Shown here: one piece after another, positions 1 through 64,000 of the stretch
Numbering within the stretch: the stretch's first letter is position 1
How the letters are laid out: each line of letters starts with the position of its first letter
Source of the DNA: a virus
Lineage: Duplodnaviria > Caudoviricetes
Virus record (IMG/VR): IMGVR_UViG_3300048998_000202
Direction: 5' to 3' (one strand)
DNA length: 64,000 nt
Notes under the pieces: model-generated
Told to the model about the DNA's origin: nothing
What the model saw: the letters and a program-made list of their open reading frames with translations, nothing else
The model's database searches: none
Program-made: the position numbers and the translations under genes

Positions 1-116
1 CCACCCGGAGGTGATCCCCTTCTCCCTGCCGTGCCTTACCCGGCCCTGCCTAGCCATGCCACACCGCACCACGCCCCGCAGGTCTTGACGTTATCAAGAC
101 CCTTCGGAGCCGTCAA
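1..116 (-). ncRNA. GGY-NN pentamer guide-like RNA unit A with own promoter (3' end runs off the window)
   Basis: Minus strand: TTGACG-17 nt-TAACGT, then caagacc-tgcGG and 10 perfect GGY-NN pentamers (ggcgt ggtgc ggtgt ggcat ggcta ggcag ggccg ggtaa ggcac ggcag), then the start of a GC hairpin. Confidence 0.8.
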
Positions 117-120
117 TGAC

Positions 121-248
121 GAAGGGGCCCTCCGTAGAGGACCCCTTCTCCTATGCCAAACCTAGCCATACCCTACCCTGCCACGCCAAACCTAGCCAAG
201 CCATGCCCTGCAAGACTTGACTCTGTCAGCTCCTACGGCATCTGTCAA
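121..248 (-). ncRNA. GGY-NN pentamer guide-like RNA unit B
   Basis: TTGACA-17 nt-CAGAGT promoter, leader caagtcttgcAG, 11 perfect GGY-NN pentamers (207-153) and terminator hairpin GAAGGGGTCCTC-tacg-GAGGGCCCCTTC. Confidence 0.82.
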
Positions 249-253
249 CGACG

Positions 254-353
254 GAGGGGCCCCACCGTAGTGGAGCCCCTCTCCCATGCCCGGCCTTACC
301 CAGCCCTGCCTTGCCTCACCTCGGCCAGCCGTACCGAGACCTTGACTGTATCA
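254..353 (-). ncRNA. GGY-NN pentamer guide-like RNA unit C
   Basis: TGATACAGTCA box just after the stop codon of the 357-1226 gene, 10 pentamers (335-286, one variant gccga) and hairpin GAGGGGCTCCAC-tacg-GTGGGGCCCCTC. Confidence 0.78.
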
Positions 354-356
354 GGA

Positions 357-1226
357 TCAGTAGAACCGGGACCAGTACCGGGGCCGCGCCGCCACCGAGC
401 CCGCCATGCGGGTAGGCCCGTACCTGCCGTAGACGCCGCCCGAGATCAGGACGGCCGGGCGTCCGAGACCCATCTGGCTGATCTTGAAGACATCGAGCTG
501 GGACTTGGCGGCCTGCTCCTCCTCCATGAGGACGTCCCGCCAGCGCTGGACGTAGTCCCGGCGGTCCAGTCGGGAGACGTTGCCGGAGCCCTGGAACATG
601 GGCTGCTCGGTGTAGGAGCGGATCAGGTGCTTGAGGGTCTCGATCCAGGTCATGGCCTCCAGCAGCGGGCCCCACTGGGGATAGGGGAACTGCGCTCCCC
701 CGTCGCCGTCCACGGTGAAGGTCTGGAAGGGCTGCGCGATGGTGTTCATGCGCCCGAGCGCGATGCGCATCAGTTCGGCGATCCGGCCCCGGCCGAACTT
801 CGACTGGACGTAGGTCGTCAGGTTGGGGCCGCCACCTGGGGAGTCGATGGTGTCGGCGATGCGGACCATGACGCGCTCGATGATGTCTTTCATCGGGACC
901 ACCAGGCCGTCGTACGACGGGGCGGCCGGGCCGATCTCGATGCCGGACTCGTAGTACTCCTGCTGACCGGTCAGCAGGTATGTCCAGGCCAGGGTGTAGG
1001 AGCCCGGGACGGAGGTCTCCACGCTGTTGAAGGTCGCCGAGTAGTCGCCGGTCGCGTTGTGGGTGGCCAGCCGGGAGAAGATCTCGTTGCCGGTGTTCTC
1101 GGAGACCATGGTGAGGGTGACCCCGGCGTCGGCATCTATCGGGACCTGGTTCTGGAGGATCTTCAGTCCCACCACGTCCACGGCGTACTGCGATACGTAC
1201 TGCCGATCGTTCCAGTACAAGGCCAT
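357..1226 (-). CDS. virion structural protein, probable head-tail connector/neck
   Basis: 289-aa ORF with phage-like codon usage, in the late operon downstream of the capsid genes. Function inferred from position only. Confidence 0.55.
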   Translation of the reverse strand: MALYWNDRQYVSQYAVDVVGLKILQNQVPIDADAGVTLTMVSENTGNEIFSRLATHNATGDYSATFNSVETSVPGSYTLAWTYLLTGQQEYYESGIEIGPAAPSYDGLVVPMKDIIERVMVRIADTIDSPGGGPNLTTYVQSKFGRGRIAELMRIALGRMNTIAQPFQTFTVDGDGGAQFPYPQWGPLLEAMTWIETLKHLIRSYTEQPMFQGSGNVSRLDRRDYVQRWRDVLMEEEQAAKSQLDVFKISQMGLGRPAVLISGGVYGRYGPTRMAGSVAARPRYWSRFY

Positions 1227-1235
1227 GGTCGAGTC

Positions 1236-1889
1236 CTAGCGGTCGGTCGCGTTGACGAACATGGCCAGGATGCGGCTGGTGCTCAGCGTCATGGAAGAGC
1301 CGGTGGGCGAAGCGGTGATCTGGATGCCGACCGAGTGGGAGCCCGCGCTGATGTTGCGTACGCCCAGGACCGGGATGGTCGTGGACCAGTGACCGGTGCC
1401 GAAGGTGGAGTTGTCGGGCCAGTTGGTCAGGACGTACTCCGCCATGGTGGCGTCGAAGGCCGACACCGCGCCGTCGATCAGGATGCGGTTGGTACCGCCG
1501 ATGAAGCCCCGGGTGGGCAGGCTGAACTCGTTGGTACCGATGCACAGCAGGCTACCGGGCCGGTTCACGGTGAAAGTACCGATGGTGTAGCTGACGACGG
1601 TGTTGTGGTTGATGGTGGCGTTGGGCCGCAGAGCGCCCCACCACACGGCCGGGCCGTAGAGCATCTCGCGCCAGGTGGTGCCGTTCCACATCAGGGTACG
1701 GCGGGTGTCCGTCTCGATGATCTGCATGCCCGTCTGGCCCGCACCCCAGGACGGCCGGGTGGTGGACGTGCATATCCAGTCGCCCGTGTGCTGGTCCAGG
1801 ATGTTGAAGTTCTGGACGAAGTCGGTCCGCAGGAACGGGTCCGACCCGTCGGGGATCTTGATCCCCATGTGCTGGCTGGTGGTGGACAT
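1236..1889 (-). CDS. virion structural protein (minor tail/fiber-like)
   Basis: 217-aa ORF with N-terminal 'MGIKIPDGSDPF..NFNILD', typical of fiber attachment segments, and a beta-rich C-terminus. Preceded by the late promoter motif. Confidence 0.55.
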   Translation of the reverse strand: MSTTSQHMGIKIPDGSDPFLRTDFVQNFNILDQHTGDWICTSTTRPSWGAGQTGMQIIETDTRRTLMWNGTTWREMLYGPAVWWGALRPNATINHNTVVSYTIGTFTVNRPGSLLCIGTNEFSLPTRGFIGGTNRILIDGAVSAFDATMAEYVLTNWPDNSTFGTGHWSTTIPVLGVRNISAGSHSVGIQITASPTGSSMTLSTSRILAMFVNATDR

Positions 1890-2029
1890 CCGCTCCCGAT
1901 CCTCTCGTGGTGACCTTCACCCCTTCCGGGGCGACCTGCGGTAGCCGACAGGACCGGTCGGGGCGACTACCAATAGATGTGCGAGGAGCCCCGTACGTCA
2001 GGTTCGTACGGGGCTCCTCACGTCCGACA

Positions 2030-3415
2030 TCAGGAAACGGTGACGTTGCCCGACGCGGCGGAGGTGGTCGTGGAGACCGATCCCTGGGCCCCCACGGTGG
2101 CGGTGTCCACATGGCCGGTGGTCAGCGCGGTGAAGTCGTTGCTCAAGACGTTGCCCGCCACGGTGTGGACGGTGGTGTCCTGGCCTCCCAGGGTGACGAT
2201 GTAGTTGATCGGGGCGCCCGAGGACGGTGCGGACCACACGACGTGGATGGTGCCCGCCGACGGGCTGGTGACCGTCGGGGCCGCCGGGGCGGTGGGCTTG
2301 CCGAAGGCCGCCGAGGCACTGGAGGTGGCGTTGGCGACCGCGCCGTTGGAAGTGACCGTGGCCGTGATGGCGGTGGCGCTGGCGACTCCGGTGAAGGTGG
2401 TCGTCAGAGTCCCGGCGGCCACGGTCTTGGTCTGGCCGGACGACAGGGTCACCGTGTAGCTGAGCACGGTGCCGCCGGACGTCGGGGCGACCCAGGTGGC
2501 CACCACGCCGCCCACGGTGGCGTTGCCGGACAGGACGACGCTCGTGGGGGCGCCGGGGCGACCCTGGAGGCCGGAGCCCGACTTGATGGTGCCGTCGGCG
2601 CCGTAGATGGGGTTCTGGGCCCAGTAGGGGTCCAGGCCGCCGGGCTTGCCGACGTCCGGCTCATCCGGGTTGTACGGCGTCACGGAGGCCGAGGCGGTGC
2701 CCAGCGGGCCGTTGCCGTTGCGGTTCCGGGCCAGCACCTGGAAGGTGTACGCCTGGTCGGGGACCAGGTTCTGGACGGTGACGGTGGTGACGCCCCGGCC
2801 GGTGTAGGTGGTGCCGCCGGTCGAGCCGACCACCACGTATCCCAGGACGGGCGCGGTGGCATGCGGGTCGGCCACGGTGGCCCACGTGACGCTCGCCGTA
2901 CGGGCTCCGGCGGCCACGGTGGGGGTACCGGCGGGGGCGACCGGTACGAGGGCGCTGACGGGCCCGATGGCACCGATGTTGCCCGACTCCAGGGTGCCGC
3001 TGAGGTTCTGGGCGTAGTCGGTGCGCACCGATCCGTCGGAGATCGGGGTGTCGGTCCGAGTGGTGTCGGCGCCTCCTGCGGCGCCCACGAGGCCGACGGT
3101 GAGGGTCGGGGCCCGGTACGCCTGGGTGACTCCGGAGGTCTGGGGCCAGCCGATCATGCCGGTCTCGACGGTGCCCGCCAGCAGAGGCGGAGGGGTCGGG
3201 GTGTACGGGCCGTTGGTGGCGTTGGTCGCTGAGGTGTCCGGAGTGCCGGTCAGCGTGCCACCGGTCTGGACGTTGCTGCCGCCGCCGCCAGCGCCGGAGT
3301 TGGCGGTGTCGGTGTTGGACGCGCGGTCTTGGGTTCCACGGGGGGCAGCACCGGCATTTCCGGTCACACCCTCGGTGTCGATCTCCTGACCCGAGTATCC
3401 GGGCGGTGTGGTCAT
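2030..3415 (-). CDS. fibronectin type III repeat virion protein
   Basis: Three Fn3-like modules (e.g. VTWATV..VLGYVV..VQNLVPDQAYTFQVLARNRNGNGP; WVAPTSGGTVLSYTVT; WSAPSSGAPINYIVT). Confidence 0.8.
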   Translation of the reverse strand: MTTPPGYSGQEIDTEGVTGNAGAAPRGTQDRASNTDTANSGAGGGGSNVQTGGTLTGTPDTSATNATNGPYTPTPPPLLAGTVETGMIGWPQTSGVTQAYRAPTLTVGLVGAAGGADTTRTDTPISDGSVRTDYAQNLSGTLESGNIGAIGPVSALVPVAPAGTPTVAAGARTASVTWATVADPHATAPVLGYVVVGSTGGTTYTGRGVTTVTVQNLVPDQAYTFQVLARNRNGNGPLGTASASVTPYNPDEPDVGKPGGLDPYWAQNPIYGADGTIKSGSGLQGRPGAPTSVVLSGNATVGGVVATWVAPTSGGTVLSYTVTLSSGQTKTVAAGTLTTTFTGVASATAITATVTSNGAVANATSSASAAFGKPTAPAAPTVTSPSAGTIHVVWSAPSSGAPINYIVTLGGQDTTVHTVAGNVLSNDFTALTTGHVDTATVGAQGSVSTTTSAASGNVTVS

Positions 3416-3443
3416 GGTGCTGCTCCCTCGGGGACTCGGTGTA

Positions 3444-4064
3444 CTACTGCTTTGCGGCGGTGGAGGACGAGGTGGTCTTCTTCGCTGCGGTCTTCTTGGC
3501 GGGAGTCGCTTCGCGGCGCTCCTGGCCCTTCTGGGCGGCTACGGCCTCGTCCTGCGGGTTGGAGGCCCCGGCGATGACCTGCTGCCCGTAGGACTCGCTC
3601 TGGCCGCTGTCAGGGACCTGGGTGATTCCGGCGTCCACTCCGCTGGCGTCCCCCGCCACGTTGGGACTGCGGGGAGCGTCCGGGGCCGCCCCGGTGTCGT
3701 TCCCCGGCGCGATGATGTTCCCGCCGTGCTCGGGGACGCCGCCGTTTTCGACGGTCTGCTGCGGGAGGTTCTGGGCGACGGCGGTGGCCTCCTCGTGCTT
3801 GAGCAGGCCGCGCACCTCCTCCACGATGTCGGCGGTGCGCTCGCGCACGACGGCCTCCACCTTGGCCACGACCCGTTCCACATCACCGAAGATGCGAGTG
3901 GTGCCGGACACGCGCTCGTTGTGGCCGCCGCCGGTACCGGAGGTCTCCAGGGTGCCGGTCATGGCCGTAGGGTCCGGGATGTGATCGACGGATTCCTGGT
4001 AGCCAGTGGCCGCCGGGGAGTCCTCCGGGATCTCGGAGTTCTGGTTCTCAGGCTGTTCTGTCAT
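3444..4064 (-). CDS. hypothetical acidic/low-complexity late protein with Lys/Ala-rich tail
   Basis: 206-aa ORF with RBS, ending in PAKKTAAKKT. Confidence 0.6.
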   Translation of the reverse strand: MTEQPENQNSEIPEDSPAATGYQESVDHIPDPTAMTGTLETSGTGGGHNERVSGTTRIFGDVERVVAKVEAVVRERTADIVEEVRGLLKHEEATAVAQNLPQQTVENGGVPEHGGNIIAPGNDTGAAPDAPRSPNVAGDASGVDAGITQVPDSGQSESYGQQVIAGASNPQDEAVAAQKGQERREATPAKKTAAKKTTSSSTAAKQ

Positions 4065-4077
4065 GTGTCGCCCCTTC

Positions 4078-4614
4078 TCAGTCGCGCTCGCGGTTGCCGA
4101 TGTTCACTCGGACCCACTTGGTCTTGGCCTGCTCGCCCGTGGTGTCCACCTCCGGCACGTACTGAAGCGCGAGCCCCTTGTGGCGGGGGCACAGCGGGGG
4201 GATGTCCTTCAGCAGCTTCTCGGAGATGGCCACGGCTTCTTCACAGGTACCGATGCCCCGCGAATCCGGGCCGACGCAGAACGCGCTGACGGTGTCCCGG
4301 CTGGTCGGCTTCTCGATCGTTGCCTGGATGTTCTCCTTGGCCCCGTCCTGACGCCGACGGAAGGCGTCCACCTGACGGCTCAGAGCCTCGACCACCTCGG
4401 GGTCGGACTCCTCGTCCATCAGCTCCACGACGCCACGGGCCAGGGCGCGCTTGAACGCGACCGACTCCAGGACGGCTTCGGGGATGTACTGGATGTCGTC
4501 TCCGGAGGGGTCGCCGCTGGCGGCCCACTCCACGGAGTGGGTCCCCTTGACGTCCGAGGCGAGGACGGTGACGCCGTCCATCAGGTTGCGGGCAACGATC
4601 GAGCCGACAGGCAT
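4078..4614 (-). CDS. hypothetical late protein with C-terminal Cys/His (Zn) motif
   Basis: 178-aa ORF behind the late promoter motif at 4642-4676. Confidence 0.6.
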   Translation of the reverse strand: MPVGSIVARNLMDGVTVLASDVKGTHSVEWAASGDPSGDDIQYIPEAVLESVAFKRALARGVVELMDEESDPEVVEALSRQVDAFRRRQDGAKENIQATIEKPTSRDTVSAFCVGPDSRGIGTCEEAVAISEKLLKDIPPLCPRHKGLALQYVPEVDTTGEQAKTKWVRVNIGNRERD

Positions 4615-4855
4615 GAGGGTCTCCGTTCGTGAAGGTCTTCTCGTCCTTTACGCGGAGTCGTCACGGGTCCAACAGGAAAGGCCCCGGCCCGGGGGTACCG
4701 GGGCCAGGGCCTTTCGTGGACGATCGGCGCCACGACTCAGGTCCGTGGGGGACGGAAGGAATCGGCGCCGCCTCGTGCACGGGGAGCGTGGCACGGTGGG
4801 GTAGACGCTGTCAAGGCGAATGTGTTCCACTGGAGAGATGGAAGATCAGCACACG

Positions 4856-5077
4856 ATGCAGACAGACACCCCCACCGACGACCTGAAGCTGTACGGGATC
4901 TCCGAGCTGGCGGATCGCTGGAAGGTCTCTAAGCAGCGGGCTGACGAGATCGCCTCCAAGCGCCTCCCACAGCCCCTCACGCTCAAGATGGGCCGCATCT
5001 GGACAGAACTCCAGGTGGAGAACTTCGAGAGAGGGTGGGTCCGTAAGACGGGGCGTCACATCGTCCCCAGGACTTGA
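4856..5077 (+). CDS. small AlpA/excisionase-like HTH DNA-binding protein
   Basis: LYGISELADRWKVSKQRADEI...LPQP..LKMGRIW is an AlpA-like wHTH pattern. Start could be 4838. Lies directly upstream of the RNA array. Confidence 0.7.
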   Translation: MQTDTPTDDLKLYGISELADRWKVSKQRADEIASKRLPQPLTLKMGRIWTELQVENFERGWVRKTGRHIVPRT

Positions 5078-5163
5078 TATCGTCAGGGGTTACTGGGCTC
5101 GGCAGGGCTAGGTAGGGCAGGACTGGGCACGGCATGGGAGGGGCTTCCTACGGGGAGCCCCTC
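5075..5163 (+). ncRNA. GGY-NN guide-like RNA unit D
   Basis: TGATATCGTCA box, pentamers 5096-5135 (one variant gactg) and hairpin GAGGGGCTTCC-tacg-GGGAGCCCCTC. Confidence 0.75.
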
Positions 5164-5168
5164 AGCCG

Positions 5169-5262
5169 TTGACAGGCGCTCTTGGGAGTGACAGAGTCAG
5201 GTCTTGCAGGACCACACGTGGGCGTGTGGAGAAGGGGCGCTTCTTCCAGGAGGCGCCCCTTC
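5169..5262 (+). ncRNA. array unit E: same promoter/leader but hairpin body instead of pentamers
   Basis: TTGACA-17-CAGAGT, caggtcttgcag, hairpin CCACACG-tggg-CGTGTGG and terminator GAAGGGGCGC..GCGCCCCTTC. Confidence 0.6.
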
Positions 5263-5267
5263 GTCGT

Positions 5268-5422
5268 TTGACAGACCGGCACGGGGGTGACAAAGTCAGG
5301 TCTTGCATGATGGGAAGGACACACGGTTGGTTTCTGAGGCCGGAACCGTGTGGATGCGATCGGCCCTCAAGGCCGTGGACGCGTCCGAAGGCCCCCTCTG
5401 AAGATTCCTGGAGGGGGCCTTC
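5268..5422 (+). ncRNA. array unit F: same promoter/leader, two-hairpin structured RNA
   Basis: TTGACA-17-CAAAGT, caggtcttgca, stems CACACGGTT/AACCGTGTG and GGATGCG..CGGCC/GGCCG..CGCGTCC, then terminator GAAGGCCCCCTC/GAGGGGGCCTTC. Confidence 0.6.
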
Positions 5423-5428
5423 GTTCGT

Positions 5429-5557
5429 TTGACCGGACGACATTAGGGCTGACAGGGTCAGTTCTTACAGGGCACCGTCTGGTTGGGCACGGTAAGGCAT
5501 GGTGGGGTAAGGCACGGCTGGGCAGGGGAGGGCGACCATCTTCGGATGGTCGCCCTC
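5429..5557 (+). ncRNA. GGY-NN guide-like RNA unit G
   Basis: TTGACC-18-CAGGGT, 11 pentamers at 5471-5525 (one variant cgtct) and a UUCG-capped terminator. Confidence 0.8.
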
Positions 5558-5563
5558 AGCCGT

Positions 5564-5706
5564 TTGACAGGTGCGGGTGGAGCTGACAGAGTCAAGTCTT
5601 GCAGGGCCGGGCCCGGTAGGGCGTGGTTTGGCGTGGTGTGGTTGGGCAACGCATGGCATGGCATGGCAGGGGAAAGGCCCCAGGATTTTAAAATCCTGGG
5701 GCCTTT
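5564..5706 (+). ncRNA. GGY-NN guide-like RNA unit H
   Basis: TTGACA-17-CAGAGT, 13 pentamers at 5605-5669 (one variant cgcat) and terminator GAAAGGCCCCAGGATTTTAAAATCCTGGGGCCTTTC. Confidence 0.8.
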
Positions 5707-5708
5707 CG

Positions 5709-5841
5709 TTACGCCCTGAAGGAACTGATAGAGTCATGGTCTCGGCAGGCCGAGGCTAGGTAAGGCACGGCGGGGCAAGGCACCGCCCGGTAGGGCAAGG
5801 CATGGGGAAGGCCCCCTCGGATTCTCCCGAGGGGGCCTTCC
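5709..5841 (+). ncRNA. GGY-NN guide-like RNA unit I (decodes to major capsid gene motif)
   Basis: TGATAGAGTCA box, 12 pentamers at 5744-5803 (variants gccga, cgccc) and a terminator convergent with the capsid gene. Confidence 0.82.
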
Positions 5842-5866
5842 GTTGTCCTGAAGCGACTACTCTCCG

Positions 5867-6856
5867 TCACGCCTTGGTGATCGTCGCGATGCCCCTGGGG
5901 TTCAAAATGGACATATTGACCATTTCGTCAAATACCCATCCCTTCCAGAAGGCTTCGACCATGTGGTTCTCTTCCACGTCCAAACTGTACAGAACGGGGA
6001 AAACGCCCAAGAAGTTGGGCTCCGGGGTGAGGAAGACCTTGCCCTGCGGGACGATGATCGACCGCTGGATCTGGAACTCGCCGAACGAGGTGATGGTCTC
6101 GCCCGCGACGACCCGGTCCTTGAAGGCCCAGCCCGTCTGGTTGATGTCCCACCGGTACAGGTCCCGGAAGTCGAACGGGTTGATCAGGATCCGCGCCGAC
6201 TGGAGCTCGTGCATGTCCGTCATGGCGACGGCCGAGTACAGCGAGCCCGGCGTCAGGTAGCCCGACGCCTCGGTGATGTTGTGGTTCGGGGTGACCGTGT
6301 GGTCCGGGCGGGTGGCGTAGTCCGTCAGCGCCGCCTGGAGCAGTACGAGCAGCCGGGTGTCCTCCTGCTTGAGGATCGCCTGCTTGGTCTCGTCCTGGGC
6401 CTGCTCGACTGCGTTGATACGCAGGTAGAACAGGTCCTCCTTGCGGATCGCGGGGCGCGAGGCGATACGGAAGAACCGCACCGGAACGCGCTTGCCCTCG
6501 AACGGAGTCACACGGACTTCGCCCTCGGTGCCGGACATGATGTACGCCTGGCCCAGGTCGTCCCACACGTCGTACTCGACGGGGGTACCCGGGGTGACCG
6601 GGTCCTCCACGAGCACGTTGCGGGTGATGCCCTGGTAGCGGAGCTTGAGCTGGATGGGACCGACCATCCCGACGCCCAGACGGCGGATGCCGCCGGTCTC
6701 GTCGGAGAGGATCAGCGCCATCTTCTTGACCTTCGCCTCATGCGTGAGAGGCGCGGCCTTCTCCCGGCGGGCGAGGATCGCGGAGGCGTAGTCGTCGGAC
6801 TTCTTGGCCACACGGCCACGGAGCGACGAGGTTGCGGCGAGAGTCTGAGTCGGCAT
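5867..6856 (-). CDS. major capsid protein (HK97 fold)
   Basis: 329 aa with capsid-like sequence (GPIQLKLRYQGITRNVLVED, QAILKQEDTRL, C-terminal ILNPRGIATI). Follows scaffold and decoration genes. Confidence 0.85.
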   Translation of the reverse strand: MPTQTLAATSSLRGRVAKKSDDYASAILARREKAAPLTHEAKVKKMALILSDETGGIRRLGVGMVGPIQLKLRYQGITRNVLVEDPVTPGTPVEYDVWDDLGQAYIMSGTEGEVRVTPFEGKRVPVRFFRIASRPAIRKEDLFYLRINAVEQAQDETKQAILKQEDTRLLVLLQAALTDYATRPDHTVTPNHNITEASGYLTPGSLYSAVAMTDMHELQSARILINPFDFRDLYRWDINQTGWAFKDRVVAGETITSFGEFQIQRSIIVPQGKVFLTPEPNFLGVFPVLYSLDVEENHMVEAFWKGWVFDEMVNMSILNPRGIATITKA

Positions 6857-6866
6857 CAGTCAGCTC

Positions 6867-7391
6867 CTAGTACTTCTGACGAAGGCCACCGATGGTGATC
6901 TTCGTGGCGGAGTTGACCTTGAGGAGCCGGGCGACCGGCTGCACCGTCAGAGCGGTGACGACGCTGCCGTTGGTGGCCAGCGCGAGCTTCCCGCGACCGG
7001 TGCCGGTGGCGGCGCCGTAGATGAGCGTCTCGGTACCGTCACCCGGCTCGGTCCAGCTCTGGGTGGATTCGAAGGCCGGGGCGAGGATCTCGAACTCGGC
7101 GTCCGGGGCGAGCTTCCACACCGCGAAGGTGTTGATGCCCGACTCCAGTGGTTCGTCGATGCCGTCGCCACCCACGTACAGGGCGCCCAGGCCGTAGGGG
7201 ATGCTGCTGGTCGCGCCCACGAGAGACACGTTCTCCCCGGCGGTCTTCATGAAGACCATTCCCGGCCAGATCGGGACACTGCGGTCCCAAGCGGCGTCCA
7301 GGAAGCAGCTCGCGGGCGTGGATTGGGTCCAGCCGTAGAGCGGTCGGATCGTGCGCTTGATGTACGACGTTGCCATCTTCGTACGAAGCAC
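6867..7391 (-). CDS. capsid decoration/cement protein (putative)
   Basis: ~175-aa beta-rich ORF between scaffold and capsid genes. GTG start after GGGAGGGG. Confidence 0.6.
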   Translation of the reverse strand: MLRTKMATSYIKRTIRPLYGWTQSTPASCFLDAAWDRSVPIWPGMVFMKTAGENVSLVGATSSIPYGLGALYVGGDGIDEPLESGINTFAVWKLAPDAEFEILAPAFESTQSWTEPGDGTETLIYGAATGTGRGKLALATNGSVVTALTVQPVARLLKVNSATKITIGGLRQKY

Positions 7392-7584
7392 TACAACCCC
7401 TCCCATCTCATCTATTCGGACATATGGGCCGTCTGCTCGATGTCCGATACGAGACGGGCCCTTCTCACCCCTTTCGGGGGCTCAGACCGGGGAAGACAGG
7501 ATCAAGGGGGACGGAAACATGCCGCAGCCCCCTCCCGGGATGACGGGAGGGGGCTGACGGGAGCTAGTTGAAGAAGTCGGGGTC

Positions 7585-8493
7585 CTAGTCGAAGAGGGAC
7601 TCGGCGTCTTCGTCGGTCAGGCCCACCGCTCCGGCGACGGAGGTGATGGGCGCGGGCTGGGTCACCAGGGAGGGCATGGTGCGCTGGACACCCGGGGCGT
7701 TGGACGCGGCCCGGGGCACCAGGCCCTGCGGACGGGCCTGGCGTGCGGCGGCCTTGGTCACCTGCGACAGGGTGGCGATCTCGTGGCGGATCATCGCCTC
7801 GCTCATGTTCCGGTCGGACTCGATCGAGGCGGCCACCGCGAACTCGTCGCCTCGGGCCAGTCCGGCGGTGATGCGGTGGCGGGCCAGCCGCATGGAGGCC
7901 AGGGTCCGGTTGCGGGAGCCGGTCTGGCTCATCTCGCCCGAACGCGGCGGGGTGGTGCCCTGCTGCGCGGACGGTCCGAAAGCCGGGTTCAGCGGGTAGG
8001 CGGTCTCGGGGTTCATCGGGTCGCCCACGCGCACGTCGGTCTCGATGCGGGTGGTGTCCGGCGGGGTGTGGGTCTCGGTCCCGGCGACCGGCGCACTCAC
8101 GTTGAGGAGCTGATTGAACGGCGCGGTCGGCAGCGTGACGCCCGGGTCCATGGGGGTGGCGGTCGTCTCGGCCGCGACGCCCTGGTTGGCACCGGGGGTC
8201 TGCCCGATCTGGTTCGGGTTGTCGTACGCCTCCGGGGTGGCGGCCTGCTCGGTGGTCTCCACCGGGGCCTCGGAGGGCGGGTTGGGCACCGGCTGGGCAG
8301 GGTTGTCGATGTCGGCCTGACGCTTGATCGCGTCGACCTCCTTCGTGACACCGGCCAGCCGGGCGACGTAGGCGAGCTGGAGGCCCTGGATGGTGAGCTG
8401 GCGCTCCAGTTCGGTGTTGCGGGCCTCCACGGTGCGGAGGTTCTTCTGCTGGCTCGCCATGGCCTGCATGAGCGGGCGGTTGCCACTTGCCAT
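7585..8493 (-). CDS. scaffolding-like head protein
   Basis: N-terminal coiled coil, Pro-rich linker and acidic C-terminus (DEDAESLFD). Lies between protease and capsid genes. Confidence 0.6.
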   Translation of the reverse strand: MASGNRPLMQAMASQQKNLRTVEARNTELERQLTIQGLQLAYVARLAGVTKEVDAIKRQADIDNPAQPVPNPPSEAPVETTEQAATPEAYDNPNQIGQTPGANQGVAAETTATPMDPGVTLPTAPFNQLLNVSAPVAGTETHTPPDTTRIETDVRVGDPMNPETAYPLNPAFGPSAQQGTTPPRSGEMSQTGSRNRTLASMRLARHRITAGLARGDEFAVAASIESDRNMSEAMIRHEIATLSQVTKAAARQARPQGLVPRAASNAPGVQRTMPSLVTQPAPITSVAGAVGLTDEDAESLFD

Positions 8494-8571
8494 GAGATGT
8501 ACTTCCTCTGGTCGGGCTCGCGGCAAGCCGAGAGCTTTACGTCTTCACCCCTTACGGGGACTACTGGCAGA

Positions 8572-11500
8572 TCAGACAGGCATCGGCAGCGGCGTTTCGC
8601 CCTGCTCTTCGGCGGGGCTCATGAGCTGCCCCTGACCACAGTTGGGGCAGACGTCGCCCGCCTGGACTCCGTCGGGGGTGGCCTCTCCCGTCGGCGGCAG
8701 GATCGAGGTGTCCATGTCGACGCTCACCGGGTTGGTGGCGTCGGCCTGGAATCCGCACGCCGGACATTCGAGGTCCGGTACGCCATCGCCGGGGGTACCG
8801 GGGACTCCCTGGCCCGCGTCCGGGTTGGGGATCTGTCCGTCGGTGTCCAGGTCCTGAGGTCCGGCCGGGCCCTCGGGACCTGTCGGCTGGCCGGGTCCCT
8901 GGGGCGTGTCGGGCCCTGGGGTGAACGGCTGGCCGTCACTGCTGACCGCGTCGGCCGGGAGGGCCTGCGGTCCGATCGGCATTCCGTCGGGTCCGACCAT
9001 CATCTGCTGGCCGGGCTGCTGGAGCGGCTGTCCGTCGGGTCCGAGCATGGCCGGGTCGACTGGTGCCCCCAGCTCGTTCGGATCCTGCGGCTGGCCGTCC
9101 GGGCCGAGCGCGTTGGGATCCTGGGGCGAGTCTCCGCCCATCGGGTCGCCGCCCGGCTGTACCTCGGCCTGTACTTCACCGGGGAGTGTGCCGGGCTGCT
9201 GACCCTGGTCCGCAGCGTCGGGGTTGACGGGGTTGCCGTTCTCGTCCAGGGCCGCCGGGTCGGCCGGGTTTTCGACCGGCTGTCCGTCAGGTCCGATCTG
9301 ATTGGGGTTGGCCGGATCCTGGAACTCTGCGACGTCCTTCCGCAGGTCCATCTGTCGGGCCTTCTCCAGGTCGGGGTCCTGGAACATCTTGGGGGGTGCG
9401 ACGTAGCTGCACACCTGGCAGGTGGCGCCGTCGAAGGTGTCGCGGTCACCGCACACCGGGCAGGCGTCCTCGCGCAGGGTGTCCACGTCCTCGGGGGCCT
9501 TCGTCTCGCCGTAGGCCAGTTTGCGGCCCAGCAGGCGACGAGAATCCTCGGGGGGAGTAGCCCCCCGGCCCGTCTGGAGACCCTTGCCGTTCTCGGTGGC
9601 GAACGGGGAGTGCACCGGGGCTGGGTCGTAATGGGCCGCAGCGTGATCCAGCATGGCGGAGGCCACTCCTCGTCGCTTGAGGTTGTCGTCCACACCGATC
9701 CAGTTGATATGGCCAGCGGGCTTGACGTGCCAGGAGTCCGCGTGGCCATTCATGCCGCAGTGGTCGCAGTGCTGATCGGGCCGGAAGTCGTCAGGTCCCT
9801 TCTCGTCCCAGTACTCCTCGCGCTTCTTGGTCCACTCCAGCTTCCCGACCTGCTGCCTGTCGGGAGTGTGGGCGCGCAGCACGTGGTACTTGTAGTCCGG
9901 TCCACCGTGGTACGTGAAGTGCAGGCCCTCCGGCAGATCACCACTGGCCCCGGCCACATGGGAGTTCGCCGGGGGCTGGTGCAGGTCCGGATTGTGCTCG
10001 CGGCTGAGGTCCTGCCAGGTCTTGCGCTGGTTGCGCTGCACGGTGTTGCGGCCCTTCTGACCGCCTGAGGTGTCACCCTCGGCGTTCAGGCGCTGCCGGG
10101 CGAGCCAGGTGACGGCCTGCACCTCGTGCGGGGGCACTTCGCGGCCCTCACGGTCGGAGATGACCGCTGCGGCCTTGCGGTAGTGGTTGGCCACGACCTC
10201 GTAGTGCTTGCGGTTCTGCGAAGGGAAGCCCTTGACGTCGTCGGCGTTCAGACGGCGCCCGGCGGCGACGGACAGGGCATGACGATCCACGACGACCTTG
10301 TCCGAAGGCTCCTTGGGCTTTCCTGCCGCCGCGTCCTCAGGGCTCTGGGGCTTGTTACCGCCGTGCTCGATCAGGGAGGCGAAGTCCTGCGTCTTGGGCC
10401 CCTTGAGGGCTTCCTGGTGGTTCATGCCGTCCATGACCTTCTGGGCGGCGTTGGCGTGACTGCCCATCACCATGATGCCCTCGCCCTTGCCGACGGCCCG
10501 CTGCTCGTGGAAGGCCCGCGCGGCGTTGTGCTGGTTGGCCCACCAGCCCTGCTGCGGGGAGTAGGCGGAGAGGACGCCTGCGCCCTTGTGGGCGGCTTCG
10601 GCGTCGCTCTTGATGCGGGGATCCAGTTTGGCGATGGACTTGGCCACCAGGTGGGCGTCGGGGTACCAGCGTTTGCCCTGCGCCTTCTCCTCGCTGGTGG
10701 CCTGGTCCCAGTGGTCCACGACGTGGTGGTGGGACAGGCCCATCTCCTTGAACCACGGATGGTCCTCGGGTGGCGTGGCCGCCGCACCCTCGGCCATCAG
10801 ATCGGCCAGGGTGACGCGGGAGCCGGTGGCGGCAATCTGCCTCACCACGGAGTCCGGGATCTCCTCCGGAGTGGGGTACGACTTCGAACGCGCCCTGTGG
10901 GTGGTGACGAAGTGGCCGTCACCGTCCTGCTTGAGACCGACCTCGGCGAAACGCGGGTCCTTCTTGGCGGCCTCGAACATCCGGTCCTGGGCGTACCCGG
11001 AGCCCTCGGGAGTCTTCCCGGGGTCTTTGGCCTTGGGCGGCCAGTTGGTGGCGCGTGCCCCGTGATAGGGAGCCTTCTCGCCGTATTCATCCGGGGTGTC
11101 GGAGAGGGGGGACTTCGCCACGTAGGCGTGGATCTTCTTGATCCCTGCGGCCTTGGCCGCCTCGGTCCGGTGGTGGCCGTCGGCGACCTGGAAGACGCCG
11201 TGCCGGTGTACGAGGACGACCGGTGGCATCTGCTCGGGGTTGTCCCGGTACCCCTCGGCAGCGTGCTGGACGCGGTAGTCACCGGCCTCGTGGCGCTTGT
11301 GGTCGATGGCGCTCGGGCTGACCATCGCGTGATGGAAGGTCAGGTCATCGATCGAACGCTCGTTGGCGTCAGGGTCGTCGGGGGTGGAGTGGGCCAAGTT
11401 GCTGGCTGCCCATCCGATCATCTCCCCGTCGGCGTGCTCGGCCCGATCGCCGTGGATCTCGGGGTCCCCGTAGATCTCCGGGTGCCGCTCGCCTACCTCG

Positions 11501-12327
11501 TCCCAGGACAGGCCCCGCCCGGCAGTGGTGTTGATGGAGTCAAGACTTGCGGTACTCTGGATCTCGCTCGGCTCGGCTCGGATTGGCTTGGTTGGGCTTG
11601 GCACGGCAAGGTACGGCATGGCATGGGTGGCGGTCTCTCCGGAGGCCGCCACAGCCATTTTCATACCCCGGTCATCGATCCCGGTGAAAAACGCCGTCGG
11701 ATCCGCCGGGGGCTCCACCAGCAGCGAGTTCTCGAAAAACCGCAATCCGTAGCAGGTCTCACGGATGATCTCGCCGATCTTCTGCCCGGAAGCCGTCGTC
11801 CGGTAAAGCGTCATTCCCTTTGATCCAGGGATGTGGGCGCAGTATTCGGCAGGGGTAGTGGCCTTGTTGCCACAGGCGGAGCAGACGGAGAAGGCGACGT
11901 CGGTGCCCATGCTGGTTCTGGCGATGTTGCCGTTCATGATCTCGGCGGCCAGCTTGGGAAAGCGCAGCGCATCGACCTCTTGGAGGACCTCGACCCACCA
12001 GTCCCGGCTGCCGTCGCGGTTGCTGTCCTTGTGCAAAACCGCGTCGATGATCACACCACGGGCGCGCTTGTGATCTTCGTTCGCGTGATTGACGAAGACG
12101 GGCTTACCGATAAACGTCCGGTATCCCTTCTCCAGTTCCTCAGCGGGGAACTCGTCGAAGTTGTCGTTGCACCGGCTGGAGATGGCGCGGGAGCGCACGT
12201 ACAGGTAGCCGGGGCGCACCTCATACGAAAAGTGGTGCCGGTGGGCGAAGCGGCGCAGCTCACGGGCACCCGCGTCCGTGGGGACGAGGGCCTTGGTCAT
12301 GATCTGGGCGCTCGCGTACTTGAGCAT
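8572..12327 (-). CDS. multidomain head protein: prohead protease-like N-terminus + ParB/Srx-like + HhH-glycosylase-like + GNAT + Zn ribbons
   Basis: N-terminal GKPVFVNH..ARGVIIDA..TSMG..CSACGN..YCAHI..FFENSLLVEPPADPTA. ParB-like MPPVVLV..ADGHHR. WY..SAYSPQ..GPK..VVVDRHA..VQAVTW. GNAT RRGVASAML. Several CxxC pairs. Confidence 0.7.
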   Translation of the reverse strand: MLKYASAQIMTKALVPTDAGARELRRFAHRHHFSYEVRPGYLYVRSRAISSRCNDNFDEFPAEELEKGYRTFIGKPVFVNHANEDHKRARGVIIDAVLHKDSNRDGSRDWWVEVLQEVDALRFPKLAAEIMNGNIARTSMGTDVAFSVCSACGNKATTPAEYCAHIPGSKGMTLYRTTASGQKIGEIIRETCYGLRFFENSLLVEPPADPTAFFTGIDDRGMKMAVAASGETATHAMPYLAVPSPTKPIRAEPSEIQSTASLDSINTTAGRGLSWDEVGERHPEIYGDPEIHGDRAEHADGEMIGWAASNLAHSTPDDPDANERSIDDLTFHHAMVSPSAIDHKRHEAGDYRVQHAAEGYRDNPEQMPPVVLVHRHGVFQVADGHHRTEAAKAAGIKKIHAYVAKSPLSDTPDEYGEKAPYHGARATNWPPKAKDPGKTPEGSGYAQDRMFEAAKKDPRFAEVGLKQDGDGHFVTTHRARSKSYPTPEEIPDSVVRQIAATGSRVTLADLMAEGAAATPPEDHPWFKEMGLSHHHVVDHWDQATSEEKAQGKRWYPDAHLVAKSIAKLDPRIKSDAEAAHKGAGVLSAYSPQQGWWANQHNAARAFHEQRAVGKGEGIMVMGSHANAAQKVMDGMNHQEALKGPKTQDFASLIEHGGNKPQSPEDAAAGKPKEPSDKVVVDRHALSVAAGRRLNADDVKGFPSQNRKHYEVVANHYRKAAAVISDREGREVPPHEVQAVTWLARQRLNAEGDTSGGQKGRNTVQRNQRKTWQDLSREHNPDLHQPPANSHVAGASGDLPEGLHFTYHGGPDYKYHVLRAHTPDRQQVGKLEWTKKREEYWDEKGPDDFRPDQHCDHCGMNGHADSWHVKPAGHINWIGVDDNLKRRGVASAMLDHAAAHYDPAPVHSPFATENGKGLQTGRGATPPEDSRRLLGRKLAYGETKAPEDVDTLREDACPVCGDRDTFDGATCQVCSYVAPPKMFQDPDLEKARQMDLRKDVAEFQDPANPNQIGPDGQPVENPADPAALDENGNPVNPDAADQGQQPGTLPGEVQAEVQPGGDPMGGDSPQDPNALGPDGQPQDPNELGAPVDPAMLGPDGQPLQQPGQQMMVGPDGMPIGPQALPADAVSSDGQPFTPGPDTPQGPGQPTGPEGPAGPQDLDTDGQIPNPDAGQGVPGTPGDGVPDLECPACGFQADATNPVSVDMDTSILPPTGEATPDGVQAGDVCPNCGQGQLMSPAEEQGETPLPMPV
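11532..11652 (+). ncRNA. GGY-NN guide-like RNA unit J, antisense inside the protease gene
   Basis: TGATGGAGTCA box, leader caagacttgcgg, pentamers at 11570-11624 (one variant ggatt) and terminator GTGGCGGTCTC-tccg-GAGGCCGCCAC. Confidence 0.78.
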
Positions 12328-12426
12328 GTGCCACCTCCACCCCTTCGCGGCACTGGGCCGGAGCAGGACAGCAGAAGGCCCCAGGGATCGGGGGTGACGA
12401 GGGTCCCTGGGGCCTTCAGGACGACG

Positions 12427-12669
12427 CTAGCTGTCGGTGGATGCTCGCGGCGTGTGCTTGGCGAGATAGCCACCCAGGAAGGTGACGACCGTCGGGGCGA
12501 TGATGAGGATCAGCGTCTGGTCCGTGGCGGGTACCGGGCCGAGCAGATCGTGGTCGGCCTGCACGGCGTTGAGGACGGAGATCAGGATCGAGACGCCGAA
12601 GGTGGCGGCCGTAGCGGCCCAGACCTTCGCCTCGACCTTGAGCTTGGAGATCATCGAGAGCACGGCCAT
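12427..12669 (-). CDS. holin
   Basis: 80 aa with two hydrophobic helices (VEAKVWAATAATF...; PTVVTFLGGYLAKHTPR), typical of Streptomyces phage holins. Abuts the endolysin stop codon. Confidence 0.8.
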   Translation of the reverse strand: MAVLSMISKLKVEAKVWAATAATFGVSILISVLNAVQADHDLLGPVPATDQTLILIIAPTVVTFLGGYLAKHTPRASTDS

Positions 12670-13628
12670 CACGCCACCACCGTGAACTTGCCGGACTCCG
12701 AGGCCAGGCCCTTCAGGCTGGTCTGGCCCGGGATGCCGTTCACGTCGGTGCCGGTCCAGCCCAGCTTGTGCTTCTTGCTGTACGCCTTCTGGTACGCGCT
12801 GTAGGCCGCGATCGTGGTCGTGCCGTAGGCCCCGTCGGCGGCGTACTTGCTGGAGAGGTAGCCGAGTTTGAGCAGAGCGGCCTCCACCGGCTTCACATCG
12901 GCCGGGTGGGAGGCGTGACCCTGGGACGCCTTGGGGTCGGCCTTCGCCGCCGTGATCAGGTTCTTCAAGGACACCGTGGGCTTGACCGCGCCCGTGACCG
13001 GGGTGGTGACGGTGTTGGGTCCGGCCTTGAGCAGGATCGAGGCGATCGGGAAGGCGCCGGGGTCGCCGTGCAGGTTCTCCGGGACGTGCTGGTGGCCGCA
13101 GTGGCCGGAGAAGGACTGCCACTTGGAGCCGGACATCCGGACGCCGTTGCCGGTGCCGTAGGCGGCCGGGTACGCCTTGAACGTCACGACCGACGTCAGG
13201 GGGACGCCGTTGGCGTCGTGCGCCCACTTGGCGAAGACGGCCAGGTCCCGGACCGCCCAGTCGGGCAGTTCCGCCATGTACAGGTGGGGGGTGGTGCCCC
13301 ACTTGGTGTGGGTGGCGGGGTCGCAGGTGCCGACGATCTCCACCTGGACGACGTTGAGGGTGTTGGTCTCCACGCCGCCGGTCAGGTTGACCAGGGCCCG
13401 GCTGGAGCGGTCGAAGTCGAAGTGCTGGTACCAGACCAACTTCTTGTTGGTGAAGTCCGGTACGGCGGTGAGGTTGGGGGCTACGGCACCGCTGGAGTAG
13501 TCGGGCAGCGAGGTGCCCTCGGTGGAGTGCCAGACGACGACCCTGGTCTCCATGACGCTGCTGGAGTACTTGTCCTGATACCAGTGGGCGGTGCTCGCGC
13601 CCGGGTACTTCTGAGGCCCTGTGGACAT
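12669..13628 (-). CDS. endolysin, N-acetylmuramoyl-L-alanine amidase with peptidoglycan-binding domain
   Basis: VVWHSTEG, VQVEIVG and GHQHVPENLHGDPG amidase motifs; C-terminal ADGAYGTTT..AYQ..GIPGQTSL binding domain. Confidence 0.9.
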   Translation of the reverse strand: MSTGPQKYPGASTAHWYQDKYSSSVMETRVVVWHSTEGTSLPDYSSGAVAPNLTAVPDFTNKKLVWYQHFDFDRSSRALVNLTGGVETNTLNVVQVEIVGTCDPATHTKWGTTPHLYMAELPDWAVRDLAVFAKWAHDANGVPLTSVVTFKAYPAAYGTGNGVRMSGSKWQSFSGHCGHQHVPENLHGDPGAFPIASILLKAGPNTVTTPVTGAVKPTVSLKNLITAAKADPKASQGHASHPADVKPVEAALLKLGYLSSKYAADGAYGTTTIAAYSAYQKAYSKKHKLGWTGTDVNGIPGQTSLKGLASESGKFTVVA

Positions 13629-13700
13629 GGGCGCTCCTCTCCTCACCCTTTCAAAGGGGTTGAGGGGGTTCGAACAGGATTCCGGCGTGGGGATCTGGTC

Positions 13701-14525
13701 CTACAGGCGTCGTCTTTCGAAGACTGTCGCGTAGAGCGCGGATGCCATGAACGGCAAGTCCTGGGGCCGGGTGGGGGTGCCCGAGGCGAGGAACCCGGCT
13801 CCGGTGGCCGTAGCGGGCGGACTGACGGAGTCGGTGGGTGTCGGTTCGGGGGGCGAAGAGGTGCAGGTGTAGGACGCTGACGAGGTGTCGGAACCGTCGT
13901 CGGTGGTGCAGGTCTCCGTGGTTCCGTCACTGTGGTGGTAGGTGACGGTGCTGGGCATCGTTCCGGCTGGTCCGGGATCCCCTTGGGGTCCTGCCGGGCC
14001 CGGGTCGCCTTGCGGTCCTGCGGGCCCGGCCGCTCCGGTGGGTCCTGCCGGGCCCTGGGATCCGGGGTCTCCGGCGGTGCCGTCGGCTCCGCTGTTGCCA
14101 TTCGCCCCGGGTGCGCCGGTAGGGCCAGCTTGACCGGCGGCACCCAGGGACCCCTCCGGGCCCGGATTACCGGCCGGACCCGTGGGACCGGGAGGGCCGG
14201 TAGGGCCTGGAGGACCTGTTGGGCCCGGGATTCCCTGGGCTCCGTTTTGACCAGCAATACCGGCCGCGCCCGGTATTCCCTCGATGATCTTCTCCGCTGG
14301 TGGAGCGGAGGGGGTGATGCCGTTATCGGTGAGCTGCTTGCGGGATGAATCCAGGCTCTGGGACAGCTTCGTCACAGCCGTGGCGTTGTCGTTGGCTCGT
14401 TGGGTGGCGACCCGGATCTCGTGGGAGATGTAGATCCCACCCAGCACCATCATGAGGAAGACCGAGATGATGCTGATCTTGAGGATCCGCATCTGATGCC
14501 GGTCGAACCAGGTCGCCTTGTGCAT
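13701..14525 (-). CDS. membrane-anchored collagen-like (Gly-X-Y) protein
   Basis: N-terminal TM helix, coiled coil and a long GPxGPx run. Adjacent to the lysis genes. Confidence 0.75.
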
Positions 14526-14526
14526 C

Positions 14527-14865
14527 TCATGTACCGCCCTTGGAGGAGAAGTAGGCGCTCACGACGATGCCCAATAGCGTCAGCCCAAGTCCAGCCACCG
14601 CGAGGAGATAGTTCCGCACACTGGTCGGGCGACCCTCAAGGACCCCAACGCGGACCTTGAGGGCATTGTGCTCGCTCTGGTTCGCCTTGTCGTTGGTGTC
14701 CCGCTCCAGCTCGGTGAGGCGTCTCTCGTTGGCCCGCTGGTCAGCCATGTAGAGGGCCATCGGCACCATGTCCCGGGCGAGGCGTCCGTCCAGGGCGGCG
14801 TGCTGGTTGTCGTGACGGTCGACGTACCGGTTGAAGTCGTCCTTGCTCAGTGGATCAGTCGGCAC
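14527..14865 (-). CDS. coiled-coil membrane protein, lysis-cassette associated
   Basis: 112 aa with a C-terminal TM helix. Confidence 0.6.
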
Positions 14866-15247
14866 GATGACCTCCGCTGGCGAACCGGCGGGACAGGGCG
14901 TAACGGAAGCAAGTCATGGCCCTCCCCCATCGGTCTAAACGGCTGGCCCTTCAATCTTTCAAGGCGCTGGATCGGTTGCTGACAGTACGACGAAGCCCCC
15001 GCACCAGAGGGTACGGGGGCTTCGTCTGTGGTGTCCTGCCAGAGATCACCAGGTCCTCCACCACTGTAGACCCGGTACCAGAGAAGAGAGCAAGGCAATC
15101 GGTACGGACGTGGTCAAGGACACCCACGTACCTATCGGAAATAGGTGCCGTTAATGTGACGCGTCGTGAGTCATCGTTTCCGACGGTGGCGGTCGGGGAT
15201 TTAAAAATCTCTTGTAGGAGATGCTCCGGTAATCGTTGGTTTTTAGT

Positions 15248-15442
15248 TCAACCTCTCCAGTGCCGACGCGGGTTGATGGGGATCCGATAACCGTCGGCCT
15301 CCTCCTGGAGGATCTTGTCCCCACGCCTGCATCTGTCCCGCACGTAGCGCAGGGCCGCATCCTGGGTGGGAAACTCCTCCCGGATGCGGCCCTGCGTCAC
15401 CGACCACTGGCCGCCGTCCTCTTTGATCACCCAGGCGGCCAT
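15248..15442 (-). CDS. hypothetical protein
   Basis: 64-aa ORF with RBS, co-transcribed behind the operator promoter at 15680-15709. Confidence 0.55.
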   Translation of the reverse strand: MAAWVIKEDGGQWSVTQGRIREEFPTQDAALRYVRDRCRRGDKILQEEADGYRIPINPRRHWRG

Positions 15443-15455
15443 GGCGTCCTTCCGT

Positions 15456-15647
15456 TCAACAGGCGAGGTGGTAGACCCTCCAGGCCCCGGCGGCCTTCTC
15501 CAGGCGCCCCGTCCCGGCGTCCACGCGGTGGCCGCAGCCCTTGTCGCAAAGCTTGGCGAACTTGTTCGGCACGATCTTGGCCGTCACCGTACGCGGTGCA
15601 TTGCCCTCGGCGAGAGCGGCCAGTTCGGGATCGAGAAAGAACGCCAT
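15456..15647 (-). CDS. hypothetical small Zn-binding protein
   Basis: CDKGC..HLAC motif, GGAGG RBS, directly behind the early-type promoter. Confidence 0.6.
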   Translation of the reverse strand: MAFFLDPELAALAEGNAPRTVTAKIVPNKFAKLCDKGCGHRVDAGTGRLEKAAGAWRVYHLAC

Positions 15648-15713
15648 GATGGCCTCCAGTGGAGTCGGGTACTGCTCCCAGCGTACTCCAAGGATTCTTG
15701 GAGTGACAAGGGG

Positions 15714-16112
15714 TTAGAGCATGGCGCGCAGGAGGGTGTTGAGGTCGGCCGGGGACAGGTCCTCCCCGTTGCCCAGGCGCTCGCGCAGCTCACTGACCTT
15801 GCGGTCGGTGTCGCTCATCCCGTAGTAGGGGTCGGGGGTGTGAGCAGTCACGACATCCTGTACGGCGTCCATGTCGGTGTCGCCGAGAATGTACAAGGCC
15901 CGGCCGCTGTCGTCACCGGTCAGTACGACCTGGTAGGCGTTGCGATCGCCGAGGTGGGCGTAGACCTCTTCGATGAGCTGGCGCTGGTGGACGTCTCCGG
16001 TGACCTCCAGGACCTGGGCGTGGCCGTCGAAGGGGATGTGGCCGTCCTGTGGCGGGACGAGCATGCCCTCGACGTCCTCTTCGACGGCGTCTTTGTCGAT
16101 GTTCACGGCCAT
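15714..16112 (-). CDS. hypothetical protein
   Basis: 132-aa acidic ORF overlapping the end of the 1875-aa gene. Confidence 0.6.
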
Positions 16113-19100
16113 GTCGGGTCCTCGTCTTCGTCAAGGGCGGCGTAATGGGTGTCGGCGATGTCGAGCCGGTCCAGGTTGGCGGCCTGCACGCTCGCGCCCT
16201 CGTTGATGATCGCAGCCTGCTCGTGGGGGCTGTAGTTCTTCAGCGCCAGCTTGGAGAGCATCGCACGGGCCTGGAGTGCGATCTCGGCCCCGTCTCCGGT
16301 GCCCCGTACGGGGCTTGAGGAGCCGTCAGAGGACAGGTAGGAGGCGTGGCTCTGGAACTGGGCGATGAGGTCCTCCAGGGACCCCACAGCGGCCGTACGG
16401 GGCGGGGTGAGGGATTCGTCGTCGGTCAGGTCCAGGCCGTCGCCGTCGGTGAAGGGCAGGGCGCCTTCGGGTTCCATGTGAAGGGTGGCCTCGGCGCCAG
16501 GGGTGAGCTCCTGGTGCTCGGGCATACCGGGGTGTCCCGGGGGCATGGCGCCGCCCTCCCCTCCCTTGGGGCCGGAGGGGCGGGGCGGTCCGAATCCCTC
16601 CCCGAGCATGGAGATCGCCTCCGAGGTCATCGGGACGTCCCTCAGGGCCCGCCAGTACGCCGTCACGCCGTTCTCCAGGGGGGTGTCCTCGGTGCCGGGG
16701 CTGGAGGCCAGGGGGTCGTCGGACTGGGCGATCTGCTGGGGGATGGACGCGATCCGGTCGCCCAGTTCGTTGGGGGTGATGGATCCCCAGTTGTCGGGGT
16801 CGGACTGGGAGGCCCAGCCGGTGGAGCCGGGGTTCTCGGCGAGGTTGCGGGGCTTGGTGGGACCCGGGGTGTAGTTCGGTGCGGCCGGAGTGGGCTCTCC
16901 CCAGGGGGAGTTGATCGCGGCCTCGTGGTGGGCGCCGTCAGGGAAGTCGTGCCGCACCCAGTCCCCGTTGCCGCGAGGGCGCCAGGAAACGCCCTTGAGG
17001 TGGACGGGAGCACCGGCTTTCAGAGGGACCTCGGCGTCGTCGTGGTCACCCATGGAGATGACGTCTTGTGCGACCAGTTCTTCGGGGTCGGTCTCGATGT
17101 GCTTCTTGGCCGGGGTGTGGGCGTGCAGCACCACATGGGTGTTGTTGTCACGACTGTCGCTGACGCCTGAGTAGTGGGCGGCCTGGTCCTTGTCCGGCGT
17201 CCAGTGCGTCCCGAGTCCCTGGTCCGAGAGATGCGTCGAGAGGGCCTGGGCTCGCTCCGCGACCGGCCGGGAATCGTCGTGCACCACGCTGTGCACGTCC
17301 GACGGCAAGTGGACCGCCATGCCCCGGTGCAGGGTGTCCCCCAGGCGTGGGTGGATGGAGTCCCAGTCGGTGTAGACGGACTCGTGGGCCCGCTTGGTCT
17401 CGCCGTCGGAGTGCTCACCGTCGTAGCAGTGCTTGTTGTGGCACTGGTAGACGGGATCGCCCCATTCGTCACGGTGGAAGCGAGACCCCTCCTCGTCCTC
17501 CTCATACTCCGGTTCGTGGTGGTCGGGTTCGTCTTGCTCTTGGGCTGCCGTCAGGCCGTGCATGCCCAGCAGGAACGCGAACTCCTCGGGGTCGTGACCC
17601 TGGGCGCGGGACCACTGGGCGAGCGCCACCAGCGGAGTGACCTCGATCTCCCGGGCAGAAGACCGCACCAGCTTGTTGTCGCCGGAATCGATGTCGTAGC
17701 GAAGGACGACCTTCTTCGGCACCCACTCCGGCTTGGCCGAGTCCTCGGTGACGTCCCTGCCGAACATCCCCCGGGACTGGGCCTCGTACTGGAGGGCCAG
17801 AGCGTGGGAGCACATGCGCCCGGCGAACCGCGAGAAGTCGTCGTTGGCGCCCCAGTGGTAAGCGCCCCACTTGCAGCCGCAGGTGTACGTGGCCACCGAG
17901 TGCCGGGAGCCGGGGAAGCGCTGTACCCCGGTCTCGTAGACATGGTGGTCCCCCTGGACCTCGCCGAAGACCACGCCGTCCGAGGCGAGGGTGATGCGGA
18001 CCTTGCCCTCGGAGCGGATGCGCTTGGCCTTGCGCTGGACATCGGCCCACGCCGAGGTGAAGTGGAACCGGAACTCGGGGTCGATTCCGGCTTCGGCGAT
18101 CAGCGCGTACGGATTGAACGCGGCCTTCTTGCGGCCGTTAGTCGGGCGCCCGTCCTCGTCCCACTCGGTGCCGTCGTCATAGGTACCGCCGGAGCCCGTC
18201 ATGGCGTCGGCGTCAGTAGACCCCTGAGAGATGATCTCCTCCTCCGGGGCCTCGTCGGCTATGTCGGCGAACGAGCCGTCCTGCTGGTTGGCCTGCTTAC
18301 GCTGCACCTTCGGGGGCTCGTAGTCCTCGTCCCCCGGGTCCCGGGCCAGGCGGTGCGGTTTGGCCCCGGGGAAGAACAGGTGCTTGTGGTCGATCCAGTC
18401 CCCGACGCGCTTGACGTTGTTCAACAGCGGCTCGCCATCGTGGCCCACCCCCACCATGTGACCCTGGACGAGGTGGCCCGTCTCCGAGGGCCGGTCATTG
18501 CCGTTGAACCTGTTTCTCTCGGCACGAGCAGCCCGACCCTGCATCTCCTCGTGGGTGTCATTGCCGTACTCGTCGTTGAAGGCGTCCATATTGCAGTTGT
18601 CGTCGCAGTACTCGTCGTGCTCGTGCCCACGGGAGTAGTTCGAATCCGGGTCCACGGGGTGTCCATGGTGGTCCAGGTCGTAGACGCTGACGCCGTCTTC
18701 CTTGGCCCCGGTGACATTGTTGGTGGACCGCTCGTCCGCGCGCCAGTCCCCGAAGCGAAGGTAGGTCGGCGAGGGTTCCGCCGCTCCCAGACGACGCTCG
18801 GCGGTGCCGTAGTCGTGCAGGTTCACCGCCCCGATGTGCAGAGCACCGTCGTCGGTGACCTTGTGCACGATGCGGTGACCCCGGGACGCCTTGGTGGCGT
18901 ACCAGCCCTTCAGCGGATGCCGCAGATCATGCGTCTGAAGGTTCGGGGCCCCAGCGGCCAGGGCGTCGATGGTGGCGCCGATCTGCTTCTGGGAGGGCTT
19001 GTCGAGCTTGCCCAGCTCCTTGGCGGCAGCCGGGTGGAAGGTTACAGGCCGAGATTCAGCCGGAGCTGCTCCCACTTCACCGGGGGCTCCTGGCTGTTCT

Positions 19101-21730
19101 CCCGCTCCTGCATCGTCTTGACCAGATCCGGGTCGGGTTCGAGGCTTCCCACGACCCGCAGTCCGTCCTCCGTCATGTACGCCATGGGGCTCGCCTCCGC
19201 TCTGCTCATCAAGTCCACCCTCCAGGGTACTCCAGGAATTGTTGGGGTGCAACGTCTCCACGAAGGCACCCTCGGCCGACATCTGCCCGTAGTGCGACCC
19301 GTCCACCAGGTGGTGGTGGGTGTACTGGCTCGGGTACGACGGCGGGTACTGGGTGTCCGGGTCGGCCGCGCCCTCGGCCCACGAGATGCCGTGGTGCAGG
19401 CCGCCGTTGCCCTCGTGGCCGTGCAGGATCACGTGCGTGGGCGGGTGCGGGTGCGCCCCCTGCTCGTGCAGGGCGTCCGCATCCACGTCCGCGTCGATCT
19501 CCGCGTCGGAGGGGTCCTCGTGGTCGTCGTTGAACAGGTGCGCGTTGCCGACCTTGGAGTACAGGTGCCGCGCCCGATCCACCATCGGCTTGGACTTGTC
19601 GTGGACGAAGGCGTGGTCCTCGGGGCTCAGGTGCACCGCCGCGCCCGTGTGGGTCTCCGGGGCGGGCTTGGGCTCCAGCAGGTGCACGCCCTGCGCCTGG
19701 TGCTCCTCCTGGAGGGCCTGGGCGTCGGAGTGCGAGACGTGCTCGCCCGAGGGCAGGTGGAAGTCCGCCTTCTTGATCGGCGGCCCGTGGTAGCCCTGCT
19801 CGTTCGGGTCGTTGTGGTCGGTCCACACGTGCTCGCCCGGCACGTGTGCGGTCAGCACCGGCCAGTCGTTCTCCGGGTCGTTGTCGTTCGCGGCGTGCTC
19901 GTGGGCGTAGTCGGGGCTGGTGGAGACCCAGTCGCCCTTGTTGATGTCGTGTATCCCGTGCGGGACGGCCCGGTAGATCTGGATGTGCCCGTGGTCCCCG
20001 AAGTGGCTGTGGCCCTCGTCCGGACCGGGCGCCTGGTGCATCATCGAGTACTCACCGGCCGTGACGTGGTGCGCCCAGGGGGCATCCGTCTCCCGGCCCT
20101 CGTGTCCCCACACCGGCTTGGACACCGCCGTCACCCCTGTGATGTGCACCGGAGCGCCCGTACGGACCGTGCGCTCCTGCTCGTGGCCACCGTCGAAGAT
20201 CTCGTGCTGATCAGCGTAGTCCTGCCACTCCGGAGTGCCGTGCTGCACGACGTGCTCGGGATCCACCCGGCCGTGCAGGATCACCCCGTGGGTGTGCGGG
20301 GTGGCGTCGTCCTCGTCCTCCTCGTGGGCCAGGGCGAAGTTGTGCGAGGTGTACGGGTCGGTGGACCAGTGGATGCCCGCCTCGTGCCCCCGGAAGCCCT
20401 TCTGGTTCAGGTAGCCGACCGGATCGGCGTGCAGGCGCTCCACGTCCTCGTCGCTGGCCAGCCCCAGGTTCAGCCCCCGGTGGACCTCCTCGCCGCCGAC
20501 GGAGCCGTGGACCGTACGTCCCTTCTGCACAGTCTTGCCCCGGGTGTAGCTGTCCCACCACGCCTTGCCGTCGTTCGTACGCTCGCCGTGGTCGATCGCG
20601 TGGGGGTGACGACGCTGCATCTCATCCATGAGTGCGGACGCGACCCCCTTGCCCCGGTGCGCCTCGGCAGTGTCGAGACCCTCCACCCGGACCTTCTGGT
20701 TCTTCTTGAACGGCACCAGGTAGGTCAGCGTGCCCATGTGCTCGCCGGTCTCCGGGTGCAGCGCGTGGAGCTTGACCCTGTCGTCGAAGGTGCTGCCGCC
20801 ATAGTCGGCGGTATCGGCAGTGAAGGTCGGCTGCACCTTCTCGGCCGCCGCGTATTTGGCTACACTCGCAGTACCCCGAAGAAAGGCGCTGTCGTGGCCC
20901 GCTCCCCCATGCCCATCCTCGAACGCTTCCTGAGCCACGTCGATGCGTCGCCTGATCCCGAAACCTGCGACATGTGGAACGCCCGGACGAACCGCCTCGG
21001 GTACGGCCAGTTCTGGGACGGCACCTACACCGCCTCCGAACGCCCCCGGATGGTCGATGCCCACCGATGGATCTACCTCCACACCCATGGACCCACGCGC
21101 CTGCATGTACGCCACACGTGCGACATACGCGCCTGCGTCAAGCTCGGGCATCTCATATCCGGCACCCAAGCCGACAACATGCGAGACCGCGACTCCCGAG
21201 GCCGGGGCGTCGTACCCGACATGCGGGGTTTCGCCCGAGGCCACGGCACCAAACTCACCGCTGAGCAGGTGCTGGAGATTCGCACTCGCGCCACCGGCCA
21301 GTGGGGAGAACAGCGCCGCCTCGCCCGGGAGTTCGGAGTGGGTCATCAGACCATCAGCGCGATCCTCTCCGGAAGGCGCTGGGCGGAGTGATCCCATGTG
21401 GACGGGCAGCGCGATGTCGGGCCTGTCGCGCAGTACGTCCGTGAGTTCTTCGTAGTCCTCAGAGGCCAGATGCCCCCCTGCCGCCTGCCGGGTGCCAGTG
21501 GAGTACGGAGAGAGCTGTGAAGGCCCGTACAGGCCCCGTCCAGCCCCACCGTCCAGGATGACGTCATACTCCTCCCCCAAGGCCGGGGAGTAAGTGACCT
21601 CCTCCACCCGCCCGGGGATCCCGTCAACCGTCATCACCCGCTGACCTTGGGAGTACTCGGTGGGGTAGTCCCCCGCCGCCATGCGCGACAGCGCGGTGTC
21701 GTGTGCGCTTTCGCGGCGTCCCAGCCCCAT
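16103..21730 (-). CDS. giant virion cargo/effector polyprotein (GNAT, three ADP-ribosyltransferase-like modules, RelE-like domain, SWIM Zn finger)
   Basis: [19 protein letters not shown]-like HRG..GIHWSTD..EQE, IYRAVP..GDWVSTS..EQGY and LHRG..GTHWT..DAEV. RelE-like [33 protein letters not shown]. Late promoter at 21750-21784. Confidence 0.7.
19042..19209 (-). CDS. overprinted antitoxin-like peptide (55 aa) in an alternative frame of the polyprotein
   Basis: Own TTGCAC/TACCCT promoter with operator (19224-19252) and GGAGG RBS. C-terminus [12 protein letters not shown] ends at the start of the RelE-like domain. Confidence 0.7.
20894..21391 (+). CDS. HNH homing endonuclease nested antisense in the polyprotein gene
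   Basis: [40 protein letters not shown], followed by [29 protein letters not shown] and TACACT -10 upstream. Start may be ATG 20909. Confidence 0.85.
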
Positions 21731-21791
21731 GCGTCCTCCTACCGATCCTCACACCTTCCCGGCACTGGACGTGACTAGGACAGCAGCGCCC

Positions 21792-23186
21792 TCAACCCAC
21801 ACGACCGCCGACGTTGGCGTGACGGACCACGGTATTACTGGCGCTGGCCGCGCTCCACTGCCACGTGATCACCAGATCGTTCGAAATCGTGGTGTTGAAC
21901 GTTGACGTCGCCGTGGGAAAGATGATCTGGTTCGCCCCGATCGAGCCGACAACGGTCAGCGTCTGGTTCTGCCAGAAGGCATTCGTGCACGTGCCCGATC
22001 CCCCGGTCGTCAAGCATACGAAATCGGCCTCCGCGATCACGCCCTTGTTCGCCACGTTGGACGAAGTGACGGTCGGGCCCATCGTCGACAGAAGTGTCCC
22101 GGCGATTCCCCCCAGATACAGCCGCAGCGTGTAGGAGGGAGTACCCGTGACAGAACCCCGCAGCAACGTCCTCATGTGGTAGACGGCGCCTGCCGTCGCG
22201 TCGTTCGCAGGAATCGTCAACGTGGCCACCACCGTCTCCGTGATGGAGTTGCTGATGGTCTGCATCGACGCAGGAGACGGCACAGTGAACTGCCGGATCT
22301 GAGTGGCGAGGACCTTACTGTCCGTATCCAACGTGGCCACCCCGGAAGCGACCGCGAGCTGACTGGTGGGGACGGCATTGATATTCGCAGGAGTGACCGA
22401 AACAACGCCCTGCGACCCGTTGACCGACGTGACCCCAGCATGAACGTGATCACCCCGCGCCGCGCTGTTCGTCGCACCGGCCGCATTGGCCGACCCGATG
22501 GCCACGATGGTGCCGGTAGAGCTGTAGAGCTGCTGGGCGCCGTTGAGCTTGCTGGCGCCGTCCAGCCCCGGCACACCACCCGAAGCGTTCTTCGAGGCGC
22601 TCGCAATATACAGAGTGGTCAGATCCGGAATCTGCGACAGAGGGATCTTGGTACTGCCGTCCAGAGAGGCGACGCCACTGGCCGCCGCCTTCTGGGTCAC
22701 CGCCACGTACATACTGCTCAGGTCCGGAATCTGGGCAGTAGGCACCTTCGTGGAACCGTCCAGAGAGGCGACGCCGCTCGCTGCCGCCTTCTGGGTCGTC
22801 GCGATGTACGTCGCCGATAGATCCGGGATGCGGGCCGTGCCGAAGGTCCCCGAGGAGACCTGGGACGCCGGGAGGGGCGGCACCTGGGCCACGGGGACCA
22901 GCGTGCCGGAGTCCAGGGATGCCACCCCATTGGCCGCCGCCCGGGACGTCTTGGCGACATAAGTGGCATCGGTGAAGATCTGGTCCACCGCGCCGACGGT
23001 GCTCGCGTCCAGTTCGACGTTCCCGATCAGTCCGTTGACGGAGGTGACGCCCTCTACGATCGTCGAAGGCAGCTCCGAGGACGGGATCTTCCCGTCCGAT
23101 CCGAGACTGGCCACACCGCTCGCCGCACCGATCTGGGCGGAAGTAACGAAATCCGATGTGTCGTCCACCGTCAGGTGCTTAGGCAT
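21792..23186 (-). CDS. tail fiber/minor virion protein with internal repeats
   Basis: Repeats of KAAASGVASLDGSTK(V/I)P..QIPDL and GVTSVNG..G.V motifs. Confidence 0.75.
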   Translation of the reverse strand: MPKHLTVDDTSDFVTSAQIGAASGVASLGSDGKIPSSELPSTIVEGVTSVNGLIGNVELDASTVGAVDQIFTDATYVAKTSRAAANGVASLDSGTLVPVAQVPPLPASQVSSGTFGTARIPDLSATYIATTQKAAASGVASLDGSTKVPTAQIPDLSSMYVAVTQKAAASGVASLDGSTKIPLSQIPDLTTLYIASASKNASGGVPGLDGASKLNGAQQLYSSTGTIVAIGSANAAGATNSAARGDHVHAGVTSVNGSQGVVSVTPANINAVPTSQLAVASGVATLDTDSKVLATQIRQFTVPSPASMQTISNSITETVVATLTIPANDATAGAVYHMRTLLRGSVTGTPSYTLRLYLGGIAGTLLSTMGPTVTSSNVANKGVIAEADFVCLTTGGSGTCTNAFWQNQTLTVVGSIGANQIIFPTATSTFNTTISNDLVITWQWSAASASNTVVRHANVGGRVG

Positions 23187-23246
23187 GAGCTGCCACCTCC
23201 GGGCAGGTGTGCTGGTCGCGGGGTTGGTCGGGAGTGCGGGAGTGCA

Positions 23247-25361
23247 TCAGACCTCCTGAAGTCCGGAGGCGTAGAACGTCTCGGGGTCGACCTCGATGTG
23301 GCGGCGTACGCCGACCACCTTGGGGTCGGCGAACTTGCCGATGGGGTCCCACTCGCTCAGCGGCACGTCCTCGGGACGCTCGCGCGGCTGGTGATGCTGG
23401 CGGGCGGCCGTACGGGTGCGTTCGGACTGCCGGAAGAGTGCGGCGGGCTTGGGCATCCCCGCGCGCATCTCGTCGGACTCGGGCGGGCGCTGGCTGCCCT
23501 CTGCGGGGGCCTCACCGCCGGTCTCGGTGCCGTCCACGGGGGTGGCGGGCATGCCGGGCATGGGGACGCCTCCGGCGGGCTGGTCGCCCATGAGGTCCAT
23601 CTGGGTGGGGGCGAGGTTGGGGGTGGGGACGACGTCATCGGTGCCGAGCATGGGGGCGCGCATGCCCTCCATGGCGGGGTTGGCGGGAGCCATGGCCTGC
23701 TGGGCTTGGGGCTGGAAGTCCGTCTTGAGGTCGAGGGGGATGGGCAGGCCCTTGTCCTTGAGGCCCTGGTAGATCTTTTTGCGGGTCTCCTGCTCGGCGA
23801 TGGCGAGCTGGACCTGTTCGTCCTGGGTGCGTTCCACCTCGTCGTCGAAGTCGATGCCGGAGGCGGTGAGGCGGGTCTTCATCGAGACGGGGACGCCTGC
23901 GGCACGCAGGGCCTCGAAGAACTCGCGTTCGGCGGACTCGTCGGTGAGGGACATGGTCTGCATGACCAGCTCGGGGACGAGGAGCTTGGGCTGCTCTACG
24001 ATGCGCTCGTTGCCGGTCTCCTCGTCGATTTCGAGGATCTCTTCCATCTTGACGTAGCGCTTGCCGTTGCGTTCGTCGTAGTCGTAGTGCTCCTGGGCTT
24101 CGGCGACGACCAGGGCGCGCTGGTGGAAGTGGCGCTTGATCATGTCCTGGTAGGTGGTGAGGAGCTGGGAGACCAGGTCGCGGTTGAGGGCGTCGGCGGC
24201 GTAGGTCTCGCCGGAGGAGGCGCCGTTGAGCATGGTCTGGGACAGGCCGAAGGACTGGAGTATGCGATCTTCCAGGCGTTCGAAGTCGGCCGTCATGTCG
24301 GGCATGTTCTCCCGGCCGAAGACGGGTTCCATGGTGACGGCGAAGTTGTGGACGAGGGCGCGGAAGTCGGCGGCGAGGGCGGCGTCCAGGGACTCCATGA
24401 ACTCTTCGAGGTCGTCCGGGGTGGGGATCCAGGGGACCTGGGTGCCGAGGTCGGTGGCGGAGGCGCCGAGTTTGACCAGGACCAGAGGGGTGTAGAGGCG
24501 GTCGGCGATGGCGTCCTGGGCGGCGTTGAGCATCTCTTCCTGCATGACGGCTCGCATGGCGCGCATGAGGATGGGGATGCCGCGTTTGGAGAAGGTGTCG
24601 GCCTTGAACTTCATCTGGCGGAGCAGGATGTTGCTGACGGGCATCATGTCGTCGGCCCCGGCGTAGCGGCTGAGCTCGGGGTAGACCTGCATGAGCTTCT
24701 CGTACTCCCAGGCGGGGGAGCGCTTTTGCATGACCTCGCGGATCGTCTCCGGGAGGCGTATGAGGAAGCGGGGGTCCTTGAGGAAGGCGCTGCGCTGGAC
24801 CATGACGTCGTCGGGGTTGAGGAGTTCTTCGTCGTCCCAGATGCCCAGGGACTCGTTGAAGGTGGCGAAGGGCCATGCTTCGCCGACGGTCCAGTATTCG
24901 CGGCCGACGTCGAGGAGGAATTCGTCGTAGTTGAGGCCGTCTTCGGTGAAGAAGAGGTCTTCGTAGAACTGGGTGACCTGTTCGTCCTTGCAGCGCAGTT
25001 CCATGCCGAGCAGGGGGTACTTGGTGTAGATGTCGATGCATGAGGCGATGACGGGGTGGGTCTGGTAGAGCAGGCGGCAGTAGGTGCGGAGTTGCCGGAG
25101 CTGGGATTCGTCGTCGACCTCGTAGGGGAGGTTGTTCTGCTTCCAGTAGAACAGCGGGTCGCGGGGGCGGCCGGTGGCGAAGGCGGTGCTGGGGGTGGCT
25201 GCGGATCCTTGCTTGCGCATGGAGACGCGGCGGTTGGCCTTCATCTGCTGGGCTTCTGGGGTGCCGTCGGTTTGTGCTGTTGCCCCTCGGGTCATGGCCT
25301 TGCCGAGGCGCGCGAAGGCGGCCTGCTGGTAGGCGTCGGGCTCGGAGGGGGTGTCAGGCAC
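23247..25361 (-). CDS. portal protein
   Basis: 704 aa with portal-like helical segments (CRLLYQTHPVIASCIDIYTKYPL; EYWTVGEAWPF; RGIPILMRA; YTPLVLVKLG). Upstream of the head genes. Confidence 0.75.
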   Translation of the reverse strand: MPDTPSEPDAYQQAAFARLGKAMTRGATAQTDGTPEAQQMKANRRVSMRKQGSAATPSTAFATGRPRDPLFYWKQNNLPYEVDDESQLRQLRTYCRLLYQTHPVIASCIDIYTKYPLLGMELRCKDEQVTQFYEDLFFTEDGLNYDEFLLDVGREYWTVGEAWPFATFNESLGIWDDEELLNPDDVMVQRSAFLKDPRFLIRLPETIREVMQKRSPAWEYEKLMQVYPELSRYAGADDMMPVSNILLRQMKFKADTFSKRGIPILMRAMRAVMQEEMLNAAQDAIADRLYTPLVLVKLGASATDLGTQVPWIPTPDDLEEFMESLDAALAADFRALVHNFAVTMEPVFGRENMPDMTADFERLEDRILQSFGLSQTMLNGASSGETYAADALNRDLVSQLLTTYQDMIKRHFHQRALVVAEAQEHYDYDERNGKRYVKMEEILEIDEETGNERIVEQPKLLVPELVMQTMSLTDESAEREFFEALRAAGVPVSMKTRLTASGIDFDDEVERTQDEQVQLAIAEQETRKKIYQGLKDKGLPIPLDLKTDFQPQAQQAMAPANPAMEGMRAPMLGTDDVVPTPNLAPTQMDLMGDQPAGGVPMPGMPATPVDGTETGGEAPAEGSQRPPESDEMRAGMPKPAALFRQSERTRTAARQHHQPRERPEDVPLSEWDPIGKFADPKVVGVRRHIEVDPETFYASGLQEV

Positions 25362-25656
25362 GGTTGGGCTCCTGGGGGACGATGGCTCGGATGGTGTTGC
25401 CGAAGCAGCGGCGGGCGGGCCAGGGGACGCTGGTGGTGTGTTCCAGGGCGGTGAGCAGGCGGTAGTTGTCTGCGCAGGTGCCGCAGAGGTAGATGTGCTC
25501 CCCCGGCTGCTGGGGCACTTCCACGCGATGGACGATCATGGGCCGGGGGCTGTGGAACTTGCTTCCCTGGCAGTCGTGGTCGTGGGTGGCGGGGGTGCCG
25601 GGCAGGATGGCCGTGGGAGTGTCCTGGATGAGCTGGAGGACCTCCCGGGTGATCAC
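25354..25656 (-). CDS. hypothetical Zn-finger protein
   Basis: HDC..H and LCGTC motifs; coupled to the portal gene. Confidence 0.55.
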   Translation of the reverse strand: MITREVLQLIQDTPTAILPGTPATHDHDCQGSKFHSPRPMIVHRVEVPQQPGEHIYLCGTCADNYRLLTALEHTTSVPWPARRCFGNTIRAIVPQEPNRA

Positions 25657-25832
25657 TGCGGGGTTTCTCCTGCCTGGCGCCGGATGGGCTTGGGGCTGAG
25701 TACTCCTCTGCGGAGGAGTTCGTTGGCCTCGGGGTCGTCGGGGGTGAATTGGACGGCTTCACCTCGGGTGTGGGTGGCGGTGGCGTCGGTGTAGTCCACG
25801 AGGACGTAGAGGGTGCGGGGGGTGTCGGTCAT
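25653..25832 (-). CDS. hypothetical 59-aa protein
   Basis: MTDTPRTLYVLVDY... overlapping both neighbours by 4 bp. Confidence 0.55.
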   Translation of the reverse strand: MTDTPRTLYVLVDYTDATATHTRGEAVQFTPDDPEANELLRRGVLSPKPIRRQAGETPQ

Positions 25833-26485
25833 CGTCGGCCTTCCCGGATGCGGTCGAGCACGGTGTCCCGCTGGGCTGGGGTGGCGTGCTTGATGGCGAG
25901 GTGGCGGAGGTAGTTGTCCCAGTTCATGGGGGTTCCGCTGGCGGTGTGGAGGGTGGAGCCCTTGGCGAAGGGGGGTGCGTTGCCGCCGGAGTCGTCGGGG
26001 TCTTCTTCGGGGTCGTCGGGGTCTTGGTCGTCGCCGAAGGGGTTGGCGTCGTCTTGCTGGTCGTCGCCGGGGGGTATGCCGCCTGCCATGGGGTCGGCCA
26101 TGGGGTCTTGGCCGGGGGCGGCTGGGGGGCCGCCGATCTGGCCGGGCATGCCGGGGACCTGCATGGGCATGCCGTCGATGGTCTGGGGGAAGGCCGGGAA
26201 CTGCGGCTGGACCTGGACGGTGAAGGTGGTGTGGCAGTACTCGCATTCGGTGGTGCGGTCGCTGCGGGCGATGACCTGTCCGGAGCCGCAGAAGGGGCAG
26301 TGGAAGATCGTGGCGCCGTCGCCGGAGTCGTGGGCGGTCTTCTGGTGGGCCACGTGGGGTTCCTTCCGCTCCCGGGCTACTGCTTGGTTGCAGCCCTGGC
26401 AGACCATGCGGCCGTCGTCCAGGCGGGTGCGGGGGATGTGGGGGGATGCTTTGCCCCCGCATCGGTCGCAGAATCTGTCGGCCAC
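25829..26485 (-). CDS. Zn-ribbon protein with Pro/acidic linker
   Basis: CDRC, CQGC, CPFC and CEYC pairs. Late promoter at 26496-26530. Confidence 0.6.
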   Translation of the reverse strand: MADRFCDRCGGKASPHIPRTRLDDGRMVCQGCNQAVARERKEPHVAHQKTAHDSGDGATIFHCPFCGSGQVIARSDRTTECEYCHTTFTVQVQPQFPAFPQTIDGMPMQVPGMPGQIGGPPAAPGQDPMADPMAGGIPPGDDQQDDANPFGDDQDPDDPEEDPDDSGGNAPPFAKGSTLHTASGTPMNWDNYLRHLAIKHATPAQRDTVLDRIREGRR

Positions 26486-26528
26486 GGTCCACCTCCACTC
26501 TTTCGGCGGAGAGGGGGCGGGGTGGACA

Positions 26529-27011
26529 TCAGGAGCTGGTGAAGGCGTCTCGGATGAGGGCGGCTGAGGCGAGGCGGATCATCTCGTCGGCTTCGTCTTC
26601 GTCGAGGTGGCTGGCGAGGGAGGTGAAGGAGGTGCTGGTGCGGATGCGTTCGGCGACGAGGGCGAGGGCGTCTTCGGCGATTTCCTGGAAGGAGGCGAGG
26701 CGGCCGGAGTCGGCCATGGCGTTGAGGAGGGCTTCTGAGCCGCCTTCGTCGTATATCTGGCGGGCGGTGAAGGTGCCGAGTCCGGAGACTTCCAGGGAGT
26801 CGTCCAGGGCGTCTTCTACGGCTCCTTGGCGGGGGGTGAGGGGTTCGAGGTCGGTGGTGTCGTGGGGGTGGACTTGGCCTGTGAGGTTGCCGGTTTTCCA
26901 TTGGACGTGGGCGCAGTGGCCGGAGACGGCCAGGACGGACCCCTGGTCGCCGGGGGTCAGGGGTCCGTCGGGTGGGCCGGTGTAGCGGATGCGGGAGCCG
27001 TCGTGGATCAC
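26529..27011 (-). CDS. hypothetical protein, SH3-like N-terminus
   Basis: GSRIRY..GDQGSVLAV..HVQW pattern. Confidence 0.55.
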   Translation of the reverse strand: MIHDGSRIRYTGPPDGPLTPGDQGSVLAVSGHCAHVQWKTGNLTGQVHPHDTTDLEPLTPRQGAVEDALDDSLEVSGLGTFTARQIYDEGGSEALLNAMADSGRLASFQEIAEDALALVAERIRTSTSFTSLASHLDEDEADEMIRLASAALIRDAFTSS

Positions 27012-27017
27012 AGGCGG

Positions 27018-28421
27018 TTACAGGGCGAGGAGGGGAAGGAGTTCTGCGGCGGCTTCTCCTCCGGCGGCGAGTTCACCTGCTGCGCCTGCTTCTCCGGCGC
27101 CGATGCCCTTGGCGGCTCCCCCGGCTCCGCCTGTTCCGCCTGTTCCGCCTCCGGGGAGTTTGGGCGTGCCGCCGCTGCCGGGGGGCTTCATGTCGGGCGG
27201 GGTCCAGTTTTTGATGGGGCCGGAGATGGGGCCGTCGCCGACGGGTGGGCGGTCACCGTACAGGAGGGGGTTGACGTCCTCGGCGTGTTTGCTGAGGTAG
27301 GTGTCGTAGACCTGTTGGGCGACCTTGCGGCACTGGTGGGCGGAGAGGGTGGGGTTGTACTGGCGGACTTCGGCGGCGATGGCGTCGATCTTGCCGGTGT
27401 CGTCGTCGGGGGGCTGGGCTCCGGTGGGGGTGGAGTTGGCGCCCTGTTGGATGTCGCCACCGTTCATGGCGGGGTCGAACTGGTTGGTGATGCCGTCCAT
27501 GGCCATGCCGGGGCTGCCGATGCCGCCGTCTTCGGGGAATTGGCGGGGTTTGGTGGTTTCGGCGATGCCGCCCTCCATGCCGGGGACGGTGGTGGGGCCT
27601 TGGGGTCCTGCGGGGCCTTGGGGGGTGTCGTCGGGCTGGCCGGTTTGTCCGGGCGGTCCGTCGGGTCCCTGGGGGCCGTCGGGGCCTTGGGGTCCTGGGG
27701 GTTGCTGGCCGGTCGGGTCGGTGGTGGTGTCGTCCTGGATGTCCTCGCCGGGCGTGCCCGGGGCCCCGTCCGCTGCGTGCTTGCGGGCAGGGCTAGGGGC
27801 GAAAGGGGTGGCACCACCCCACGTGAGGGGGTTTTCTCCTGCGGCGATCTTGGCGGCGAGGGTGGAGAACTTTCCGGCCCAGGACAGATGGCTGTCTCCG
27901 GTGTCGTCCTTGTTCCCGTTGTCGTCGGAATCGGAGTCGTCGGAGTCGCTACTGCTGTCTTCGTCGTCACCGTCTCCGGTGTCGTCGCTGTCCTCGTCGG
28001 CGTCGGAGTCGTCGTTGTTGCCGTCTCCGTTGTTGTCGTCGGAGTCGTCATCAGAGGAGTCGTCATCGTCATGGGACTCGTCATGCGAGTCGTCATGGGA
28101 GTCGTCGTCCTTGGATTCCTTGGAATCGTCCCCGGAGTCGTCCTGAGAATCGTCGGCGAAGGGGTTGTCCTTGGCCTCCATCAGCAGGGCGAAGCGCTGA
28201 TCGAAGACGGCGAGGAGGTCTTCGACGGGGACGTTCGCGGCGGTGGCGTGAAGGGTGATGGGTTCGACGGCCAGCGCGACGCGGTCGGTGTATTCCTCGG
28301 GGGATTGGGCCTGGGCGAGGAAGGTCCACAGGCCGGAGCTGGCGTGCTTGGCCATTTCCAGGTTGCGGGCCTTGGTCTCGGCCTCGGCGTCGTAGGACGC
28401 TTCGGTCCAGAGGTCGCTCAT
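27018..28421 (-). CDS. internal head protein (Asp/Ser-rich, low complexity)
   Basis: 467 aa with a long D/S tract and KHA motifs at segment ends. Confidence 0.6.
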   Translation of the reverse strand: MSDLWTEASYDAEAETKARNLEMAKHASSGLWTFLAQAQSPEEYTDRVALAVEPITLHATAANVPVEDLLAVFDQRFALLMEAKDNPFADDSQDDSGDDSKESKDDDSHDDSHDESHDDDDSSDDDSDDNNGDGNNDDSDADEDSDDTGDGDDEDSSSDSDDSDSDDNGNKDDTGDSHLSWAGKFSTLAAKIAAGENPLTWGGATPFAPSPARKHAADGAPGTPGEDIQDDTTTDPTGQQPPGPQGPDGPQGPDGPPGQTGQPDDTPQGPAGPQGPTTVPGMEGGIAETTKPRQFPEDGGIGSPGMAMDGITNQFDPAMNGGDIQQGANSTPTGAQPPDDDTGKIDAIAAEVRQYNPTLSAHQCRKVAQQVYDTYLSKHAEDVNPLLYGDRPPVGDGPISGPIKNWTPPDMKPPGSGGTPKLPGGGTGGTGGAGGAAKGIGAGEAGAAGELAAGGEAAAELLPLLAL

Positions 28422-28431
28422 TTTAAAATCC

Positions 28432-30696
28432 TCACTTCCCCTGGCGGTCGGCCAGGAGACCGGCCTGGACGCGCTGCCGAAAGGCCAGAGTCTGGGCCGC
28501 CATCACTTGATTGTTGGTGGACATGCCGCCGCCCCCGGTGAGGGCGTCGGCGGGGTTGGGCTGTTCGACGGCCTGTCCGGCGCCGGGGACGACGGGGGTG
28601 CCGAAAGGCTCAGCGCCGTTGTAGGGGGACGGGCCGCCGGGGGCGGCTGCGTTCTGTTCTCCGGCGAGGGGGCCGGGGTGGCCGGGGCCGTTGATGGGGG
28701 TGGAGCCGTCGGCGGCCGGAGAGGTGTTCGGGGCCATGGTGGCGAGGTCCATGGAGGTGGAGGCCGTCAGGTACAGGCCGGTGCTGGGGACCTCGTTCTT
28801 GGCCACTACGCGGGCGGTGACGCGCTTGTGGGCGACGATGCGCTCCCCCAGGGCCGGGAACGCCTGTGCGGCGGTCCTGTGGGCTTCTACGAACGCGCCC
28901 TGGTGGTCGGAGTTGTCGGAGATGCCCGCGTACAGGCCCGCCTCGAACTCCTTGGTGCCGGTGGTGACCAGGCGGGTGCCGGGAGTCCAGCGAGAGGCGT
29001 AGCCGTAGCCCTTGCGGAAGTCGGCGTGCTCGCGCTCGGTGGCGGTGGTGATCAGGGAGCTGATCTTGGTTCCGGCGTGGGTGACGCCGTTGCCGGGTCC
29101 GGCCAGGGAGGCGGGGACGTCGGCGGCCGGGGCCTGGGTGGTCTGGTCCACGCCGGAGTAGCCCTGGGCGTACTGCTGGGCCGGGGCGGGGATGGCGCTG
29201 GAGTTGTCGGCGAAGGTGGGGGCCTGCTGGCCGTTGGCGTCAGCGGTCCCGGCTGCTGCTCCCCCGGCGTTGTCCGCTGTGGGCGGGGTGGTGGTGGGGG
29301 TGTTGGCGACGTTCGGCTGCACCACGGCGTGCGGGGTGTCGGAGTTGCCGAACATGTCGGCCTGCTTGCGGCTGGCGGCCTTGGGCTGCTGGGGGGTGCC
29401 GGGGGCGGCGTTGCCGGTGCCGTTGGTGGTCCACTCGTCCTGCATTTCGCCGTCCAAGGGGAAGGCGACGTCGGGCGGGATCGGGGAGGGGGTGTGCGGC
29501 TGGTTGTTGGCGTCCACCGTCTCCTGGATCATCGGCAGGCCGGAGGCTGCCGTCTTGCCCTTGGCGCATCCCTTGCAGACCATGCCCTCGCGGTCGGCCG
29601 CGTTTCCGACGCTGAGGTCAGTCCCGCAGCCGACGCATTTTCCCAGGGAGGCGGCCTTGCTCGCAGTGCGGGCGGCCTGGGCCTGGGTGGCGAGGTACTG
29701 GTCCATGGTCATGGTGTGGCTGATGGCCATGCCGGGTCGGAAGTCCAGGGACGCGGCCTTGGTGTAGTCGGGGCGGTTGCCGCCCTGTTCGGGGGTGCCG
29801 GGGTCGCCGTCGGCCCAGCCGGGGGCGGTGTCGGCCTGCATGCCCTGCGGGGGTGCCCAGGACAGGTCGTTGGTCTCGGAGTGGCCGCCGGGCTTTTCGG
29901 GGGCGCCGCCGTCCGTGCCGGAGCCGCCGCCGACGATCTCCTGGATGAGGGGGGCGCGGTTGGAGTCCTCGGTGCCGGAGACGCCCTGGTTGATGGGGTC
30001 GATCTCGGGGGCGAAGTTGTCGAAGACCTCGGGGTTGAGGGGGGTGGTCTTGGGCTGGTTGTTGCCGTCGATGGTCTGCTGGATCTGGTCCAGGCCGGAG
30101 GCGGCGCTCTTGTGGAGGAACTGGGCGTAGTCCAGGAAGGCGTTCTGGGCGGCTTCGGCCTGGAGGCCGTAGGGTCCGGCGACGCGGCGGGCCATGCCCT
30201 GGGCCTGGATGCCGAATTCCTGGGGGTCGGCCTTGACCATCTGCGGGACGCGGTTGAACCACATGGCGGCTTCGGCGACGACCTTGTTCTGCCACTGGTG
30301 GTCGGGGGCCTCTTCGGTGCCCAGCCAGTCGGTGGCGGCCGTGTGGTGTTCGTGGACCCGTACGGGGGTGAGGGTGTGGGAGACCACGGTGTCGGCGAGG
30401 TCCAGTTCCCGGTCCTGGGCGGCTTGGGCCCGGATCCCGGTGTCGATCTTGGCGATTTCGTCCAGAAGGCGCTCCTGCTCCGAGAAGCTCGAAGCCTTCG
30501 TGAGCGCCCGGACGAGTTCAGCGCGCTTCTGCACAGCTCCTCCAGCAGTAGTCCGGCGGTTGCGGTGCCGGACCTTTCGGTCTTCGGGTGACGGATTGGT
30601 CCGCACCTTGTGACGGCTGCCCATGGGTTCTTGGGCGCGAAGGTCTTGGGCTCCTGTGGGGAGCAGCCAGTACTCGTCGTCGTCCAGGTCGTCCAT
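28432..30696 (-). CDS. internal head/scaffold-like protein
   Basis: Internal repeat (KSAASGLDQIQQTID / KTAASGLPMIQETVD), GGAGGAGG RBS and late promoter at 30707-30741. Confidence 0.6.
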   Translation of the reverse strand: MDDLDDDEYWLLPTGAQDLRAQEPMGSRHKVRTNPSPEDRKVRHRNRRTTAGGAVQKRAELVRALTKASSFSEQERLLDEIAKIDTGIRAQAAQDRELDLADTVVSHTLTPVRVHEHHTAATDWLGTEEAPDHQWQNKVVAEAAMWFNRVPQMVKADPQEFGIQAQGMARRVAGPYGLQAEAAQNAFLDYAQFLHKSAASGLDQIQQTIDGNNQPKTTPLNPEVFDNFAPEIDPINQGVSGTEDSNRAPLIQEIVGGGSGTDGGAPEKPGGHSETNDLSWAPPQGMQADTAPGWADGDPGTPEQGGNRPDYTKAASLDFRPGMAISHTMTMDQYLATQAQAARTASKAASLGKCVGCGTDLSVGNAADREGMVCKGCAKGKTAASGLPMIQETVDANNQPHTPSPIPPDVAFPLDGEMQDEWTTNGTGNAAPGTPQQPKAASRKQADMFGNSDTPHAVVQPNVANTPTTTPPTADNAGGAAAGTADANGQQAPTFADNSSAIPAPAQQYAQGYSGVDQTTQAPAADVPASLAGPGNGVTHAGTKISSLITTATEREHADFRKGYGYASRWTPGTRLVTTGTKEFEAGLYAGISDNSDHQGAFVEAHRTAAQAFPALGERIVAHKRVTARVVAKNEVPSTGLYLTASTSMDLATMAPNTSPAADGSTPINGPGHPGPLAGEQNAAAPGGPSPYNGAEPFGTPVVPGAGQAVEQPNPADALTGGGGMSTNNQVMAAQTLAFRQRVQAGLLADRQGK

Positions 30697-30851
30697 GTGC
30701 CTCCTCCACCCCTTCCCGGCCGGTGGGGGATGTGGGACAGCAAGGAGGGGCTGGAAACGCACTGCGGCCCCCTCCCAGGGGGTGGGAGGGGGCCTGTGTT
30801 AGCAGCGCATCTACGGCGCGTCCCCAGGATCGGGGGTGGGCTGATGGTCTG

Positions 30852-31433
30852 TCAACGGGTGAAGCGGTAGCGGGATTCGGTGGGTCCGGTCTGGCCCTGG
30901 TAGTGGCCGGTCTTGGAGTAGTCGTACATGGGCGGGGTGATGGGTTCGAAGACGATCTGGGCGATGGGCATGCCGGGGTAGAGCAGGACGGAGACCGGGG
31001 CGAGGTTGGCGATCTCCAGGGTGATCTGGCCTTCGAAGCCGGGGTCGATGAATCCGGCGGTGATGTGGACGGCGATGCCCAGGCGGCCGAGGGAGGACTT
31101 GCCTTCCACGCGGGCGGCCATGGCCGGGGACAGGGTGATGGTCTCGGCGGTGGAGGCCAGGATGAACTCGCCGGGGCGCAGGGTGTGGCCGGTGTGCGGC
31201 AGGGTGTGGCCGGTGGTGTGGGTCTGCCAGGAGGGCACCCGGCCGTAGTGGGTGGCGTCGTCGTAGGAGCCGTCGTCGCGGGTGTCGATGGTGTGGACGT
31301 CGGAGCGGAAGATGCGGTAGCCGTCTCCCAGGGTGAGGTCGTAGGAGACGGGTTGGAGGCGGTGGGGGTCGTAGGGGCGGATGCCTATCCAGTCGTCCTG
31401 GACGGCCTTGGCGATCTCGAAGTCATTCAGCAT
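30852..31433 (-). CDS. dcd: dCTP deaminase
   Basis: LQPVSYDLTL, VEGKSSLGRLG, TAGFIDPGFEGQITLEI, GMPIAQ and YQGQ motifs. Confidence 0.95.
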   Translation of the reverse strand: MLNDFEIAKAVQDDWIGIRPYDPHRLQPVSYDLTLGDGYRIFRSDVHTIDTRDDGSYDDATHYGRVPSWQTHTTGHTLPHTGHTLRPGEFILASTAETITLSPAMAARVEGKSSLGRLGIAVHITAGFIDPGFEGQITLEIANLAPVSVLLYPGMPIAQIVFEPITPPMYDYSKTGHYQGQTGPTESRYRFTR

Positions 31434-31652
31434 GTGCTTTTTAAATTCCTCTTCTGGCGGGATCGGTGATGCGGGCGGCTTTCTCGGCGAGCTGCCCCTT
31501 GCGGGTGCGGGCCTTTTCGGGCAGGGGCTCCGGTTCCGGGAAGGGTTCGCCGGGCCACACAAGATGGAGGGGGGCGTTGGCGTGGTAGCCGTAGCAGGGG
31601 GCGGTCTTGTCGCACCGTACGTAATGGTGGTGGGGGTGCGGTTCGCAGCAGT

Positions 31653-31863
31653 TCACAGTCGGTAGAGCCCCTCGGTGACCTGGTCCAGGACGCCCTGCAT
31701 GTTGGCGACCTCCAGGTACTGGACGGCGAGCATGATCTTGTCGGCCGGGGTGATGGTGGCGGGGTCGTTGCCGTGGAGCGTCAAGATGGCGTCCATCCGG
31801 GCCAACAGGGCGAGCAGGGGGATGGAGAGCGAGGCGGGAGGGGTCGGAGCGGCGGTGTCCATG
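31653..31863 (-). CDS. hypothetical protein
   Basis: Short ORF behind the operator promoter at ~31891-31920, with GAGGAGG RBS. Confidence 0.5.
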
Positions 31864-32019
31864 GGGACCTCCTCGTGGCGAGATCCCTTCACCGTACTCC
31901 AAGGTTTCTTGGTAGGGCAAGACTTAGCGGGCATCCCAGACACCCTGGGGTGGCGCTGTACGACTCACCCTCGAAATCGGGTTGCTCCAACCTTGCTTGG
32001 TAGTGCATAGTGAGGCCCG

Positions 32020-32090
32020 GAGCCGGTGCCCAGGCTGGGGTTACTTCACTCTGGTTGGATCGTTCCTCAGCCGCCCGAGAACTCGGCTTC
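32020..32090 (+). ncRNA. short Y RNA (copy 1)
   Basis: 5' CGGTGCCCAGGC..GGTTACTTC and 3' GAACTCGG pair into the Ro-binding stem shared by four tandem units upstream of Ro60. Confidence 0.65.
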
Positions 32091-32125
32091 ACCCTTGACA
32101 ACTCCATACGCTCCACAGCGGTGAT

Positions 32126-32265
32126 GGACATCCGGTGCCCAGGCGCGGGTTACTTCACCTGTTAAGTGAGAGGTCGCCGGTTCGAATCCGGCCCCCGGCT
32201 TCGGCCGGGGTAGCTCAGTGGCTAGAGCGCTAACGTCTCCTGCACCGACTCGAACTCGGATGTCC
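32126..32265 (+). ncRNA. yrlA: YrlA-type Y RNA with permuted tRNA-like domain (copy 2)
   Basis: Terminal stem GGACATCCG/CGGATGTCC, T-arm GCCGG-TTCGAAT-CCGGC, UUCG-closed acceptor stem, then D-arm TAGCTCAGTGGCTAGAGC. Confidence 0.85.
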
Positions 32266-32290
32266 TTCTCCGCTGTGGATCACGCACCGC

Positions 32291-32369
32291 CTTCCCGGTG
32301 CCCAGGCCAGGGCTACTTCCACACGAATCACTCCGTGTTCACGCCTCCGCCGAACTCGAACTCGGGAGG
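32291..32369 (+). ncRNA. short Y RNA (copy 3)
   Basis: CTTCCCGGTGCCCAGGC..GGCTACTTC...CGAACTCGGGAGG; no tRNA-like domain. Confidence 0.65.
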
Positions 32370-32378
32370 GACCAGCTT

Positions 32379-32523
32379 TCACGGTCGGTGCCCAGGCAGT
32401 GGTTACTTCAATGGGACCGTCGGTCGCAGGTTCGAATCCTGTCCTCCCGGCTCTTCGGGAGGTAGCTCAGTTTGGTTGGAGCAGCGGTAGTAAGCCCCAT
32501 CGCCGATTCGAACTCGACCGTGA
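32379..32523 (+). ncRNA. yrlA: YrlA-type Y RNA (copy 4)
   Basis: Terminal stem TCACGGTCG/CGACCGTGA, T-arm GCAGG-TTCGAAT-CCTGT, closed acceptor stem and D-arm TAGCTCAGTTTGGTTGGAGC. Confidence 0.85.
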
Positions 32524-32527
32524 CTCA

Positions 32528-32563
32528 AGGCCCCTCCTCACCTTTACCGAGGAGGGGCCTTTT
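32528..32563 (+). terminator. intrinsic terminator between Y RNA array and Ro60
   Basis: AAGGCCCCTCCTC/GAGGAGGGGCCTT followed by a T run. Confidence 0.75.
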
Positions 32564-32599
32564 GCATGCCCTCCTCCATCCCGCCAGAGAGGATCCACC

Positions 32600-34270
32600 A
32601 TGTCCAAGTTCAACGACGGCAAGGCCAAGGCGGCCGGGCCCAAGTCCCCGATGACCACGACCGGCACCGTCACCAATCACGCGGGCGGTGACGCCCTCAC
32701 CCGCGACGTGCGCTCGGAGCTGTTCCTGACGGCCGTGACCAACATGGTCGGTGAGGACACCTTCTACGAGTCCGCCAAGGACCGCGACGACCGCTTCAGC
32801 GCCCTGGTGCGCCAGGTGGCCGTCACCGACCCCGGGTGGCTGTACCTGTTCCTGGGCTGGCTGCGCAACAGCGCCAACATGCGGTCGGCGTCGGTGGTCG
32901 TGGCGGCCGAGGCGATCAAGGCCCGTCTGGACGCGGGGATCACCTCCACCTTCCAGGTCCTGGACGTTGACCAGATGCACACGATCGGCTCCAAGGACTT
33001 CATCGCGCAGGCCATGGCCCGTGCGGACGAGCCCGGCGAGTTCCTCGCGTACTGGACGTCCAAGTACGGCAGCGGCGGCCCCACCATGGGGCTGCCCAAG
33101 CCGGTCAAGCGCGGTCTGGCGCTGGCGGTGCAGAAGCTGTTCAACGAGTACACCTACGCCAAGTACGGGCAGGCCGACGGCGGTTTCGGGCTGGGCCGGA
33201 TCGTGGATCTCGTCCACCCGGCTCCGAAGGCCCCGTGGCAGGGGGAGTTGTTCGAGCACGCCCTGGACGAGCTGCACAAGCGGGACAAGCCGATCCCGGA
33301 GCACCTGTACATGCTCCAGGAGCGGGCGAAGTTCCTGGCCATGCCGCAGGCGGAGCGCAAGGCGTTCCTGGAGCGTCCCGGGGCGAGTGAGGTGCTCTCC
33401 AAGGCGGGCATCACCTGGGAGGCGCTGTCGGGCTGGCTGGGCGGTGAGCTGGGTGCGAAGTTCTGGGAGAGCCTGATCCCGACCATGGGGTACATGGCAC
33501 TGCTGCGGAACCTGCGCAACTTCGAGAAGGCCGGGATCTCCAGGAGCGCCCGCAAGGCGGTCCAGGAGCGGCTGAGCGACCCGGCGCAGGTGGCCAGGTC
33601 CCGGCAGTTCCCCTTCCGGTTCCTGAGCGCGTACCGGGCCGTACAGAGCGACTGGTGGAGTGAGGCGCTGTCCGAGGCGCTGGACGCCTCCGTGGGCAAC
33701 CTGCCGGAGTTCCGGGGCCGGACGCTGATCCTGGTGGACACCTCCGCTTCGATGCGGAACAAGATCAGCGAGAAGTCCTCGGTGTCGCACGCGGATATCG
33801 GTGCGCTGTTCGGTGTGGCACTGGCCAAGGCCGGGGCCGAGGTGGATCTGTACGGGTTCGCCGACGGCGTCTTCGGGCACAACCTGGCGCAGGGCGGCTC
33901 GGTGCTACGGGGTATCGAGGCGTTCACCGACCGGATCGGCATCGTCGGCCACGGCACCGAGACCGTCAAGTCCCTCAAGCAGACCTACGACGGCCACGAC
34001 CGGGTCGTCCTGGTCACCGACATGCAGGCGTTCGCGGACTACGGCCGCACCTCCTGGGGTGGCTATGCCATGGGCAACCGAGGGTCCAGCCCCACCGTCA
34101 CCACCGCCGTTCCGGCCGGGATCCCGATGTACGGGATCAACCCGAGCGGGTACGCCTCCACGGCGCTGGACCTGTCCATGCCCAACCGGTACGAGATCGG
34201 CGGGTTCTCCGACCAGGTATTCCGGATGATCTCTCTGATCGAGGCCGGGAACGCGGGCTGGCCCTTCTGA
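32600..34270 (+). CDS. rsr: Ro60/TROVE domain RNA-binding protein (Rsr)
   Basis: SELFL..EDTFYE, ANMRS, RADEPGE, MGYMALLRNLRN, SRQFPFRFLSAY, and vWA MIDAS DTSASM. Confidence 0.95.
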   Translation: MSKFNDGKAKAAGPKSPMTTTGTVTNHAGGDALTRDVRSELFLTAVTNMVGEDTFYESAKDRDDRFSALVRQVAVTDPGWLYLFLGWLRNSANMRSASVVVAAEAIKARLDAGITSTFQVLDVDQMHTIGSKDFIAQAMARADEPGEFLAYWTSKYGSGGPTMGLPKPVKRGLALAVQKLFNEYTYAKYGQADGGFGLGRIVDLVHPAPKAPWQGELFEHALDELHKRDKPIPEHLYMLQERAKFLAMPQAERKAFLERPGASEVLSKAGITWEALSGWLGGELGAKFWESLIPTMGYMALLRNLRNFEKAGISRSARKAVQERLSDPAQVARSRQFPFRFLSAYRAVQSDWWSEALSEALDASVGNLPEFRGRTLILVDTSASMRNKISEKSSVSHADIGALFGVALAKAGAEVDLYGFADGVFGHNLAQGGSVLRGIEAFTDRIGIVGHGTETVKSLKQTYDGHDRVVLVTDMQAFADYGRTSWGGYAMGNRGSSPTVTTAVPAGIPMYGINPSGYASTALDLSMPNRYEIGGFSDQVFRMISLIEAGNAGWPF

Positions 34271-34340
34271 TCGCACGGTCCGCCACCGCATGACCAAGGC
34301 CCCCTCTCCACCGCCGTGGAGAGGGGGCCTTGACGGTGTC

Positions 34341-34586
34341 TCAGGTGTCGCTGCGCGGTACCTGGGTGGGGTGCTCGTCCTGCCACGCGCGAACGGTCTG
34401 GATCGTGGTCGAGATCGGGTCCAGGTGCTTTTCCGGAGAACCGTGTTCGCGGCACAGTTCCTGGTAGTGCTCCAGAACCTGCGGCAGCAGGAGGTCCTGC
34501 GACCGGAAGACCACAACGGGCTCGTCCTCCCCGATGGTGCCCTTCTCCAGGGTGACGCGTCCGTACTTCCCGTCGATCGCCATCAA
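34341..34586 (-). CDS. hypothetical protein
   Basis: 81-aa ORF with DEPVVVFRSQD motif. Confidence 0.6.
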   Translation of the reverse strand: MMAIDGKYGRVTLEKGTIGEDEPVVVFRSQDLLLPQVLEHYQELCREHGSPEKHLDPISTTIQTVRAWQDEHPTQVPRSDT

Positions 34587-35188
34587 GCGGTCGGCGGCTG
34601 GTCGCCCGGGGCCGGGGCGGCCGGAGCCTGCGGGGTGACGGCACCCTCGGTGAGGGTGATGGTGGCGACGCCGCCCGGGACGACGTCCACGGCCTCGGTC
34701 ACGGTGATCTGGTTGCCCTGGTCGTCCTGACCGGCGTCGAAGGTGATGACGGCCGAGCCGGGGACGCCCGCCTTGACCACGTAGGTGACACCGGGGGTGG
34801 TGGCCGAGGCGGGGTCGAGCTCGACGGTCGCCACGGTCTCGTCGTCCACGGTCACGGTGATCTGGTCGTCGTTGACCGGGTAGCCCTTGGCGTCGTCGGC
34901 CTCGACGGTCACGCTGAACTGCTCGTTGTCGTGGATCTGCATCGGTGCATCCTCCTGCGGCTGCTGCGTGGTGACGTCACCGATGGTGACGATCCTGATG
35001 GTGGCGGGAGTCCGCTTGGTGACCCACGCGTAGATCTCCTCGGCGATGTCGTATACCGACTCGCTGCCGAAGGTCTGCGGGTTGTGGTTCTTGCGGGCCA
35101 TGTCCAGGCAGGCCAGCCGGAGCTGATTCTCGTGCAGGTTGTCGTCCCACGCGGAGACGAGTTCCGCCTCCATGCCGTCCACGTCCAC
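34583..35188 (-). CDS. hypothetical protein with Ig-like C-terminal half
   Basis: Beta-rich acidic domain from MQIHDNEQ; a second start at 34943 is possible. Confidence 0.55.
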   Translation of the reverse strand: MDVDGMEAELVSAWDDNLHENQLRLACLDMARKNHNPQTFGSESVYDIAEEIYAWVTKRTPATIRIVTIGDVTTQQPQEDAPMQIHDNEQFSVTVEADDAKGYPVNDDQITVTVDDETVATVELDPASATTPGVTYVVKAGVPGSAVITFDAGQDDQGNQITVTEAVDVVPGGVATITLTEGAVTPQAPAAPAPGDQPPTA

Positions 35189-35715
35189 GGATCTCCCTTG
35201 TTCGGCCAGAGTGCAGGGTAAAACACCGCACCCCCTCTAGGCGAGGCCGGGAGGGGGTGCGGTGGGAAACAACAGGTGGCGCACCCGTTACAGACGGCGC
35301 GGTCCGCGCCAGTCGAGGTCCTTATCCGGACAAGATTGGCGTACACCGTTGTCGTCGCGTTCGGCGTAATGCTGGCCGCACGTGCACTCGACGCGGATAT
35401 TGCCCAGCATCATCTCGTTGCGGTGCAGGGGCTTGTGTTCCAGCGGCCCCACGTACTTGGGGCATCCCATCTGGTGCAGGAGCAGCTTGCGGGGTTGGGA
35501 GGGCCGTAAGGCCAACGGGTGGACGGCCCGACAGGAGAAGCACTGTCCGCGCGGCCACTGCTGAGTGACCCTCAGGCGGTCGTACATGGGCGCCAGCAGC
35601 TCTTTCCAGACCGGCTCGACCAGTTCTCCGGGTATGAGCTCCTGGAGACGCTCCAGGGCCTCCAGGCGCTTGCGGACCGTGGGCCAGTTCCGGTCGATGT
35701 TCATCGGCTCGTCGA

Positions 35716-36429
35716 TCACCCGACCAGCACCCCCGCCTTGGCGGTGTCCACCGAGACCCCGGGGCGGCCGAACTTCTTGTCGAACTGGTGGATGCCCCAG
35801 CAGATGCCGTGCAGCGCCCACAGGTACCACCAGTCGTACTCGGTGCACGTGGTGATCCACTCGTAGCACTCGTCGAACTCGAAGTCCGGCGTCTTCGTGG
35901 AGTCGTAGCGGTCGGGCTCGTTGAAGTAGAAGTCGAATTCCAGCAGGGTCCTGATGGCCAGGTCGGCCGCGTGCAGATCCTCGTACATCAGGTGGTTCTC
36001 GACCTCCTGCCGCAGGCGCTCCTCGTGCTCCTTGGGCACGACGTCCTGCTCCACCATGTCGGTGATGTACTGCGCGAGGTCCTCCTGGAAGGTGTCGGTG
36101 TCCCACTTCTCGGCCTGCTCGGAGGAGGACAGCTTCTGCGTCCAGTAGCCGGGGTCGGGGTGCAGCGAGCCGTTCTTTCCGATGCTGTTGCGGAAAGACC
36201 GGAACATGTCCTGGTCTCCGTTGGAGAAGACGTAGGAGTCGCCGTCGCCCCGGAACAGCAGGAAGTTCGGGCCGGTGTGGATCTCGAACCAGTAGGCGCT
36301 GTTCTTGGGGTCCATGAAGCGCAGGTGCCGGTACACCTTGTCGTTGCGCAGCACCTTCATCTTGTGGTCGCGGACCTCAGAGGTGAACCGCTTGCGACTC
36401 TTGGTGAGCTGATCTTTCATGCTGGTCAC
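35716..36429 (-). CDS. conserved phage hypothetical protein
   Basis: HKMKVLRNDKVYRHLRF..YWFEI..GDGDSYVF..YWTQKL..LWALHGICWGI pattern. Confidence 0.65.
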   Translation of the reverse strand: MTSMKDQLTKSRKRFTSEVRDHKMKVLRNDKVYRHLRFMDPKNSAYWFEIHTGPNFLLFRGDGDSYVFSNGDQDMFRSFRNSIGKNGSLHPDPGYWTQKLSSSEQAEKWDTDTFQEDLAQYITDMVEQDVVPKEHEERLRQEVENHLMYEDLHAADLAIRTLLEFDFYFNEPDRYDSTKTPDFEFDECYEWITTCTEYDWWYLWALHGICWGIHQFDKKFGRPGVSVDTAKAGVLVG

Positions 36430-37631
36430 GAGGTCGCCGATCCGTTCTGGAAGATGCGGGCAGCGGCCAAGACATCCTCGAAAAAGCCGCCACCGATACG
36501 GGTCGCCGGGGCGAGGTCGTCCAGGAACGGATTCATCCCGATGATCCAAGCGCGGGCCAGATCGTCGTTCCCGATGATCTCGAAGACCTGTCGGACGCAC
36601 TCCTCCTTCTCGGGGGTGTCCATCAGGCCGACAAGGCCGGGCCACATCGGGGAGTCGCCTACCGCCAGCTCCTTCTCGCGCTCCACGACCTCGTCCAGCC
36701 GGAAGAAGTGGCCGCAGTCCAGGCACGAGCGCGGCGTACGGCCACGGATGGAGATCCACTTCTCGTGCGGGCAGTCGGCCATCGGGATCATGTCCGGCTG
36801 GAGGGCGTCAGTGGGCTCCTGCGGGATCTGGAGGGCCAGGAAGCCCCCGTTGTCCAGGGAGAAGTCCGGGGCCGCCTGGAAGGCCCACGAGGAGCGCTCC
36901 ACGGTCGTGTAGTCGTCCGGGCCCGGCCTGGCATCGAAGGCGGCGATGTGGGTCTTCTGCCACTCCCAGGAGACCCGCTGTTCAGAAGAGGTCTCACGGA
37001 CCACCACTCCCCCACGCCGCGCCCGGTCGCTGTACGTGGTCTTGAAGTTGATGTTCTTCTTGTCCCAGAGCAGCTCCTGCATCTCGGAACTGCTCACGCC
37101 CTGGAGGGTGTGGTGGGAGAAGTGCGCCTGAGCGGCCATGCTGACCGCGTTGCGAATCGCGTCCTTCTGCCGCCACAGGAAGTAGTTGGCCACCTCGATC
37201 CGGGAGGGGATCGTGTAGACCCGACCGTCGAAGACGGCGGGCTTGTTGCCCCGGGGAAGACTCTCGACGTTCTGGCAGGAGCGGTACATGTCGGTGAATT
37301 CACCGGAGGCGATGCTCGCGGCCACCGAGGCCATCTTCTGCACCGAACCACCGAACCAGGGCTCGCTCTGCGGCTCCAGGTCGGCGAGCAGAATCGAGAT
37401 CTCGTCAGACTGGGTGTAGGCGAAGCAGACACCGGACAGCTCCCGACACAGCGCAACGGCGGCCGTGTCCATGGCAGCGATCACGTTGGCGTCGAAGGGC
37501 TTCCCGGCGTTGCGCAGGTGGGTGTGGAAGGCCCGACCATCCACGCGGATGATCGTGTACGTACGGGGCGGCAGGGCCTGTCGGCTCGCCTGCTCGTACC
37601 GCTTCATTCTGTCCCCGAACTCATCGGGCAT
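36426..37631 (-). CDS. thg1: tRNA(His) guanylyltransferase Thg1-like protein with C-terminal extension
   Basis: DRMKRYE, IRVDGRAFH, YTQSDEIS, FDGR and NYFLWRQKDAIRN motifs. Confidence 0.92.
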   Translation of the reverse strand: MPDEFGDRMKRYEQASRQALPPRTYTIIRVDGRAFHTHLRNAGKPFDANVIAAMDTAAVALCRELSGVCFAYTQSDEISILLADLEPQSEPWFGGSVQKMASVAASIASGEFTDMYRSCQNVESLPRGNKPAVFDGRVYTIPSRIEVANYFLWRQKDAIRNAVSMAAQAHFSHHTLQGVSSSEMQELLWDKKNINFKTTYSDRARRGGVVVRETSSEQRVSWEWQKTHIAAFDARPGPDDYTTVERSSWAFQAAPDFSLDNGGFLALQIPQEPTDALQPDMIPMADCPHEKWISIRGRTPRSCLDCGHFFRLDEVVEREKELAVGDSPMWPGLVGLMDTPEKEECVRQVFEIIGNDDLARAWIIGMNPFLDDLAPATRIGGGFFEDVLAAARIFQNGSATS

Positions 37632-37689
37632 GAGGGCTCCTCATCTCTGGCGGGATGTCAAGACTGTACTACACATGGGATTGACGATG

Positions 37690-39920
37690 TCAGGGCATCA
37701 GGGGCATCATGCGGCGGATGGCCATCCGCCGCAAGGTCTCGCGGGCCTCCTGCTCCCGCAGAGCCTTCTCGAAGACCGCGTCCAGTTCAGCGCGGCTCAG
37801 ACCCTCCATGAGCGTGTAGGCCCGACCACCGTCGTGCTCCAGCAGCGCCTCCAGCAGCGAGGCGTAGATGTTCTCCAGTTCCTCGGTCACGTCTCCCCCT
37901 CCATCGCTTCCAGGATCACAGCCGTGGTGACGCTCTTGCCGGGCGCGATGGCGTTGACGCGGCGCTGCATCGTCTCCAGCATCCCGTCGTCCGTTCCGGC
38001 CAGAACCAGGCCCACGATGATCAGGCAGGCGTCCCGGTCTTCCAGGATGACCGGCAGCCACACCTGGTCGTACGACATCGCCCAGCCGCCCATGCGGGTG
38101 TCCAGCGGGCGCAACGCGAACGCCCCTATCTGCTCGTCCTCACCCATGCTGGGACCTCCATACGCATTCCCGGCTGTGCCAGGTGACGCCCATGCCCTCG
38201 TGGCCGCAGTCGCAGTCCACGGTCTTCACTCCGTTCTGATCCAGACCGTGACCGCTCATGCCCTGCCCGCAGGCGCATGTGCAGCTCTCATCGGCCCCCA
38301 GCGGCTCGCACTCGGCATGGCGGCCCGCCCAGCACCTCCAGCCCGGCGCAGGCCCCCACAGCCCCAGGGGATCGTTCAGCTCCCGGTCGGTCCTTATCGT
38401 GTCCGGCTCCCAGGGCATCCTCAGCATCACCACCAGCCGGTCGTGGGCGGCCTTGGAGGACACATTGCGCGGTCCCTCCAGCAGTTCCAGGGCGTACTTG
38501 GCCAGCTTCTTGCGGAAGGCGTCCTCAGCCTCCTCCTGCTCGACCCGCATACGTTTCTGGTCGCTGAGATAGGCCGCTATCTTGTGGATCGCCCGTATGT
38601 CCGGCACCGGCACATGCACCCACTGGTGCTCGCAGCACTCCCCGTAGCGGGGCTTTTGCGGCAGCCGGATCTCCCCCACCGTGGGGCAGAAGTACGGATC
38701 GTTCACCCCTGAGACTCCTTCGCCTCCACCTCAAGCACCGGCACATCCCCAGAATTCAACCGCTTGTTGAGAGCCATCACCGTCCGCTCGGTCAGGGGAG
38801 CGTTGACCTTCTCCGCATAGGTAGCAGCCGCCAGCGCCTCGGGATTGACGATGCGCTCCACCACGGTCACGGTGCCCGGAAGATGACACGAACAGACGCA
38901 CCCGGAACCGCAGAACTTGCACTGCGCAGGGATCTTGTCGCCCTGGGAGCCGGTGTTGGACTGGCAGTAACCGTGCTCGCCGTGACGGCAACCCGTGGAC
39001 AGGTAGCGGTGGCCGCTGCGCTCGATGTACCCGTTGTAAGCCGTGATGGCCGTACGGGCATTGCCCCGCCACATCGTCCAGAACGGGTGGTCCTTGTCGG
39101 GCAGCTCCTCGTGCGGCTCCAGACCCACCGAATTCATCAGATCGTGCCGGGCGAGAGCGGTGGCGACATGCTCCAGCGGGGTGTTCTCACTGACGTGCTC
39201 CCCCACCGGGTGGTGACGCTTGCGGGGGATGGCGTGCGTCTCGTGACAGGCCACGTCGCAGTCGTCGTCACAGTCGCTCGGACAGTCCGCCAGATAGTCG
39301 GTGAGCATCGCCTGGAGGGTGACGGCGTCCTCACGGGTGCAGACGATGCCTTCTGTCTCGGAGCCGTCGGCGGCGTACACGGGCAGATGCAGCAGGCCGT
39401 CGTCCTCGGTGTGGATGGTCTGCGCCCAGATGTAGGCGCACTCGGAGAGGTACTGGTCCCGGTACGTCCTGGCCAACGCCTGGAGCCGCAACAGCTCCTG
39501 CCTGGCCTCGTCCGCATCCGAGGGCATCTTGATCGTGGTGGGGTCCTGCTGGCCCAGGTGGATCAGCGGACCGGTGTACTCGTCGCGGGCCTGGTCGCTG
39601 AGGTACTGCGCGATGGCCTCGATCCCGGGGGTGGAGTAGCCGAGGTAGACGTGCAGTTCGGGATGGGCGCAGCAGACCTTGAAACCACCGTGCCCCGTGG
39701 ACTCGATCTCCCCCACGGTGGGACAGAAGTACAGGTCGCCGACCGACCGCAGATCCCCGATCCCGGGGCACCGTCGCGCAGTGCGGTTGAGCATGTACTT
39801 GTGCGGCGGGTGCGACTTGGTGCGCGTGCACGGCAGGGGCTGCCCCACCGGGTCCAGAGCCGGACAGATGTCGGCGTGGACGTCGGTGGTACCGCAACCG
39901 TCACAAGGCTTCGTCGTCAT
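37690..39920 (-). other. operon of four hypothetical genes (37690-37890, 37887-38147, 38140-38706, 38703-39920), two sharing a YFCPTVGEI Cys/His module
   Basis: Overlapping start/stop codons. 'YFCPTVGEI...CC.H..HV......I..IA.YLSDQ' occurs in both 38140-38706 and 38703-39920. Confidence 0.6.
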
Positions 39921-39982
39921 GGCTCTCCTCTCGACACGGCGAGCCCGGCCCCAGGAAAGGCCGGGCTCCCGCAGGGAATGGA

Positions 39983-40318
39983 TCAGTGCTTGGTCGTGGT
40001 CTTCTTCGCCTTGGTGGTCTTGGCCGCCTTGGGCGTGCTGTACGAGTTCTTGCCGGTCGTGGACGTCGGCGAGGTCGTCTTCTTGCGGTCGTTCTTGCTG
40101 CGGGTGTCGTTGACCACGCAGGGCGCGGCCTCGTGGTGGCTGATCTCGATGCCGTCGCTGTCGGGGGTGTACGAGCAGTAGCGGATACCGTGATAGGTGC
40201 CCACCGGGCTGATCGTGCCGGTGCCGTGACTGCTGGCGCCGCAGGCGGTGGCGAGGGTGCCGAGCGCCATCACCACACCGGTCGCGGCAGTGGCGATCTT
40301 GATCTGACGACGGTTCAT
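39983..40318 (-). CDS. predicted lipoprotein
   Basis: Signal peptide MNRRQIKIATAATGVVMALGTLATA-C (lipobox) and a Lys/Thr-rich tail. Confidence 0.65.
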   Translation of the reverse strand: MNRRQIKIATAATGVVMALGTLATACGASSHGTGTISPVGTYHGIRYCSYTPDSDGIEISHHEAAPCVVNDTRSKNDRKKTTSPTSTTGKNSYSTPKAAKTTKAKKTTTKH

Positions 40319-40615
40319 CGAAGCAACTCCAAGGATTCTCTGGCGGATTGGACATCCGCACGCTACTCCAACAATCCTTGGAGAGTCAAGCAGAAAGCCC
40401 CCTGGTGTCAGGGGGCTTTCTGCTTGCGTCAACGCGACTTCGGGTCAGGACCACCCGGGCCCTTCGGATCGGTCGAGCAACCGCCACGGCGGCAGTCCGG
40501 ATTGGGGCAGGACATGGGGATCACCTCCTTCCACACGAAGGCGGAGGCACCGTTCGCCACCAAGGGGCATGGTGCCGATAACACTGGGCGCAGCACCAGA
40601 TGCGCATGGTCCAGG

Positions 40616-41278
40616 TCACCCGTTCGGTCCCTTCACCTTCGGGATGCCCGGCAACCCCTGCAAGAGGTCCACCGCCATGTTGTACGCCGTCGTGGCGCCC
40701 ATCTTGGTGCCGTCGGTCAAGAAGGTCACCAGGCGCTTCCTGGCGGCCTCCACGGCCTCCTCCACGGCATGGGAGGAAAGAGCCGTCACACCGTTGCCGA
40801 AGTGCGAGGGGTCGTCCTTGGGCTTGTTGCACACCTTGCAGATGTCCACCCAGTGATCGAGCATCACGTTGGTGACCTTCTGGTGGCCGTAGCTGAACCA
40901 GTGCTCACCCCCGTGCGTACGCAGGCCGACGATGATCTCGTCCTTCTCGGTGAGCTGGCGCTCCATCCGCTGGGCCCTCGCCACCGCCTGTTCGGTGTCC
41001 GCAGTCGCCGTCCCCAGGGTTCGACGCAGCCCGTCACGCTCGGCCTTGAGGTCCTCGATCTCGTTCTGGAGGTTCTCGATGTCCTGGCGCTGAAGGGCGT
41101 TCTCTTCCCGGTGCTGATCCAGTTGGGCCAGCACAGCAACCATGTCGTCCCTCTCCAGGGCGTGCGCGGTACGCGGCCATCCCCCCTGCCGGGAGTAAAC
41201 GAACTCCCCAGTCATCGACTGCTCCAGGTACAGCCGCATGCGCTCCTCGGCCGTGACGGCCCTGTCCTCGTCACCCAT
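40616..41278 (-). CDS. coiled-coil hypothetical protein
   Basis: MGDEDRAV... with heptad repeats and CKVC. Confidence 0.55.
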   Translation of the reverse strand: MGDEDRAVTAEERMRLYLEQSMTGEFVYSRQGGWPRTAHALERDDMVAVLAQLDQHREENALQRQDIENLQNEIEDLKAERDGLRRTLGTATADTEQAVARAQRMERQLTEKDEIIVGLRTHGGEHWFSYGHQKVTNVMLDHWVDICKVCNKPKDDPSHFGNGVTALSSHAVEEAVEAARKRLVTFLTDGTKMGATTAYNMAVDLLQGLPGIPKVKGPNG

Positions 41279-41792
41279 CGGTCTTCGCCTCCTGCGGGAT
41301 GTGGGAGATGCCGTCGGCCCCGATGACGCCCTCGGGCTGGATCTGCTTCTGCCACTCCAGCCGGGTGTGCGCCTCACACAGGCCGAACTCCCACGTGGAC
41401 ACGTCCGGTTCGTGGTACGCCGAAAACAGCGACCGCACCCGGTAGTGGGCGTTGAGGACCTCGAAGACCTCCCAGCGACGGGAGCCGGGACCGATGCCCT
41501 CGGTGATGATCGAGCCCTTCTTGTACCGGGGCTCACGGGGCAGGGGCGACACCTCAAAGTCGCCGCCCTCCTGCTGCGCCGTCAGGGCCGCCAGCACCTC
41601 GGGGTTGGCGTGCACCTCGGCGGTGGTCTTCCAGGCGAAGACGAGCTCTTCGGCCTCCATCTCGTAATCCACCCACGTGGGGGCGGACAGCGAGCAATGG
41701 GTGGCATCGAGCTGGAGGTACAACTCCTGCCAGAACCGGGTGCGCTCGTGCTCGGGCAGGAACTTGACCCAGGGAAGGATCTCGTTGCTCAT
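41271..41792 (-). CDS. antitoxin-like (actinobacterial Phd C-terminal-like) protein
   Basis: LPWVKFLPEHERTRFWQEL...AWKTTAEVHANPEVLAAL. Confidence 0.6.
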   Translation of the reverse strand: MSNEILPWVKFLPEHERTRFWQELYLQLDATHCSLSAPTWVDYEMEAEELVFAWKTTAEVHANPEVLAALTAQQEGGDFEVSPLPREPRYKKGSIITEGIGPGSRRWEVFEVLNAHYRVRSLFSAYHEPDVSTWEFGLCEAHTRLEWQKQIQPEGVIGADGISHIPQEAKTDG

Positions 41793-41794
41793 GG

Positions 41795-42010
41795 TCAGTC
41801 CACCGCCTTCTCGGACCGGACCGGCTTGGCGTCGGCGAGGGCCTTGTGGGTGGCGACGACCCCGTCCACGTTGGCCAGGCCCTGCTCCCAGGAGGGCGAC
41901 TCCCCGTCCTCGTCGTAGTCGGGCCGCAGGGCGCTGCCCAGCTTCAGGATGAAGTCGTGGGCCTCGCGCTCGGTCAGGTCGGACAGCCAGGGGAACGCGG
42001 TGCTCTCCAT
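41795..42010 (-). CDS. small paralog of the downstream antitoxin-like domain
   Basis: FPWLSDLTEREAHDFILKL. Confidence 0.5.
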   Translation of the reverse strand: MESTAFPWLSDLTEREAHDFILKLGSALRPDYDEDGESPSWEQGLANVDGVVATHKALADAKPVRSEKAVD

Positions 42011-42373
42011 CGGTACTCCTCAGCAGTGGTCGGTCGGCAGGACAGCGTCAGGGGCGCAGGAAGGGACGGTCTTGACGACGGCAACCCCTGGCGCCTGTGG
42101 TACAGCACTCGGCCCTGGCATGAGGCCCCTGGCGAGAAGCGTCACGGCCAGTACGCCGAAGATGGCGATGGACAGGACGTTGCCGATCAGACGGGGCTGC
42201 CGGTCCCTGCGGATTCGCAGGGCGGGCGTGTAGCTCACGGTGGTGCACTCCTTGACGATGTCAAGACTACTCCAAGGATTGTTGGAGAGTCAAGGGGGAT
42301 GACGGGGTTGACGGAGGCAAGACTAAGCCCCCGCCGTCCACACGGACGAGGGGGCTCGGTCGGGCCGGACCGC

Positions 42374-42718
42374 TCAGCCGGAGACCTTCTGGAGAGTGCC
42401 CTTCGGCGCCTTCCTGATGGCGCTGCCCTCCACGGGCAGGAACCTCTCCCGGTTCATCAGCGCCCGCAGGCTCTTGCCCGGCCGGAACCGCACCTTGCGC
42501 GTCGCCGGAACCAGCACCTTGTGTCCCGTCGCGGGATTGCGCGCCATACGCGCACCGATGTCGACCGCCTCCAGGGTGCCGAAACCGGTGATGGCCACGT
42601 AACCGTTCTCCACCACCTCGCGCACCATCGTGTCGAACACGACCTCGACGGCCTGCTCGGCAGTGAACCGGTTGCCGTGCAGCTCGCGCACACGGTAGAT
42701 GAGTTGGGCCTTGTTCAT
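42374..42718 (-). CDS. HU/IHF family DNA-binding protein
   Basis: MNKAQLI..VAITGFGTL..ARMARNPATG..VPATRKVRFRPGKSLR. Confidence 0.92.
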   Translation of the reverse strand: MNKAQLIYRVRELHGNRFTAEQAVEVVFDTMVREVVENGYVAITGFGTLEAVDIGARMARNPATGHKVLVPATRKVRFRPGKSLRALMNRERFLPVEGSAIRKAPKGTLQKVSG

Positions 42719-42875
42719 GAAACCTCCAGGGTCAGAATCTCTGGCGGGACCAAGCGTACTCACAGGATTGCCGGAGCGCTACCCAACTACCTTTATGGGT
42801 TGGCCTCTTGCAGCGCTCATCGTTTCAGCACACGAAAAGGCCCCGAGGACTAGGTGTCCTCGGGGCCTTTTGTCG

Positions 42876-42949
42876 TAGCGCGGACCAGATTCGAACTGGC
42901 GACCTGTGGGTTATGAGCCCACCGAGCTACCGAACTGCTCCACCGCGCG
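42876..42949 (-). tRNA. tRNA-fMet (CAT)
   Basis: Cloverleaf with anticodon loop CTCATAA, unpaired C1 and GGG/CCC in the anticodon stem. CTGACA-17-TATCGT promoter upstream. Confidence 0.92.
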
Positions 42950-42981
42950 GCTGCCCACGATAGCCGACACGGGAAGCGGTG

Positions 42982-45900
42982 TCAGCTCCGAATCCCTCCC
43001 ACGTCCCGGTTGAACGGGTGCCGCCACTGGTACGTCGCCCTCGGCCCCTTGGCCATGCAGCCGTCGCACGACTCTCCCCATGCCGGGCCCCATCGGTGCT
43101 TTTTGTACGAACAACCACAGAAGCACACATCGTCGTCCATGCTGTTCTGTGGCGCCTCGGGAACCTCCAGGTCCCCCATCAGTCCTCCGGAGGACGGCCG
43201 GGGATGTCCACTCCCCCGCCGAAGCTCGGCCCGTAGTAGCCATTCATGACCCTGTTGAACTTCCGCATCAACCGGATGTGCAGACCGAGCGTCACCGCGC
43301 CGATCAACAGCATGCTCGACAGGAACTGCACGAAGAACGCAGGATCATGGCCCGTGACGGCCTTCCACATCCGGTCTACGAGGACCGAGGCGATCGCTCC
43401 CGTAGCGAGGTTGATCAGAAACCTCTTGGGCGTCCATTCCGGATCGATCCGGCGAACCCACGCGAACATCAGACCTTCGCCCCCTTGAGCTTGGGGTGCT
43501 TCGGGCAGATGTCCCGGCCGAGCTTGTCCTTGCGCCAGCCCTTGAGCTTGGCGCTCTGGCGCAGGATCGCCGCCGTGGTACCGGTCGCCATGCAACCGCG
43601 AGAATCGTCCTGCGGGCACACGTCGCACACCAGCCGGGACACCCCGTCGCTCTTGCTGTAACCCATCAGACCTCTTCCGAAGAGAACTCGTGCCGCCAGT
43701 GGTAGTTGGTGGCACCGCCAAGGGCACCGCACATCTGGCACGAAGCGCCCCACGTGTCGGTGGTCTTGGTGTGCTGACTACGGATGTGCCCACACCTGCA
43801 CACGTCCTCCACCGCGAGGTCCTCGTCCTCCTGCTGCCGGACGGCGTAGGTGGCGTCGATCGCCGCAGCCGTGCCCTGCGCCTCGTCGTACTGCACGAGG
43901 GGGGCACGCATGCCCTCCATGTGAACCGGCGGCGCCTCCTCGGTGAACCACTCGTGGGCCGCCAGGGCAGCCGCCGTCTGGGCCACATTCCTCTTGGACG
44001 CTCCCGGCCCGGCCACCTCAGCGGCCTTCACCCACAGGGGATGCTCCTGCTGCCCGTCCCGGTCGTAGGGGATCTGCCACAGGTCGGCCAGGAGACGCGC
44101 CACGCCCCTCACACGCTCGTCGGGGACACCCGGCGGCACGATGGCCCTCAAACGGTCCAGGAAGTCCTCCTGGGGGCTCTCAGGGGCTTCGTTGAAGGCG
44201 TGGTACTCGTCAGTCCCACTGCACTCGGTGCAGTAGTCCTTGGAACCCTCCTCCGGCAACGATGCGGTGTGCCGCTCCTCGGCGTGGTGGCAGACGGAGC
44301 ACATCAGCTCCGGCACAGCGGGGACGTCCTTGTCGGGCGCGTGCCGGTCCGGGTGGCAGCAGTCCTGGCCGTCGCACACGCAGGGGAAGTCGTGGTTGCC
44401 GAAGTGGCAGCACTGACAGTTCCTGCGGGTCGCCTTCAGCACCAGTTCGGGGTACTTCTCCCGCCACTCCTTCCCGGCCTCGTGGTAGAGGGACGCCCCC
44501 TTCTCCCAGCGTTCGGGCACGCCCTCGATGTAGTCGTCCAGCAGGCCGCGCAGCTCCATGGCGTGGAACAGGCTCAGATGGGCCGTGGCCTCCTCGGGCT
44601 TGATGCCCCGGTGCTCGTCGGCGAGACAGACGTTCAGCCACACGTGAGGGCCTCTGGCCGCAGAGGACTCGTACACTCGCAGCCGGTGACCGTGGTCGGT
44701 CTCTACGGCCCCGTACTGCTCGAAGCCCCGCTCGCTCAGTTCGGCCATCACAGCACCGCCAGGGCGAACTCGTGGCGCCACGAGCGCTCATCGTCGCTGG
44801 GGCACTGCACGCACTGCGCCCCACCGAGCTTGGTGGCGTCCTCGTGGGCCTTACGGGCGCAGCCACAGATGCAGATGTCCTCGGGGCTGCCGGTGCCGTC
44901 CTCGGGGGCCGCCTGGACATTCGTCGAGAGCGCGATCTGGTGCAGGTGACCCTGGGCCCATCCGAGGTGGGCCGCCTCGTCCTTATCGCACCTGACGCAC
45001 GAGATTCCGGACGGCTCGGACAGAGGGGTGGCCGTCTGTCGACTGCTCTGCGCCAGCCGCTCCTTGGCCTTGCGAATCTCGCTGGCCCGCAAGGCTCCGA
45101 TGTCGACCTGGGTCATCCGGAAGACATCCCCGGGCTCCATGAACGCGGCATCACGCTGGTCACGACCAGCGGCGCTACGGATGGTCTCCAGCATCCCTTC
45201 CAGGGTGTCGATCACCGCGCTGAGACCGTTGATCGTGGTCTCGTTGCGCTTCATCTGGGCCTCGTACTGCTCCTTCGTACGGTCGAAGCCCTTGAGCAGC
45301 TCCTGCTGCTGACGGTCGTGAGCGGCCTTCACCTCACGTACCGCCTGCGCCCATTCGTCGTCCAGCGCGTTCAGGGCCCGCACGATCTCGGGGATCGTGG
45401 GGAGTCGGTCGGACATACGCCCTCCTCGGGTCTCTGGCAGGTGCCCAAAGTACTCCAAGGATTGTTGGAGAGTCAAGCAGGCTTTTTAAAATGCAGAAAG
45501 CCGCCTCCCGGGAAGGGGAGACGGCCTCTATGCACGACGTGAACGCGCAGAACGATGCTACATGCTGCGGGCCTTGACGATGAGGGGAACCAGCACCCAG
45601 CACAACAGGCCGAATGCCACCAGGTTGCTCCACCCGGCATACCGGGGAGCGGCACCCGCAGAGGTGCGCCATCCCCACCCCAGTGCCCCGGCGAAGAGGA
45701 AGAGCACGGCGGCCAGCACATACAGGATCAGATACAAGGCGTCCATGCGGTGCGTATGCCCCCGCAGTTGTCAGGTACTCGAAGTGTTCTTGAGTACCTG
45801 CTCCTCCCCCAGCTCCCGCTCGCGCTGCTTGAGCTGGGCCACGTCGAACCGGGCCAGCAGACGCCCCTGCCGGGAGAACAGCACGGTCACGGCCTCCAGT

Positions 45901-48900
45901 ACCCCCTCGCGCCACTTGGTGTTGGAGCGCAGCCGACGGTAGGGGCCGGGCCTCATGGTGATCGCGATGACCTCCTTGTGGGCCAGCGCCATAAGATTGG
46001 CCTCGTGCACGGCCAGGACCGCCTTGGCCTCCTGGGTGTCGTACCCCCAGTGGGACTTCAGGGCGTTGACGATGTGGAGCTCTCGGAGTTCCGGCGTCAT
46101 TTCCTTCAGCTTCATCATGATCTCCTTCGGAACATCTCTGGCAGTTTGGGTAGCATACACCCAGAATTGTTGGAGTGACAAGGGGCTCAATGTGTGCTTA
46201 CGGCACCGTGATCACAATGGGTCCCGAAGACGTCGGCTCAGGGGTGGGCGACACCGACTCCGAGGGCACACCGGACGAGGACTCCGAAGGACTCGGGCTG
46301 CCCGTGCCGCCAGTGGGAGTGGGGACAGGCGTAGAGATGGGCGTGGGTGCGGACGAAGGCTGCGGTGCCGTCGTAGGGGCTTGGACGGGGGCTGTGGGCT
46401 CCGGGGAGTCCTCCACGGGACTCGGGGAGGCACCAGGGCTCACCGAGGGCGCAGAAGGCGCCGACAGGGGCACGGCTATCACCGCCGGGGACGAGGGGAG
46501 CACGGAGGGCGCAGGAGCCGCGTAGGACTGGGTGGACGGCTCGGGACCCTGCGGATACTCCCGGGTCACCACCGGCACCACCGATTCCCGGGACTGCGGC
46601 ATATCCGACCTCCATCCGGACCGCACCATCGCGTACGACGCGAACCCCAGCACCACCACCGAGGCCGCCATCGCCGCCAGCAGGTGGTCTCCACGCCTGA
46701 TCGGCATTCTCGGGCCCTTCGTCGGCCGGGGCGGACGCATCGCCGGGTGCCTGCCGTAGTAGTGGTCGAACAACGGGGTGTGCACCAGATGCGGGGCGTC
46801 CATGGTCAGTATCGGATCGTTGATCAGATGCGGGGGCAGCACCGGCATTTCTGGCAGCAGGGGCACGAGGGGAACGACCGGGATCGAGGGGATCTCCTGG
46901 GTCACCGCGTCATCCGGATCGTGGTCCAGCTCCGGGAAACTCGGGACCGGCAACTCCAACGTGTGTTCGGCTGTGCGCTCGGCATCGTCCATGGGATCAA
47001 ACTCCTCTTCTGGCGGGATCAGGAGAATACGAACGGCCCGGATCTTTTCCAGACCCGGGCCGTTCGACACATGGTCAGCTCAGTGCGCAGGGCACTGCGA
47101 GCTGAGGCACCGGTGCGTGTAGCACCACTCGGGGTCGCGCTCGGGGTCCTTCGGAGGCTCCGGGGGCGGGGGCGGAGTCGGGGGACTGGCCATCTACTGC
47201 TCCTCGGTGGTGCCGTCCAGGAACACCAGGAAGACACTCGCGTCCTCCACGACATCCGTGGCCTTGGTGTCCTTGGACATCACTCCCCCGCGCTTGACCT
47301 CCACCAGCCGCAGAGCCCACTCCAGGGCCTGCACCCGGTCACCGCGACAGATGCGCGGGGACGCGGATATGGCTTCGTCCTTCAGCGCGGTCGTCAGCGC
47401 GTCGTACTGCTCCTCGGTGGGTTCCTGCGGCAGCAGGGAGTCGGAGACCCGGGGATACCGCGAGGGGTGGAGTTTGGCCGGGAGGATCTGGATGTCGGCG
47501 TTGGCCTCGTCCTGCTCCTCGATCTCGTCCGCCAAATGACGGGCATCGGCGTAGGTGTCCTCGATGTCGGTGTCCCTCTGCTCCCCCGCGAACAGGTAGC
47601 GCACGAAGGAGGGGCCGGTGCGTTCCAGATAGTGCTCCTGGGTGATGACCGCGTGGACGGTGTGTCCCTCGTCCTCCAGGCGAGCGGCCTCCAGATACGC
47701 CTCACTCTGGGTCGAGATACGACTGAACAGCGTGCTGCTCGTGTTCTTCGCCAGGAACATCACCCGGTACTCGCCGGGCTCCTCGGACTCTTGGATCTGC
47801 TTGTCAGACATGGTCGTCCTCCGTGACCCGGCGACTCATGGCCACCTTCCACAGCGAGGCGACCGCCAGGGCTCCGACGAAGGACAAGCAGCCCATGAGG
47901 ATGAAGTACCCCCACAAGGGCCCACTCAGGGCCGCCGCGAAACACGCCAGCCCCATGACCACAAGCGCCGCCGTCATCATCCGGAACATCCGAGTGACCA
48001 GGGCCCCCGACCACGAACGCTCCTTGCGGTGCCGGAAGATCAGCACCACCGTGTAGACGGTCAGGCCCAGGGCCACGAAGACCAGCCCCCACGCCACGTT
48101 CTCCATATCGCTCCTCACGTGTTCACGGCCGCCGTACGACGGCGTCCCTCGAACTTCTTGGCCCACTTGCGTAGGCGCTTCTTGGTGTTGTCTCCCCCGC
48201 CGTTGATCCACCACAGGTGGAGGAAGATCCCGAGGAAAACGGCGGCGATCAGGGAATCCACCGTGTCGGGAACCAACACGGTGTCCTTGAGGAGGAACAG
48301 CCCCATAGCCGCAGAACCCAACCCATAGAAGGTCCTCAAACCGAAACGGCCCTGCACGAACAGAATGAGGACGCCCAGCAGGAGAGCATCGAGCACAAAC
48401 GCGAACATCAAATTCAGATCCACACGGATCTCCTCAACGTCGGTATCTCTGGCGTGAGTTCACGCTACCCCAAGAATCCTTGGAGTGGCAAGGTGGCGGA
48501 CGGGAAGCCTTCGAATCTAAGGCCCCGACCCTTGGACCCGACCCATACGACCGAAGGCCAGACCGGAGTCTGGCCTTCGAATCAGTCCTCGCCGTACGCC
48601 TTGCTCCGGCTGTACCGACGCTTCACCCCGATCTTCTTCAGCACCGACCACGGCACCTTGTCGATCGTCTTCGCACCCTTGTACTTGCCGGGCTTGCACA
48701 ACGCGCAGCCCTTCCAGCTCGTGTGCGGGCTCTGCTTGACCATATGGACCCCTTAGGGCCTCGCCCCGCCTTGGGGCTGAGGCGGGGACGGGAAGGTCTC
48801 CCACGAGCTGCTCATCAGCAGTCCCAGCACCTCCTGTTGTGGCGGGCACAGAAACCGTCGTAGACCTTGGCGCTCCAGCAGGGCAGCAGCAGACGGTGTG

Positions 48901-50084
48901 ACAGATGGACGCAGCGCGGATACAGGAAGAGACGGCGAGGGCTCTTCACCACGCGCAGATAGATGCGCTTAGGGCGTCCCATCACCGTCCTCCTGGTCGG
49001 GATCGAAGGTGCCGATCTGCTCCCACTGCCCGGTCGCCGGGTCGTGGTCCCAGGTCGTGTCTATGCCCTCGTTGGGGTCTTTCTCGGGCGGTTGCTCGGT
49101 CATGTCGTCATCCCATCAGAAGACGTCAGGTAACAGCGCTCCAGATCAGCACACCCACCACGATGTAGAAGCACAGCATGAGGATCGACCAGAAAACGAA
49201 CGGGTTGCTACGGGGCACAGCGGCCTCCTCGGCCTCAGTCGTGAGGAACAGCGGCCTCGTGGCCCGAGGCCACCCGTACCCTGCGCTCCGCCTCACGTAC
49301 GGCGGCCAGCAGGTGGGTGCGGCGCTCCCAGAAGTCGTCGATGACGGCCCGCTGCTCCTCTGAGCGCTGATCGACGGGAACGTCCAGGGCTCGCAGGACC
49401 GGGTCGTCCTTGGGGTTGTGGTGCTTGGTCTCCTCTATGAAGGAGAACCAGGCGGCACGGGCCTGGTCGCGCTGGTCCCACAGATTGATCAGGTCGGCCA
49501 CTACAGCGCCTCGTTGAGCTCGGGCATCAGCGTGCAGGCCACGGTTTCCCGCAGGTTGGGCCCTCGGCCACCGGTTCCGACGAGGTTGAGGACCACTCCT
49601 TCCAGGTCCACGCCCCACAGTTCCGCGATGCACACCATCCGGGCGGCGACCAGGAAGGCGGAGAGTTGCTCCTCCGACGCCCCCTGGAGTCGCAGATCGT
49701 CCATGGACGATTCCAGGGCCCTCGCCGAGACTTCTTCCAGATGGTCGTAGAGCGCTTGCTGGTCCGGACTCATCCCGAGGGGGATGCCGATCGGCTCGAT
49801 GACCATCTCCACCTGCATCGGCGTCCGAGGACGGACAGCACGCGGTGCACCGGGCTTACGGCTGCTTCCCATGATCAGAACCCCATTCCGTCGTAGCTTC
49901 CGTCTAGGTAACGACGGACGTGGGCCAGGGTGTGCACGTTCGCAGCGACCACCTGGTCCAGATACCCCAGGCAGTTCTCGATGCGCTTTTGAAGGATCTT
50001 GGTGTCCGGATCAGTGCTCTTGCGGACTAAGGCGATCAGGGCGAGCGCAAGCTCCTCGTCCGTCTGCTGAGCGGCCTCGGGCAT
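42982..50084 (-). other. cluster of ~20 small hypothetical early/middle genes (several Cys/His-rich, several membrane proteins)
   Basis: Coupled minus-strand ORFs, e.g. 43666-44748, 44748-45416, 45558-45746, 46198-46992, 47194-47811, 48115-48423 and 49501-49872. No recognisable family. Confidence 0.55.
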
Positions 50085-50254
50085 GCGGTCTCCTGGCGGG
50101 TGAGATTTTAAAAAGATGTGACTGGACTCTCCGACGGCTCTTGCGAGCCACGCACCCACATGGGGCTGGATATCTCTCGGGGTGGGAGCTTGCCTCCAGA
50201 TGTCCCGAGCCTTACCAGCGCCCATCCCATATCCAGTCTGGTGGGTCCCTAGCG

Positions 50255-50328
50255 CTCCTCCGGCAGGGTTCGAACCTGCGACCGTCGCCTTAACAGGGCG
50301 CTGCTCTGGCCAACTGAGCTACGGAGGA
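50255..50328 (-). tRNA. tRNA-Asn (GTT)
   Basis: Acceptor TCCTCCG/CGGAGGA, anticodon loop CTGTTAA and T-loop TTCGAAC. Confidence 0.92.
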
Positions 50329-50367
50329 CCGTGTGCCGGGATTGTGGCTCCCGGCGGGCCATTGAGG

Positions 50368-50973
50368 CTAGCGGATACCCGCCTGAGCGAGGGCCGCGAA
50401 GTACTTCGGCAGAGCGGCCTTGACGGCCTCGGCGACGTCGTTCTGGCCGAAGGAGGGGAACCGGCGGAAGTCGGTGACCCAGGCGTCGAAGTCAATGGGG
50501 GCGTAGTAGCCATCGGTCATCGAGCGGCCGTAGCCCACGTAGCCCCAGTACGCAGCCCGCTCGAACGTCTTGGGGCTGAAGACCTGGCCCAGCTCCTGGG
50601 CGATACCGTCGCGACTGACGAAGACGGTCCGCAGGCCCCGCGCCCTGGCGAAGTCCCAGGCGCCTTCCCGCGTGGTCTCACTCATTCCGGCCCAGTTCAT
50701 CGGGTGCGAGTTCTTGGGCTCGACCTCGGTGATCGTGACCGTGTTCTCGTCTTCGGCGACCCGGAAGGCCCGGTGCTCGTTCTTGCTGACCTCGCTCCAC
50801 GGGAGGTTGATGGCGACGGTGCTACCGAGGCCGTGCAGACTCACGTTGGCGGCCCAGGCGGTGGACTTGACGGTGATCGAGCCCTGGGTCGGCTGGGCCG
50901 AGTGGCCCTTCACCGCGTAGGAAACGGTCACGCGGGTACCGACGGGGAGCTGGGTGGTGGTCTGCTGCGCCAT
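50368..50973 (-). CDS. early hypothetical protein
   Basis: First gene behind the promoter/leader cassette at ~50977-51040. Confidence 0.6.
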   Translation of the reverse strand: MAQQTTTQLPVGTRVTVSYAVKGHSAQPTQGSITVKSTAWAANVSLHGLGSTVAINLPWSEVSKNEHRAFRVAEDENTVTITEVEPKNSHPMNWAGMSETTREGAWDFARARGLRTVFVSRDGIAQELGQVFSPKTFERAAYWGYVGYGRSMTDGYYAPIDFDAWVTDFRRFPSFGQNDVAEAVKAALPKYFAALAQAGIR

Positions 50974-51051
50974 GGTGGCCTCCAGAGGAGTCGTCGTGCT
51001 GACAGGGTCAACACTACTCCGGGAATCCTTGGAGCGTCAACCCCTTTGCCG

Positions 51052-51459
51052 TCACGCCTTCTTGATGTACACGGCATAGGCGGGTCCGGCGAACTCCACG
51101 AGATGCACGTGTCCGTTCCCCACGAAGTACTCCGGTGCCAGGAGGTACTTGGCCTCTACGCCCTTCACCGCACACGAGCTACCGTCCTTGGGAAACAACA
51201 GCTCCAGGATGATCTCGATCGGCACCTGCGGATACGGACCGGTGCACTTGTAGATGAACGCCCCCTTCGGGCACCCACAGGGCCCGTCGGCCATGGCGCA
51301 CTTCATCTTGGCCAGAAGCGTCAGGGTGCCCGAGGGCACCTTGTCGGCCCACGCCTGGACATACGCGAGAGCCACGGCCTTGGCGTCCAGCCCCTGCGAC
51401 TCGTAGGAGGCGTAGACGGTACTGATCGGGACGGTGATACCGCCGGACATGTTAGCCAC
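51052..51459 (-). CDS. early hypothetical protein
   Basis: Behind the promoter cassette at ~51463-51527. Confidence 0.55.
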   Translation of the reverse strand: MANMSGGITVPISTVYASYESQGLDAKAVALAYVQAWADKVPSGTLTLLAKMKCAMADGPCGCPKGAFIYKCTGPYPQVPIEIILELLFPKDGSSCAVKGVEAKYLLAPEYFVGNGHVHLVEFAGPAYAVYIKKA

Positions 51460-51531
51460 GAGGCCCTCCTGTGGAGTCGTCCTGCTGACAAAGTCAACAC
51501 TACTCTAGGAATCCTTGGAGAATCAAGCCCT

Positions 51532-51969
51532 TCAGGTGAGGGCCTCCAGGATGTCCACGATGGGATTGCGCCACTCGGGATCTACCAGCGCGGAGCGCAT
51601 CTGCCTCAGCAAACGCTCCATGGCCCGCTTGGCCAGCGCCACCAGTTTGGGCGTGGGCTCGTCCAGCTCGATGGTGTACCAGGTGTCCGTGGCCTCGTCG
51701 TGACCCTGCGCATAGGGGTTGTTGGTGAACTGCCCCTTGCCCGTCTTGCGGTCGGCCACGTAGGCGGCCGAAGCCACCGCCTCCTCGATCTCACCCGGAA
51801 ACTCGTACCGGGCGTCGAAGTCCGTTGCCGTGAACTTCAGCTCCAAGTACGCGCCCAGAGTGGCCGTCAGCAGGTCGGTGCGGGCCTGCGTGTCGGTGCA
51901 GTGCTCCACCGCCCCGGCGAAGTCGGCGGCGTGGTCGCTGTCGAACGGCCCGGTGCCCCAGCAGCCCAT
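51532..51969 (-). CDS. DUF4259 family protein
   Basis: N-terminal MGCWGTGPFDSDHAADF signature. Confidence 0.8.
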   Translation of the reverse strand: MGCWGTGPFDSDHAADFAGAVEHCTDTQARTDLLTATLGAYLELKFTATDFDARYEFPGEIEEAVASAAYVADRKTGKGQFTNNPYAQGHDEATDTWYTIELDEPTPKLVALAKRAMERLLRQMRSALVDPEWRNPIVDILEALT

Positions 51970-52319
51970 CAGAGGACGACCGTCTGGAAGGTCTCCACGG
52001 CGGTGTCGTGGACGCCCCAGTCACCGTTGCTGTCCGAGGAGACCAGGTACATCCCCACGACCCGGTCGGGGTTCTTCTGGGCGTCGCCCCAGGACAGGTC
52101 GATCCGGTGGATGGCCAGGTCCTTCTGGAAACCGATGATCCGGACGACGTGGCCCCCGTGGATCTCCGGGAACTCCACGCTGCCCTTGTTGTCGGCGTGG
52201 ATCGGGTACGGGAGCTGGGTGCCCACGTGACCGTCATCGGTGATCATGTCGATGCGCGGGGCGGGCTGAATCTTGAACATGGGCATGGATACTCCCTGGT
52301 CCGACGACTATCTCTGGCG

Positions 52320-52392
52320 TACCCCCGACCGGATTCGAACCGGCACCTCCGGATTGAGAATCCGACGGGACTGCCATTGCCTCCACAGGGGC
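52320..52392 (-). tRNA. tRNA-Glu (CTC)
   Basis: Anticodon loop TTCTCAA, T-arm GCCGG-TTCGAAT-CCGGT and acceptor GCCCCTG/CGGGGGT. Confidence 0.85.
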
Positions 52393-52429
52393 GTGGGGCG
52401 GGATCACGGCTCCCGCCGGGCCATCGTGC

Positions 52430-52750
52430 TCAGGCGTCGGGGTACAAGCAGAGCACCGTGCCGCAGTAGGGCTCCGCGAAGACACCCTGGGGGAAGTCTT
52501 CGGCGGCCGGAGTCTCCACGAGGGCGTCGGCCATCGCCGACAGGTCCTTGTCGATACCTCCCTGGGGGCTGCTGAGCGTCCACTCGAAGGGGCCGTCGTC
52601 CCAACAGATCGCCCAGTGCTGGCCGTCCCACGCTTCGACCAGCTTCGGAGCGTAGTCCTCGCCGTCCGCCTCGATATAGACCTTGTACTGGCCCTTGACG
52701 GCCTTCAGAGCCTGCTCGGCGAGTTCACGGGAGATCGGCTTGACCGTCAT
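52430..52750 (-). CDS. early hypothetical protein
   Basis: WAICWDDGPFEW..GVFAEPY pattern; behind a promoter cassette. Confidence 0.6.
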   Translation of the reverse strand: MTVKPISRELAEQALKAVKGQYKVYIEADGEDYAPKLVEAWDGQHWAICWDDGPFEWTLSSPQGGIDKDLSAMADALVETPAAEDFPQGVFAEPYCGTVLCLYPDA

Positions 52751-53012
52751 GAGGTCCTCCAGAGGAGTCGGTGTCGTGTTGACAAGGTCAACGCTACTAC
52801 AAGGATTGTTGGAGTGTCAACACCTATCCCTGAGGCTCCCAAGGGGCCGGGCCCAGTTTGGCCTTGGCCAGAAGGCAGAACGAAGCCGGGACAAGCAGAC
52901 CGGTCTCGATGTCACTGCACGTCTCACAGATCTCGGCCGGGATGGTGTGCCGGGAATCCCCCTCCGGCCGGTAGATGATCGGCGTGTGGTCGTCGGTGTT
53001 CACGATGGCTCC

Positions 53013-53420
53013 TCAGCAGGTCTCGAAGACGTCATGGGGTGCATAGATACCGCCGTGGGGGTTCTGGGGGTCGGTGGTCACCAGCAGGCACGTACCGTCC
53101 CCCTGAGGCTCCCAGTGGTCCACGGTGACCCAGGAGGACCACGGACGGCCCTCCACGGTGTCCTCCAGCTTGATGCGCGTACCCGGTGTGGCCCGGTAAG
53201 CGGTGGTGAGCTTCGCATAGCCCGCACCGGGCTCCCTGCGGCGCTCCACCGTCTTGGCCATGAGCCGTACCCCGCTCACCAGCCGGGTCCGGCGGAAGAA
53301 CTCCTGCCGGGCCCGGTCCAGGGCGCTGGGGACGAGATCGGCAGCTACCTCGAAGGACTCCTCGGTCAGCAGACGGCCGTTGAACGTCGTCGCGACAAGT
53401 CCGATGCGGTAGTACGCCAT
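53013..53420 (-). CDS. early hypothetical protein
   Basis: Behind the promoter cassette at ~53425-53487. Confidence 0.55.
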   Translation of the reverse strand: MAYYRIGLVATTFNGRLLTEESFEVAADLVPSALDRARQEFFRRTRLVSGVRLMAKTVERRREPGAGYAKLTTAYRATPGTRIKLEDTVEGRPWSSWVTVDHWEPQGDGTCLLVTTDPQNPHGGIYAPHDVFETC

Positions 53421-53534
53421 CAGGGCCTCCAGGGGAGTCAGGGAATTGACTCCATCAAGGCTACTCCAAGGATTCCTAGAGAGGCAAACACGACGCCCCC
53501 AGGAACTCCCCAGAGGCGTCGGCGTACGGCCGGG

Positions 53535-54350
53535 CTACCGCCGCTTGCCCTGGGGCTCGTTGCGGCGCCTGAGCGTCTTCTCGTAGTCCTCCAGGCGGGC
53601 CTTGGCGATGCGCGAGCGGTTCTTCGTCCGCAGCACGATGCCCTCGGCCCGGCCCAGACCGGTGTCGTCCAGGGCGACCTGGGTGGTCGGCAGAGCCTGC
53701 TCCAGCCACTCCTGCATGCGCTCCACGGACTGCGGCAGACCGGAGCCCTTCACGGTGCCCAGGCGGGGCGTGAGGCCCATCTTCAGAGCCTCGGCGGCAC
53801 GCAACATGGTGGCCTCGGTGGCGAACGTCTGACCGCCGTGGTCGCGCCAGGAGGCGATCTCCTCGCGGGGCTTGTCGAGCACGTCCAGCGGCACGAAGGC
53901 GACGTCGAACAGCCGGGCGCCCATCTCGGTGCCCTTGGTGTAGTTCTTGGCAGCGCCGCCGATCTTGGACCCATAGACCTCGAAGAAGAACACCTGGGCG
54001 TGCTTGGGGTACTGCGCCCCGTACACGGCCTGCCACTTGACGACGCGCTCGGCGTAAGGGATGGCCACGTGGGCGGCACCGTTGAGCGCGGTGGGCACGA
54101 TCCGGTCGCCCTTGGCGTAGATCAGCTCCTCGCGGATGCCGATGAAGTAGTCCCCATCGGGCAGCAGGACGATACGGAAGTTGGCGCCGTCCACCTTCTC
54201 GGTGAGCACCACGTCCTCGTCAGGATCGATCTCCGCGAACGGGCCGAGGTCCTCGGTCAGGGAACCCCGGTCGCCGAGCACGTGGTAGGTCTCAATCGAG
54301 GGGTACTTGGTGGCAGAGTTCAGCTCCACGAACTTGCTCAGATCGAACAT
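53535..54350 (-). CDS. ATP-dependent RNA ligase (Rnl2-like nucleotidyltransferase)
   Basis: Motifs I TEKVDGAN, III FFEVYG, IIIa LFDV, IV AEGIVLR and V IAK. Confidence 0.85.
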   Translation of the reverse strand: MFDLSKFVELNSATKYPSIETYHVLGDRGSLTEDLGPFAEIDPDEDVVLTEKVDGANFRIVLLPDGDYFIGIREELIYAKGDRIVPTALNGAAHVAIPYAERVVKWQAVYGAQYPKHAQVFFFEVYGSKIGGAAKNYTKGTEMGARLFDVAFVPLDVLDKPREEIASWRDHGGQTFATEATMLRAAEALKMGLTPRLGTVKGSGLPQSVERMQEWLEQALPTTQVALDDTGLGRAEGIVLRTKNRSRIAKARLEDYEKTLRRRNEPQGKRR

Positions 54351-55201
54351 GGTTCTCCTCGGCAGGATGAATGGCCCTCTCACCACCTCAAGCCCCGACT
54401 CCACGAAGGAGCGGGGCAGAGAGGGGAAGGGGATCAGACGCCGTCAGGCACGACGTGGAAGAAGTTGTGGTCCTCGTTGAGGTTCACCACGCGGTAGCCG
54501 CGCTCCTGAAGCATCTCCGCGATCAGGCGCACCTCGGGGCTCAGCGGACGCCCCTCCACCATGTTGCTGCGGGTGCCGTCGTCCTCCGTCCCGTCGTGGG
54601 CCCAGCAGATGAAGGCCACGGGCTTCATGTCCCACTTCGTCGGGCTGACGACCCAACCCCCATGTACCGGCATGTTGGCCCGCTTGTGCTCGGTGCCTTC
54701 GAAGAGCTGCCTCACGAGGCGGGAGATCGTCGGGAGGTGGGGGTTCTTCGCCATCGTGGTCTCCTGAGGAGTCGTCGTGCTGACAGAGTCAACTCTACTC
54801 CAGGAATCCTTGGAGATACAAGCCCTCAGGCCCCAGGATTTTAAAATCCTGGGGCCTGAGGGGTCCCGCGACGACTACTTGGTGTCGGGGATCGGACTGT
54901 CGTTGCCGTCGGAGTCCGGCATGTTCTCGATGCCCTGGACGATCTCGCCGATCTGGCGGAGATCCTCCGGCTCCAGCTCAGGCCACTCGTCTCCCGGCAT
55001 GTTCGGGGTCGCTCTCAGAAGTCATCATCCTCTCCGTGGAGAGAGCGCATGGCGTCGCCGTAGTGCTCCCAGTTGTCCACTCCGGCCGCCTCCAGGGCGG
55101 CCAACTTGCGCGAATCCGTACGGAGCTGCTTCAGCTCCTCGGCCGAGACCTCGACCGAAACGGATTCGTTGTCCTGCGGGGCCATAGGCCCTCCCGTCCA
55201 C

Positions 55202-55651
55202 TCAGACGCGGCCGTAGTGCCGCTGACCGCTGTACTCGCCGATAGGGGCGACGACGACCTTGTAACCCCGGTAGGAACCGGTGTTGGCGTTGACGATCTT
55301 GCCGCTGCCCACGTAGATGCCCACGTGGCTTATCGACTTCACGCCGCCGAAGAACACCAGGTCACCGGGCTTCATCTGCGAGTAGTAGATGTGGTGCACG
55401 TGGTTGAACTGGGCCTGCGCCGTACGCGAGAGGGTCTTGCCCACCGACTTGTACGAGTAGTACGTCAGGCCCGAGCAGTCGAACTTCGACGGGCCCGCAG
55501 CGCCGTACTGGTACGGCGAGCCCTGTTTGCTCTTGGCCACACTCAGGGCCCGGGACTCCAGACTCGTGGCCGCGCTGGCCTGAGGGGCCACGGCGATACC
55601 GCCTACGGTGGCCGCGAGAGCGGCTGCGATAACGGCTGCGGTCTTGTTCAC
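55202..55651 (-). CDS. secreted NlpC/P60 peptidoglycan endopeptidase
   Basis: Signal peptide plus GSPYQYGAAGPSKFDCSGL, PGDLVFF and HVGIYVG. Confidence 0.92.
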   Translation of the reverse strand: MNKTAAVIAAALAATVGGIAVAPQASAATSLESRALSVAKSKQGSPYQYGAAGPSKFDCSGLTYYSYKSVGKTLSRTAQAQFNHVHHIYYSQMKPGDLVFFGGVKSISHVGIYVGSGKIVNANTGSYRGYKVVVAPIGEYSGQRHYGRV

Positions 55652-55747
55652 GGGAAGCTCCTTGGTGCTCGAAGGTGCGGTCCCGGCAGTACACCGGGAC
55701 CGCAGCGTTCCTGAGGGCGTTCGGGAAGTTCTGTGAGACTGGTCTCG

Positions 55748-56317
55748 CTAGTTGTCGGTCTTCCAGGGGCCCTGAACGGCGATCTGCTCGCCCAGGTCGA
55801 GACGGCGCGTGTCTCCGTCGCGCCGGGTGTGGGTAACGATGACGGGGGTGATCCACTTCCCGTCGCGGTAGACCTGGTTCTCACCCTCGGAGAGGGTCAC
55901 GGCCGCGATGGTCCAGGCCGCCTCGTAGCCCTCACGCACCGGCCAGTACCGGTAGCCGGGGCGGAAGTCCTCGGCCGCGATGGTGTAGATCTTCGAGGCG
56001 GCCTCTTCCAGGGGGGTCTGGTCCTGGACCTCGTCGTCCTCGCCCTCATCCTCGTACGCAGCCTCCAGGGCCTCGGCGAGGATGTAGCGCCCAGCGGCGT
56101 GACGGGGACGCTCCAAGCCCAGGTGGGCCCATCCGGCCTCAGCGAGGTAGTGGCCGCGCGTCCCGTTGGGCATCTGGCCGTACCCGATCAACTTGCGGTC
56201 CATCAGCGCGGCGATGGTGCCCGTAGCGGCCTCCACGCCGTACAGCAGCCAGCCGCCGCCATCCTCGGCCATCTCGGCAAGCACCCGGTCCATCACCTTG
56301 CTGGTCTTGATCGCCAT
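55748..56317 (-). CDS. early hypothetical protein (wHTH-like N-terminus)
   Basis: TIAALMDRKLI..YLAEAG; behind a promoter cassette. Confidence 0.55.
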   Translation of the reverse strand: MAIKTSKVMDRVLAEMAEDGGGWLLYGVEAATGTIAALMDRKLIGYGQMPNGTRGHYLAEAGWAHLGLERPRHAAGRYILAEALEAAYEDEGEDDEVQDQTPLEEAASKIYTIAAEDFRPGYRYWPVREGYEAAWTIAAVTLSEGENQVYRDGKWITPVIVTHTRRDGDTRRLDLGEQIAVQGPWKTDN

Positions 56318-56973
56318 GCTGGCCTCCTGCGGAGTCGTCGTCCTGACAGAGTCAACGCTACTACAAGGATTGTTGGAGAGTCAACACGAACGCCCCCACC
56401 GGTTGCGGTGGAGGCGTTCGTGCAGGTCGCACTACGGCTTCGGGTCGCTGCCCCCATGACCGCCCTCGTTGTCCGGCCTCACCGGCTCGGGATACGACTG
56501 CGGAGGAGCCTCATCGGGAGAGTCGTCATGATCCTTGTCGTAGTCGCGTCCTCCATCGGACGCCGGGGTACCCGTCATCTCAGTGCCTCCTCGGCGCTTC
56601 CCCAGTCGAAGGGTGAGGATCGTCATGGCCGGGCAGAGTACCCGCCTGGGCCTCTTCCTCGCTCTGTTGGTCATCCACGATCGGCTCGTGTTCGTCGGAC
56701 ACTGGACTACTCCTTCGTCAACTACAGGCGGGACAGCGACTCGTATCGCCATCAGTGCAGGTGTGCCGGGGCTCGGGATTCGTCGGCGCTGGAGTCCTCG
56801 GCAACGGGAAGGGGATTATCTCGGCGTCATCGTCCTTGGGCTCTTCCCCAGACATGACCTCTCCCTAGTGATGCGGTAGAGGAGCCGTGACGGCCACGAG
56901 GACCGTCACGGCCATCAGCAGGCTCGCGAGAGCCAGCAGGAGCACATCGTGCACCACAGCGCGGACGCTGGGG

Positions 56974-57141
56974 TCAGACACGGCGGCGACGGAAACGAGG
57001 CGCCAAGTGGAACAGGGCATAGCCCACGGCCACAAAGGCGACGGCAGTGAAGAACATCCCGAGGCTGTTCATCCCACCCGTGTGCGCGAGGGTCGCTCCC
57101 CCACCAGCGACGGCAGTGCCGCCAGCAACGTTCTGGTACAT
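56974..57141 (-). CDS. 55-aa peptide consisting of a LAHTG sortase-type sorting signal, TM helix and Arg tail
   Basis: AGAAGGAG RBS; MYQNVAGGTAVAGGGATLAHTGGMNSLGMFFTAVAFVAVGYALFHLAPRFRRRRV. Below the ORF-track size cutoff. Confidence 0.7.
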   Translation of the reverse strand: MYQNVAGGTAVAGGGATLAHTGGMNSLGMFFTAVAFVAVGYALFHLAPRFRRRRV

Positions 57142-57156
57142 GGTAATGATCTCCTT

Positions 57157-58263
57157 CTAGGACCAGCGGATCTCGGTGCCCCGCAAGTGCCGGGCAAGCG
57201 AGGTGATGAAAACGGTCTGGCGAAACAGGTCGTACAGAAACTCCGGAATGAGCAGGGAGGCCACAAGAGCCCCTCTCCATCCAGCATTGCGAGCCGTAAA
57301 GGCCCTCTCGCAAGCAAAGAAAGCCATGAAGGCCATCCACAGGGGCTGGTTCATCAGATCGAACCTCTGCCACCCCACGGCGCAGGTCAGCAGGACGGCA
57401 TAGACCATCCACAGCGCAGTGAAAACGATATTGGCCCCAGAGATCCACTGGCGCAGAATCATCGGTCGGGTGATCGGCGTCCTGCCGTAGCGGCGAAGCT
57501 CTACCATGCCGCCCTGCACCCACCGAATGCGCTGGATCCACAAGCTCTTGATGGTCGGCATCATGTCCGTGATGCACCGGCAGTGAGGCGAGGCCACCGT
57601 CCGAAATCCGAGGGTCTTGATCGCTATGGTCAGCTCCATGTCTTCGCTGATCGACCCCGTGTTGTACATGGCCGGTCCACCAGGGAGCCGCTTCTGCGTA
57701 CGGGCCTGAATCACCGCTCGGATGACACGCACCGTTAGCACCTGCGCAGCGCCGGAGAGGTTCAGGGTCCGACCATTTCGACGATCAGTCATACGCGAAT
57801 AGCGCGCGTACTCATTGTGCTGGAGCTGCTCGACCACGCTCCACGTGGGTTCCGTATCGAAAGTCGGCCCTACCGCGTCGTAGTCACCCTTCAAGAGCCT
57901 TTCGGCATTCTCCAAGAAGGTGGGCGCCAACAAGGTATCGGCATCCGCCATGACCACGATGTCGCTCTCCTGGAGATACGGGAGCATCCACACCAACGGC
58001 TGGTTCACCGCGCCAGAACGCTTCTCGGTATTCCCCTTCGTAACGAAGACCGAAGCACCCGCATGACGAGCCAACTCCTCGGTGTCATCCGTGCAGTTGT
58101 CGGCAGACACCAAGATCACATCAGGGGTTCGCGTCTGCTTGTGAAGAGCCAGCACCGACTGCGCTATGTACTCGGCCTCGTTGTGCGCAGGAAGTATGAC
58201 CACCATGCGAGCAGGTCCTCCTCCCCCACCATGCAAGAGGGCAGGAACCCTCTCGATAGGCAT
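57157..58263 (-). CDS. family 2 processive glycosyltransferase
   Basis: ILPAHNE, ADNCTD, DADT, SEDMELT and QRIRW (D,D,D,QxxRW) motifs with C-terminal TM helices. Confidence 0.92.
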   Translation of the reverse strand: MPIERVPALLHGGGGGPARMVVILPAHNEAEYIAQSVLALHKQTRTPDVILVSADNCTDDTEELARHAGASVFVTKGNTEKRSGAVNQPLVWMLPYLQESDIVVMADADTLLAPTFLENAERLLKGDYDAVGPTFDTEPTWSVVEQLQHNEYARYSRMTDRRNGRTLNLSGAAQVLTVRVIRAVIQARTQKRLPGGPAMYNTGSISEDMELTIAIKTLGFRTVASPHCRCITDMMPTIKSLWIQRIRWVQGGMVELRRYGRTPITRPMILRQWISGANIVFTALWMVYAVLLTCAVGWQRFDLMNQPLWMAFMAFFACERAFTARNAGWRGALVASLLIPEFLYDLFRQTVFITSLARHLRGTEIRWS

Positions 58264-58574
58264 GGTCACGAGATCCTCCTGAAGAGTCGACTGGCAGGAC
58301 AGAGGGCGCCGGGGAGAACCCGACGCCCTTGATTCTGTCATCACCTTACTCCAAGGATCCTTGGAGTGTCAACTCAGGTGGAAATGCAGGTGATCATGTG
58401 CCACCACCGCGACGACGAAGGCCACTGCGAGGACCAAGGTGCCGAAGAAGCCGAAGAAGAAGGGGAGGAGGATCTCCAACTCCCAACGACGTACCAGCCC
58501 CCAAATGAAGGTCAGCACACAGACCACGATGAGCAGCGCCTCCAAGGAGCCGAAGACCCAGAGTATGGAGGACA

Positions 58575-58766
58575 TCAGGCGGCCACCGTGGCCATCGGCA
58601 GGAACTCGGTCCACGCCTGGGCCGAGAAGACCAGCACCGGCCCCCGACCCAGATCCTTGGTGTCACGGATCTGCACGGTCCCGTCTCCGCTGATGCGGGC
58701 CTCCACGCAGTTGTTGGCGCCCGTCGAGTACGAGGACGTGAACCAGTCCCCCGAGATCTCGTTCAT
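58575..58766 (-). CDS. DUF397 (BldB-like) protein
   Basis: WFTSSYS..NNCVEA..VQIRDTK..GPVLVFSAQAWTEFL. Confidence 0.9.
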   Translation of the reverse strand: MNEISGDWFTSSYSTGANNCVEARISGDGTVQIRDTKDLGRGPVLVFSAQAWTEFLPMATVAA

Positions 58767-58798
58767 GCTTCCTTCCTTCTTCGTGTCGGCCGTCGTCC

Positions 58799-61700
58799 TC
58801 AGGGCAGTGGCGGAAACGTCTTGAGCATCTCGATGCCCAGCGTTCGCTGGTCGTCGCTCAGGCCCACGCCCTGGACGATGCCCATGGCCGTCTGCCGGGT
58901 GGTGACCGCGTCGTCGTCCGAGGTGGCCAGGTAACGGTGGACGGCTCCCAGGGTCCGCAGGGCCACTCCCGGCATTGTCTGGTTGAGCTTGGCCACCGCC
59001 TCCATGAGGCGGCCGTGGGCCGTCGTGGTGTCGTACTGAGGGATCTTCAGATCCTCGACCAGAGCGTCCAGCACCTCGAAGGAGTGGATGCTCTCCTCGA
59101 TCAGATCCCCGGTCAGGGGGATCTGCCGCAGGGCCTTCAGATGGCGCTCCAGGGTGTACCTGAGGTGCTCGTACAGGTCCTTGTACGGGGAGGGCAGGGT
59201 CATCTCGGGACCGGCGGTGGCAGGGGCGCTCACGCTTTCCACCCCCGCATCCACAGGATGTCGTAGCCGTTGGGGTCGGCTGCCTCCACGGCGGCGTCCC
59301 AGGTGTCGGCATCCACAGTCTCGTCCGCGCCGGAGTTGCGGTAGGACTCCCGGACCTCGTACGCCCGGGTCTTCAGGCGGGCCAGGACGACGTCCTGAGC
59401 AGCCCCCACGATCTTCTCCAGGTTGCGCCTCAGTTCGGCCTCGACCTCGTTGGAGAGAGGGGTCGTGATCTCCAGGTCGACCACGGCGTCCGACAACAGC
59501 TCTTCCAGTTCGGCCTCGGCCCGCCCGATGGCGGTGATCTTCGCTTTCGTGTTCATGTCGTCTTTCTGTCGGGATCGTTCTGCGCCAGCAGTTCTCCGTC
59601 GGACCAGTACTCCAGGCCCAGACGTCTGAGCAGGGTCCGAGTGCGGAATACGGGACGGGCGCGGGTGTACTGCTCAATGAGGACTTGACGATGCCGGATC
59701 ATCACGGCATCCATCGAGCGGATCACCTCTTCCATCTCTGGTTGCGGGAAGCCGTTGGCCCGCATGGCCTCTAAGGAGGCCCAGATGCGGACGGCGTTGA
59801 CGAAGGGGTCCTGATGGCCGTTGATGTCGTCGGGCTGATCCGGGGCGGGCAGGCTCACGTGGCAGGACTCTCGGGATGGTCGCGGTGTTCGGACTACCCC
59901 TTCAACGGGACGAGTTCGCCGAAGGTGATGGTCTGTACCGGAAACGGGCAAGGGCCCGGACCACGAGGGTCACGGGCCACCTGCTCGGACGACGAACCGT
60001 CAGGCGATCTTGCGGTGGGAGTCGTACTCCAGCTCGTTGTCCAGGCGGGAGCGACCGGCCTCGGTGACGGAGAAGAACGCCCCCTTGATCTCGACCAGGC
60101 CCTCGGCGGCCAGGCCGCGCAGGCCCGCCATCAGCTCAGGGGTGGTGTAGTCGAAGCCCCAGTCCTCGCCGCCGTCGGTGTCGTAGGCGCAGTTGTACTC
60201 GGCGAGGGTGACCAGGACGCGGTCCTTGAGGTACTGGGGGGCGCCGGGGGCTACGGCGTGGCACTCCCGGCCGGAAAAGCGGTAGGGGAGGTCGGCGACC
60301 CAGGGCATCGGGTCCGTGGCGTGACGGGGCTCGTAGCGGACCGGGATGCCGTCGTGCGGCTGGAGGGAGATCACGATGGTCTTACCCTCGCGCTGCGCCT
60401 TGAGCAGTTCCCGGGTGTAGTTCCGCTTCGCCATGACGGCCTCCGAAGGAGTCGATGTGGTCTTGATGGAGTCAACATTACTCTAGGAATTCCTAGAGTG
60501 TCAACGGGCACCGGAAGACTTTCTCCGGTGCCCGTTGAGCAGTTCCTCAGTACTCGCCGTCTTCGATCAGGGTGTCGTCCCAGCCCCACTCGCGGGCCTT
60601 GTCGAAACCGATACCGCCCTTGAGGCCATAGTGGTTGTCGCCCATCAGGGCCACGTAGCCATCGGCCACCAGGTTGTCGAGGCAGAGCTTGGTGTAATGC
60701 ACGTTCCGATAGTGCCAACCGCCGTCGGGCGTCCACTCGCCGTTCTGCTCGGCGAGCATCACCAGAGTGATGCGCAGATCCGCGTCCGGAGGACGGGGCA
60801 ACTTGGGGGCCACCAACTTCCGGCCCTCCTCGGTGATGCGATACGCCACCCGAGAGGGGCCATAGCCCTTGACCTTCTCCGCCAGACCACGAGCCGCCAA
60901 GGAGGCCAGCACGCGCTTGGTGGTGGACACGTTGCTCCAGGTCCAGCCGCAGCCGGGGTACCACTGGCCACCGTGCCGCACGAGCTCCTCCAGCACACCC
61001 TCCTGCACACGACCCAGCGAGAGGACCTTGTCGTCCTTGGGAGTGTGCGCCTTGACCTCGGACACCGGGGCCTGGACGGGCTGCGCGGTCTCCTTGGCCG
61101 CCACCACGAGGTTCGTGTCCTTGTCGCGGGTGACCGTGTAGCGCACGCTCAGGACCTTCTCCATGGCGTCGGTCCTGATCGCCGTGTTGTCGGCGTCGCC
61201 GTGGCGGAAATTGCTCGTCACGCGCCACTCCACAACGATCTTGTCCCACGCGTTGGTGCGTACCGTGTAGCCCTCGGTCCAACCGTCACAGATGCGACCC
61301 CGCGTCTTGTGACTGCGCTGGAAGCCCTGCTGGCCGAGGTAGCGGCTGACGGTGTTGGCGCGAAGCGTGCTCACAAGAGCCTCCTGGGGAGTCGTTGTCC
61401 TGACAGAGTCAACTCTACTCCTAGGATTCCTGGAGTGTCAAGAAGATTTTAAAATGACGAGACCTCACAGATCGGCGACTGCGAGGTCTCGTGCTCATGA
61501 TGGAGTCAACATCTCCGCCTCAGCAAGGGCAAAGGCCCAGCCGGTGCGGACGATCATTCTTCCTGGACACCCATGGCCTCCCGGGCCCGCCGGATGATCT
61601 CCGTCATGGTGGCCGTCCGACGGTCCTGGAACCCCTGGCTCTCGGGGTCCGGGTCGTCCAGGGTGAGGACCCAGGCCACGAAGTCGTGGACCAGCCCCGG

Positions 61701-63846
61701 CATCTGACGAGTCAGCGCCACGTAGTCGTCCGTCGACAGGTGCAGCTCGACGTTCTTGGTGTCGTCGGTCCCCCAGTCGCCGTCCCGGCCGTCCTCTCCG
61801 GCCACCCAGCGGGGCTCAGGGACGAGGATCAGGGCCTTGTCGGCCCGCAGTATGACGCGGGGTCTCTCGTGGCTCACTACGGCTCCCTGGTGGTGTCGGC
61901 GTCCAGGATCTGACAGTTGCTCACTTACCGAGGGAGAACTTGTCCAGCAGCGGCGTCAGGATCTCCATGGCGTGATCCATGGCCTCCTCGGCAGCGTCCT
62001 TGCTCTTGCGCATCTGGGACAGGCGGCGCATCACCTTCACGCCCGCGCGGCCCAGGTCCCGGCGGATGCTCTCGCGGGGGAGCTTCTGGAGGGCGGTCTC
62101 GACCTTCTCGATCAGGAGCTCCAGGTAGTACGCGGAGATCTCCTTCTGGAGGGCCTCGATCTGCTTGTCGTCCAGGAAGAGCCGGATGGTGCCGTCGTCG
62201 AGATTGCTGTCCTCCTCGTACCAGGTGTTGTCCGGCAGGAGGAGCACCGTGTCGCCCTCGGCGTTCTTGTGGACGGTGATCGGAGGGATGGTCGTGTTCT
62301 CAGGCACGAAGAGATCCTTTCGTCGGAGTCGGGCTCCAGCCGGACTCGGTGTTGTCGTACATCTGCTGGCGCTCGTTCCAGTCGTCCAGGAGCTGCTGGG
62401 CGCCTTCAAGAGTCGGATTGACCGCAAGGTGGCGGAGACCCTCTCGGACTTCCGCCACGCGGTCGGGGATTATCACGCGGTCTTGGGCTGAGCGAGCATC
62501 AGGGTGGCGGAACTGTGCATGCTGCTCTTGGGCAGCGAGGTGTGCAACTTGCGGTTCAGCAGCGCGTTCATGGTGTTGCCGTTACCCCGGTCACCGCAGT
62601 CGTGGCCGTTGCTCTGGTCGCTGTGGCGGTAACTAGAGCCACCGCCCCAGCCGCTGGAGTAGCTGTAGTGGCCCTCGGCGATGCAGCGCAGGATGTTCTG
62701 CTGCTTCTCCGGCATCGTGCGCTGGTAACGCTCCAGGAGGATCGCCAGGCGCCGCTTCTGCTCGACGAAGAACTCCGTCTCGGTGTCGCGCACGGTGGGC
62801 TGGACCAGCTTGGCCAGGTCGGGCAGGCGCAAGGCGACCGCCGGGACGTAGACGTCGGCTTGGATCACATCCAGGTCCTGGACCGGTTCCTTGGCGTGCT
62901 TCCGGGTGTACTCGGAACTGTTGGCAAGATCCCTGCGGTACTTGGCCTCCACGATGGCCTGCTGACGCAGGTACTCACCGATGCGGGCACGGGCAGGAGC
63001 GATCTCGTCCCGACGGGCCTTCAGGGCCAGGGTGACGAGGGCCAGGTCATCCGCGATCTCGCCTTCACCAGGCGAAGACAAAAACTCCTGCGCCTTCTGG
63101 ACCGCCAGTTCGATCAGGTCGTCCTCGCCCAACTCGGCGTACTGGGAGGACCTCCGGATCCGGGTCCCCTGGATCAGGTCCAAGACCTCCCGACCCGTGT
63201 CGATCAACTCCATGCCCCAAGTGCCAGGACCGTCTACTCCCACCAGGGGAGAAGTCAGGAGCTTGTTCAGAAGCGCCTTACCGGGGATCTTCAGACACAG
63301 CCTCTCCCGGTCAGCATCGACCACCGGGCCCTCGAAGACCATCTGGTATTCGGTACCGTCCTCGTCCCGCATGCGCTCCAGGACGACGATCTCGTTTTGG
63401 GAGAGACAGACGGTACGACCAGAACTCAGGGTGAAGGTGCGGGGGATGAACACGGGCTCGGTCGCCATGGTGGCCTCCGGGGGAGTCGGGATCTCTGGCA
63501 AGGACGACATTACTACAAGGATTGTTGGAGTGCAACCCCATGATCCCCGCGATCAGGGGCGGATGACCGGCACGTAGACGAAGGCGCCGATGAAGTACTG
63601 ACCCGTCGTTGGGTCCTTCTGGCAGGGCTCGATGTGCCGCAGGAACGCCGAACGAACGATGCGCTCCATCTCCGGTCCGACCACAGAGTAAACGCGACCG
63701 TCCACCATGAGCGGACCTCCGGTTCCCGCACGCTCACGGGCCTCCCGGAAGATCTTGGTGCGATGTTCGCTCAGCTCTTTCACCCGGGATTCCAGCGGGG
63801 CGTCGGCAGGGCGGTGTATCTCGTAACGGGCCATTGGGTTCTCCAC
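58799..63846 (-). other. cluster of early hypothetical genes, several with wHTH-like 'L..L...GLV' modules (59230-59556, 60000-60434, 60547-61374, 61554-61877, 61921-62307, 62473-63468, 63553-63834)
   Basis: Minus-strand ORFs with GGAGG RBS behind promoter cassettes at ~60470, 61400 and 63505. Confidence 0.55.
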
Positions 63847-64000
63847 AAGACAGGGCCGCCCCCGAGGGGGCGGCCCGAGGGGGCGGTCAGAAGGCCAGTT
63901 CGTCCCGGATGAAGTCCTTCAGCTCGGCGCCGACCTCCGAGAAGCGGAACCACTCGCCCCGGCCGTACCCCTTGGTCTTGTACTCGCCGTTGGAGTAGAA

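What the first reader, a model, noticed from the sequence alone, without database searches (positions are those of the whole stretch)
5744..6016. Guide I spells the neighbouring capsid motif FLGVFPVLYSL, and the phage's own copy is synonymously recoded against it
Seen: guide I NN = AG GA TA AA AC GG AA AC CC AG AA AT. The + strand of the capsid gene at 5982-6016, read two-on/one-off, is AA CT TA AG AC GG AA AC CC AA AA TT, giving 18/24 nt and 7/12 perfect pairs. The first 11 dinucleotides are all compatible with F-L-G-V-F-P-V-L-Y-S-L. Their four mismatches all fall on six-fold residues: the phage uses Leu TTG, Ser AGT and Leu TTG where the guide asks for CTN, TCN and CTN (rare codons in this GC-rich gene), and CTG where the guide asks for TTN. 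Inference: the guide attacks the capsid gene of related phages, and self-immunity comes from the only synonymous changes a wobble-skipping guide can detect (Leu/Ser/Arg codon-family swaps).
Basis: partly seen in the sequence, partly recalled or inferred. Interest (0 to 1): 0.95.

Follow-up and report, generated by a model that had tools for sequence, protein, structure and literature searches.

The report
Phage guide RNA targeting rival capsids
This small phage RNA is a guide of the recently described VIPR system; it matches the major capsid gene of sibling phages almost perfectly, and the phage's own capsid copy escapes through synonymous Leu/Ser codon-family swaps, a kind of escape the published work treats as unavailable.

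Summary
The unit at 5744-5803 holds 12 GGY-NN pentamers. Read two-on/one-off, its NN string matches 5982-6016 at 18/24, the best hit in the window (next best 15). At peptide level it fits the capsid motif NFLGVFPVLYSL at 11/12 (next best 7).

The system is already published. Three 2026 bioRxiv preprints describe VIPR: a Vipr RAMP protein plus vrRNAs built of GGY/NN repeats, which bind dsDNA by a 1-nt skip aligned to the wobble base and act in inter-phage conflict. A 96%-identical-capsid relative (L011) encodes a Vipr homologue right after its cassettes (E=4.5e-40 to SUSP1 Vipr).

The specific claim holds up and is not in those papers:
- All 80 IMG/VR capsid relatives keep the motif; 33 match guide I at 22/24.
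- The phage's own copy is the unique lowest, at 18/24.
- Against L005, which carries the orthologous guide, the only Leu codon-family differences in the whole capsid gene are the three Leu codons inside the target.
- A second, independent capsid guide in L023 shows the same pattern.

Caveats: the own swaps lie in a low-GC3 mosaic 3' tract, mismatch tolerance is unknown, and guide I also matches 24/24 a Cas4-like nuclease in unrelated low-GC phages.

The parts
5726..5743 (+). -10-like box (GATAGAGTCA) and short leader of the guide I cassette
   Evidence: The same box precedes all eight cassettes in the window, often with TTGACA 17-18 nt upstream. The promoter role is inferred; the consensus scan found none.
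5744..5803 (+). Guide I: 12 GGY-NN pentamers (vrRNA variable region). The last unit, GGCAT, belongs to the constant scaffold.
   Evidence: The last unit is GGCAG or GGCAT in 45 of 50 family guides (1.35 bits, against about 3.5 bits at other units).
5804..5845 (+). 3' tail: GGGGA followed by a 15-bp hairpin and a short T-containing stretch (terminator-like)
   Evidence: Fold of 5738-5850: -66.6 kcal/mol, z = -3.6. Every complete cassette has such a hairpin, each with a different stem sequence.
5981..6016 (-). Own capsid codons 281-292 (NFLGVFPVLYSL): the self copy of the guide I target, 18/24 match
5867..6856 (-). Major capsid (head) protein gene, 329 aa
   Evidence: phrog_2522, E=2e-102. About 60% aa identity to major capsid proteins of large (about 135-165 kb) Mycobacterium, Gordonia and Rhodococcus phages such as Myrna and Catera.
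5086..5720 (+). Sister cassettes D, G and H (pentamer runs 5096-5135, 5471-5525, 5605-669 read as 5605-5669), plus two repeat-less promoter/hairpin units between them
1..353 (-). Cassettes A, B and C, which lead towards vipr/vap just outside the window
   Evidence: A contig carrying the identical 289-aa neighbour gene has 192-aa and 196-aa genes after a 580-nt gap.
11570..11624 (+). Guide J, antisense inside the 1251-aa ORF; matches 12074-12105 of the same gene at 17/22

Best explanation
Guide I is a vrRNA of a VIPR system carried by a large actinobacterial phage. What is established for VIPR in E. coli and Pseudomonas systems: Vipr protomers bind one GGY each, expose the NN dinucleotides, and the filament pairs with dsDNA while skipping every third base, which represses transcription. 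What I infer here: guide I directs this complex to codons 282-292 of the major capsid gene of closely related phages that co-infect the same host, blocking their capsid production. The carrier's own capsid gene escapes because its Leu283, Leu289, Ser291 and Leu292 codons use the opposite six-fold family from the one the guide reads. That leaves 17/22 informative positions on self, against 18-21/22 on relatives (21/22 in 33 of 80). The guide lies 179 nt from the immune allele. Guide and allele appear to travel together as one module, like a poison-antidote pair.
For: Identity as a vrRNA:
- 12 GGY-NN units with a hairpin tail.
- Only the 1-nt skip gives an outlier match.
- The literature describes exactly this architecture and rule.
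- L011, with a 96%-identical capsid, encodes a 193-aa protein directly after six cassettes that matches PDB 36pp 'SUSP1 Vipr protein' at E=4.5e-40.
- The gene layout beside the window is the same: 192-aa and 196-aa genes after a 580-nt gap.

Target:
- The motif is kept in all 80 relatives, with V or I at one position.
- Guide I scores 22/24 on 33 of them, 21 on 17, 20 on 25 and 19 on 5; the own copy scores 18, the unique minimum.

Recoding:
- Gene-wide, 3 of the 5 minority-family Leu/Ser/Arg codons fall among the 4 six-fold codons of the target (P=8e-4).
- W and L005 (orthologous guide, shared 3' tract) differ in Leu family at only 3 of 29 Leu codons, and these are exactly the three in the target (about 1/3654).
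- W's guide expects CT, TT, CT, which is the L004/L005 haplotype.
- L005 instead altered guide units 4, 10 and 11, so that they disagree with its own codons.

Independent replicate:
- The L023 guide reads KEDLFYLRIN of the capsid in the sense orientation. 68 of 81 capsids score 18/20; L023's own copy is the unique minimum at 16/20, through Leu TTG and Arg AGG.
- Two of the 3 codon-family differences from its nearest relative lie in that target.

Linkage:
- The capsid 3' end and the cassettes are collinear with L005, while the 5' 270 codons are closest to L001-L003.
- In both W and L023 the capsid-targeting guide is the cassette nearest the capsid gene.
Against: - No expression, binding or repression data exist for this phage.
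- The mismatch tolerance of VIPR is unpublished. If rG-dT wobble is tolerated, the own match rises to 20/24.
- Own mismatches cluster at the 5' end. Unit 2 is a non-GGY unit (GCCGA) conserved in four cassettes, and it can pair with the leader. If units 1-2 are not read, self and non-self differ by one base.
- All five minority-family codons of the gene lie in the last 47 codons, a tract with lower GC3. Inside that tract the target is not enriched (P=0.5).
- Ser AGY at codon 291 is in 30 of 80 relatives, and TTG318 and AGG321 are shared lineage variants.
- No relative among the 80 is a perfect 22/22 target.
- vipr itself was not seen in the window.
Confidence: 0.72

Rival explanations
1. Guide I is a real vrRNA aimed at relatives' capsid genes, but the own-copy mismatches are neutral lineage variation. 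They would have arrived with a recombinant low-GC3 3' tract rather than through selected recoding. Self-tolerance would then come from something else, or the partial match would be harmless.
For: All minority-family codons sit in codons 283-321, and GC3 falls to 0.73-0.87 there. Inside that tract there is no enrichment in the target. The tract has a different nearest relative from the rest of the gene. Ser TCN/AGY polymorphism is common at many Ser columns.
Against: W and L005 share the tract, yet they differ in Leu family only at the three target Leu codons, in anti-phase with their own guides. L023 repeats the pattern at another motif, outside any 3' tract. The own copy is the unique minimum in two independent cases.
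Confidence: 0.13
2. The selected target of guide I is the SDYKTGKTPRKM motif of a Cas4-like PD-(D/E)XK exonuclease in other phages. The capsid resemblance is then collateral, and the own capsid had to be recoded, or merely tolerates the guide.
For: There is a perfect 24/24 match, last unit included, in 10 IMG/VR contigs, and 22-23/24 in 7 more. All lie in frame in a 257-280-aa ORF that matches PF12705 at E=2.5e-32. For 22 specified bases I estimate roughly 0.001-0.01 chance matches in the collection; this is my estimate, not a tool result.
Against: Those contigs are 40-45% GC against 66% here, so a shared host is unlikely. No other guide of this phage family matches them above background, and they carry no arrays. 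The core-motif scan found this nuclease only in contigs of 40-54% GC, none GC-rich. Cas4 genes of GC-rich Gordonia and Mycobacterium phages score only 17-18/24. The capsid match is adjacent, conserved in the L005 ortholog (22/24 on capsids against 21/24 on the nuclease), and paralleled by a second capsid guide.
Confidence: 0.1
3. Guide I tunes expression of the phage's own capsid gene through its partial match (autoregulation).
For: The guide lies next to the gene and runs convergent with it. The own match is still 75%.
Against: Co-evolving partners should match best, yet the own copy matches worst of 81. The published surveys found no self hits at or above 80% NN match.
Confidence: 0.05

Closest known systems
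VIPR type II systems (Escherichia phage SUSP1, Pseudomonas fulva prophage): Vipr + vap + vrRNAs. bioRxiv 10.64898/2026.04.26.720920, 10.64898/2026.04.26.720927, 10.64898/2026.10.15.759431
   Same: GGY/NN pentamer repeats (9-16 units) followed by a structured 3' tail. 1-nt skip aligned to the wobble base. Targets on either strand. A roughly 190-aa Vipr with clear sequence homology in a close relative. Use against competing mobile elements. No self hit at or above 80% NN match.
   Different: The host clade is GC-rich actinobacterial phage with a Myrna/Catera-like capsid. Each cassette has its own promoter-like box and a plain hairpin tail; no pseudoknot was tested. Cassettes are scattered, one even inside a gene. 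The target is the major capsid gene of sibling phages, rather than a satellite recombinase or prophage regulators. The carrier holds a homologue of the target, made non-matching by six-fold codon-family swaps. The papers argue that the skip rule makes synonymous escape ineffective and do not mention this route.
CRISPR-Cas class 1 effector complexes (Cas7 backbone) and self/non-self discrimination
   Same: RAMP protomers polymerise on a guide RNA and interrupt pairing periodically. Self must be spared.
   Different: There is no repeat-spacer array, no adaptation genes and no PAM or repeat-flank check. Pairing runs in 2-nt blocks with 3 guide bases sequestered. Self is spared by sequence divergence of the self gene, not by flanking context.
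Poison-antidote / linked killer-immunity modules (for example toxin-antitoxin pairs, or restriction-modification as selfish units)
   Same: A weapon against relatives sits tightly linked to the allele that confers immunity, so recombinants that take one without the other are penalised.
   Different: Here the 'antidote' is a synonymous allele of an essential structural gene, not a separate gene. The linkage advantage is inferred from position and mosaicism only.

Membership tests
VIPR vrRNA | 9-16 tandem pentamers with conserved GGY and hypervariable NN | tested here: met
   12 units, 10 of them GGY (the exceptions are GCCGA and CGCCC). NN entropy is about 3.5 bits per unit across 50 family guides, while GGC/GGT is constant.
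VIPR vrRNA | Conserved structured 3' tail after the repeats | tested here: inconclusive
   A strong hairpin follows every cassette. However, stem sequences differ between cassettes, and the pseudoknot described for the SUSP1 clade was not tested.
VIPR vrRNA | Targets follow the 1-nt skip rule, with the skipped base at the codon wobble position | tested here: met
   Only skip 1 gives outliers: I at 18/24 and J at 17/22. Skips 0, 2 and 3 give at most 16. The skipped bases are the third codon positions of the capsid frame.
VIPR system | vipr gene (RAMP protein of about 20 kDa) with a vap gene next to the vrRNAs | tested here: inconclusive
   vipr is not in the window (tblastn, best E=5.2). In relative L011 a 193-aa ORF after six cassettes hits SUSP1 Vipr (PDB 36pp) at E=4.5e-40 and is followed by a 187-aa ORF. 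A contig with the identical flanking protein shows 192-aa and 196-aa genes just beyond the window edge, but no DNA was available.
VIPR system | No self-targeting at or above 80% NN match; natural targets at or above 80% in competing elements | tested here: met
   Own copy 75%. 75 of 81 capsid homologues score 80% or more, up to 92%.
VIPR system | vrRNA expressed and bound by Vipr; dsDNA binding and transcriptional repression | not testable with these tools
No experiments were possible.

The most novel reading that the evidence does not exclude
VIPR-armed phages wage allele-specific warfare on sibling phages' essential structural genes. Immunity and escape both run through six-fold-degenerate codons (Leu, Ser, Arg), the one synonymous loophole in a wobble-skipping code. 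Guides and linked immune alleles then co-evolve in anti-phase, behaving as selfish killer-immunity modules that shape codon choice and mosaicism in phage capsid genes.
Probability: 0.55. Interest if true: 0.75.

Novelty: new member of a known kind. Interest (0 to 1): 0.6.

Why it matters
The VIPR papers argue that skipping the wobble base makes targets unable to escape by synonymous change. Two independent guide-capsid pairs here show that Leu, Ser and Arg codon-family swaps do reduce the match. The pattern suggests that guide-carrying phages use exactly these swaps to keep a homologue of their own target. If confirmed, this gives a rule for VIPR self/non-self discrimination. It predicts where escape mutations will arise, which matters for guide design because Leu/Ser/Arg codons are weak points. 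It extends VIPR targets to core structural genes of near-identical rivals. It also offers a selective explanation for rare codons and mosaic ends in phage capsid genes.

Tried and rejected
- Rfam scan of 4500-6500: nothing near any gathering score.
- Megablast of 4800-6900 against phage records: no match.
- Consensus promoter scan: none found, although a conserved -10-like box is visible.
- My first idea was a sponge RNA for a TRAP-like ring protein, or GG-tract quadruplexes. I dropped it once the gapped matches and the VIPR literature appeared.
- Reading the Y of GGY as a third pairing base: the implied third codon positions do not match the capsid codons.
- Skip models of 0, 2 and 3 nt: no outliers.
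- Targets for the other window guides (A-D, G, H) and for about 390 guides from 135 loci, searched in 2.2 Mb of fetched DNA at nucleotide and peptide level. Only W-I, its L005 ortholog and one L023 guide gave conserved multi-locus targets.
- More carriers of guide I or of the L023 guide: IMG/VR returned only L005 and L023's own contig, and the metagenome scan returned nothing.
- Population-wide enrichment of codon-family polymorphism at the target columns: not seen; they look like other Leu/Ser columns.
- The vap-like ORF has no solved relative by sequence.

Full report
**What is there**

The window is a GC-rich (66%) phage segment. ORF 5867-6856(-) is a major head protein (phrog_2522, E=2e-102). 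It is about 60% identical to the capsids of large Mycobacterium, Gordonia and Rhodococcus phages and 83-99% identical to 80 IMG/VR loci.

Eight small cassettes share one layout: a -10-like box GAYAGAGTCA, a short leader, 8-13 GGY-NN pentamers, and a GGGAR-hairpin tail.
- Three are at 1-353(-).
- Four are at 5086-5845(+).
- One is at 11570-11624(+), inside a 1251-aa ORF.

Guide I is the cassette nearest the capsid gene.

**Checking the observation**

The NN string and the gapped reading of 5982-6016 are exactly as reported: 18/24 with 7 perfect pairs.
- It is the best hit on both strands of the window; the next best is 15.
- Skips of 0, 2 or 3 nt give at most 16.
- Shuffling the NN order gives P=0.013 for a window maximum of 18 or more.

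That P value is modest on its own. Three further points make chance untenable:
- The hit lies 179 nt from the guide and is in codon register.
- At peptide level it fits NFLGVFPVLYSL at 11/12, against a six-frame next best of 7.
- Guide J behaves alike: 17/22 at nucleotide level and 8/11 at peptide level, against next bests of 15 and 5, at a site about 450 nt away in the gene that contains it.

**What it is**

A literature search found that this architecture is published.
- The system is named VIPR: a Vipr RAMP protein, an accessory vap gene, and vrRNAs made of 9-16 GGY/NN repeats plus a 3' tail.
- Vipr protomers sequester each GGY. The NN dinucleotides pair with dsDNA while every third base is skipped.
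- The skipped base usually falls on the codon wobble position. Targets lie on either strand, and there is no PAM.
- The outcome is transcriptional repression of competing phages and satellites.

Two observations tie this phage lineage to VIPR.
- In L011 (capsid 96% identical), six cassettes are followed directly by a 193-aa ORF. That ORF matches the solved 'SUSP1 Vipr protein' (PDB 36pp) at E=4.5e-40, and a 187-aa ORF follows it.
- The window itself holds no vipr. However, a contig carrying the identical 289-aa protein of window 357-1226(-) shows a 580-nt gap and then 192-aa and 196-aa genes. That places vipr and vap just beyond the window's left edge.

So guide I is a vrRNA, and the 'wobble-skipping guide' idea is correct but already known.

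**The target**

All 80 relatives keep the motif, with V or I at one position.
- The commonest codon string, AAC TTC CTC GGC GTC TTC CCG GTG CTC TAC TCC CTC, matches guide I at 22/24.
- The distribution over relatives is 22 (33 loci), 21 (17), 20 (25) and 19 (5). The own gene scores 18, the unique minimum.
- The last guide unit is GGCAG or GGCAT in 45 of 50 family guides, so it belongs to the scaffold.
- On the 11 informative units, relatives therefore score 18-21 of 22 and the own gene 17 of 22.
- By the authors' threshold of 80% NN match, 75 of 81 capsids count as targets and the own copy does not.

**Is the own copy recoded?**

Gene-wide evidence:
- The own capsid uses TTG only at codons 283, 292 and 318, AGT only at 291, and AGG only at 321.
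- Three of these five minority-family codons fall among the four six-fold codons of the target (hypergeometric P=8e-4).

The caveat:
- All five lie in the last 47 codons, where GC3 drops. Within the last 60 codons the target is not enriched (P=0.5).
- The tract is mosaic. Codons 1-270 are closest to L001-L003. Codons 271-329 and the downstream cassettes are closest to L005 and L004.

The stronger evidence is comparative.
- L005 shares that tract and carries the ortholog of guide I.
- Across the whole gene, W and L005 differ in Leu codon family at only three of 29 Leu codons. These are exactly positions 283, 289 and 292; the chance of that is about 1/3654.
- W's guide expects CT, TT, CT at those positions, which is the L004/L005 haplotype. 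W's gene has TT, CT, TT.
- L005 kept that haplotype. Its guide differs instead, at units 4, 10 and 11, so that it disagrees with its own codons 283 and 289.
- Both phages have Ser291 AGT where both guides read TC.

The two lineages therefore reach a poor self-match by different routes.

**Independent replicate**

In L023, the array unit nearest the capsid gene reads, in sense orientation, the capsid motif KEDLFYLRIN.
- 68 of 81 capsids score 18/20.
- L023's own gene is the unique minimum at 16/20, through Leu142 TTG and Arg146 AGG.
- Two of its only three codon-family differences from its nearest relative lie in that target.

**Mechanism proposed, and what is inferred**

Shown by others, in E. 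coli and Pseudomonas systems: filament assembly, the 1-nt skip, dsDNA binding and repression.

Shown here, by sequence only:
- membership of the cassette in this RNA class;
- a Vipr homologue in the lineage;
- near-perfect matches to sibling capsid genes;
- a systematically worst match to self, produced by Leu/Ser/Arg family swaps;
- physical linkage of the guide to the non-matching allele.

Inferred:
- that the complex silences rivals' capsid genes during co-infection;
- that five mismatches in 22 are enough for immunity;
- that linkage is selected because separating the guide from the immune allele would be suicidal.

**Weak points**

- Mismatch tolerance is unknown, and rG-dT tolerance would raise the self match to 20/24.
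- The own mismatches at units 1-2 lie where unit 2 is a non-GGY unit (GCCGA). That unit is conserved in four cassettes and can pair with the leader. If those units are not read, self and non-self differ by a single base. Against this, units 1-2 match the majority of relatives at all four bases, which suggests they are read.
- Ser AGY at codon 291 is present in 30 of 80 relatives. The target columns are not unusually polymorphic across the population.

**An unexpected alternative target**

A scan of IMG/VR for perfect matches to the 11 informative units found 16 loci. None is a capsid gene.
- They lie in frame, in the guide's sense reading SDYKTGKTPRK(M), in a 257-280-aa PD-(D/E)XK Cas4-like exonuclease (PF12705, E=2.5e-32).
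- The contigs are 40-45% GC, and ten of them match 24/24.
- I estimate the chance expectation at about 0.001-0.01, so this is not trivially dismissed.

Several things argue against it being the selected target:
- No other guide of this family matches those loci, and the loci carry no arrays.
- A scan for the core of this nuclease motif returned only contigs of 40-54% GC; none was GC-rich.
- Cas4 genes of Gordonia and Mycobacterium phages score 17-18/24.
- The L005 ortholog keeps the capsid match better than the nuclease match.

I treat it as a probable coincidence, with about a 10% chance of being a real target.

**Novelty**

The system and its code are published, so this is a new member of a known kind. 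Three things appear to be new relative to the three preprints I read:
- a VIPR instance in GC-rich actinobacterial phages aimed at the major capsid gene of siblings;
- self-tolerance, and by implication escape, through six-fold codon-family swaps, whereas the papers argue that the skip rule makes synonymous escape ineffective;
- guide and allele evolving in anti-phase, with tight linkage.

Noticed in passing
window 11570-11624 (+) and 12074-12105: Guide J sits antisense inside the 1251-aa ORF (protease-like N-terminus, DUF7178). It matches KPVFVNHANED of the same gene at 17/22. Relatives score 15-18. The own mismatch is a non-synonymous Ala (GCG) where the guide reads AA. Its two terminal GGCAT units are largely unmatched: only 1 of their 4 NN bases matches in any copy examined.
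   Followed up: partly
L203-L246, e.g. L204:1018-1806 (+): Guide I's NN string read in the sense direction (SDYKTGKTPRKM) matches 24/24 a Cas4-like PD-(D/E)XK exonuclease gene in ten IMG/VR contigs of 43-45% GC (22-23/24 in seven more, 40-44% GC). A looser scan for the motif core found the same nuclease family in 44 contigs of 40-54% GC. This is either a coincidence or a second target.
   Followed up: partly
L023:11056-11449 (-), L020:11051-11266 (-), L035, L045: In some relatives the guides form one continuous array with no promoter or hairpin between them. Runs of about 9-12 pentamers are separated by a 4-nt GGCA step that shifts the phase. This may correspond to the 'staggered arrays' mentioned in the VIPR paper.
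   Followed up: no
window 5162-5440 (+): Two units have the same promoter-like box and leader (GACAGAGTCAGGTCTTGCAG) and strong terminal hairpins but no GGY repeats. They may be decayed cassettes or other small RNAs.
   Followed up: no
window 5738-5757 (+); also cassette C (window 286-335, -) and two L005 cassettes: A non-GGY unit, GCCGA, is conserved in four cassettes whose leader contains GGTCTC. Together they can form an 8-bp 5' hairpin (GGUCUCGG/CCGAGGCU). It is unclear whether that unit is read as guide.
   Followed up: partly
window 5867-6856 (-) vs L001-L005: The capsid gene is mosaic. Codons 1-270 are closest to L001-L003 (92-97% nt). Codons 271-329 and the downstream cassettes are closest to L005/L004 (88-90% nt).
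   Followed up: yes
L011:17963-18544 (+) and 18584-19147 (+): A Vipr homologue (E=4.5e-40 to PDB 36pp) and a 187-aa partner gene follow six cassettes. About 400 homologues of 190-200 aa exist in metagenomes, including Streptomyces and Gordonia records.
   Followed up: partly
downstream of the capsid gene in L001, L003, L004, L005, L011, L020, L023: The intergenic region just 3' of the capsid gene is a hot spot for vrRNA cassettes with different NN content in different relatives. Most other relatives have none there.
   Followed up: partly

What the first reader, a model, noticed from the sequence alone, without database searches (positions are those of the whole stretch)
11532..12105. Guide J is hidden antisense inside the protease gene and targets that same gene's VFVNHxNED motif
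Seen: a complete guide unit (box, leader, pentamers, terminator) sits in the linker after the protease-like domain without breaking the 1251-aa frame, which reads ETATHAMPYLAVPSPTKPIRAEPSEIQ there. The NN at 11570-11614 are TC TC TT TT TG TT AC AA AC. The + strand at 12074-12099, read two-on/one-off, is TC TC TT GC TG TT AC AA AC, so 8 of 9 dinucleotides match. The single central mismatch is Ala (GCG) where the guide encodes Asn/Lys. Inference: the guide and a resistant allele are linked ~450 bp apart, as in homing or gene-drive architecture.
Basis: partly seen in the sequence, partly recalled or inferred. Interest (0 to 1): 0.93.

Follow-up and report, generated by a model that had tools for sequence, protein, structure and literature searches.

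The report
VIPR guide RNA nested inside protease gene
The 'guide J' is a real small-RNA gene of the recently described VIPR system (GGY/NN guide RNAs of phages), unusually placed antisense inside a head-protease gene, and its code spells the conserved catalytic motif of that same gene in rival relatives, while the carrier's own copy differs at one codon.

Summary
At 11532-11661 (+) lies a full cassette: extended -10, leader, 11 GGYNN units, hairpin and U-run. It is antisense and in frame in the 1251-aa head-protease fusion ORF.

The cassette family is known. These are vrRNAs of VIPR systems, described in three 2026 bioRxiv preprints. A small RAMP protein, Vipr, reads the NN of each repeat against dsDNA, skipping every third base (the codon wobble).

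Under that code J spells V-F-V-N-H-(N/K)-N-(D/E)-(D/E).
- Own gene: 16/18 nt, with one unit fully mismatched (Ala GCG).
- Relatives: 17/18. Three IMG/VR protease genes match 18/18.
- Only the 1-nt skip beats shuffled guides.

Three parallel cases support function.
- Sister nested unit J' targets WWANQHNAAR in the same gene family. Its carriers alone read WWANMHNAGR.
- A third nested unit (L186) targets VLIREKCF.
- vrRNA I targets the capsid. The own capsid has the lowest match score among 124 capsids, tied with three others.

Cautions:
- Ala at x also occurs in a homolog without the insert, and sister elements have Ser.
- J's -10 has G at the otherwise invariant A.
- One unit is GGA.
- Expression is untested.
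- Nothing supports homing or gene drive.

Verdict: a new member of a known kind, in an unreported nested arrangement. Other first-stage notes of this scan describe the same cassettes.

The parts
11532..11540 (+). Promoter-like extended -10 of vrRNA J (TGA TGGAGT)
   Evidence: All 27 other cassettes in the window and relatives carry TGA + (T/C)A..GT at the same distance from the leader. J alone has G at -10 position 2 and has no -35. A canonical TAGAGT would be synonymous on the protein strand.
11541..11569 (+). Leader: CAAGACTTGCGG as in the other cassettes, plus about 17 extra nt that include a degenerate first unit (CGCTC)
   Evidence: The leader is nearly identical in the sister units of L167 and L168.
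11570..11624 (+). Eleven GGYNN repeat units of vrRNA J. Unit 3 is GGA. The last unit, GGCAT, is a constant unit of the family.
   Evidence: The last unit is GGCA(G/T) in 30 of 31 cassettes. Between J and J', GG differs at 0/24 positions, Y at 3/12 and NN at 8/24.
11625..11661 (+). 3' tail: GGGTG junction, an 11-bp GC-rich hairpin, then a UUUU run
   Evidence: Fold (121-nt RNA, -57 kcal/mol, z = -3.45). The hairpin is kept in L167, L168, L020, L186 and L188 with different stem sequences.
12074..12099 (-). Cognate site of J in the carrier's own gene: codons V F V N H A N E D. It matches 16/18 nt. The Ala codon GCG sits opposite guide unit TT (= AAx).
8572..12327 (-). Host ORF (P0001, 1251 aa): N-terminal head-maturation-protease domain, variable linker, ParB-like region, DUF7178 and a C-terminal low-complexity region. 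The J cassette is a roughly 120-nt in-frame insert at about aa 225-265.
   Evidence: The insert is present in P0001-P0004 and absent in P0006, P0008 and P0010, among others.
5739..5841 (+). vrRNA I (parallel case). Its NN decode to x F L G V F P V L Y S L D.
5979..6016 (-). Cognate site of vrRNA I in the own major capsid gene (ORF 5867-6856, -). It matches 20/26 nt. The mismatches fall at Leu (TTG vs CTN), Ser (AGT vs TCN) and the first codon.
   Evidence: Relatives match up to 24/26. The own capsid ties with three others for the lowest score among 124.
1..353 (-). vrRNA cassettes A (21-80), B (153-212) and C (281-340), part of an array that runs off the window start
   Evidence: In relative L017 the equivalent array is followed by a 192-aa RAMP-fold gene.
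5075..5700 (+). vrRNA cassettes D (5091-5140), G (5466-5530) and H (5600-5669), plus two cassettes without pentamers between them

Best explanation
Unit J is a vrRNA gene of a VIPR (Viral Interference Programmable Repeat) system carried by a roughly 153-kb Streptomyces phage-plasmid-like element. It is nested antisense and in frame in the variable linker of the head-maturation-protease fusion gene.

Mechanism, taken from the preprints and inferred for this element:
1. The roughly 100-nt RNA is bound unit by unit by the small RAMP protein Vipr. Vipr buries each GGY and presents each NN.
2. The filament pairs its NN with dsDNA, skipping every third base, and blocks transcription.

Shown here by sequence statistics: J's NN spell the codon positions 1-2 of V-F-V-N-H-(N/K)-N-(D/E)-(D/E), the invariant His-containing motif of the same protease in related elements.

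Inferred purpose: silencing the head-morphogenesis gene of co-resident or super-infecting rival relatives.

The carrier's own gene has GCG (Ala) at the one variable codon of the motif, so one whole unit is unpaired. This probably lowers self-binding. The tolerance of VIPR to one mismatched unit is unknown.
For: Family identity:
- GGY/NN repeats, constant last unit and structured tail.
- No Rfam family matches.
- The literature matches exactly.
- Effector in relatives: a 192-aa protein directly after the homologous array in L017 (also present in L011). AF2 pLDDT is 92. All top PDB hits are Csm3/Cmr4/Cas7, probability 1.0, TM about 0.5.

Code and target:
- Only the 1-nt skip beats shuffled guides for J, J' and I.
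- The J core reaches 17/18 in relatives. Shuffled guides reach at most 16 (0 of 200 as good).
- Exact 18/18 sites in IMG/VR include three orthologous protease genes: L173, L178 and L171.

RNA-level selection:
- GG columns are invariant, NN are hypervariable, and the tail hairpin is kept with changed stems across W, L167, L168 and L020.

Independent parallels:
- J' (L167, L168) matches WWANQHNAAR of the same gene family at 18/20 over units 2-11 (0 of 200 shuffles as good) and 20/24 over all 12 units. Its carriers' own site scores 15/24 and reads WWANMHNAGR. The Gly is unique among 42 homologs.
- The L186 nested unit matches VLIREKCF at 15/16 (P=0.005). Its own gene scores 14/16 through a CGG-to-AGA Arg codon.
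- vrRNA I matches rival capsids at 24/26 and the own capsid at 20/26, the lowest score among 124, shared with three others.
Against: - No expression data.
- J's -10 has G where all 27 other cassettes have A, and there is no -35.
- Unit 3 is GGA, not GGY.
- vipr is not inside this window. Its presence in this genome rests on an unchecked first-stage note and on synteny with L017.
- The self match is high: 16/18, 17/20 or 18/24 depending on which units count. That is only 1-2 nt below the best rivals in the loci.
- Ala at x is also found without the insert (P0097). Sister elements have Ser, which mismatches equally.
Confidence: 0.66

Rival explanations
1. Autoregulation. J, and likewise I, binds the carrier's own late structural genes through an imperfect match. 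This keeps head genes silent while the element persists as a plasmid-prophage. The matches to relatives simply reflect shared ancestry of the target motif.
For: - The own site matches 16/18 in the core and 17/20 over units 1-10.
- The L186 unit matches its own gene 14/16.
- The published 80% rule would count these as hits if the constant 3' units are left out.
- The guide and its site lie in one gene.
Against: - In every case tested the own site scores below the best non-self site: I 20 vs 24, J' 15 vs 20, L186 14 vs 15, J 18 vs 19 of 24.
- J' carriers have two derived amino-acid changes exactly in the site.
- The preprints report no self-hits at 80% or above, and lower self than non-self scores.
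Confidence: 0.14
2. Decaying relic. A vrRNA cassette was once inserted into the tolerant linker. It is now drifting as coding sequence and is no longer made or used.
For: - The -10 A-to-G change is synonymous on the protein strand and moves toward the preferred codon.
- There is one GGA unit, a degenerate first unit and no -35.
- The L187 nested unit has a register shift and no significant target.
Against: - GG positions are invariant while NN change across four lineages.
- The tail hairpin is kept with different stems.
- J, J' and the L186 unit each have a significant target in the same gene family. Drift would erase that.
Confidence: 0.15
3. Chance resemblance between the NN string and the motif.
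For: With all 12 units scored, the permutation P is only 0.115 in the 1.5-Mb set.
Against: - None of 200 shuffles of the 9-unit core scores as high as the real guide.
- Only the 1-nt skip register gives a signal.
- The hit lies in the very gene that hosts the unit.
- Two further nested units and vrRNA I show the same behaviour.
Confidence: 0.03
4. Homing or gene-drive module: the guide directs cleavage of insert-less alleles and copies itself in.
For: The guide and a mismatched allele are linked about 450 bp apart. The insert has a patchy distribution among relatives.
Against: - No nuclease is encoded in or beside the insert.
- The target site is 450 bp from the insertion site, not at it.
- The vap partner in relatives has no nuclease domain hit.
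- The VIPR type characterised in the preprints silences transcription and does not cut.
Confidence: 0.02

Closest known systems
VIPR systems: Vipr RAMP protein plus vrRNAs (bioRxiv 10.64898/2026.04.26.720920, 10.64898/2026.04.26.720927, 10.64898/2026.10.15.759431)
   Same: - GGY/NN pentamer repeats (9-16 units) followed by a structured 3' tail.
- NN hypervariable and GGY fixed.
- 1-nt-skip recognition with the skip at the codon wobble.
- Targets are genes of competing mobile elements, on either strand.
- Self match lower than non-self match.
- A small RAMP-fold protein next to the arrays in relatives.
   Different: - The vrRNA gene lies inside a protein-coding ORF, antisense and in frame. I found no mention of this in the three preprints.
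- It is aimed at the same gene family that hosts it.
- The host is a roughly 150-kb Streptomyces phage-plasmid-like element with at least 8 cassettes in this window. Each has its own HrdB-type promoter and hairpin.
- The tail is a plain hairpin, not the SUSP1 pseudoknot.
- Targets are structural genes (capsid, head protease), not regulators or recombinases.
Solo or orphan vrRNAs of SUSP1-family phages and F5 satellites (10.64898/2026.10.15.759431)
   Same: - vrRNAs located away from vipr.
- They are aimed at close relatives.
- Their self-match scores are lower than their non-self scores.
   Different: Those are intergenic and target vipr, other vrRNAs, satellites or host repeats. J is intragenic and targets a catalytic motif of a virion-maturation gene.
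Class 1 CRISPR crRNA-Cas7 filaments
   Same: - A RAMP backbone protein polymerises on the guide.
- The thumb flips bases out periodically.
- The Vipr candidate's best structural matches are Csm3/Cmr4.
   Different: - No repeat-spacer array and no cas genes.
- The pairing period is 2 of 5 guide bases against 2 of 3 target bases, not 5 of 6.
- No acquisition machinery.
TRAP-type RNA (triplets with 2-nt spacers wrapped on a protein ring)
   Same: A 5-nt period, with 3 fixed and 2 free bases, and about 11 repeats. This was my first guess.
   Different: The free NN carry target information. The partner is a RAMP filament protein, not a TRAP ring. I rejected this reading.

Membership tests
VIPR vrRNA | 9-16 tandem GGY/NN (YNNGG) units with fixed GGY and variable NN | tested here: met
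   J has 11 units at 11570-11624 plus one degenerate unit. 10 of the 11 are GGY and one is GGA. Between J and J', GG differs at 0/24, Y at 3/12 and NN at 8/24.
VIPR vrRNA | Invariable structured 3' tail after the repeats | tested here: met
   GGGTG plus an 11-bp hairpin plus UUUU. The hairpin is conserved, with different stem sequences, in L020, L186 and L188. The shape is a hairpin. Equivalence with the SUSP1 pseudoknot tail was not tested.
VIPR vrRNA | NN match natural targets by the 1-nt-skip rule, with the skip at the codon wobble | tested here: met
   Skip 1 gives 18/20, against a shuffled maximum of 17. Skips 0 and 2 give 14/20, at the level of shuffled guides. All skipped bases are third codon positions. 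18/18 sites exist in three orthologous genes.
VIPR vrRNA | Non-self targets at 80% NN match or above; no self target at 80% or above | tested here: inconclusive
   - With the 11 called units: own 17/22 = 0.77, relatives 18/22 = 0.82.
- With the constant 3' units left out: own 0.85-0.89, relatives 0.90-1.0.
VIPR system | vipr gene (small RAMP, about 20 kDa) in the same element | tested here: inconclusive
   - There is no vipr in the 64-kb window (tblastn).
- In relatives L017 and L011 a 192-aa gene follows or adjoins the arrays. Its model (pLDDT 92) hits only Csm3/Cmr4/Cas7 chains.
- A first-stage note places a 192-aa gene just beyond the window start. I could not read that DNA.
VIPR system | vap accessory gene beside vipr | tested here: inconclusive
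   A 187-aa gene follows vipr in L017 and L011. It has no significant Pfam hit.
VIPR system | vrRNA is expressed and co-purifies with Vipr; the RNP binds dsDNA and represses transcription | not testable with these tools
Homing / gene-drive element | A site-specific nuclease, with the recognition site at the empty insertion site | tested here: not met
   There is no ORF within the 120-nt insert. The target lies 450 bp from the insertion point. No nuclease domain was found in the partner genes.
cis-antisense regulatory RNA acting on mRNA | The guide pairs with the transcript of the target gene | tested here: inconclusive
   J, J' and I are antisense to their targets and so could pair with mRNA. 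The L186 nested unit matches the coding strand itself. That fits strand-blind dsDNA recognition, not mRNA pairing.

The most novel reading that the evidence does not exclude
Nested vrRNAs and their mismatched cognate sites may form single-gene 'guide plus immune allele' modules. These would act as exclusion or incompatibility determinants among sibling Streptomyces phage-plasmids.

Such an arms race would push residues next to catalytic motifs to diversify: the x position in VFVNHxN, and Q/M and A/G in WWANQHNAA. It would also favour switches between the two codon boxes of Leu, Ser and Arg, the only synonymous escapes that a wobble-skipping guide leaves open.
Probability: 0.35. Interest if true: 0.7.

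Novelty: new member of a known kind. Interest (0 to 1): 0.5.

Why it matters
- It extends the newly described VIPR system to large Streptomyces phage-plasmid-like elements.
- It shows a gene arrangement not mentioned in the three preprints I read: a complete guide-RNA gene living inside the reading frame of the very gene family it targets.
- Together with J', the L186 unit and vrRNA I, it gives natural examples of how carriers avoid their own guides. They use amino-acid changes at tolerant positions, or switches between six-fold-degenerate codon boxes.
- These pairs are ready-made material for measuring the mismatch tolerance of VIPR, and for testing whether VIPR decides which of two related elements can share a host.

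Tried and rejected
- TRAP- or CsrB-like protein-sponge RNA was my first guess. I dropped it once the NN proved informative.
- Rfam: no family matches the cassettes.
- Megablast of 5000-12400 against phage records: no match.
- Guides A, B, C, D, G and H have no match better than shuffled guides, in the window or in 1.5 Mb of relatives' structural modules.
- Excess codon-box switching at the vrRNA I site was not shown. Such switches are common all along the capsid gene.
- Guide A as SF2 helicase motif III (first-stage note). In 301 Streptomyces genomes the only hits at 2 mismatches or fewer (9 genomes, 18/20) fall in one family, DUF6084, at motif LVFRLRITAT. They represent one independent locus, so significance is doubtful.
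- The L020, L187 and L188 nested units gave no clearly significant target. L020 reached 18/22, P=0.025, in a distant relative.

Full report
**1. What is there**

The window is high-GC (about 0.66). It belongs to a roughly 153-kb element whose relatives sit on 150-160-kb contigs and Streptomyces plasmids.

A search for GG at 5-nt spacing finds eight arrays and almost nothing else: 55 overlapping matches against 0.8 expected.

- Each array is a small cassette.
- The promoter is either TGA-TAGAGT (extended -10, no -35) or TTGACA-17 nt-CAGAGT.
- There follows a leader, CAAGTCTTGCAGG, and then 10-13 GGYNN units.
- The last unit is always GGCA(G/T).
- A GC-rich hairpin closes the cassette.
- Unit J (11532-11661, +) has all these parts.
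- No Rfam family matches.

**2. The observation**

J lies antisense inside the 1251-aa ORF 8572-12327 (-).

- The N-terminus of that ORF (aa 26-213) is a head-maturation-protease domain. The rest holds a ParB-like stretch and DUF7178.
- The frame stays open through the unit.
- The cassette is a roughly 120-nt in-frame insert in a linker that is highly variable among 120 homologs. It is present in P0001-P0004 and absent in P0006, P0008 and P0010, for example.
- The skipped bases are the wobble positions of V F V N H A N E D.

**3. What it is**

A literature search identified the cassette family. These are vrRNAs of VIPR systems.

According to 10.64898/2026.04.26.720920:
- A small ancestral RAMP protein, Vipr, binds vrRNAs made of 9-16 GGY/NN repeats plus a 3' tail.
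- The NN pair with dsDNA under a '1-nt skip rule'. The skipped base usually falls on the codon wobble.
- Either strand can be targeted and there is no PAM.
- The outcome is transcriptional silencing of competing phages, prophages and satellites.

The structural preprint 10.64898/2026.04.26.720927 shows one protomer per repeat, extrusion of GGY and of the skipped target base, and an R-loop triplex.

The third preprint, 10.64898/2026.10.15.759431:
- describes solo vrRNAs;
- uses an identity threshold of 0.8;
- reports that self-match scores are lower than non-self scores.

Other first-stage notes of this scan describe the same cassettes.

**4. The effector**

- No vipr homolog lies in the window.
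- In relative L017 the array equivalent to A-C is followed by a 192-aa gene (P0121) and a 187-aa gene. L011 has both next to its array.
- P0121 has more than 500 homologs of about 190 aa and no Pfam domain.
- Its AlphaFold model has pLDDT 92.
- Its top PDB matches are all Csm3/Cmr4/Cas7 backbone subunits (probability 1.0, TM about 0.5).
- A first-stage note reports a 192-aa gene just beyond the start of this window. I could not read that DNA.

**5. Is J's match meaningful?**

I fetched 166 related loci with the capsid protein and scored every guide against 1.5 Mb of non-redundant sequence on both strands. Order-shuffled guides served as the null.

- The J core (9 units) reaches 17/18. None of 200 shuffled guides scored above 16.
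- Units 1-10 reach 18/20, P=0.005.
- All 12 units reach 19/24, P=0.115.
- The two 3'-most units (AT AT) never match. The last unit is constant in the family, so it is probably part of the tail.
- With 0- or 2-nt skips J falls to the level of shuffled guides. The same holds for J' and I.
- An exact-pattern scan of IMG/VR for the 18 specified bases returned 11 sites. Three are the orthologous protease motif: L173 VFVNHNNEDH, L178 VFVNHNNDDH and L171 VFVNHKNEDP.
- So perfect natural targets exist. At protein level 5 of 120 homologs fit all nine positions.

**6. Parallel cases**

(a) vrRNA I (5739-5808)
- It decodes to x-F-L-G-V-F-P-V-L-Y-S-L-D, a peptide invariant in 124 related capsids.
- Rival capsids match up to 24/26 nt.
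- The own capsid matches 20/26, the lowest score seen, shared with three others. Its mismatches fall at Leu TTG vs CTN and Ser AGT vs TCN.

(b) J' (L167, L168)
- This is the same insert in the closest relatives, with identical GG scaffold, leader and tail but 8 of 24 NN bases changed.
- Its best match is WWANQHNAAR in the DUF7178 part of the same gene family: 20/24, and 18/20 for units 2-11. In the 200-shuffle test, 0.5% of shuffles reached the 12-unit score and none reached the 10-unit score.
- Its carriers read WWANMHNAGR, scoring 15/24.
- The Gly is unique among 42 homologs with the motif.

(c) More nested units
- Similar units sit at the same linker site in L020, L186 (P0074) and L187 (P0098), and at another linker in L188 (P0091).
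- The L186 unit matches VLIREKCF in the protease domain on the coding strand: 15/16 in L188 (P=0.005).
- It matches 14/16 in its own gene, where Arg is AGA instead of CGG.
- The sense-strand match fits strand-blind dsDNA recognition rather than mRNA pairing.

**7. How far 'resistant allele' holds for J**

- The own site is mismatched at one whole unit.
- Scored with the 11 called units, the own gene is at 0.77 and relatives at 0.82. These sit on either side of the published 0.8 line.
- Without the constant 3' units the own gene scores 0.85-0.89.
- The own score (18/24) is not low among relatives, which range from 16 to 19.
- Ala at x also occurs in P0097, which has no insert.
- The nearest relatives have Ser (TCG), which mismatches J equally.
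- The simplest reading is that J's NN were selected to fit N/K-type rivals. Ala need not have arisen as an escape.
- For J' the opposite holds: the carriers' site carries derived changes.
- How many mismatches VIPR tolerates is not reported in the preprints I read.

**8. Doubts about activity**

- J's -10 reads TGGAGT. All 27 other cassettes have A at the second position. The change is synonymous on the protein strand.
- One unit is GGA.
- No expression data could be obtained.

**9. Verdict**

J is a VIPR vrRNA gene, nested in the ORF of the gene family it targets. The target assignment is statistically sound and is supported by three independent parallels.

Self-sparing is plausible but weakly shown for J itself. 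Homing or gene drive has no support.

The kind of system is known. The nested arrangement and the structural-gene targets in Streptomyces elements are new details.

Noticed in passing
window 5186-5265 and 5290-5435 (+): Two cassettes have the same promoter box, leader (CAGGTCTTGCA..) and hairpin terminator as the vrRNAs, but no GGYNN repeats. One is a short hairpin RNA and the other a roughly 110-nt structured insert. They sit between vrRNAs D and G.
   Followed up: no
L026 11119-11251, L029 11066-11449, L041 7956-8622, L055 4481-5109, L100 7980-8494 (all - strand, downstream of the capsid gene): More distant relatives carry long continuous GGYNN tracts with register shifts and no individual promoters. 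These resemble the 'staggered arrays' named in the VIPR preprint.
   Followed up: partly
window 21-80 (-), vrRNA A; L180-L185: Guide A's only near matches (18/20) in 301 Streptomyces genomes fall on the motif LVFRLRITAT of DUF6084 genes (9 genomes; reversed-pattern control 0). They do not fall on an SF2 helicase motif as a first-stage note proposed. They represent one independent locus, so the result may be chance.
   Followed up: partly
capsid ORF window 5867-6856 (-) and orthologs: Among capsids at 95% amino-acid identity or more, switches between the two codon boxes of Ser (TCN/AGY), Leu (CTN/TTG) and Arg (CGN/AGG) occur at more than 20 conserved positions along the whole gene. I could not tell whether this exceeds what saturated synonymous divergence gives.
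   Followed up: partly
L186 1877-1900 (+): The cognate site of the L186 nested vrRNA in its own gene uses codons that are rare for a high-GC genome: CTA, AGA, GAA and AAA. The same peptide in L188 uses CTC, CGG, GAG and AAG.
   Followed up: no
L011 3907-5267 (-): In this close relative vipr, vap and three vrRNA cassettes lie directly downstream of, and convergent with, the capsid gene. Its I-like guide has CT where its own capsid has TTG at Leu-290. The window's guide has TT where its own capsid has CTG. The mismatch is reciprocal.
   Followed up: partly
window 22619-22826: A 99-bp tandem repeat, 2.1 copies, 77% matches.
   Followed up: no
window 42875-42949, 50254-50328, 52319-52392 (-): Three tRNA genes (Met-CAT, Asn-GTT, Glu-CTC) in the element.
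   Followed up: no

Follow-up and report, generated by a model that had tools for sequence, protein, structure and literature searches.

Type II toxin-antitoxin operons of the YefM-YoeB and RelB-RelE types place the antitoxin gene directly upstream of a gene for a RelE/YoeB-fold toxin, with a 4-nt overlap between stop and start codons. In YoeB, ribosome-dependent RNase activity relies on the catalytic residues E46, R65, H83, and Y84. Embedded genes are known from a different setting: lambda Rz1 lies within Rz, shifted to the +1 frame, and this pair of lysis partners had a joint origin. RelE/ParE-fold domains also occur in larger multidomain fusions whose antitoxin is itself an in-frame domain. 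A recent survey set aside multidomain RelE/ParE proteins as having no findable antitoxin (PMC11980606).

According to sections of one study, the polyvalent proteins of phages and conjugative elements, for which packaging and injection have been proposed, include RelE-fold RNase domains called PBECR (Iyer et al. 2017, PMC5512222). The passages of that article reached by a term search tie no immunity or antitoxin gene to the RNase domains. The MuF polymorphic toxins of temperate phages pair a C-terminal toxin with a separate downstream immunity gene (Jamet et al. 2017, PMC5576092). Polyvalent proteins, RelE/YoeB pairs, and embedded genes are thus already known, and no publication was found that describes an antitoxin gene nested off-frame in such a toxin polyprotein.

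This arrangement is predicted in a 64,000-nt stretch of phage DNA (Duplodnaviria; Caudoviricetes; IMG/VR record IMGVR_UViG_3300048998_000202), referred to here as the window. Judged from sequence comparison, the probability that the locus is a real, selected, nested antitoxin-toxin pair within a polyvalent protein is roughly 0.7. The nested cassette exceeds chance on several counts: a switch in GC periodicity, a promoter family, domain profiles and fold, and a homologous free-standing pair.

A multi-module protein among head genes

The host gene, on the minus strand (16103-21730), encodes a protein of 1875 aa and belongs to the head module, where the portal gene (23247-25361) lies upstream of it. 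It sits between the portal gene and those for a protease-fusion protein (8572-12327) and the major head protein (5867-6856), that is, among virion and late genes. Pfam and PHROG profile scans place GNAT, ParB-C-like, RelE-like, and phrog_30974/2940 modules in the protein and found no MuF family; no zincin processing-peptidase domain was found either. The N- and C-termini are common to 22 IMG/VR orthologues, and the middles are variable: orthologues of 534-1722 aa have only the ends and the 1200-1400 module in common with the 1875-aa protein, and several unrelated effector-type domains are shuffled among them. Polyvalent proteins, as presented in parts of PMC5512222, are likewise large and multi-domain, are encoded among virion genes, and shuffle GNAT, ART-like, ParB-like, and RNase-fold modules. 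Unlike the PBECR domains, the RNase-fold module here appears to be a true toxin-antitoxin-type RelE/YoeB relative with a cognate predicted antitoxin gene nested in the +1 frame, and the zincin peptidase domain was not found. The MuF toxins offer a second likeness, a head-associated phage protein with a variable toxin domain and a cognate protective gene. However, no MuF domain was found in this locus, where the toxin is an inner domain preceded by an overlapping, out-of-frame protective gene.

High-GC DNA yields long spurious open frames, of which an ORF of 1405 aa on the opposite strand is an example. On these grounds the long frame might be a fusion produced by assembly or indel error, with upstream gene, antitoxin, and toxin truly separate, but such an artefact is extremely improbable. 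The same continuous main frame is present in the window, in three close relatives from different samples (L029, L039, and L040), and in many distant relatives. Both protein ends are common to orthologues, and main-frame GC3 is 0.82-1.0 on either side of the cassette.

The putative toxin domain and the nested antitoxin-like gene

Profiles, fold, and homologues identify a putative RelE/YoeB-fold toxin domain at residues 896-981 (18788-19045, minus strand), opening at GTA 19045-19043 (VTFHP...). Its matches to ParE_toxin and RelE-like profiles extend along their full length. With Pfam ParE_toxin it aligns over profile positions 1-82 of 89 (E 2.7e-3), below the curated cut-off (18.7 bits versus 23 required), and scores far under all the cut-offs of NCBIfam RelE_StbE, YafQ, and Txe_YoeB. 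A PHROG profile scan returns phrog_1213 (E 5e-6), and the PDB profile match is YoeB, significant but distant (E 3e-5). The AlphaFold2 model (pLDDT 87.6) has the topology H-H-E-E-E-E-H, with two N-terminal helices followed by a 4-stranded sheet. In a Foldseek search its best match is YoeB 6l8e (TM 0.74), and RelE, YafQ, and RelK are matched as well, all with probability 1.0; the best PDB matches are 6l8e, 2a6r, and 3oei. Nine homologues have 29 invariant columns, including H39, R58, H77, and Y79. In a HMMER alignment, R58 pairs with the YoeB HR; the equivalences of H39, H77, and Y79 were mapped by eye. The first-pass annotation had called the domain RelE/ParE-like. The RelE fold stands, and by profile and predicted structure the domain is closest to YoeB/RelE RNases, not to ParE.

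GC periodicity, homology, and a family alignment point to an antitoxin-like gene of 47 aa plus TAA at 19042-19185 (minus strand), in the +1 frame relative to the big gene. Its stop codon (TAA, 19044-19042) overlaps the first toxin codon as GTAA (19045-19042), which bears out the earlier observation that the small ORF ends where the toxin domain begins, and the overlap is placed likewise in eight further loci. The putative toxin shares the frame of the 1875-aa protein, and the predicted antitoxin gene is read one base off, from its own Shine-Dalgarno sequence and ATG. GC content by codon position across 19210-19045 is 0.68/0.42/0.90 in the alternative frame versus 0.90/0.68/0.42 in the main frame, and the pattern switches to the small-ORF frame exactly across this interval. 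The GC switch and a homologue uphold the off-frame ORF as first reported, although not its length of 55 aa from ATG 19209: the start is likely ATG 19185 (MAYMTEDG...). Stop codons close the extension up to ATG 19209 in L039, a close relative, and the MAY start is conserved.

The alignment of antitoxin-like peptides (A2) has 13 members, and their conserved part is the C-terminal half. In databases the family comprises 18 clusters, all labelled "hypothetical." The peptides (41-63 aa) matched no Pfam family, no curated antitoxin family, and no PDB relative.

As in YefM-YoeB and RelB-RelE operons, the antitoxin gene adjoins the toxin sequence directly upstream, the overlap spans 4 nt, and the toxin has the RelE/YoeB fold. 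The differences are that the toxin is not a separate small polypeptide but a set of residues inside the continuous 1875-aa frame, with its own start codon lost, and that the small antitoxin belongs to no curated family, lacks the DNA-binding domain of an autoregulating type II antitoxin, and occupies a second frame of the toxin-bearing gene. Like Rz1 in Rz, the small gene has start signals of its own and is enclosed entirely by a larger one in the +1 frame (19185-19042 within 21730-16103), with constraint on both frames and products expected to cooperate; in contrast to Rz/Rz1, the inner antitoxin frame is older, and the outer frame reads the antitoxin gene as a linker. Multidomain RelE/ParE-fold fusions share the placement of the fold within a larger protein, but the antitoxin here is hidden in another frame.

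Two expression signals first noted upstream of the small ORF are present. The first is an internal sigma-70-like promoter with an operator-like spacer (19224-19252, minus strand; TTGCAC 19252-19247, 17 nt, TACCCT 19229-19224), and the second is a Shine-Dalgarno GGAGG (19194-19198, minus strand) 8 nt upstream of ATG 19185. The promoter belongs to a family of 18 minus-strand sites in the window (at most 10 mismatches), against 0.27 expected. The other members each precede a leader of ∼37 nt, GGAGG, and ATGGCG, and the same is seen at the internal promoter, whose hexamers are weaker than the family consensus. Because the spacer element is common to the 17 other promoters in the window, it is not cassette-specific. 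Among loci read as DNA, no such promoter is evident in lineages L027 and L034-L037; at the loci read besides that of the window, a Shine-Dalgarno-like site lies 5-10 nt upstream of an ATG at the equivalent place.

Recurrence and apparent selection on two frames

A free-standing homologue of the cassette consists of a 41-aa antitoxin-like gene, a GTGA overlap, and a gene for a 98-aa toxin (locus L024). The antitoxin-like peptide is homologous to the product of the 41-aa upstream gene, which ends PVPWETVKDHLGL, and the best match of P0003 in the whole window is 19128-19045. P0002, the free-standing toxin, matches 100% of the domain length with 58% identity (E 3e-24). The pair has the antitoxin-toxin order that the initial reading had proposed for the window.

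A HMMER search of 1.84 billion representatives with the toxin domain gave 88 matches (cluster representatives), 62 of them below 1e-10. Most of the 88 are internal domains of large multi-module proteins of 500-3300 aa. Fused forms are far commoner than free-standing toxins; spread over at least three protein lineages, they place the domain at the N-terminus, internally, or at the C-terminus. The window and its close relatives L029, L039, and L040, each from a different metagenome, have their layout in common, with homology starting at the promoter. The first toxin codon is a non-start codon (GTA, GTC, or GCC) in 12 of 16 fused forms. The ancestral GTG start of the toxin is now GTA in the window, so at that codon the toxin could be made only within the larger protein. 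The proposal that a toxin-antitoxin module had been captured in frame is retained as regards the in-frame pair, which comparison with diverged relatives supports; in place of a single event, these comparisons indicate that the cassette is recurrent and portable rather than a one-off capture.

DNA was read at 17 loci carrying the toxin domain. A +1-frame ORF of 41-63 aa with a Shine-Dalgarno sequence and ATG is kept at 15 of these, and its ..WE..V...LGL end at 14, counts from loci that are related to each other and so are not independent trials. The small-ORF stop is GTAA, GTGA, or CTGA, or lies 14-17 nt upstream. Two loci, L030 and L038, have deviant small ORFs, which together with the lack of a match to any curated family would suit a relic: an untranslated antitoxin remnant beside a toxin domain that is inactive or otherwise harmless, for instance through its big-protein context. 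This is very improbable given the retention of the ORF with its start signals, length, C-terminal motif, and stop placement while the toxins diverge down to ∼58% identity. Within the genes of this phage, moreover, the +1 frame is open across 55 codons in only 38% of windows, and alternative-frame GC3 is 0.90. In the antitoxin C-terminal block, main-frame position 3 is the least variable (0.17), the opposite of what coding in the main frame only would predict. Identity in this block is 0.54 in the alternative frame versus 0.47 in the main frame, a modest excess only.

The main frame carries a signal of its own. Residues 856-864 (RTAGRGKPR; 19139-19165, minus strand) lie over antitoxin codons 8-16, and across 13 loci nucleotide diversity in this region by main-frame codon position is 0.20/0.26/0.60, with amino-acid identity of 0.71 in the main frame versus 0.30 in the alternative frame. 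The excess of third-position variation implies that the main frame is selected as well. The motif, AG(R/K)GKPR, precedes 36 representative toxin domains, and its A, G, G, P, and R are invariant in alignment A3. The main-frame linker is predicted to be disordered (pLDDT <52) next to the confident toxin domain; as modeled, the antitoxin DNA is in the main frame a disordered linker with an acquired conserved motif. Both frames appear to be under selection, because the small ORF is kept across loci and the main frame has its own selected motif.

An alternative is that the cassette is a tolerated selfish insert, a promoter-bearing "moron" in a permissive disordered linker whose frame is open by luck. 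It would be an ordinary addiction or exclusion module of a phage-plasmid; the toxin would be a toxin-first product of the internal transcript, and fusion to a virion protein would be incidental. The relatives are Streptomyces phage-plasmids of 151-154 kb, which would profit from an addiction module. Across 55 codons the -1 frame stays open in 62% of windows within the genes of this phage, so the openness of the main frame over the small gene is unremarkable in itself. The big gene reads through an antisense HNH endonuclease gene, in a segment absent from orthologues, and so tolerates foreign inserts, and the cassette was absent from all 22 orthologous big genes first fetched. A main-frame GTG over the antitoxin Trp codon (residue 886; 19073-19075, minus strand) is a possible internal start at 19075 for such a product, and gene calls for several homologues begin at the equivalent codon, with the upstream antitoxin called as a gene of its own (P0035 in L032; P0019, P0023, P0028, and P0029). 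Even so, a selfish insert is unlikely. It does not account for the predominance of fused forms at three positions in at least three protein lineages, most of them without the toxin's own start codon, or for putative catalytic residues that are invariant in the fused context. AG(R/K)GKPR, whose evolution is constrained in the main frame, is absent from the free-standing pair as well as one fused locus (L031). These observations favor the selected, nested pair.

Possible delivery, timing, and wider meaning

The nested pair can be described as a portable, self-immunised effector cassette in a polyvalent protein, made up of promoter, leader, Shine-Dalgarno sequence, 47-aa antitoxin gene, and YoeB/RelE-like domain. 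The late mRNA and a short transcript off the internal host-type promoter would both yield the peptide. The peptide may bind the toxin domain as the C-termini of YefM and RelB bind their toxins, so that the producing cell can go on translating. The 1875-aa protein would be packaged and delivered along with the DNA, and the delivered RNase domain would act on host or competitor translation until the incoming genome yields fresh antitoxin. Such delivery, and the timing, with the internal promoter early as in the initial reading, stand at about even odds; host shut-off or exclusion of non-kin phages, which that reading suggested, would be a possible purpose.

A broader generalization is tentative and falls a little short of even. 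In it, ∼140 nt would specify two selected products, and promoter, Shine-Dalgarno sequence, +1 antitoxin, and toxin would form a plug-in cassette that can be spliced in at any point of an injected phage polyprotein without breaking its reading frame. What the antitoxin gene specifies off-frame would have been co-opted as a functional linker, with AG(R/K)GKPR possibly a processing or nucleic-acid-binding site, and polyvalent effector domains may routinely hide immunity genes in alternative frames. If they do, "orphan" multidomain RelE/ParE toxins would be explained, and a general search rule for unannotated immunity genes would follow.

For the class of multi-domain RelE/ParE toxins in PMC11980606, a nested antitoxin may explain the apparent lack of an antidote. 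The locus illustrates how a phage could carry a translation-poisoning enzyme in a structural or cargo protein and spare its own late protein synthesis, with the antidote gene in the same DNA, in the other frame and under its own expression signals. It adds a further well-supported case of dual coding with apparent selection on both frames, and it defines a small, previously unannotated family of predicted antitoxins. The cassette lends itself to clean genetic tests, since a mutation that leaves the main-frame protein unaltered can abolish the antitoxin start.

The nested gene and its signals

Judged from sequence and comparison, a separately signalled antitoxin-type gene nested in the +1 frame directly before the RelE/YoeB-type domain that a polyvalent protein of the head module carries is real and conserved, the cassette that it forms with the domain is a portable unit, and both reading frames are constrained. 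The host gene encodes a multi-module protein of 1875 aa (16103-21730, minus strand), and all elements of the cassette lie on the same strand. A -35 hexamer (TTGCAC, 19252-19247) is followed after a 17-nt spacer by a -10 hexamer (TACCCT, 19229-19224), and 25 nt further on by GGAGG (19198-19194). An ATG 8 nt past this Shine-Dalgarno (SD) site (19185) opens 47 codons closed by TAA (19044-19042), which overlaps the first codon of the toxin domain (GTA, 19045-19043) as GTAA. Every element that the first-pass annotation had listed (promoter, GGAGG, alternative-frame ORF and a stop at the start of the RelE-like domain) is thus present in the sequence. Its length of 55 aa for the ORF, counted from an ATG at 19209, gives way to the likelier 47 aa, because the upstream ATG lacks standard SD spacing and because in the close relative L039 the extension is closed by stops while the MAY... 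start is kept.

Base composition supplies further evidence. Between about 19210 and 19045, GC by codon position is 0.90/0.68/0.42 in the main frame and hence 0.68/0.42/0.90 in the frame of the small ORF, as is normal for coding sequence in this genome. When both large genes were scanned, such flips of GC periodicity appeared only at the cassette and at an antisense HNH gene. In sliding windows on either flank of the cassette, main-frame GC3 is 0.82-1.0. The idea of an upstream gene that ends by frameshifting into the small ORF was rejected, since the small ORF starts from an SD site and ATG of its own and main-frame GC3 is normal on both flanks. Across the small ORF the main frame reads as a Gly/Ala/Pro/Arg-rich stretch predicted to be disordered (AlphaFold pLDDT <52), and the toxin domain beside this linker is confidently folded (84-92). 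The open main frame is unremarkable by itself, because 62% of 55-codon windows in the phage's genes are open in the corresponding relative frame; for the +1 frame the figure is only 38%.

A generic promoter scan of 16000-22000 found nothing, and the cassette promoter was recognised solely through its likeness to a motif repeated within the window. Its hexamers and spacer belong to the element TTGACn-CTCCAA(GG/CA)AT(T)CCT(T/G)GGAG-TAGnGT, whose spacer is palindromic (TTGACn-CTCCAAGGATTCCTGGAG-TAGnGT). At a threshold of ≤10 mismatches to the 30-mer consensus, the window has 18 minus-strand sites, against 0.27 expected on both strands. The other copies, among them 63536-63507, 61441-61412, 60504-60475, 54821-54792, 51526-51497, 51040-51011 and 15709-15680 (all minus strand), precede small genes, and each is followed by a leader of ~37 nt, GGAGG and ATGGCG. 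The downstream layout of the cassette site (19253-19224) is exactly the same, with hexamers weaker than the family consensus. This repetition suggests that one operator-binding regulator controls many transcription units of a single gene each. Before the antitoxin ATG of related loci, the motif is recognisable in L029 (with a weak -35), L039, L032, L033 and L026; no copy is recognisable in L027 and L034-L037. The four close relatives (the window, L029, L039 and L040) are similar from the promoter onwards and differ in the modules upstream, which makes the promoter part of the cassette.

A free-standing pair and the spread of fused forms

The domain (residues 896-981) was modelled with a pLDDT of 87.6 and has TM-scores of 0.70-0.76 to structures of YoeB, RelE, YafQ and RelK. 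A profile of nine homologues matches Staphylococcus aureus YoeB (E 3e-5), and its 29 invariant columns include H39, R58, H77 and Y79, which a mapping made partly by eye places on YoeB E46, R65, H83 and Y84. The domain reaches the curated cut-off of no Pfam or NCBIfam toxin family, and so belongs to the RelE/YoeB branch as a divergent member outside the named families. For the antitoxin alignment there was neither a Pfam family nor a meaningful PDB chain that matched, and an Atlas look-up of the small protein gave sub-threshold leads alone, to antitoxin-like clusters. A profile search returned 18 clusters with lengths of 41-63 aa, each either nameless or labelled 'hypothetical protein', one of them on a 152-kb Streptomyces albidoflavus contig.

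A word-index search over 5.8 billion proteins, restricted to lengths of 47-151 aa, gave one match to the domain, the 98-aa protein P0002 (58% identity across the whole domain, E 3e-24). Upstream of it lies a gene for a 41-aa protein (P0003) ending PVPWETVKDHLGL, whose TGA overlaps the GTG start of the toxin (GTGA). The best match to P0003 in the entire window is 19128-19045. The same promoter motif stands downstream of the toxin on the P0002 contigs, which points to a related phage as their source. At the GTAA junction of the window, by comparison, the antitoxin stop has been retained and the toxin's own start codon lost.

An exhaustive HMMER search with the toxin domain, run over 1.84 billion cluster representatives, gave 88 matches (62 at <1e-10). 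Most are N-terminal, internal or C-terminal domains of proteins of 500-3300 aa, and few are small proteins. DNA was read at 17 loci, with toxins down to ~58% identical. Beside the window and the free-standing pair, these comprise 15 more fused forms, whose sources are metagenomes, IMG/VR and two Streptomyces records. An ORF of 41-63 codons in the +1 frame directly before the domain, with an SD-like site 5-10 nt before its ATG, is present at 15 of the 17, and in 14 loci it ends in P-x-x-W-E-x-(V/I/L)-x-x-x-L-G-L. The exceptions are a variant ORF end (L028), a lost stop (L038) and a deviant locus (L030). The stop of the ORF either shares bases with the codon that opens the toxin (GTAA, GTGA, CTGA) or precedes it by 14-17 nt. 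Of the 16 fused forms, 12 have GTA, GTC or GCC as that codon. Three IMG/VR relatives of the window's phage carry the cassette ~50-80 kb from the orthologue of the 1875-aa gene, within a different long open frame, so the cassette moves between polyvalent proteins. A variant of the cassette, with a tandem pair of RelE-like domains (two matched stretches each), occurs in P0061, P0062, P0064 and P0066.

The main rival explanation is that the cassette is a tolerated selfish insert, still acting as an addiction or exclusion module of a phage-plasmid. A main frame so easily kept open would suit such an insert; the predominance of fused forms, at diverse positions, and the lost toxin start codon argue against it.

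Constraint on both frames

Over the 13 C-terminal codons of the antitoxin, nucleotide diversity among 13 loci is 0.34/0.17/0.28 by alternative-frame position. The least variable site (0.17) is position 3 of the main frame, opposite to what coding in the main frame only would predict. Amino-acid identity in this block is 0.54 in the alternative frame versus 0.47 in the main frame, and replacements between the window and L029 are more conservative in the alternative frame (mean BLOSUM62 +0.24 versus -0.84).

Further upstream the main frame is the more constrained. The motif R-x-A-G-R-G-(K/R)-P-R-R (19139-19165, minus strand; residues 856-864) overlaps antitoxin codons 8-16, and in the alignment its A, G, G, P and R are invariant. 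Diversity over the 11 codons around it is 0.20/0.26/0.60 by main-frame position, and identity is 0.71 in the main frame versus 0.30 in the alternative frame. The motif was found upstream of 36 representative domains, distant ones included; AG(R/K)GKPR stands ~35-70 residues before the toxin domain, at equivalent sites in L026-L040, and is absent from the free-standing pair. Conservation as a by-product of the antitoxin frame was rejected, because the alternative-frame peptides over the motif are unrelated between lineages (GLRVVGSLE versus EPQDEDGHA) while the main frame is constant. The main frame across the antitoxin gene thus appears to be translated and selected as well. A motif held by most fused forms and not by the free-standing pair also speaks against a merely tolerated insert. 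A role for the motif as a processing site, or in AT-hook-like contact with nucleic acid, is a guess.

The host gene, its element and proposed function

The window (GC ~66%, nearly all genes on the minus strand) is part of a tailed-phage genome in which the 1875-aa gene is flanked by the portal gene (23247-25361) and by genes for a 1251-aa protease-fusion protein and the major head protein. Profile scans of the 1875-aa product identify GNAT, ParB-C-like and RelE-like (residues 896-970) modules. A further module, at residues 1225-1319, has its matches among PHROG families of unknown function, and a SWIM-type zinc-finger motif is seen in it by eye. Orthologues of 534-1722 codons occur in 22 IMG/VR relatives, mostly on ~155-kb contigs. 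Common to all are ~120 residues at the N-terminus, the 1200-1400 module and ~270 residues at the C-terminus; the parts between differ. This architecture is the one termed 'polyvalent protein' (PMC5512222). When the gene and the toxin domain were searched as nucleotide and protein against a phage collection of 50,697 records, no close relative turned up; the 1200-1320 module alone matched large mycobacteriophages.

At 75% nucleotide identity, the portal gene matches pRLB1-9.1, a circular plasmid of 154 kb from Streptomyces sp. RLB1-9, and one of the loci with the cassette is on a plasmid of Streptomyces sp. cg35 (151 kb), which places the family among ~150-kb Streptomyces phages or phage-plasmids. 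The close relatives NZ_CP041653.1 (L041) and NZ_CP191269.1 (L037), deposited as circular plasmids (151-154 kb) from Streptomyces in which nearly every protein is annotated as hypothetical, are probably phage-plasmids. A plasmid lifestyle is compatible with an addiction module, and the 1875-aa ORF also reads through an antisense gene for a 160-aa HNH endonuclease (20909-21391, plus strand; across residues 114-274); both are in keeping with the selfish-insert explanation. This gene (Pfam HNH_3, E 3e-6; phrog_59, E 2e-21) occupies a segment absent from all orthologues. Over it main-frame GC3 drops to 0.55-0.65 and position 1 climbs to 0.8-0.93; it is a second inserted mobile gene through which the big frame remains open.

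The arrangement is best filed as a type II toxin-antitoxin pair, a polyvalent protein and an embedded overlapping gene in one, each of them a known kind. RelE-fold PBECR RNase domains are described in the polyvalent-protein paper, in which a term search found no antitoxin associated with them (PMC5512222). A 2025 survey of RelE/ParE toxins excluded multidomain proteins without an identifiable antitoxin (PMC11980606), and a search for literature on out-of-frame or overlapping phage antitoxins found nothing of this kind. The earlier proposal of a captured toxin-antitoxin module is supported in part: in-frame capture and separate expression signals hold, on sequence and comparison, and its delivery, timing and purpose are conjectural. 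As to function, the conserved C-terminal half of the peptide would bind and block the domain, by analogy with YefM-YoeB and RelBE. Gene position and the polyvalent-protein hypothesis (PMC5512222) suggest that the big protein may be packaged and delivered, that the peptide may shield late translation in the producer, and that fresh peptide from the incoming genome could limit the toxin after injection.

Other modules of these proteins also vary. Where the window has the toxin cassette (residues ~820-1140 of the big protein), L012, a relative's locus, has an Arr-type ADP-ribosyltransferase-like module, seen by eye at residues ~350-470 of its open frame. The same linker motifs, one being ..ANQQDGGF.., bound both, which suggests slot-wise module exchange; Pfam Arr-ms is recorded for the proteins P0005, P0006 and P0016. 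In P0036, an orthologue of the big protein, an intein-like insert seen by eye splits the SWIM-type zinc-finger motif (..ATYTC / FLPD ... VHN / CGCKWG..) and would be another mobile element inside this gene family. The 1251-aa protein (8572-12327, minus strand) is a second large multi-module protein, with a head-maturation-protease-like region, a ParB-like module and others.

Follow-up and report, generated by a model that had tools for sequence, protein, structure and literature searches.

A mobile HNH homing-endonuclease gene has inserted, on the opposite strand, into an inter-domain linker of an otherwise continuous phage gene in the window (the whole 64,000-nt stretch of viral DNA analysed here), and the open reading frame (ORF) of the host gene extends across the insert. 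The best-supported mechanism, to which we assign a probability of roughly 0.6, is that host ribosomes would read straight through the insert, yielding a junk linker of approximately 175–183 residues.

The host gene (P0001; minus strand, 16103..21730) has 1875 codons and was assigned, on the basis of its ORF, PHROG matches and homology to P0004, to the head-module polyvalent (multi-effector) proteins. It displays the features by which such proteins are recognized: a GNAT domain (Pfam) together with RelE-like, ParB-C-like and other PHROG families, with a portal gene situated upstream. The start codon, ATG 21730, is preceded at a distance of 4 nt by AGGAGG (21735–21740). The first-pass annotation had described a minus-strand frame of 1875 aa that stays open over the HNH gene, and this was borne out, as no stop codon is present from 21730 to 16103. 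The conserved N-terminal domain (residues 1–113; minus strand, 21392..21730) is a small β-barrel plus a helix, as judged from homology and an AlphaFold2 model. A search of 1.84 billion representative proteins produced 253 matches to it at E≤1e–03, nearly all of them at residues 1 to about 113. Most of the proteins that bear the domain are 600–2300 aa in length, and a few are stand-alone proteins of 102–205 aa. No Pfam or PHROG family matched the domain, and Foldseek revealed a weak likeness (E of about 0.01) to small β-barrels of the CAP-Gly and PWWP types. Viral contigs were also searched; a single sequence of the domain was unproductive, and a two-sequence alignment gave matches. Neither the domain (tblastn) nor the nucleotide sequence from 20000 to 22500 (blastn) matched any of 50,697 phage records, so that no cultured relative was found among them. 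The first cargo domain past the insert is a GNAT acetyltransferase (PF00583; residues ~300–395; minus strand, 20546..20833), predicted with a pLDDT of about 90.

The gene nested in this ORF, on the + strand, encodes a homing endonuclease with an HNH_3 domain and a C-terminal HTH (20894..21391). Two start codons can be considered, GTG 20894 (165 aa) and ATG 20909 (160 aa). The former is the likelier, because the Shine–Dalgarno (SD)-like sequence GAAAGG (20881..20886, + strand) is situated 7 nt upstream of it and because the five codons 5′ of ATG 20909 (V-A-R-S-P) are homologous to the N-terminus of the HNH family. The stop codon is TGA (21389–21391). Of the span first given for the gene, 20860–21391, the end is therefore correct, whereas position 20860 does not lie in the coding frame. 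That a full HNH gene is present was confirmed by Pfam, PHROG and homology. The protein matched PF13392 (HNH_3) with 27.2 bits, above the Pfam cut-off of 24.8; about a dozen PHROG HNH or endonuclease families matched the gene, with a best E value of 2e–21; and annotated phage HNH endonucleases share 38–40% identity with it over its full length. In an alignment with its nearest relatives, the family-invariant His, Cys and Asn columns (H57, H74, C76, C81, H86 and N95) are all retained. The HNH half of the proposed HNH+HTH make-up thus stands, whereas the HTH half depends on weaker matches: HTH_3 scored 16.5 bits against the C-terminus, under the Pfam cut-off of 23, and PHROG HTH or repressor families matched residues 109–160 with E values of about 1e–03. 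In its own frame, the gene has a G+C content at third codon positions (GC3) of 0.80. Its closest relative is P0155 (82% identity), and the same clade includes the HNH proteins of L022 (61%) and L031 (51%). The possibility that this is a packaging-associated HNH resembling HK97 gp74 was also considered and rejected, since the gene is missing from sister genomes and is of the HNH_3+HTH type.

A comparison with alleles lacking the HNH gene had been set beforehand as a check, and it was carried out with six of them (L015, L017, L019, L020, L021 and L025). These reveal a true insertion into a once-continuous gene. Residues 1–116 of the host protein share 70% identity with residues 1–118 of L015 (P0004, IMG/VR relative; L015 = L018), and residues 294–412, which include the GNAT domain, share 56% identity with residues 122–241 of the same protein. 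The other five alleles read RPDIALPV[RH]MGSL[QRS]TTA directly into cargo domains. In the window, approximately 175–183 residues (about 0.53 kb) take the place of 3–9 linker residues, directly past the conserved N-terminal domain. The inserted segment, as delimited by alignment to the HNH-less alleles and by a flip in GC3, corresponds to residues ~116–293 of the host frame (minus strand, 20852..21385) and is the antisense shadow of the HNH cassette. The distribution of the HNH gene at this site is sporadic: it is present in the window, L022 and L031, and absent from the six alleles listed above. The insert was found in none of the representative homologues making up the best 150 of the 253 matches to the N-terminal domain, and a word-indexed search of 5.8 billion protein clusters with residues 110–295 returned the window's own protein as its sole match.

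The boundaries of the insert are uncertain by about 30 nt. Its left end could be placed at 20836, if a 9-mer located there belongs to the cassette, or at 20879, if 'LRGTAS' is native; the latter, at the far boundary, resembles the native 'LRTTAS' of L017. At the near boundary, the HNH-bearing alleles have the codons TCA CTC (Ser-Leu, antisense of Glu-stop), compared with TCS CTS in the HNH-less alleles. The two junctions (TCACTCCGC and TTTCTTCGG) were compared for a target-site duplication; they agree at five of nine positions, and a duplication was rejected as unconvincing. DNA identity among the HNH-less alleles is 0.84–0.86 over the 60 nt preceding the site and falls to 0.48 about 30 nt past it, so that the cassette lies where a conserved anchor gives way to hypervariable cargo. 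A site of this kind would offer a conserved recognition sequence; the conserved 60 nt end in ATGGGCTCSCTC (as in L015 and L019).

The codons of the HNH gene and of the host gene are exactly antisense-aligned, such that the third position of each HNH codon pairs with the first position of a host codon; the HNH stop codon is thereby the antisense of host codon Ser114 (TCA). Over residues 114–274, G+C contents at the first, second and third positions of the minus frame are.80,.53 and.665, respectively, in comparison with.71,.46 and.88 downstream, and a frame plot is concordant. Because GC3 flips in the minus frame, the coding signal over the insert is that of the + strand HNH gene. The host-frame translation of the insert matched no Pfam family at E≤0.1. 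An AlphaFold2 model of residues 1–420, built from a 22-row alignment, has pLDDT values of about 90 at residues 20–80 and again at 300–395, and residues 114–297 are predicted as coil with a pLDDT below 50, a low value that is partly to be expected, given that the alignment has no row over the insert. The model is weakly consistent with the insert being a tolerated, floppy linker between two confidently folded domains. The initial reading of this segment as a low-information linker is upheld by the GC3 flip, the lack of a family match in Pfam and the low pLDDT.

Every stop codon, when read as its reverse complement, specifies an amino acid, and stops in an exactly aligned antisense frame can arise only from the HNH codons TTA, CTA and TCA, which constitute 0.2% of the codons in the confidently called genes of the window. 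The host ORF remains open because the cassette is codon-aligned, because its length is a multiple of three and because these codons are rare in a GC3-rich gene. The likelihood that the shadow frame would be open by chance was calculated in several ways. With the codon usage of the host, P(open) for the window HNH gene is 0.72. Codons ending in A are more frequent in the HNH gene than in the host genes, and scaling P(open) for that excess gives 0.50 (window) and 0.60 (L022). When the gene's own third positions are shuffled among four-fold families, it is 0.13 for the window and 0.12 for L022. Among free-standing homologues on contigs of at least 61% G+C, the aligned antisense frame is open in 4 of 12, and among those matching over their full length, in two of eight. 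It is apparent that an open shadow frame is, by itself, unremarkable, and that the phase at both junctions is what calls for explanation. Whether the HNH gene taken alone has been selected against antisense stops is a matter on which the outcome varies with the null employed (0.13, 0.50 or 0.72). A 480-codon open antisense frame in L049 was considered as a further nested case and rejected, being a mere shadow ORF of a free-standing double-HNH gene.

The phase was therefore considered in two sister alleles, L022 and L031, which had been found by HNH homology alone. In both, the HNH gene lies antisense within the same host gene family and adjoins the portal gene. In L031, the cassette takes the place of the β-barrel of the N-terminal domain. 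An ATG with AAGGAG, located 10 nt past the portal stop codon, starts an ORF, 1163 codons long or longer, that reads through the HNH shadow in frame, the HNH stop codon TAA being read as Leu (TTA), and continues into a conserved helix ('ASDSYPEL...RPP') and the cargo. In L022, the frame of the N-terminal domain stays in phase through the whole of the shadow and then ends with TGA, followed directly by an ATG that has its own SD sequence, GAGAAGG, 8 nt upstream. The first domain of the downstream protein of L022 directly follows the N-terminal domain in many HNH-less homologues, and for that reason the L022 host gene is regarded as once continuous and now split; its two halves are probably coupled in translation. 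If P(open) is taken as approximately 0.3 and the chance of the required phase as 1/3 per junction, the joint probability of what is observed in L022 and L031 is approximately 0.003. It is chiefly from this low value that we argue for selection on host-ORF continuity and, hence, for ribosomes traversing the insert.

Possible expression signals for the nuclease were also identified. A promoter-like element on the + strand (20836..20866) consists of CCTTCTCGG (20836–20844), a spacing of 16 nt and TACACT (20861–20866), and it is common to L022, in which the same 9-mer and the same spacing are followed by TAGACT. The corresponding sequence in L031, GCTAGATT, is situated 6 nt before a GTG start codon. 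In both sister alleles, GCTAGA[CT]T occurs exactly 6 nt before the start codon, as would be expected for leaderless mRNAs. The window HNH gene does not have the leaderless start that is kept in L022 and L031, and relies instead on a GTG or ATG farther downstream, served by an SD sequence; because that start has been lost, the level at which the gene is expressed is doubtful. As for the gene's own ribosome-binding site and −10 element, as originally proposed, the former is plausible; so is the latter, TACACT, in view of its conservation in L022, whereas a scan for the consensus sigma-70 promoter called none upstream of the HNH gene.

The sequence of events that we propose is as follows. A compact, free-standing HNH_3-HTH cassette of about 0.53 kb, comprising the promoter-like element, the ribosome-binding site and the ORF, would invade, in antisense orientation, the conserved linker past the N-terminal domain of a head-module polyvalent protein gene. 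Ribosomes would then initiate at the strong ATG 21730, cross the approximately 175–183 residues of unstructured shadow peptide and go on to the GNAT domain and the remaining cargo, so that a single polypeptide with an extra floppy linker would be produced with no splicing of RNA or protein. The nuclease would be made separately from a + strand transcript and would presumably cut alleles that lack the HNH gene, in the conserved sequence immediately upstream of the insertion site. In a co-infection, the cut would copy the cassette, probably together with adjoining variable cargo modules, into rival phages. The insertion itself, its position in a linker, the codon alignment, the open frame and the lack of intron and intein features are directly visible; we infer the translation through the insert, the nuclease activity and the homing.

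The most serious alternative, though an unlikely one, is a functional split of the host gene, in which the N-terminal domain would be released as one product (with a junk tail, or through an early end of translation or transcription) and the cargo protein would have a start of its own, such as GTG 20836. On this view, the open frame would be a by-product of high GC3 and of a length that is a multiple of three one time in three. L022 solves the insertion in exactly this manner, so the insertion site evidently tolerates splitting, and it is for that reason that read-through in the window is stated conditionally. The N-terminal domain occurs in relatives both fused and as the stand-alone proteins mentioned above, and in L024 it ends with its own stop codon; the existence of stand-alone genes means that covalent linkage of the domain to the cargo may be dispensable. 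P(open) values as high as 0.25–0.7 would also make an open frame unsurprising. Furthermore, GTG 20836, the only in-frame start codon between the insert and the GNAT domain, is situated just before that domain and adjoins the 9-mer CCGAGAAGG, the complement of the promoter 9-mer, which doubles as the SD sequence of the restarted host gene in L022; it is, accordingly, a candidate internal start. Against this alternative, the SD-like GAGAAG abuts GTG 20836 and leaves no spacer, and, as there is no stop codon, ribosomes that initiate at the strong ATG 21730 must continue into the insert. L031, which was found independently, is fully in frame, and its conserved helix could be translated only from upstream of, or within, the shadow. 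A restart after the HNH gene, which would make two genes of the minus-strand ORF and which the first-pass annotation had named as contrary to its reading, is found in L022 (TGA, SD sequence and ATG), whereas the window has no well-placed restart signal. For the window, read-through translation remains the preferred reading.

It is quite improbable, in our estimation, that the insertion is recent and damaging, having disabled a dispensable cargo gene wholly or in part, with a frame that is open only because it is too young to have decayed. In keeping with this explanation, polyvalent cargo genes belong to the accessory, highly variable kind, and the allele is unique among the 5.8 billion protein clusters. 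The 1580 codons downstream of the insert are, however, intact, with a GC3 that stays at 0.88, and they are collinear with the 1526-aa, HNH-less P0004 to the last residue. In addition, the HNH clade is an old one, to judge from the identities to P0155, L022 and L031 (82, 61 and 51%), and the host ORFs are still open in all three of the alleles for which the context is known.

The segment was also analysed for splicing elements. Rfam, searched over 20300–22000 at permissive thresholds, gave no match at E≤1, and the host-sense RNA of the insert folds no more stably than shuffled sequences (z=+0.23). No Hint or intein family of Pfam was detected in the host-frame translation, and the flanking motifs of inteins (Cys/Ser ... 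His-Asn-Cys/Ser/Thr) are lacking at the boundaries, which read GSL|RPAPS and SAFL|RGTAS. The earlier observation that there is no intron or intein signature is therefore upheld by Rfam, the RNA fold, Pfam and the junction residues, and, together with the HNH-less alleles, these results support a splicing-free insertion in a linker. Excision of the segment, whether as a group I or group II intron or as a non-canonical intein (the nuclease being encoded antisense in either case), is very improbable, despite the documented antisense homing-endonuclease ORFs in actinophage inteins (bioRxiv 10.1101/2025.01.02.630785) and the frequency with which introns carry phage homing-endonuclease genes (HEGs) (PMC10448857), for, beyond the negative searches, the 40–60 nt or so of the insert outside the HNH ORF are too few for a ribozyme core, the entire insert bears the GC3 signature of the opposite strand, and L022 copes with the same cassette by a stop and a restart.

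The closest published case is the ShiLan domain, or 'hidden HNH endonuclease', of mycobacteriophage DNA methylase genes (Arsenault, Gosselin and Gogarten 2025, PMC11855218). There, too, an HNH gene occupies a conserved site in a phage gene, the host ORF is open, features of inteins and introns are lacking, and a disjunct distribution among relatives suggests active homing. A disordered loop is predicted for the ShiLan in-frame product, and the insert in the window is likewise predicted to be disordered. The ShiLan HNH gene, however, shares its strand with the host gene and occupies frame 3 of the host transcript, its mode of translation being left open, whereas the window HNH gene is on the opposite strand, is codon-aligned and has a promoter-like element of its own; the hosts differ also, a methylase in the one case and a head-module cargo protein in the other. 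The words 'reverse' and 'opposite' do not appear in the ShiLan paper (PMC11855218).

Free-standing HEGs that split genes are a second point of comparison. These include the HEG-split ribonucleotide reductase, a case of genes in pieces (as cited in PMC10448857), and the seg and mob genes of T-even phages, which home without introns (PMC2988022). They resemble the present case in having neither intron nor intein and in residing in an essential or useful gene at a place where interruption is tolerated, and L022, with its stop codon, SD sequence and ATG, is their direct analogue. In the window, by contrast, the host gene is unsplit: an antisense, in-phase HEG leaves its ORF continuous. Antisense homing-endonuclease ORFs are also described in non-canonical inteins (Gosselin et al., bioRxiv 10.1101/2025.01.02.630785; for earlier work, Gorbalenya 1998, cited in that preprint), in which the nuclease gene is likewise on the strand opposite an open host ORF; those cases are found in actinophages. 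There, however, splicing domains excise the junk peptide and the nucleases are of the LAGLIDADG or VSR-like types, whereas the window has an HNH_3 nuclease and no detectable splicing domain. The host gene, for its part, resembles the phage polyvalent proteins described by Iyer et al. (2017, PMC5512222) in being a multi-domain effector array among head genes, with GNAT, RelE-like, ParB-C-like and SWIM-like domains; it differs in possessing an unannotated N-terminal β-barrel module rather than a MuF anchor. The passages of PMC5512222 consulted do not discuss the invasion of polyvalent genes by HEGs. A literature search of limited scope yielded no account of an HEG that lies antisense to, and codon-aligned with, an open host ORF in the absence of an intein. 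The suggestion that the element occupies the same niche as guide J is reduced to an analogy of position, and the cleavable linker and processed polyprotein that the first-pass annotation had proposed found no support and stay conjectural.

To our knowledge, HEGs are thought to survive in useful genes only by means of introns, inteins or gene splitting. If the mechanism proposed here is correct, there would be a third route, in which the HEG is antisense, in phase and simply translated through. This route would be open mainly to GC-rich genomes, as genes there usually leave their antisense frame free of stop codons. It would account for some of the very long or odd 'linkers' in actinophage proteins, and it would mean that gene callers systematically overlook such nucleases. 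In the present case, the 1875-aa ORF was called on a 153-kb contig, and the exact HNH protein is recorded only from a separate contig of 1,157 nt. Phage nuclease genes tend to occupy the boundaries of genetic exchange (PMC10448857), and a cassette at the conserved/hypervariable edge of a cargo gene fits the view that they both mark and promote such boundaries. Tentatively, and with the balance somewhat against it, codon-aligned antisense nesting might be a distinct and selected lifestyle of HEGs in GC-rich phages, in which the nuclease gene is kept free of TTA, CTA and TCA for the sake of host read-through, and which favours the boundary between an anchor and swappable cargo, where cuts would also drive the exchange of cargo modules between phages.

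As a separate observation, the + strand itself has a shadow ORF of 1405 codons (17174..21391) that ends with the HNH gene; it is attributable to the same rarity of TTA, CTA and TCA codons.

A related HNH cassette (51% identity) is present in the sister allele L031 (L031:2992-3489; IMGVR_UViG_3300036791_000797), where it takes the place of the beta-barrel in the polyvalent protein's N-terminal domain. The host ORF of this allele reads, all in frame, from its native Shine–Dalgarno sequence and ATG through the antisense shadow of the HNH gene into the remainder of the protein; the TAA stop codon of the HNH gene is a Leu TTA in the host reading. The N-terminal domain itself (window 21392-21730, minus strand; approximately 113 aa) comprises a small beta-barrel and a helix, and carries a motif of 11 residues (not shown), ASDDYPEL and RPD, in that order. 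No Pfam or PHROG family was found for it, and long phage proteins with multiple domains begin with it in hundreds of cases. In polyvalent proteins of this class, it may act as the anchor or packaging module.

The start signals of the HNH genes were compared among the alleles. In L031 and a second sister allele, L022 (IMGVR_UViG_3300036793_000172), a TAGAYT hexamer is situated exactly 6 nt upstream of the HNH start codon, a spacing that suggests a leaderless HNH mRNA. In the window's copy (20836-20866), the start codon at that position has been lost, and a later GTG, with a Shine–Dalgarno sequence, appears to be used instead. The region L022:3843-3892 also contains a 9-mer, CCTTCTCGG, upstream of the HNH gene at a −35-like distance. 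Read on the opposite strand, this 9-mer is GAGAAGG, the Shine–Dalgarno sequence at which the host gene restarts (TGA g ATG). A single short element seems to be used by both genes.

On the plus strand of the window, a frame of 1405 codons (17174-21391) is open, with the HNH gene in phase at its end. This frame is an artefact, a codon-aligned shadow of the polyvalent gene, by which gene callers could be misled in either direction. A useful negative control for such 'nested' calls is provided by locus L049, in which a free-standing gene (L049:2302-3564) codes for a 420-aa product with two HNH_3 modules in tandem; the antisense ORF of 471 codons is purely its shadow.

Between the portal and polyvalent genes, an unusual place for a tail-like protein, lies a gene (window 21792-23186, minus strand) for a 464-aa protein with repeats of the tail-fibre or minor-tail type (PHROG 1446, 14726). 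Its homologue in L015, an HNH-less relative, is 1076 aa long.
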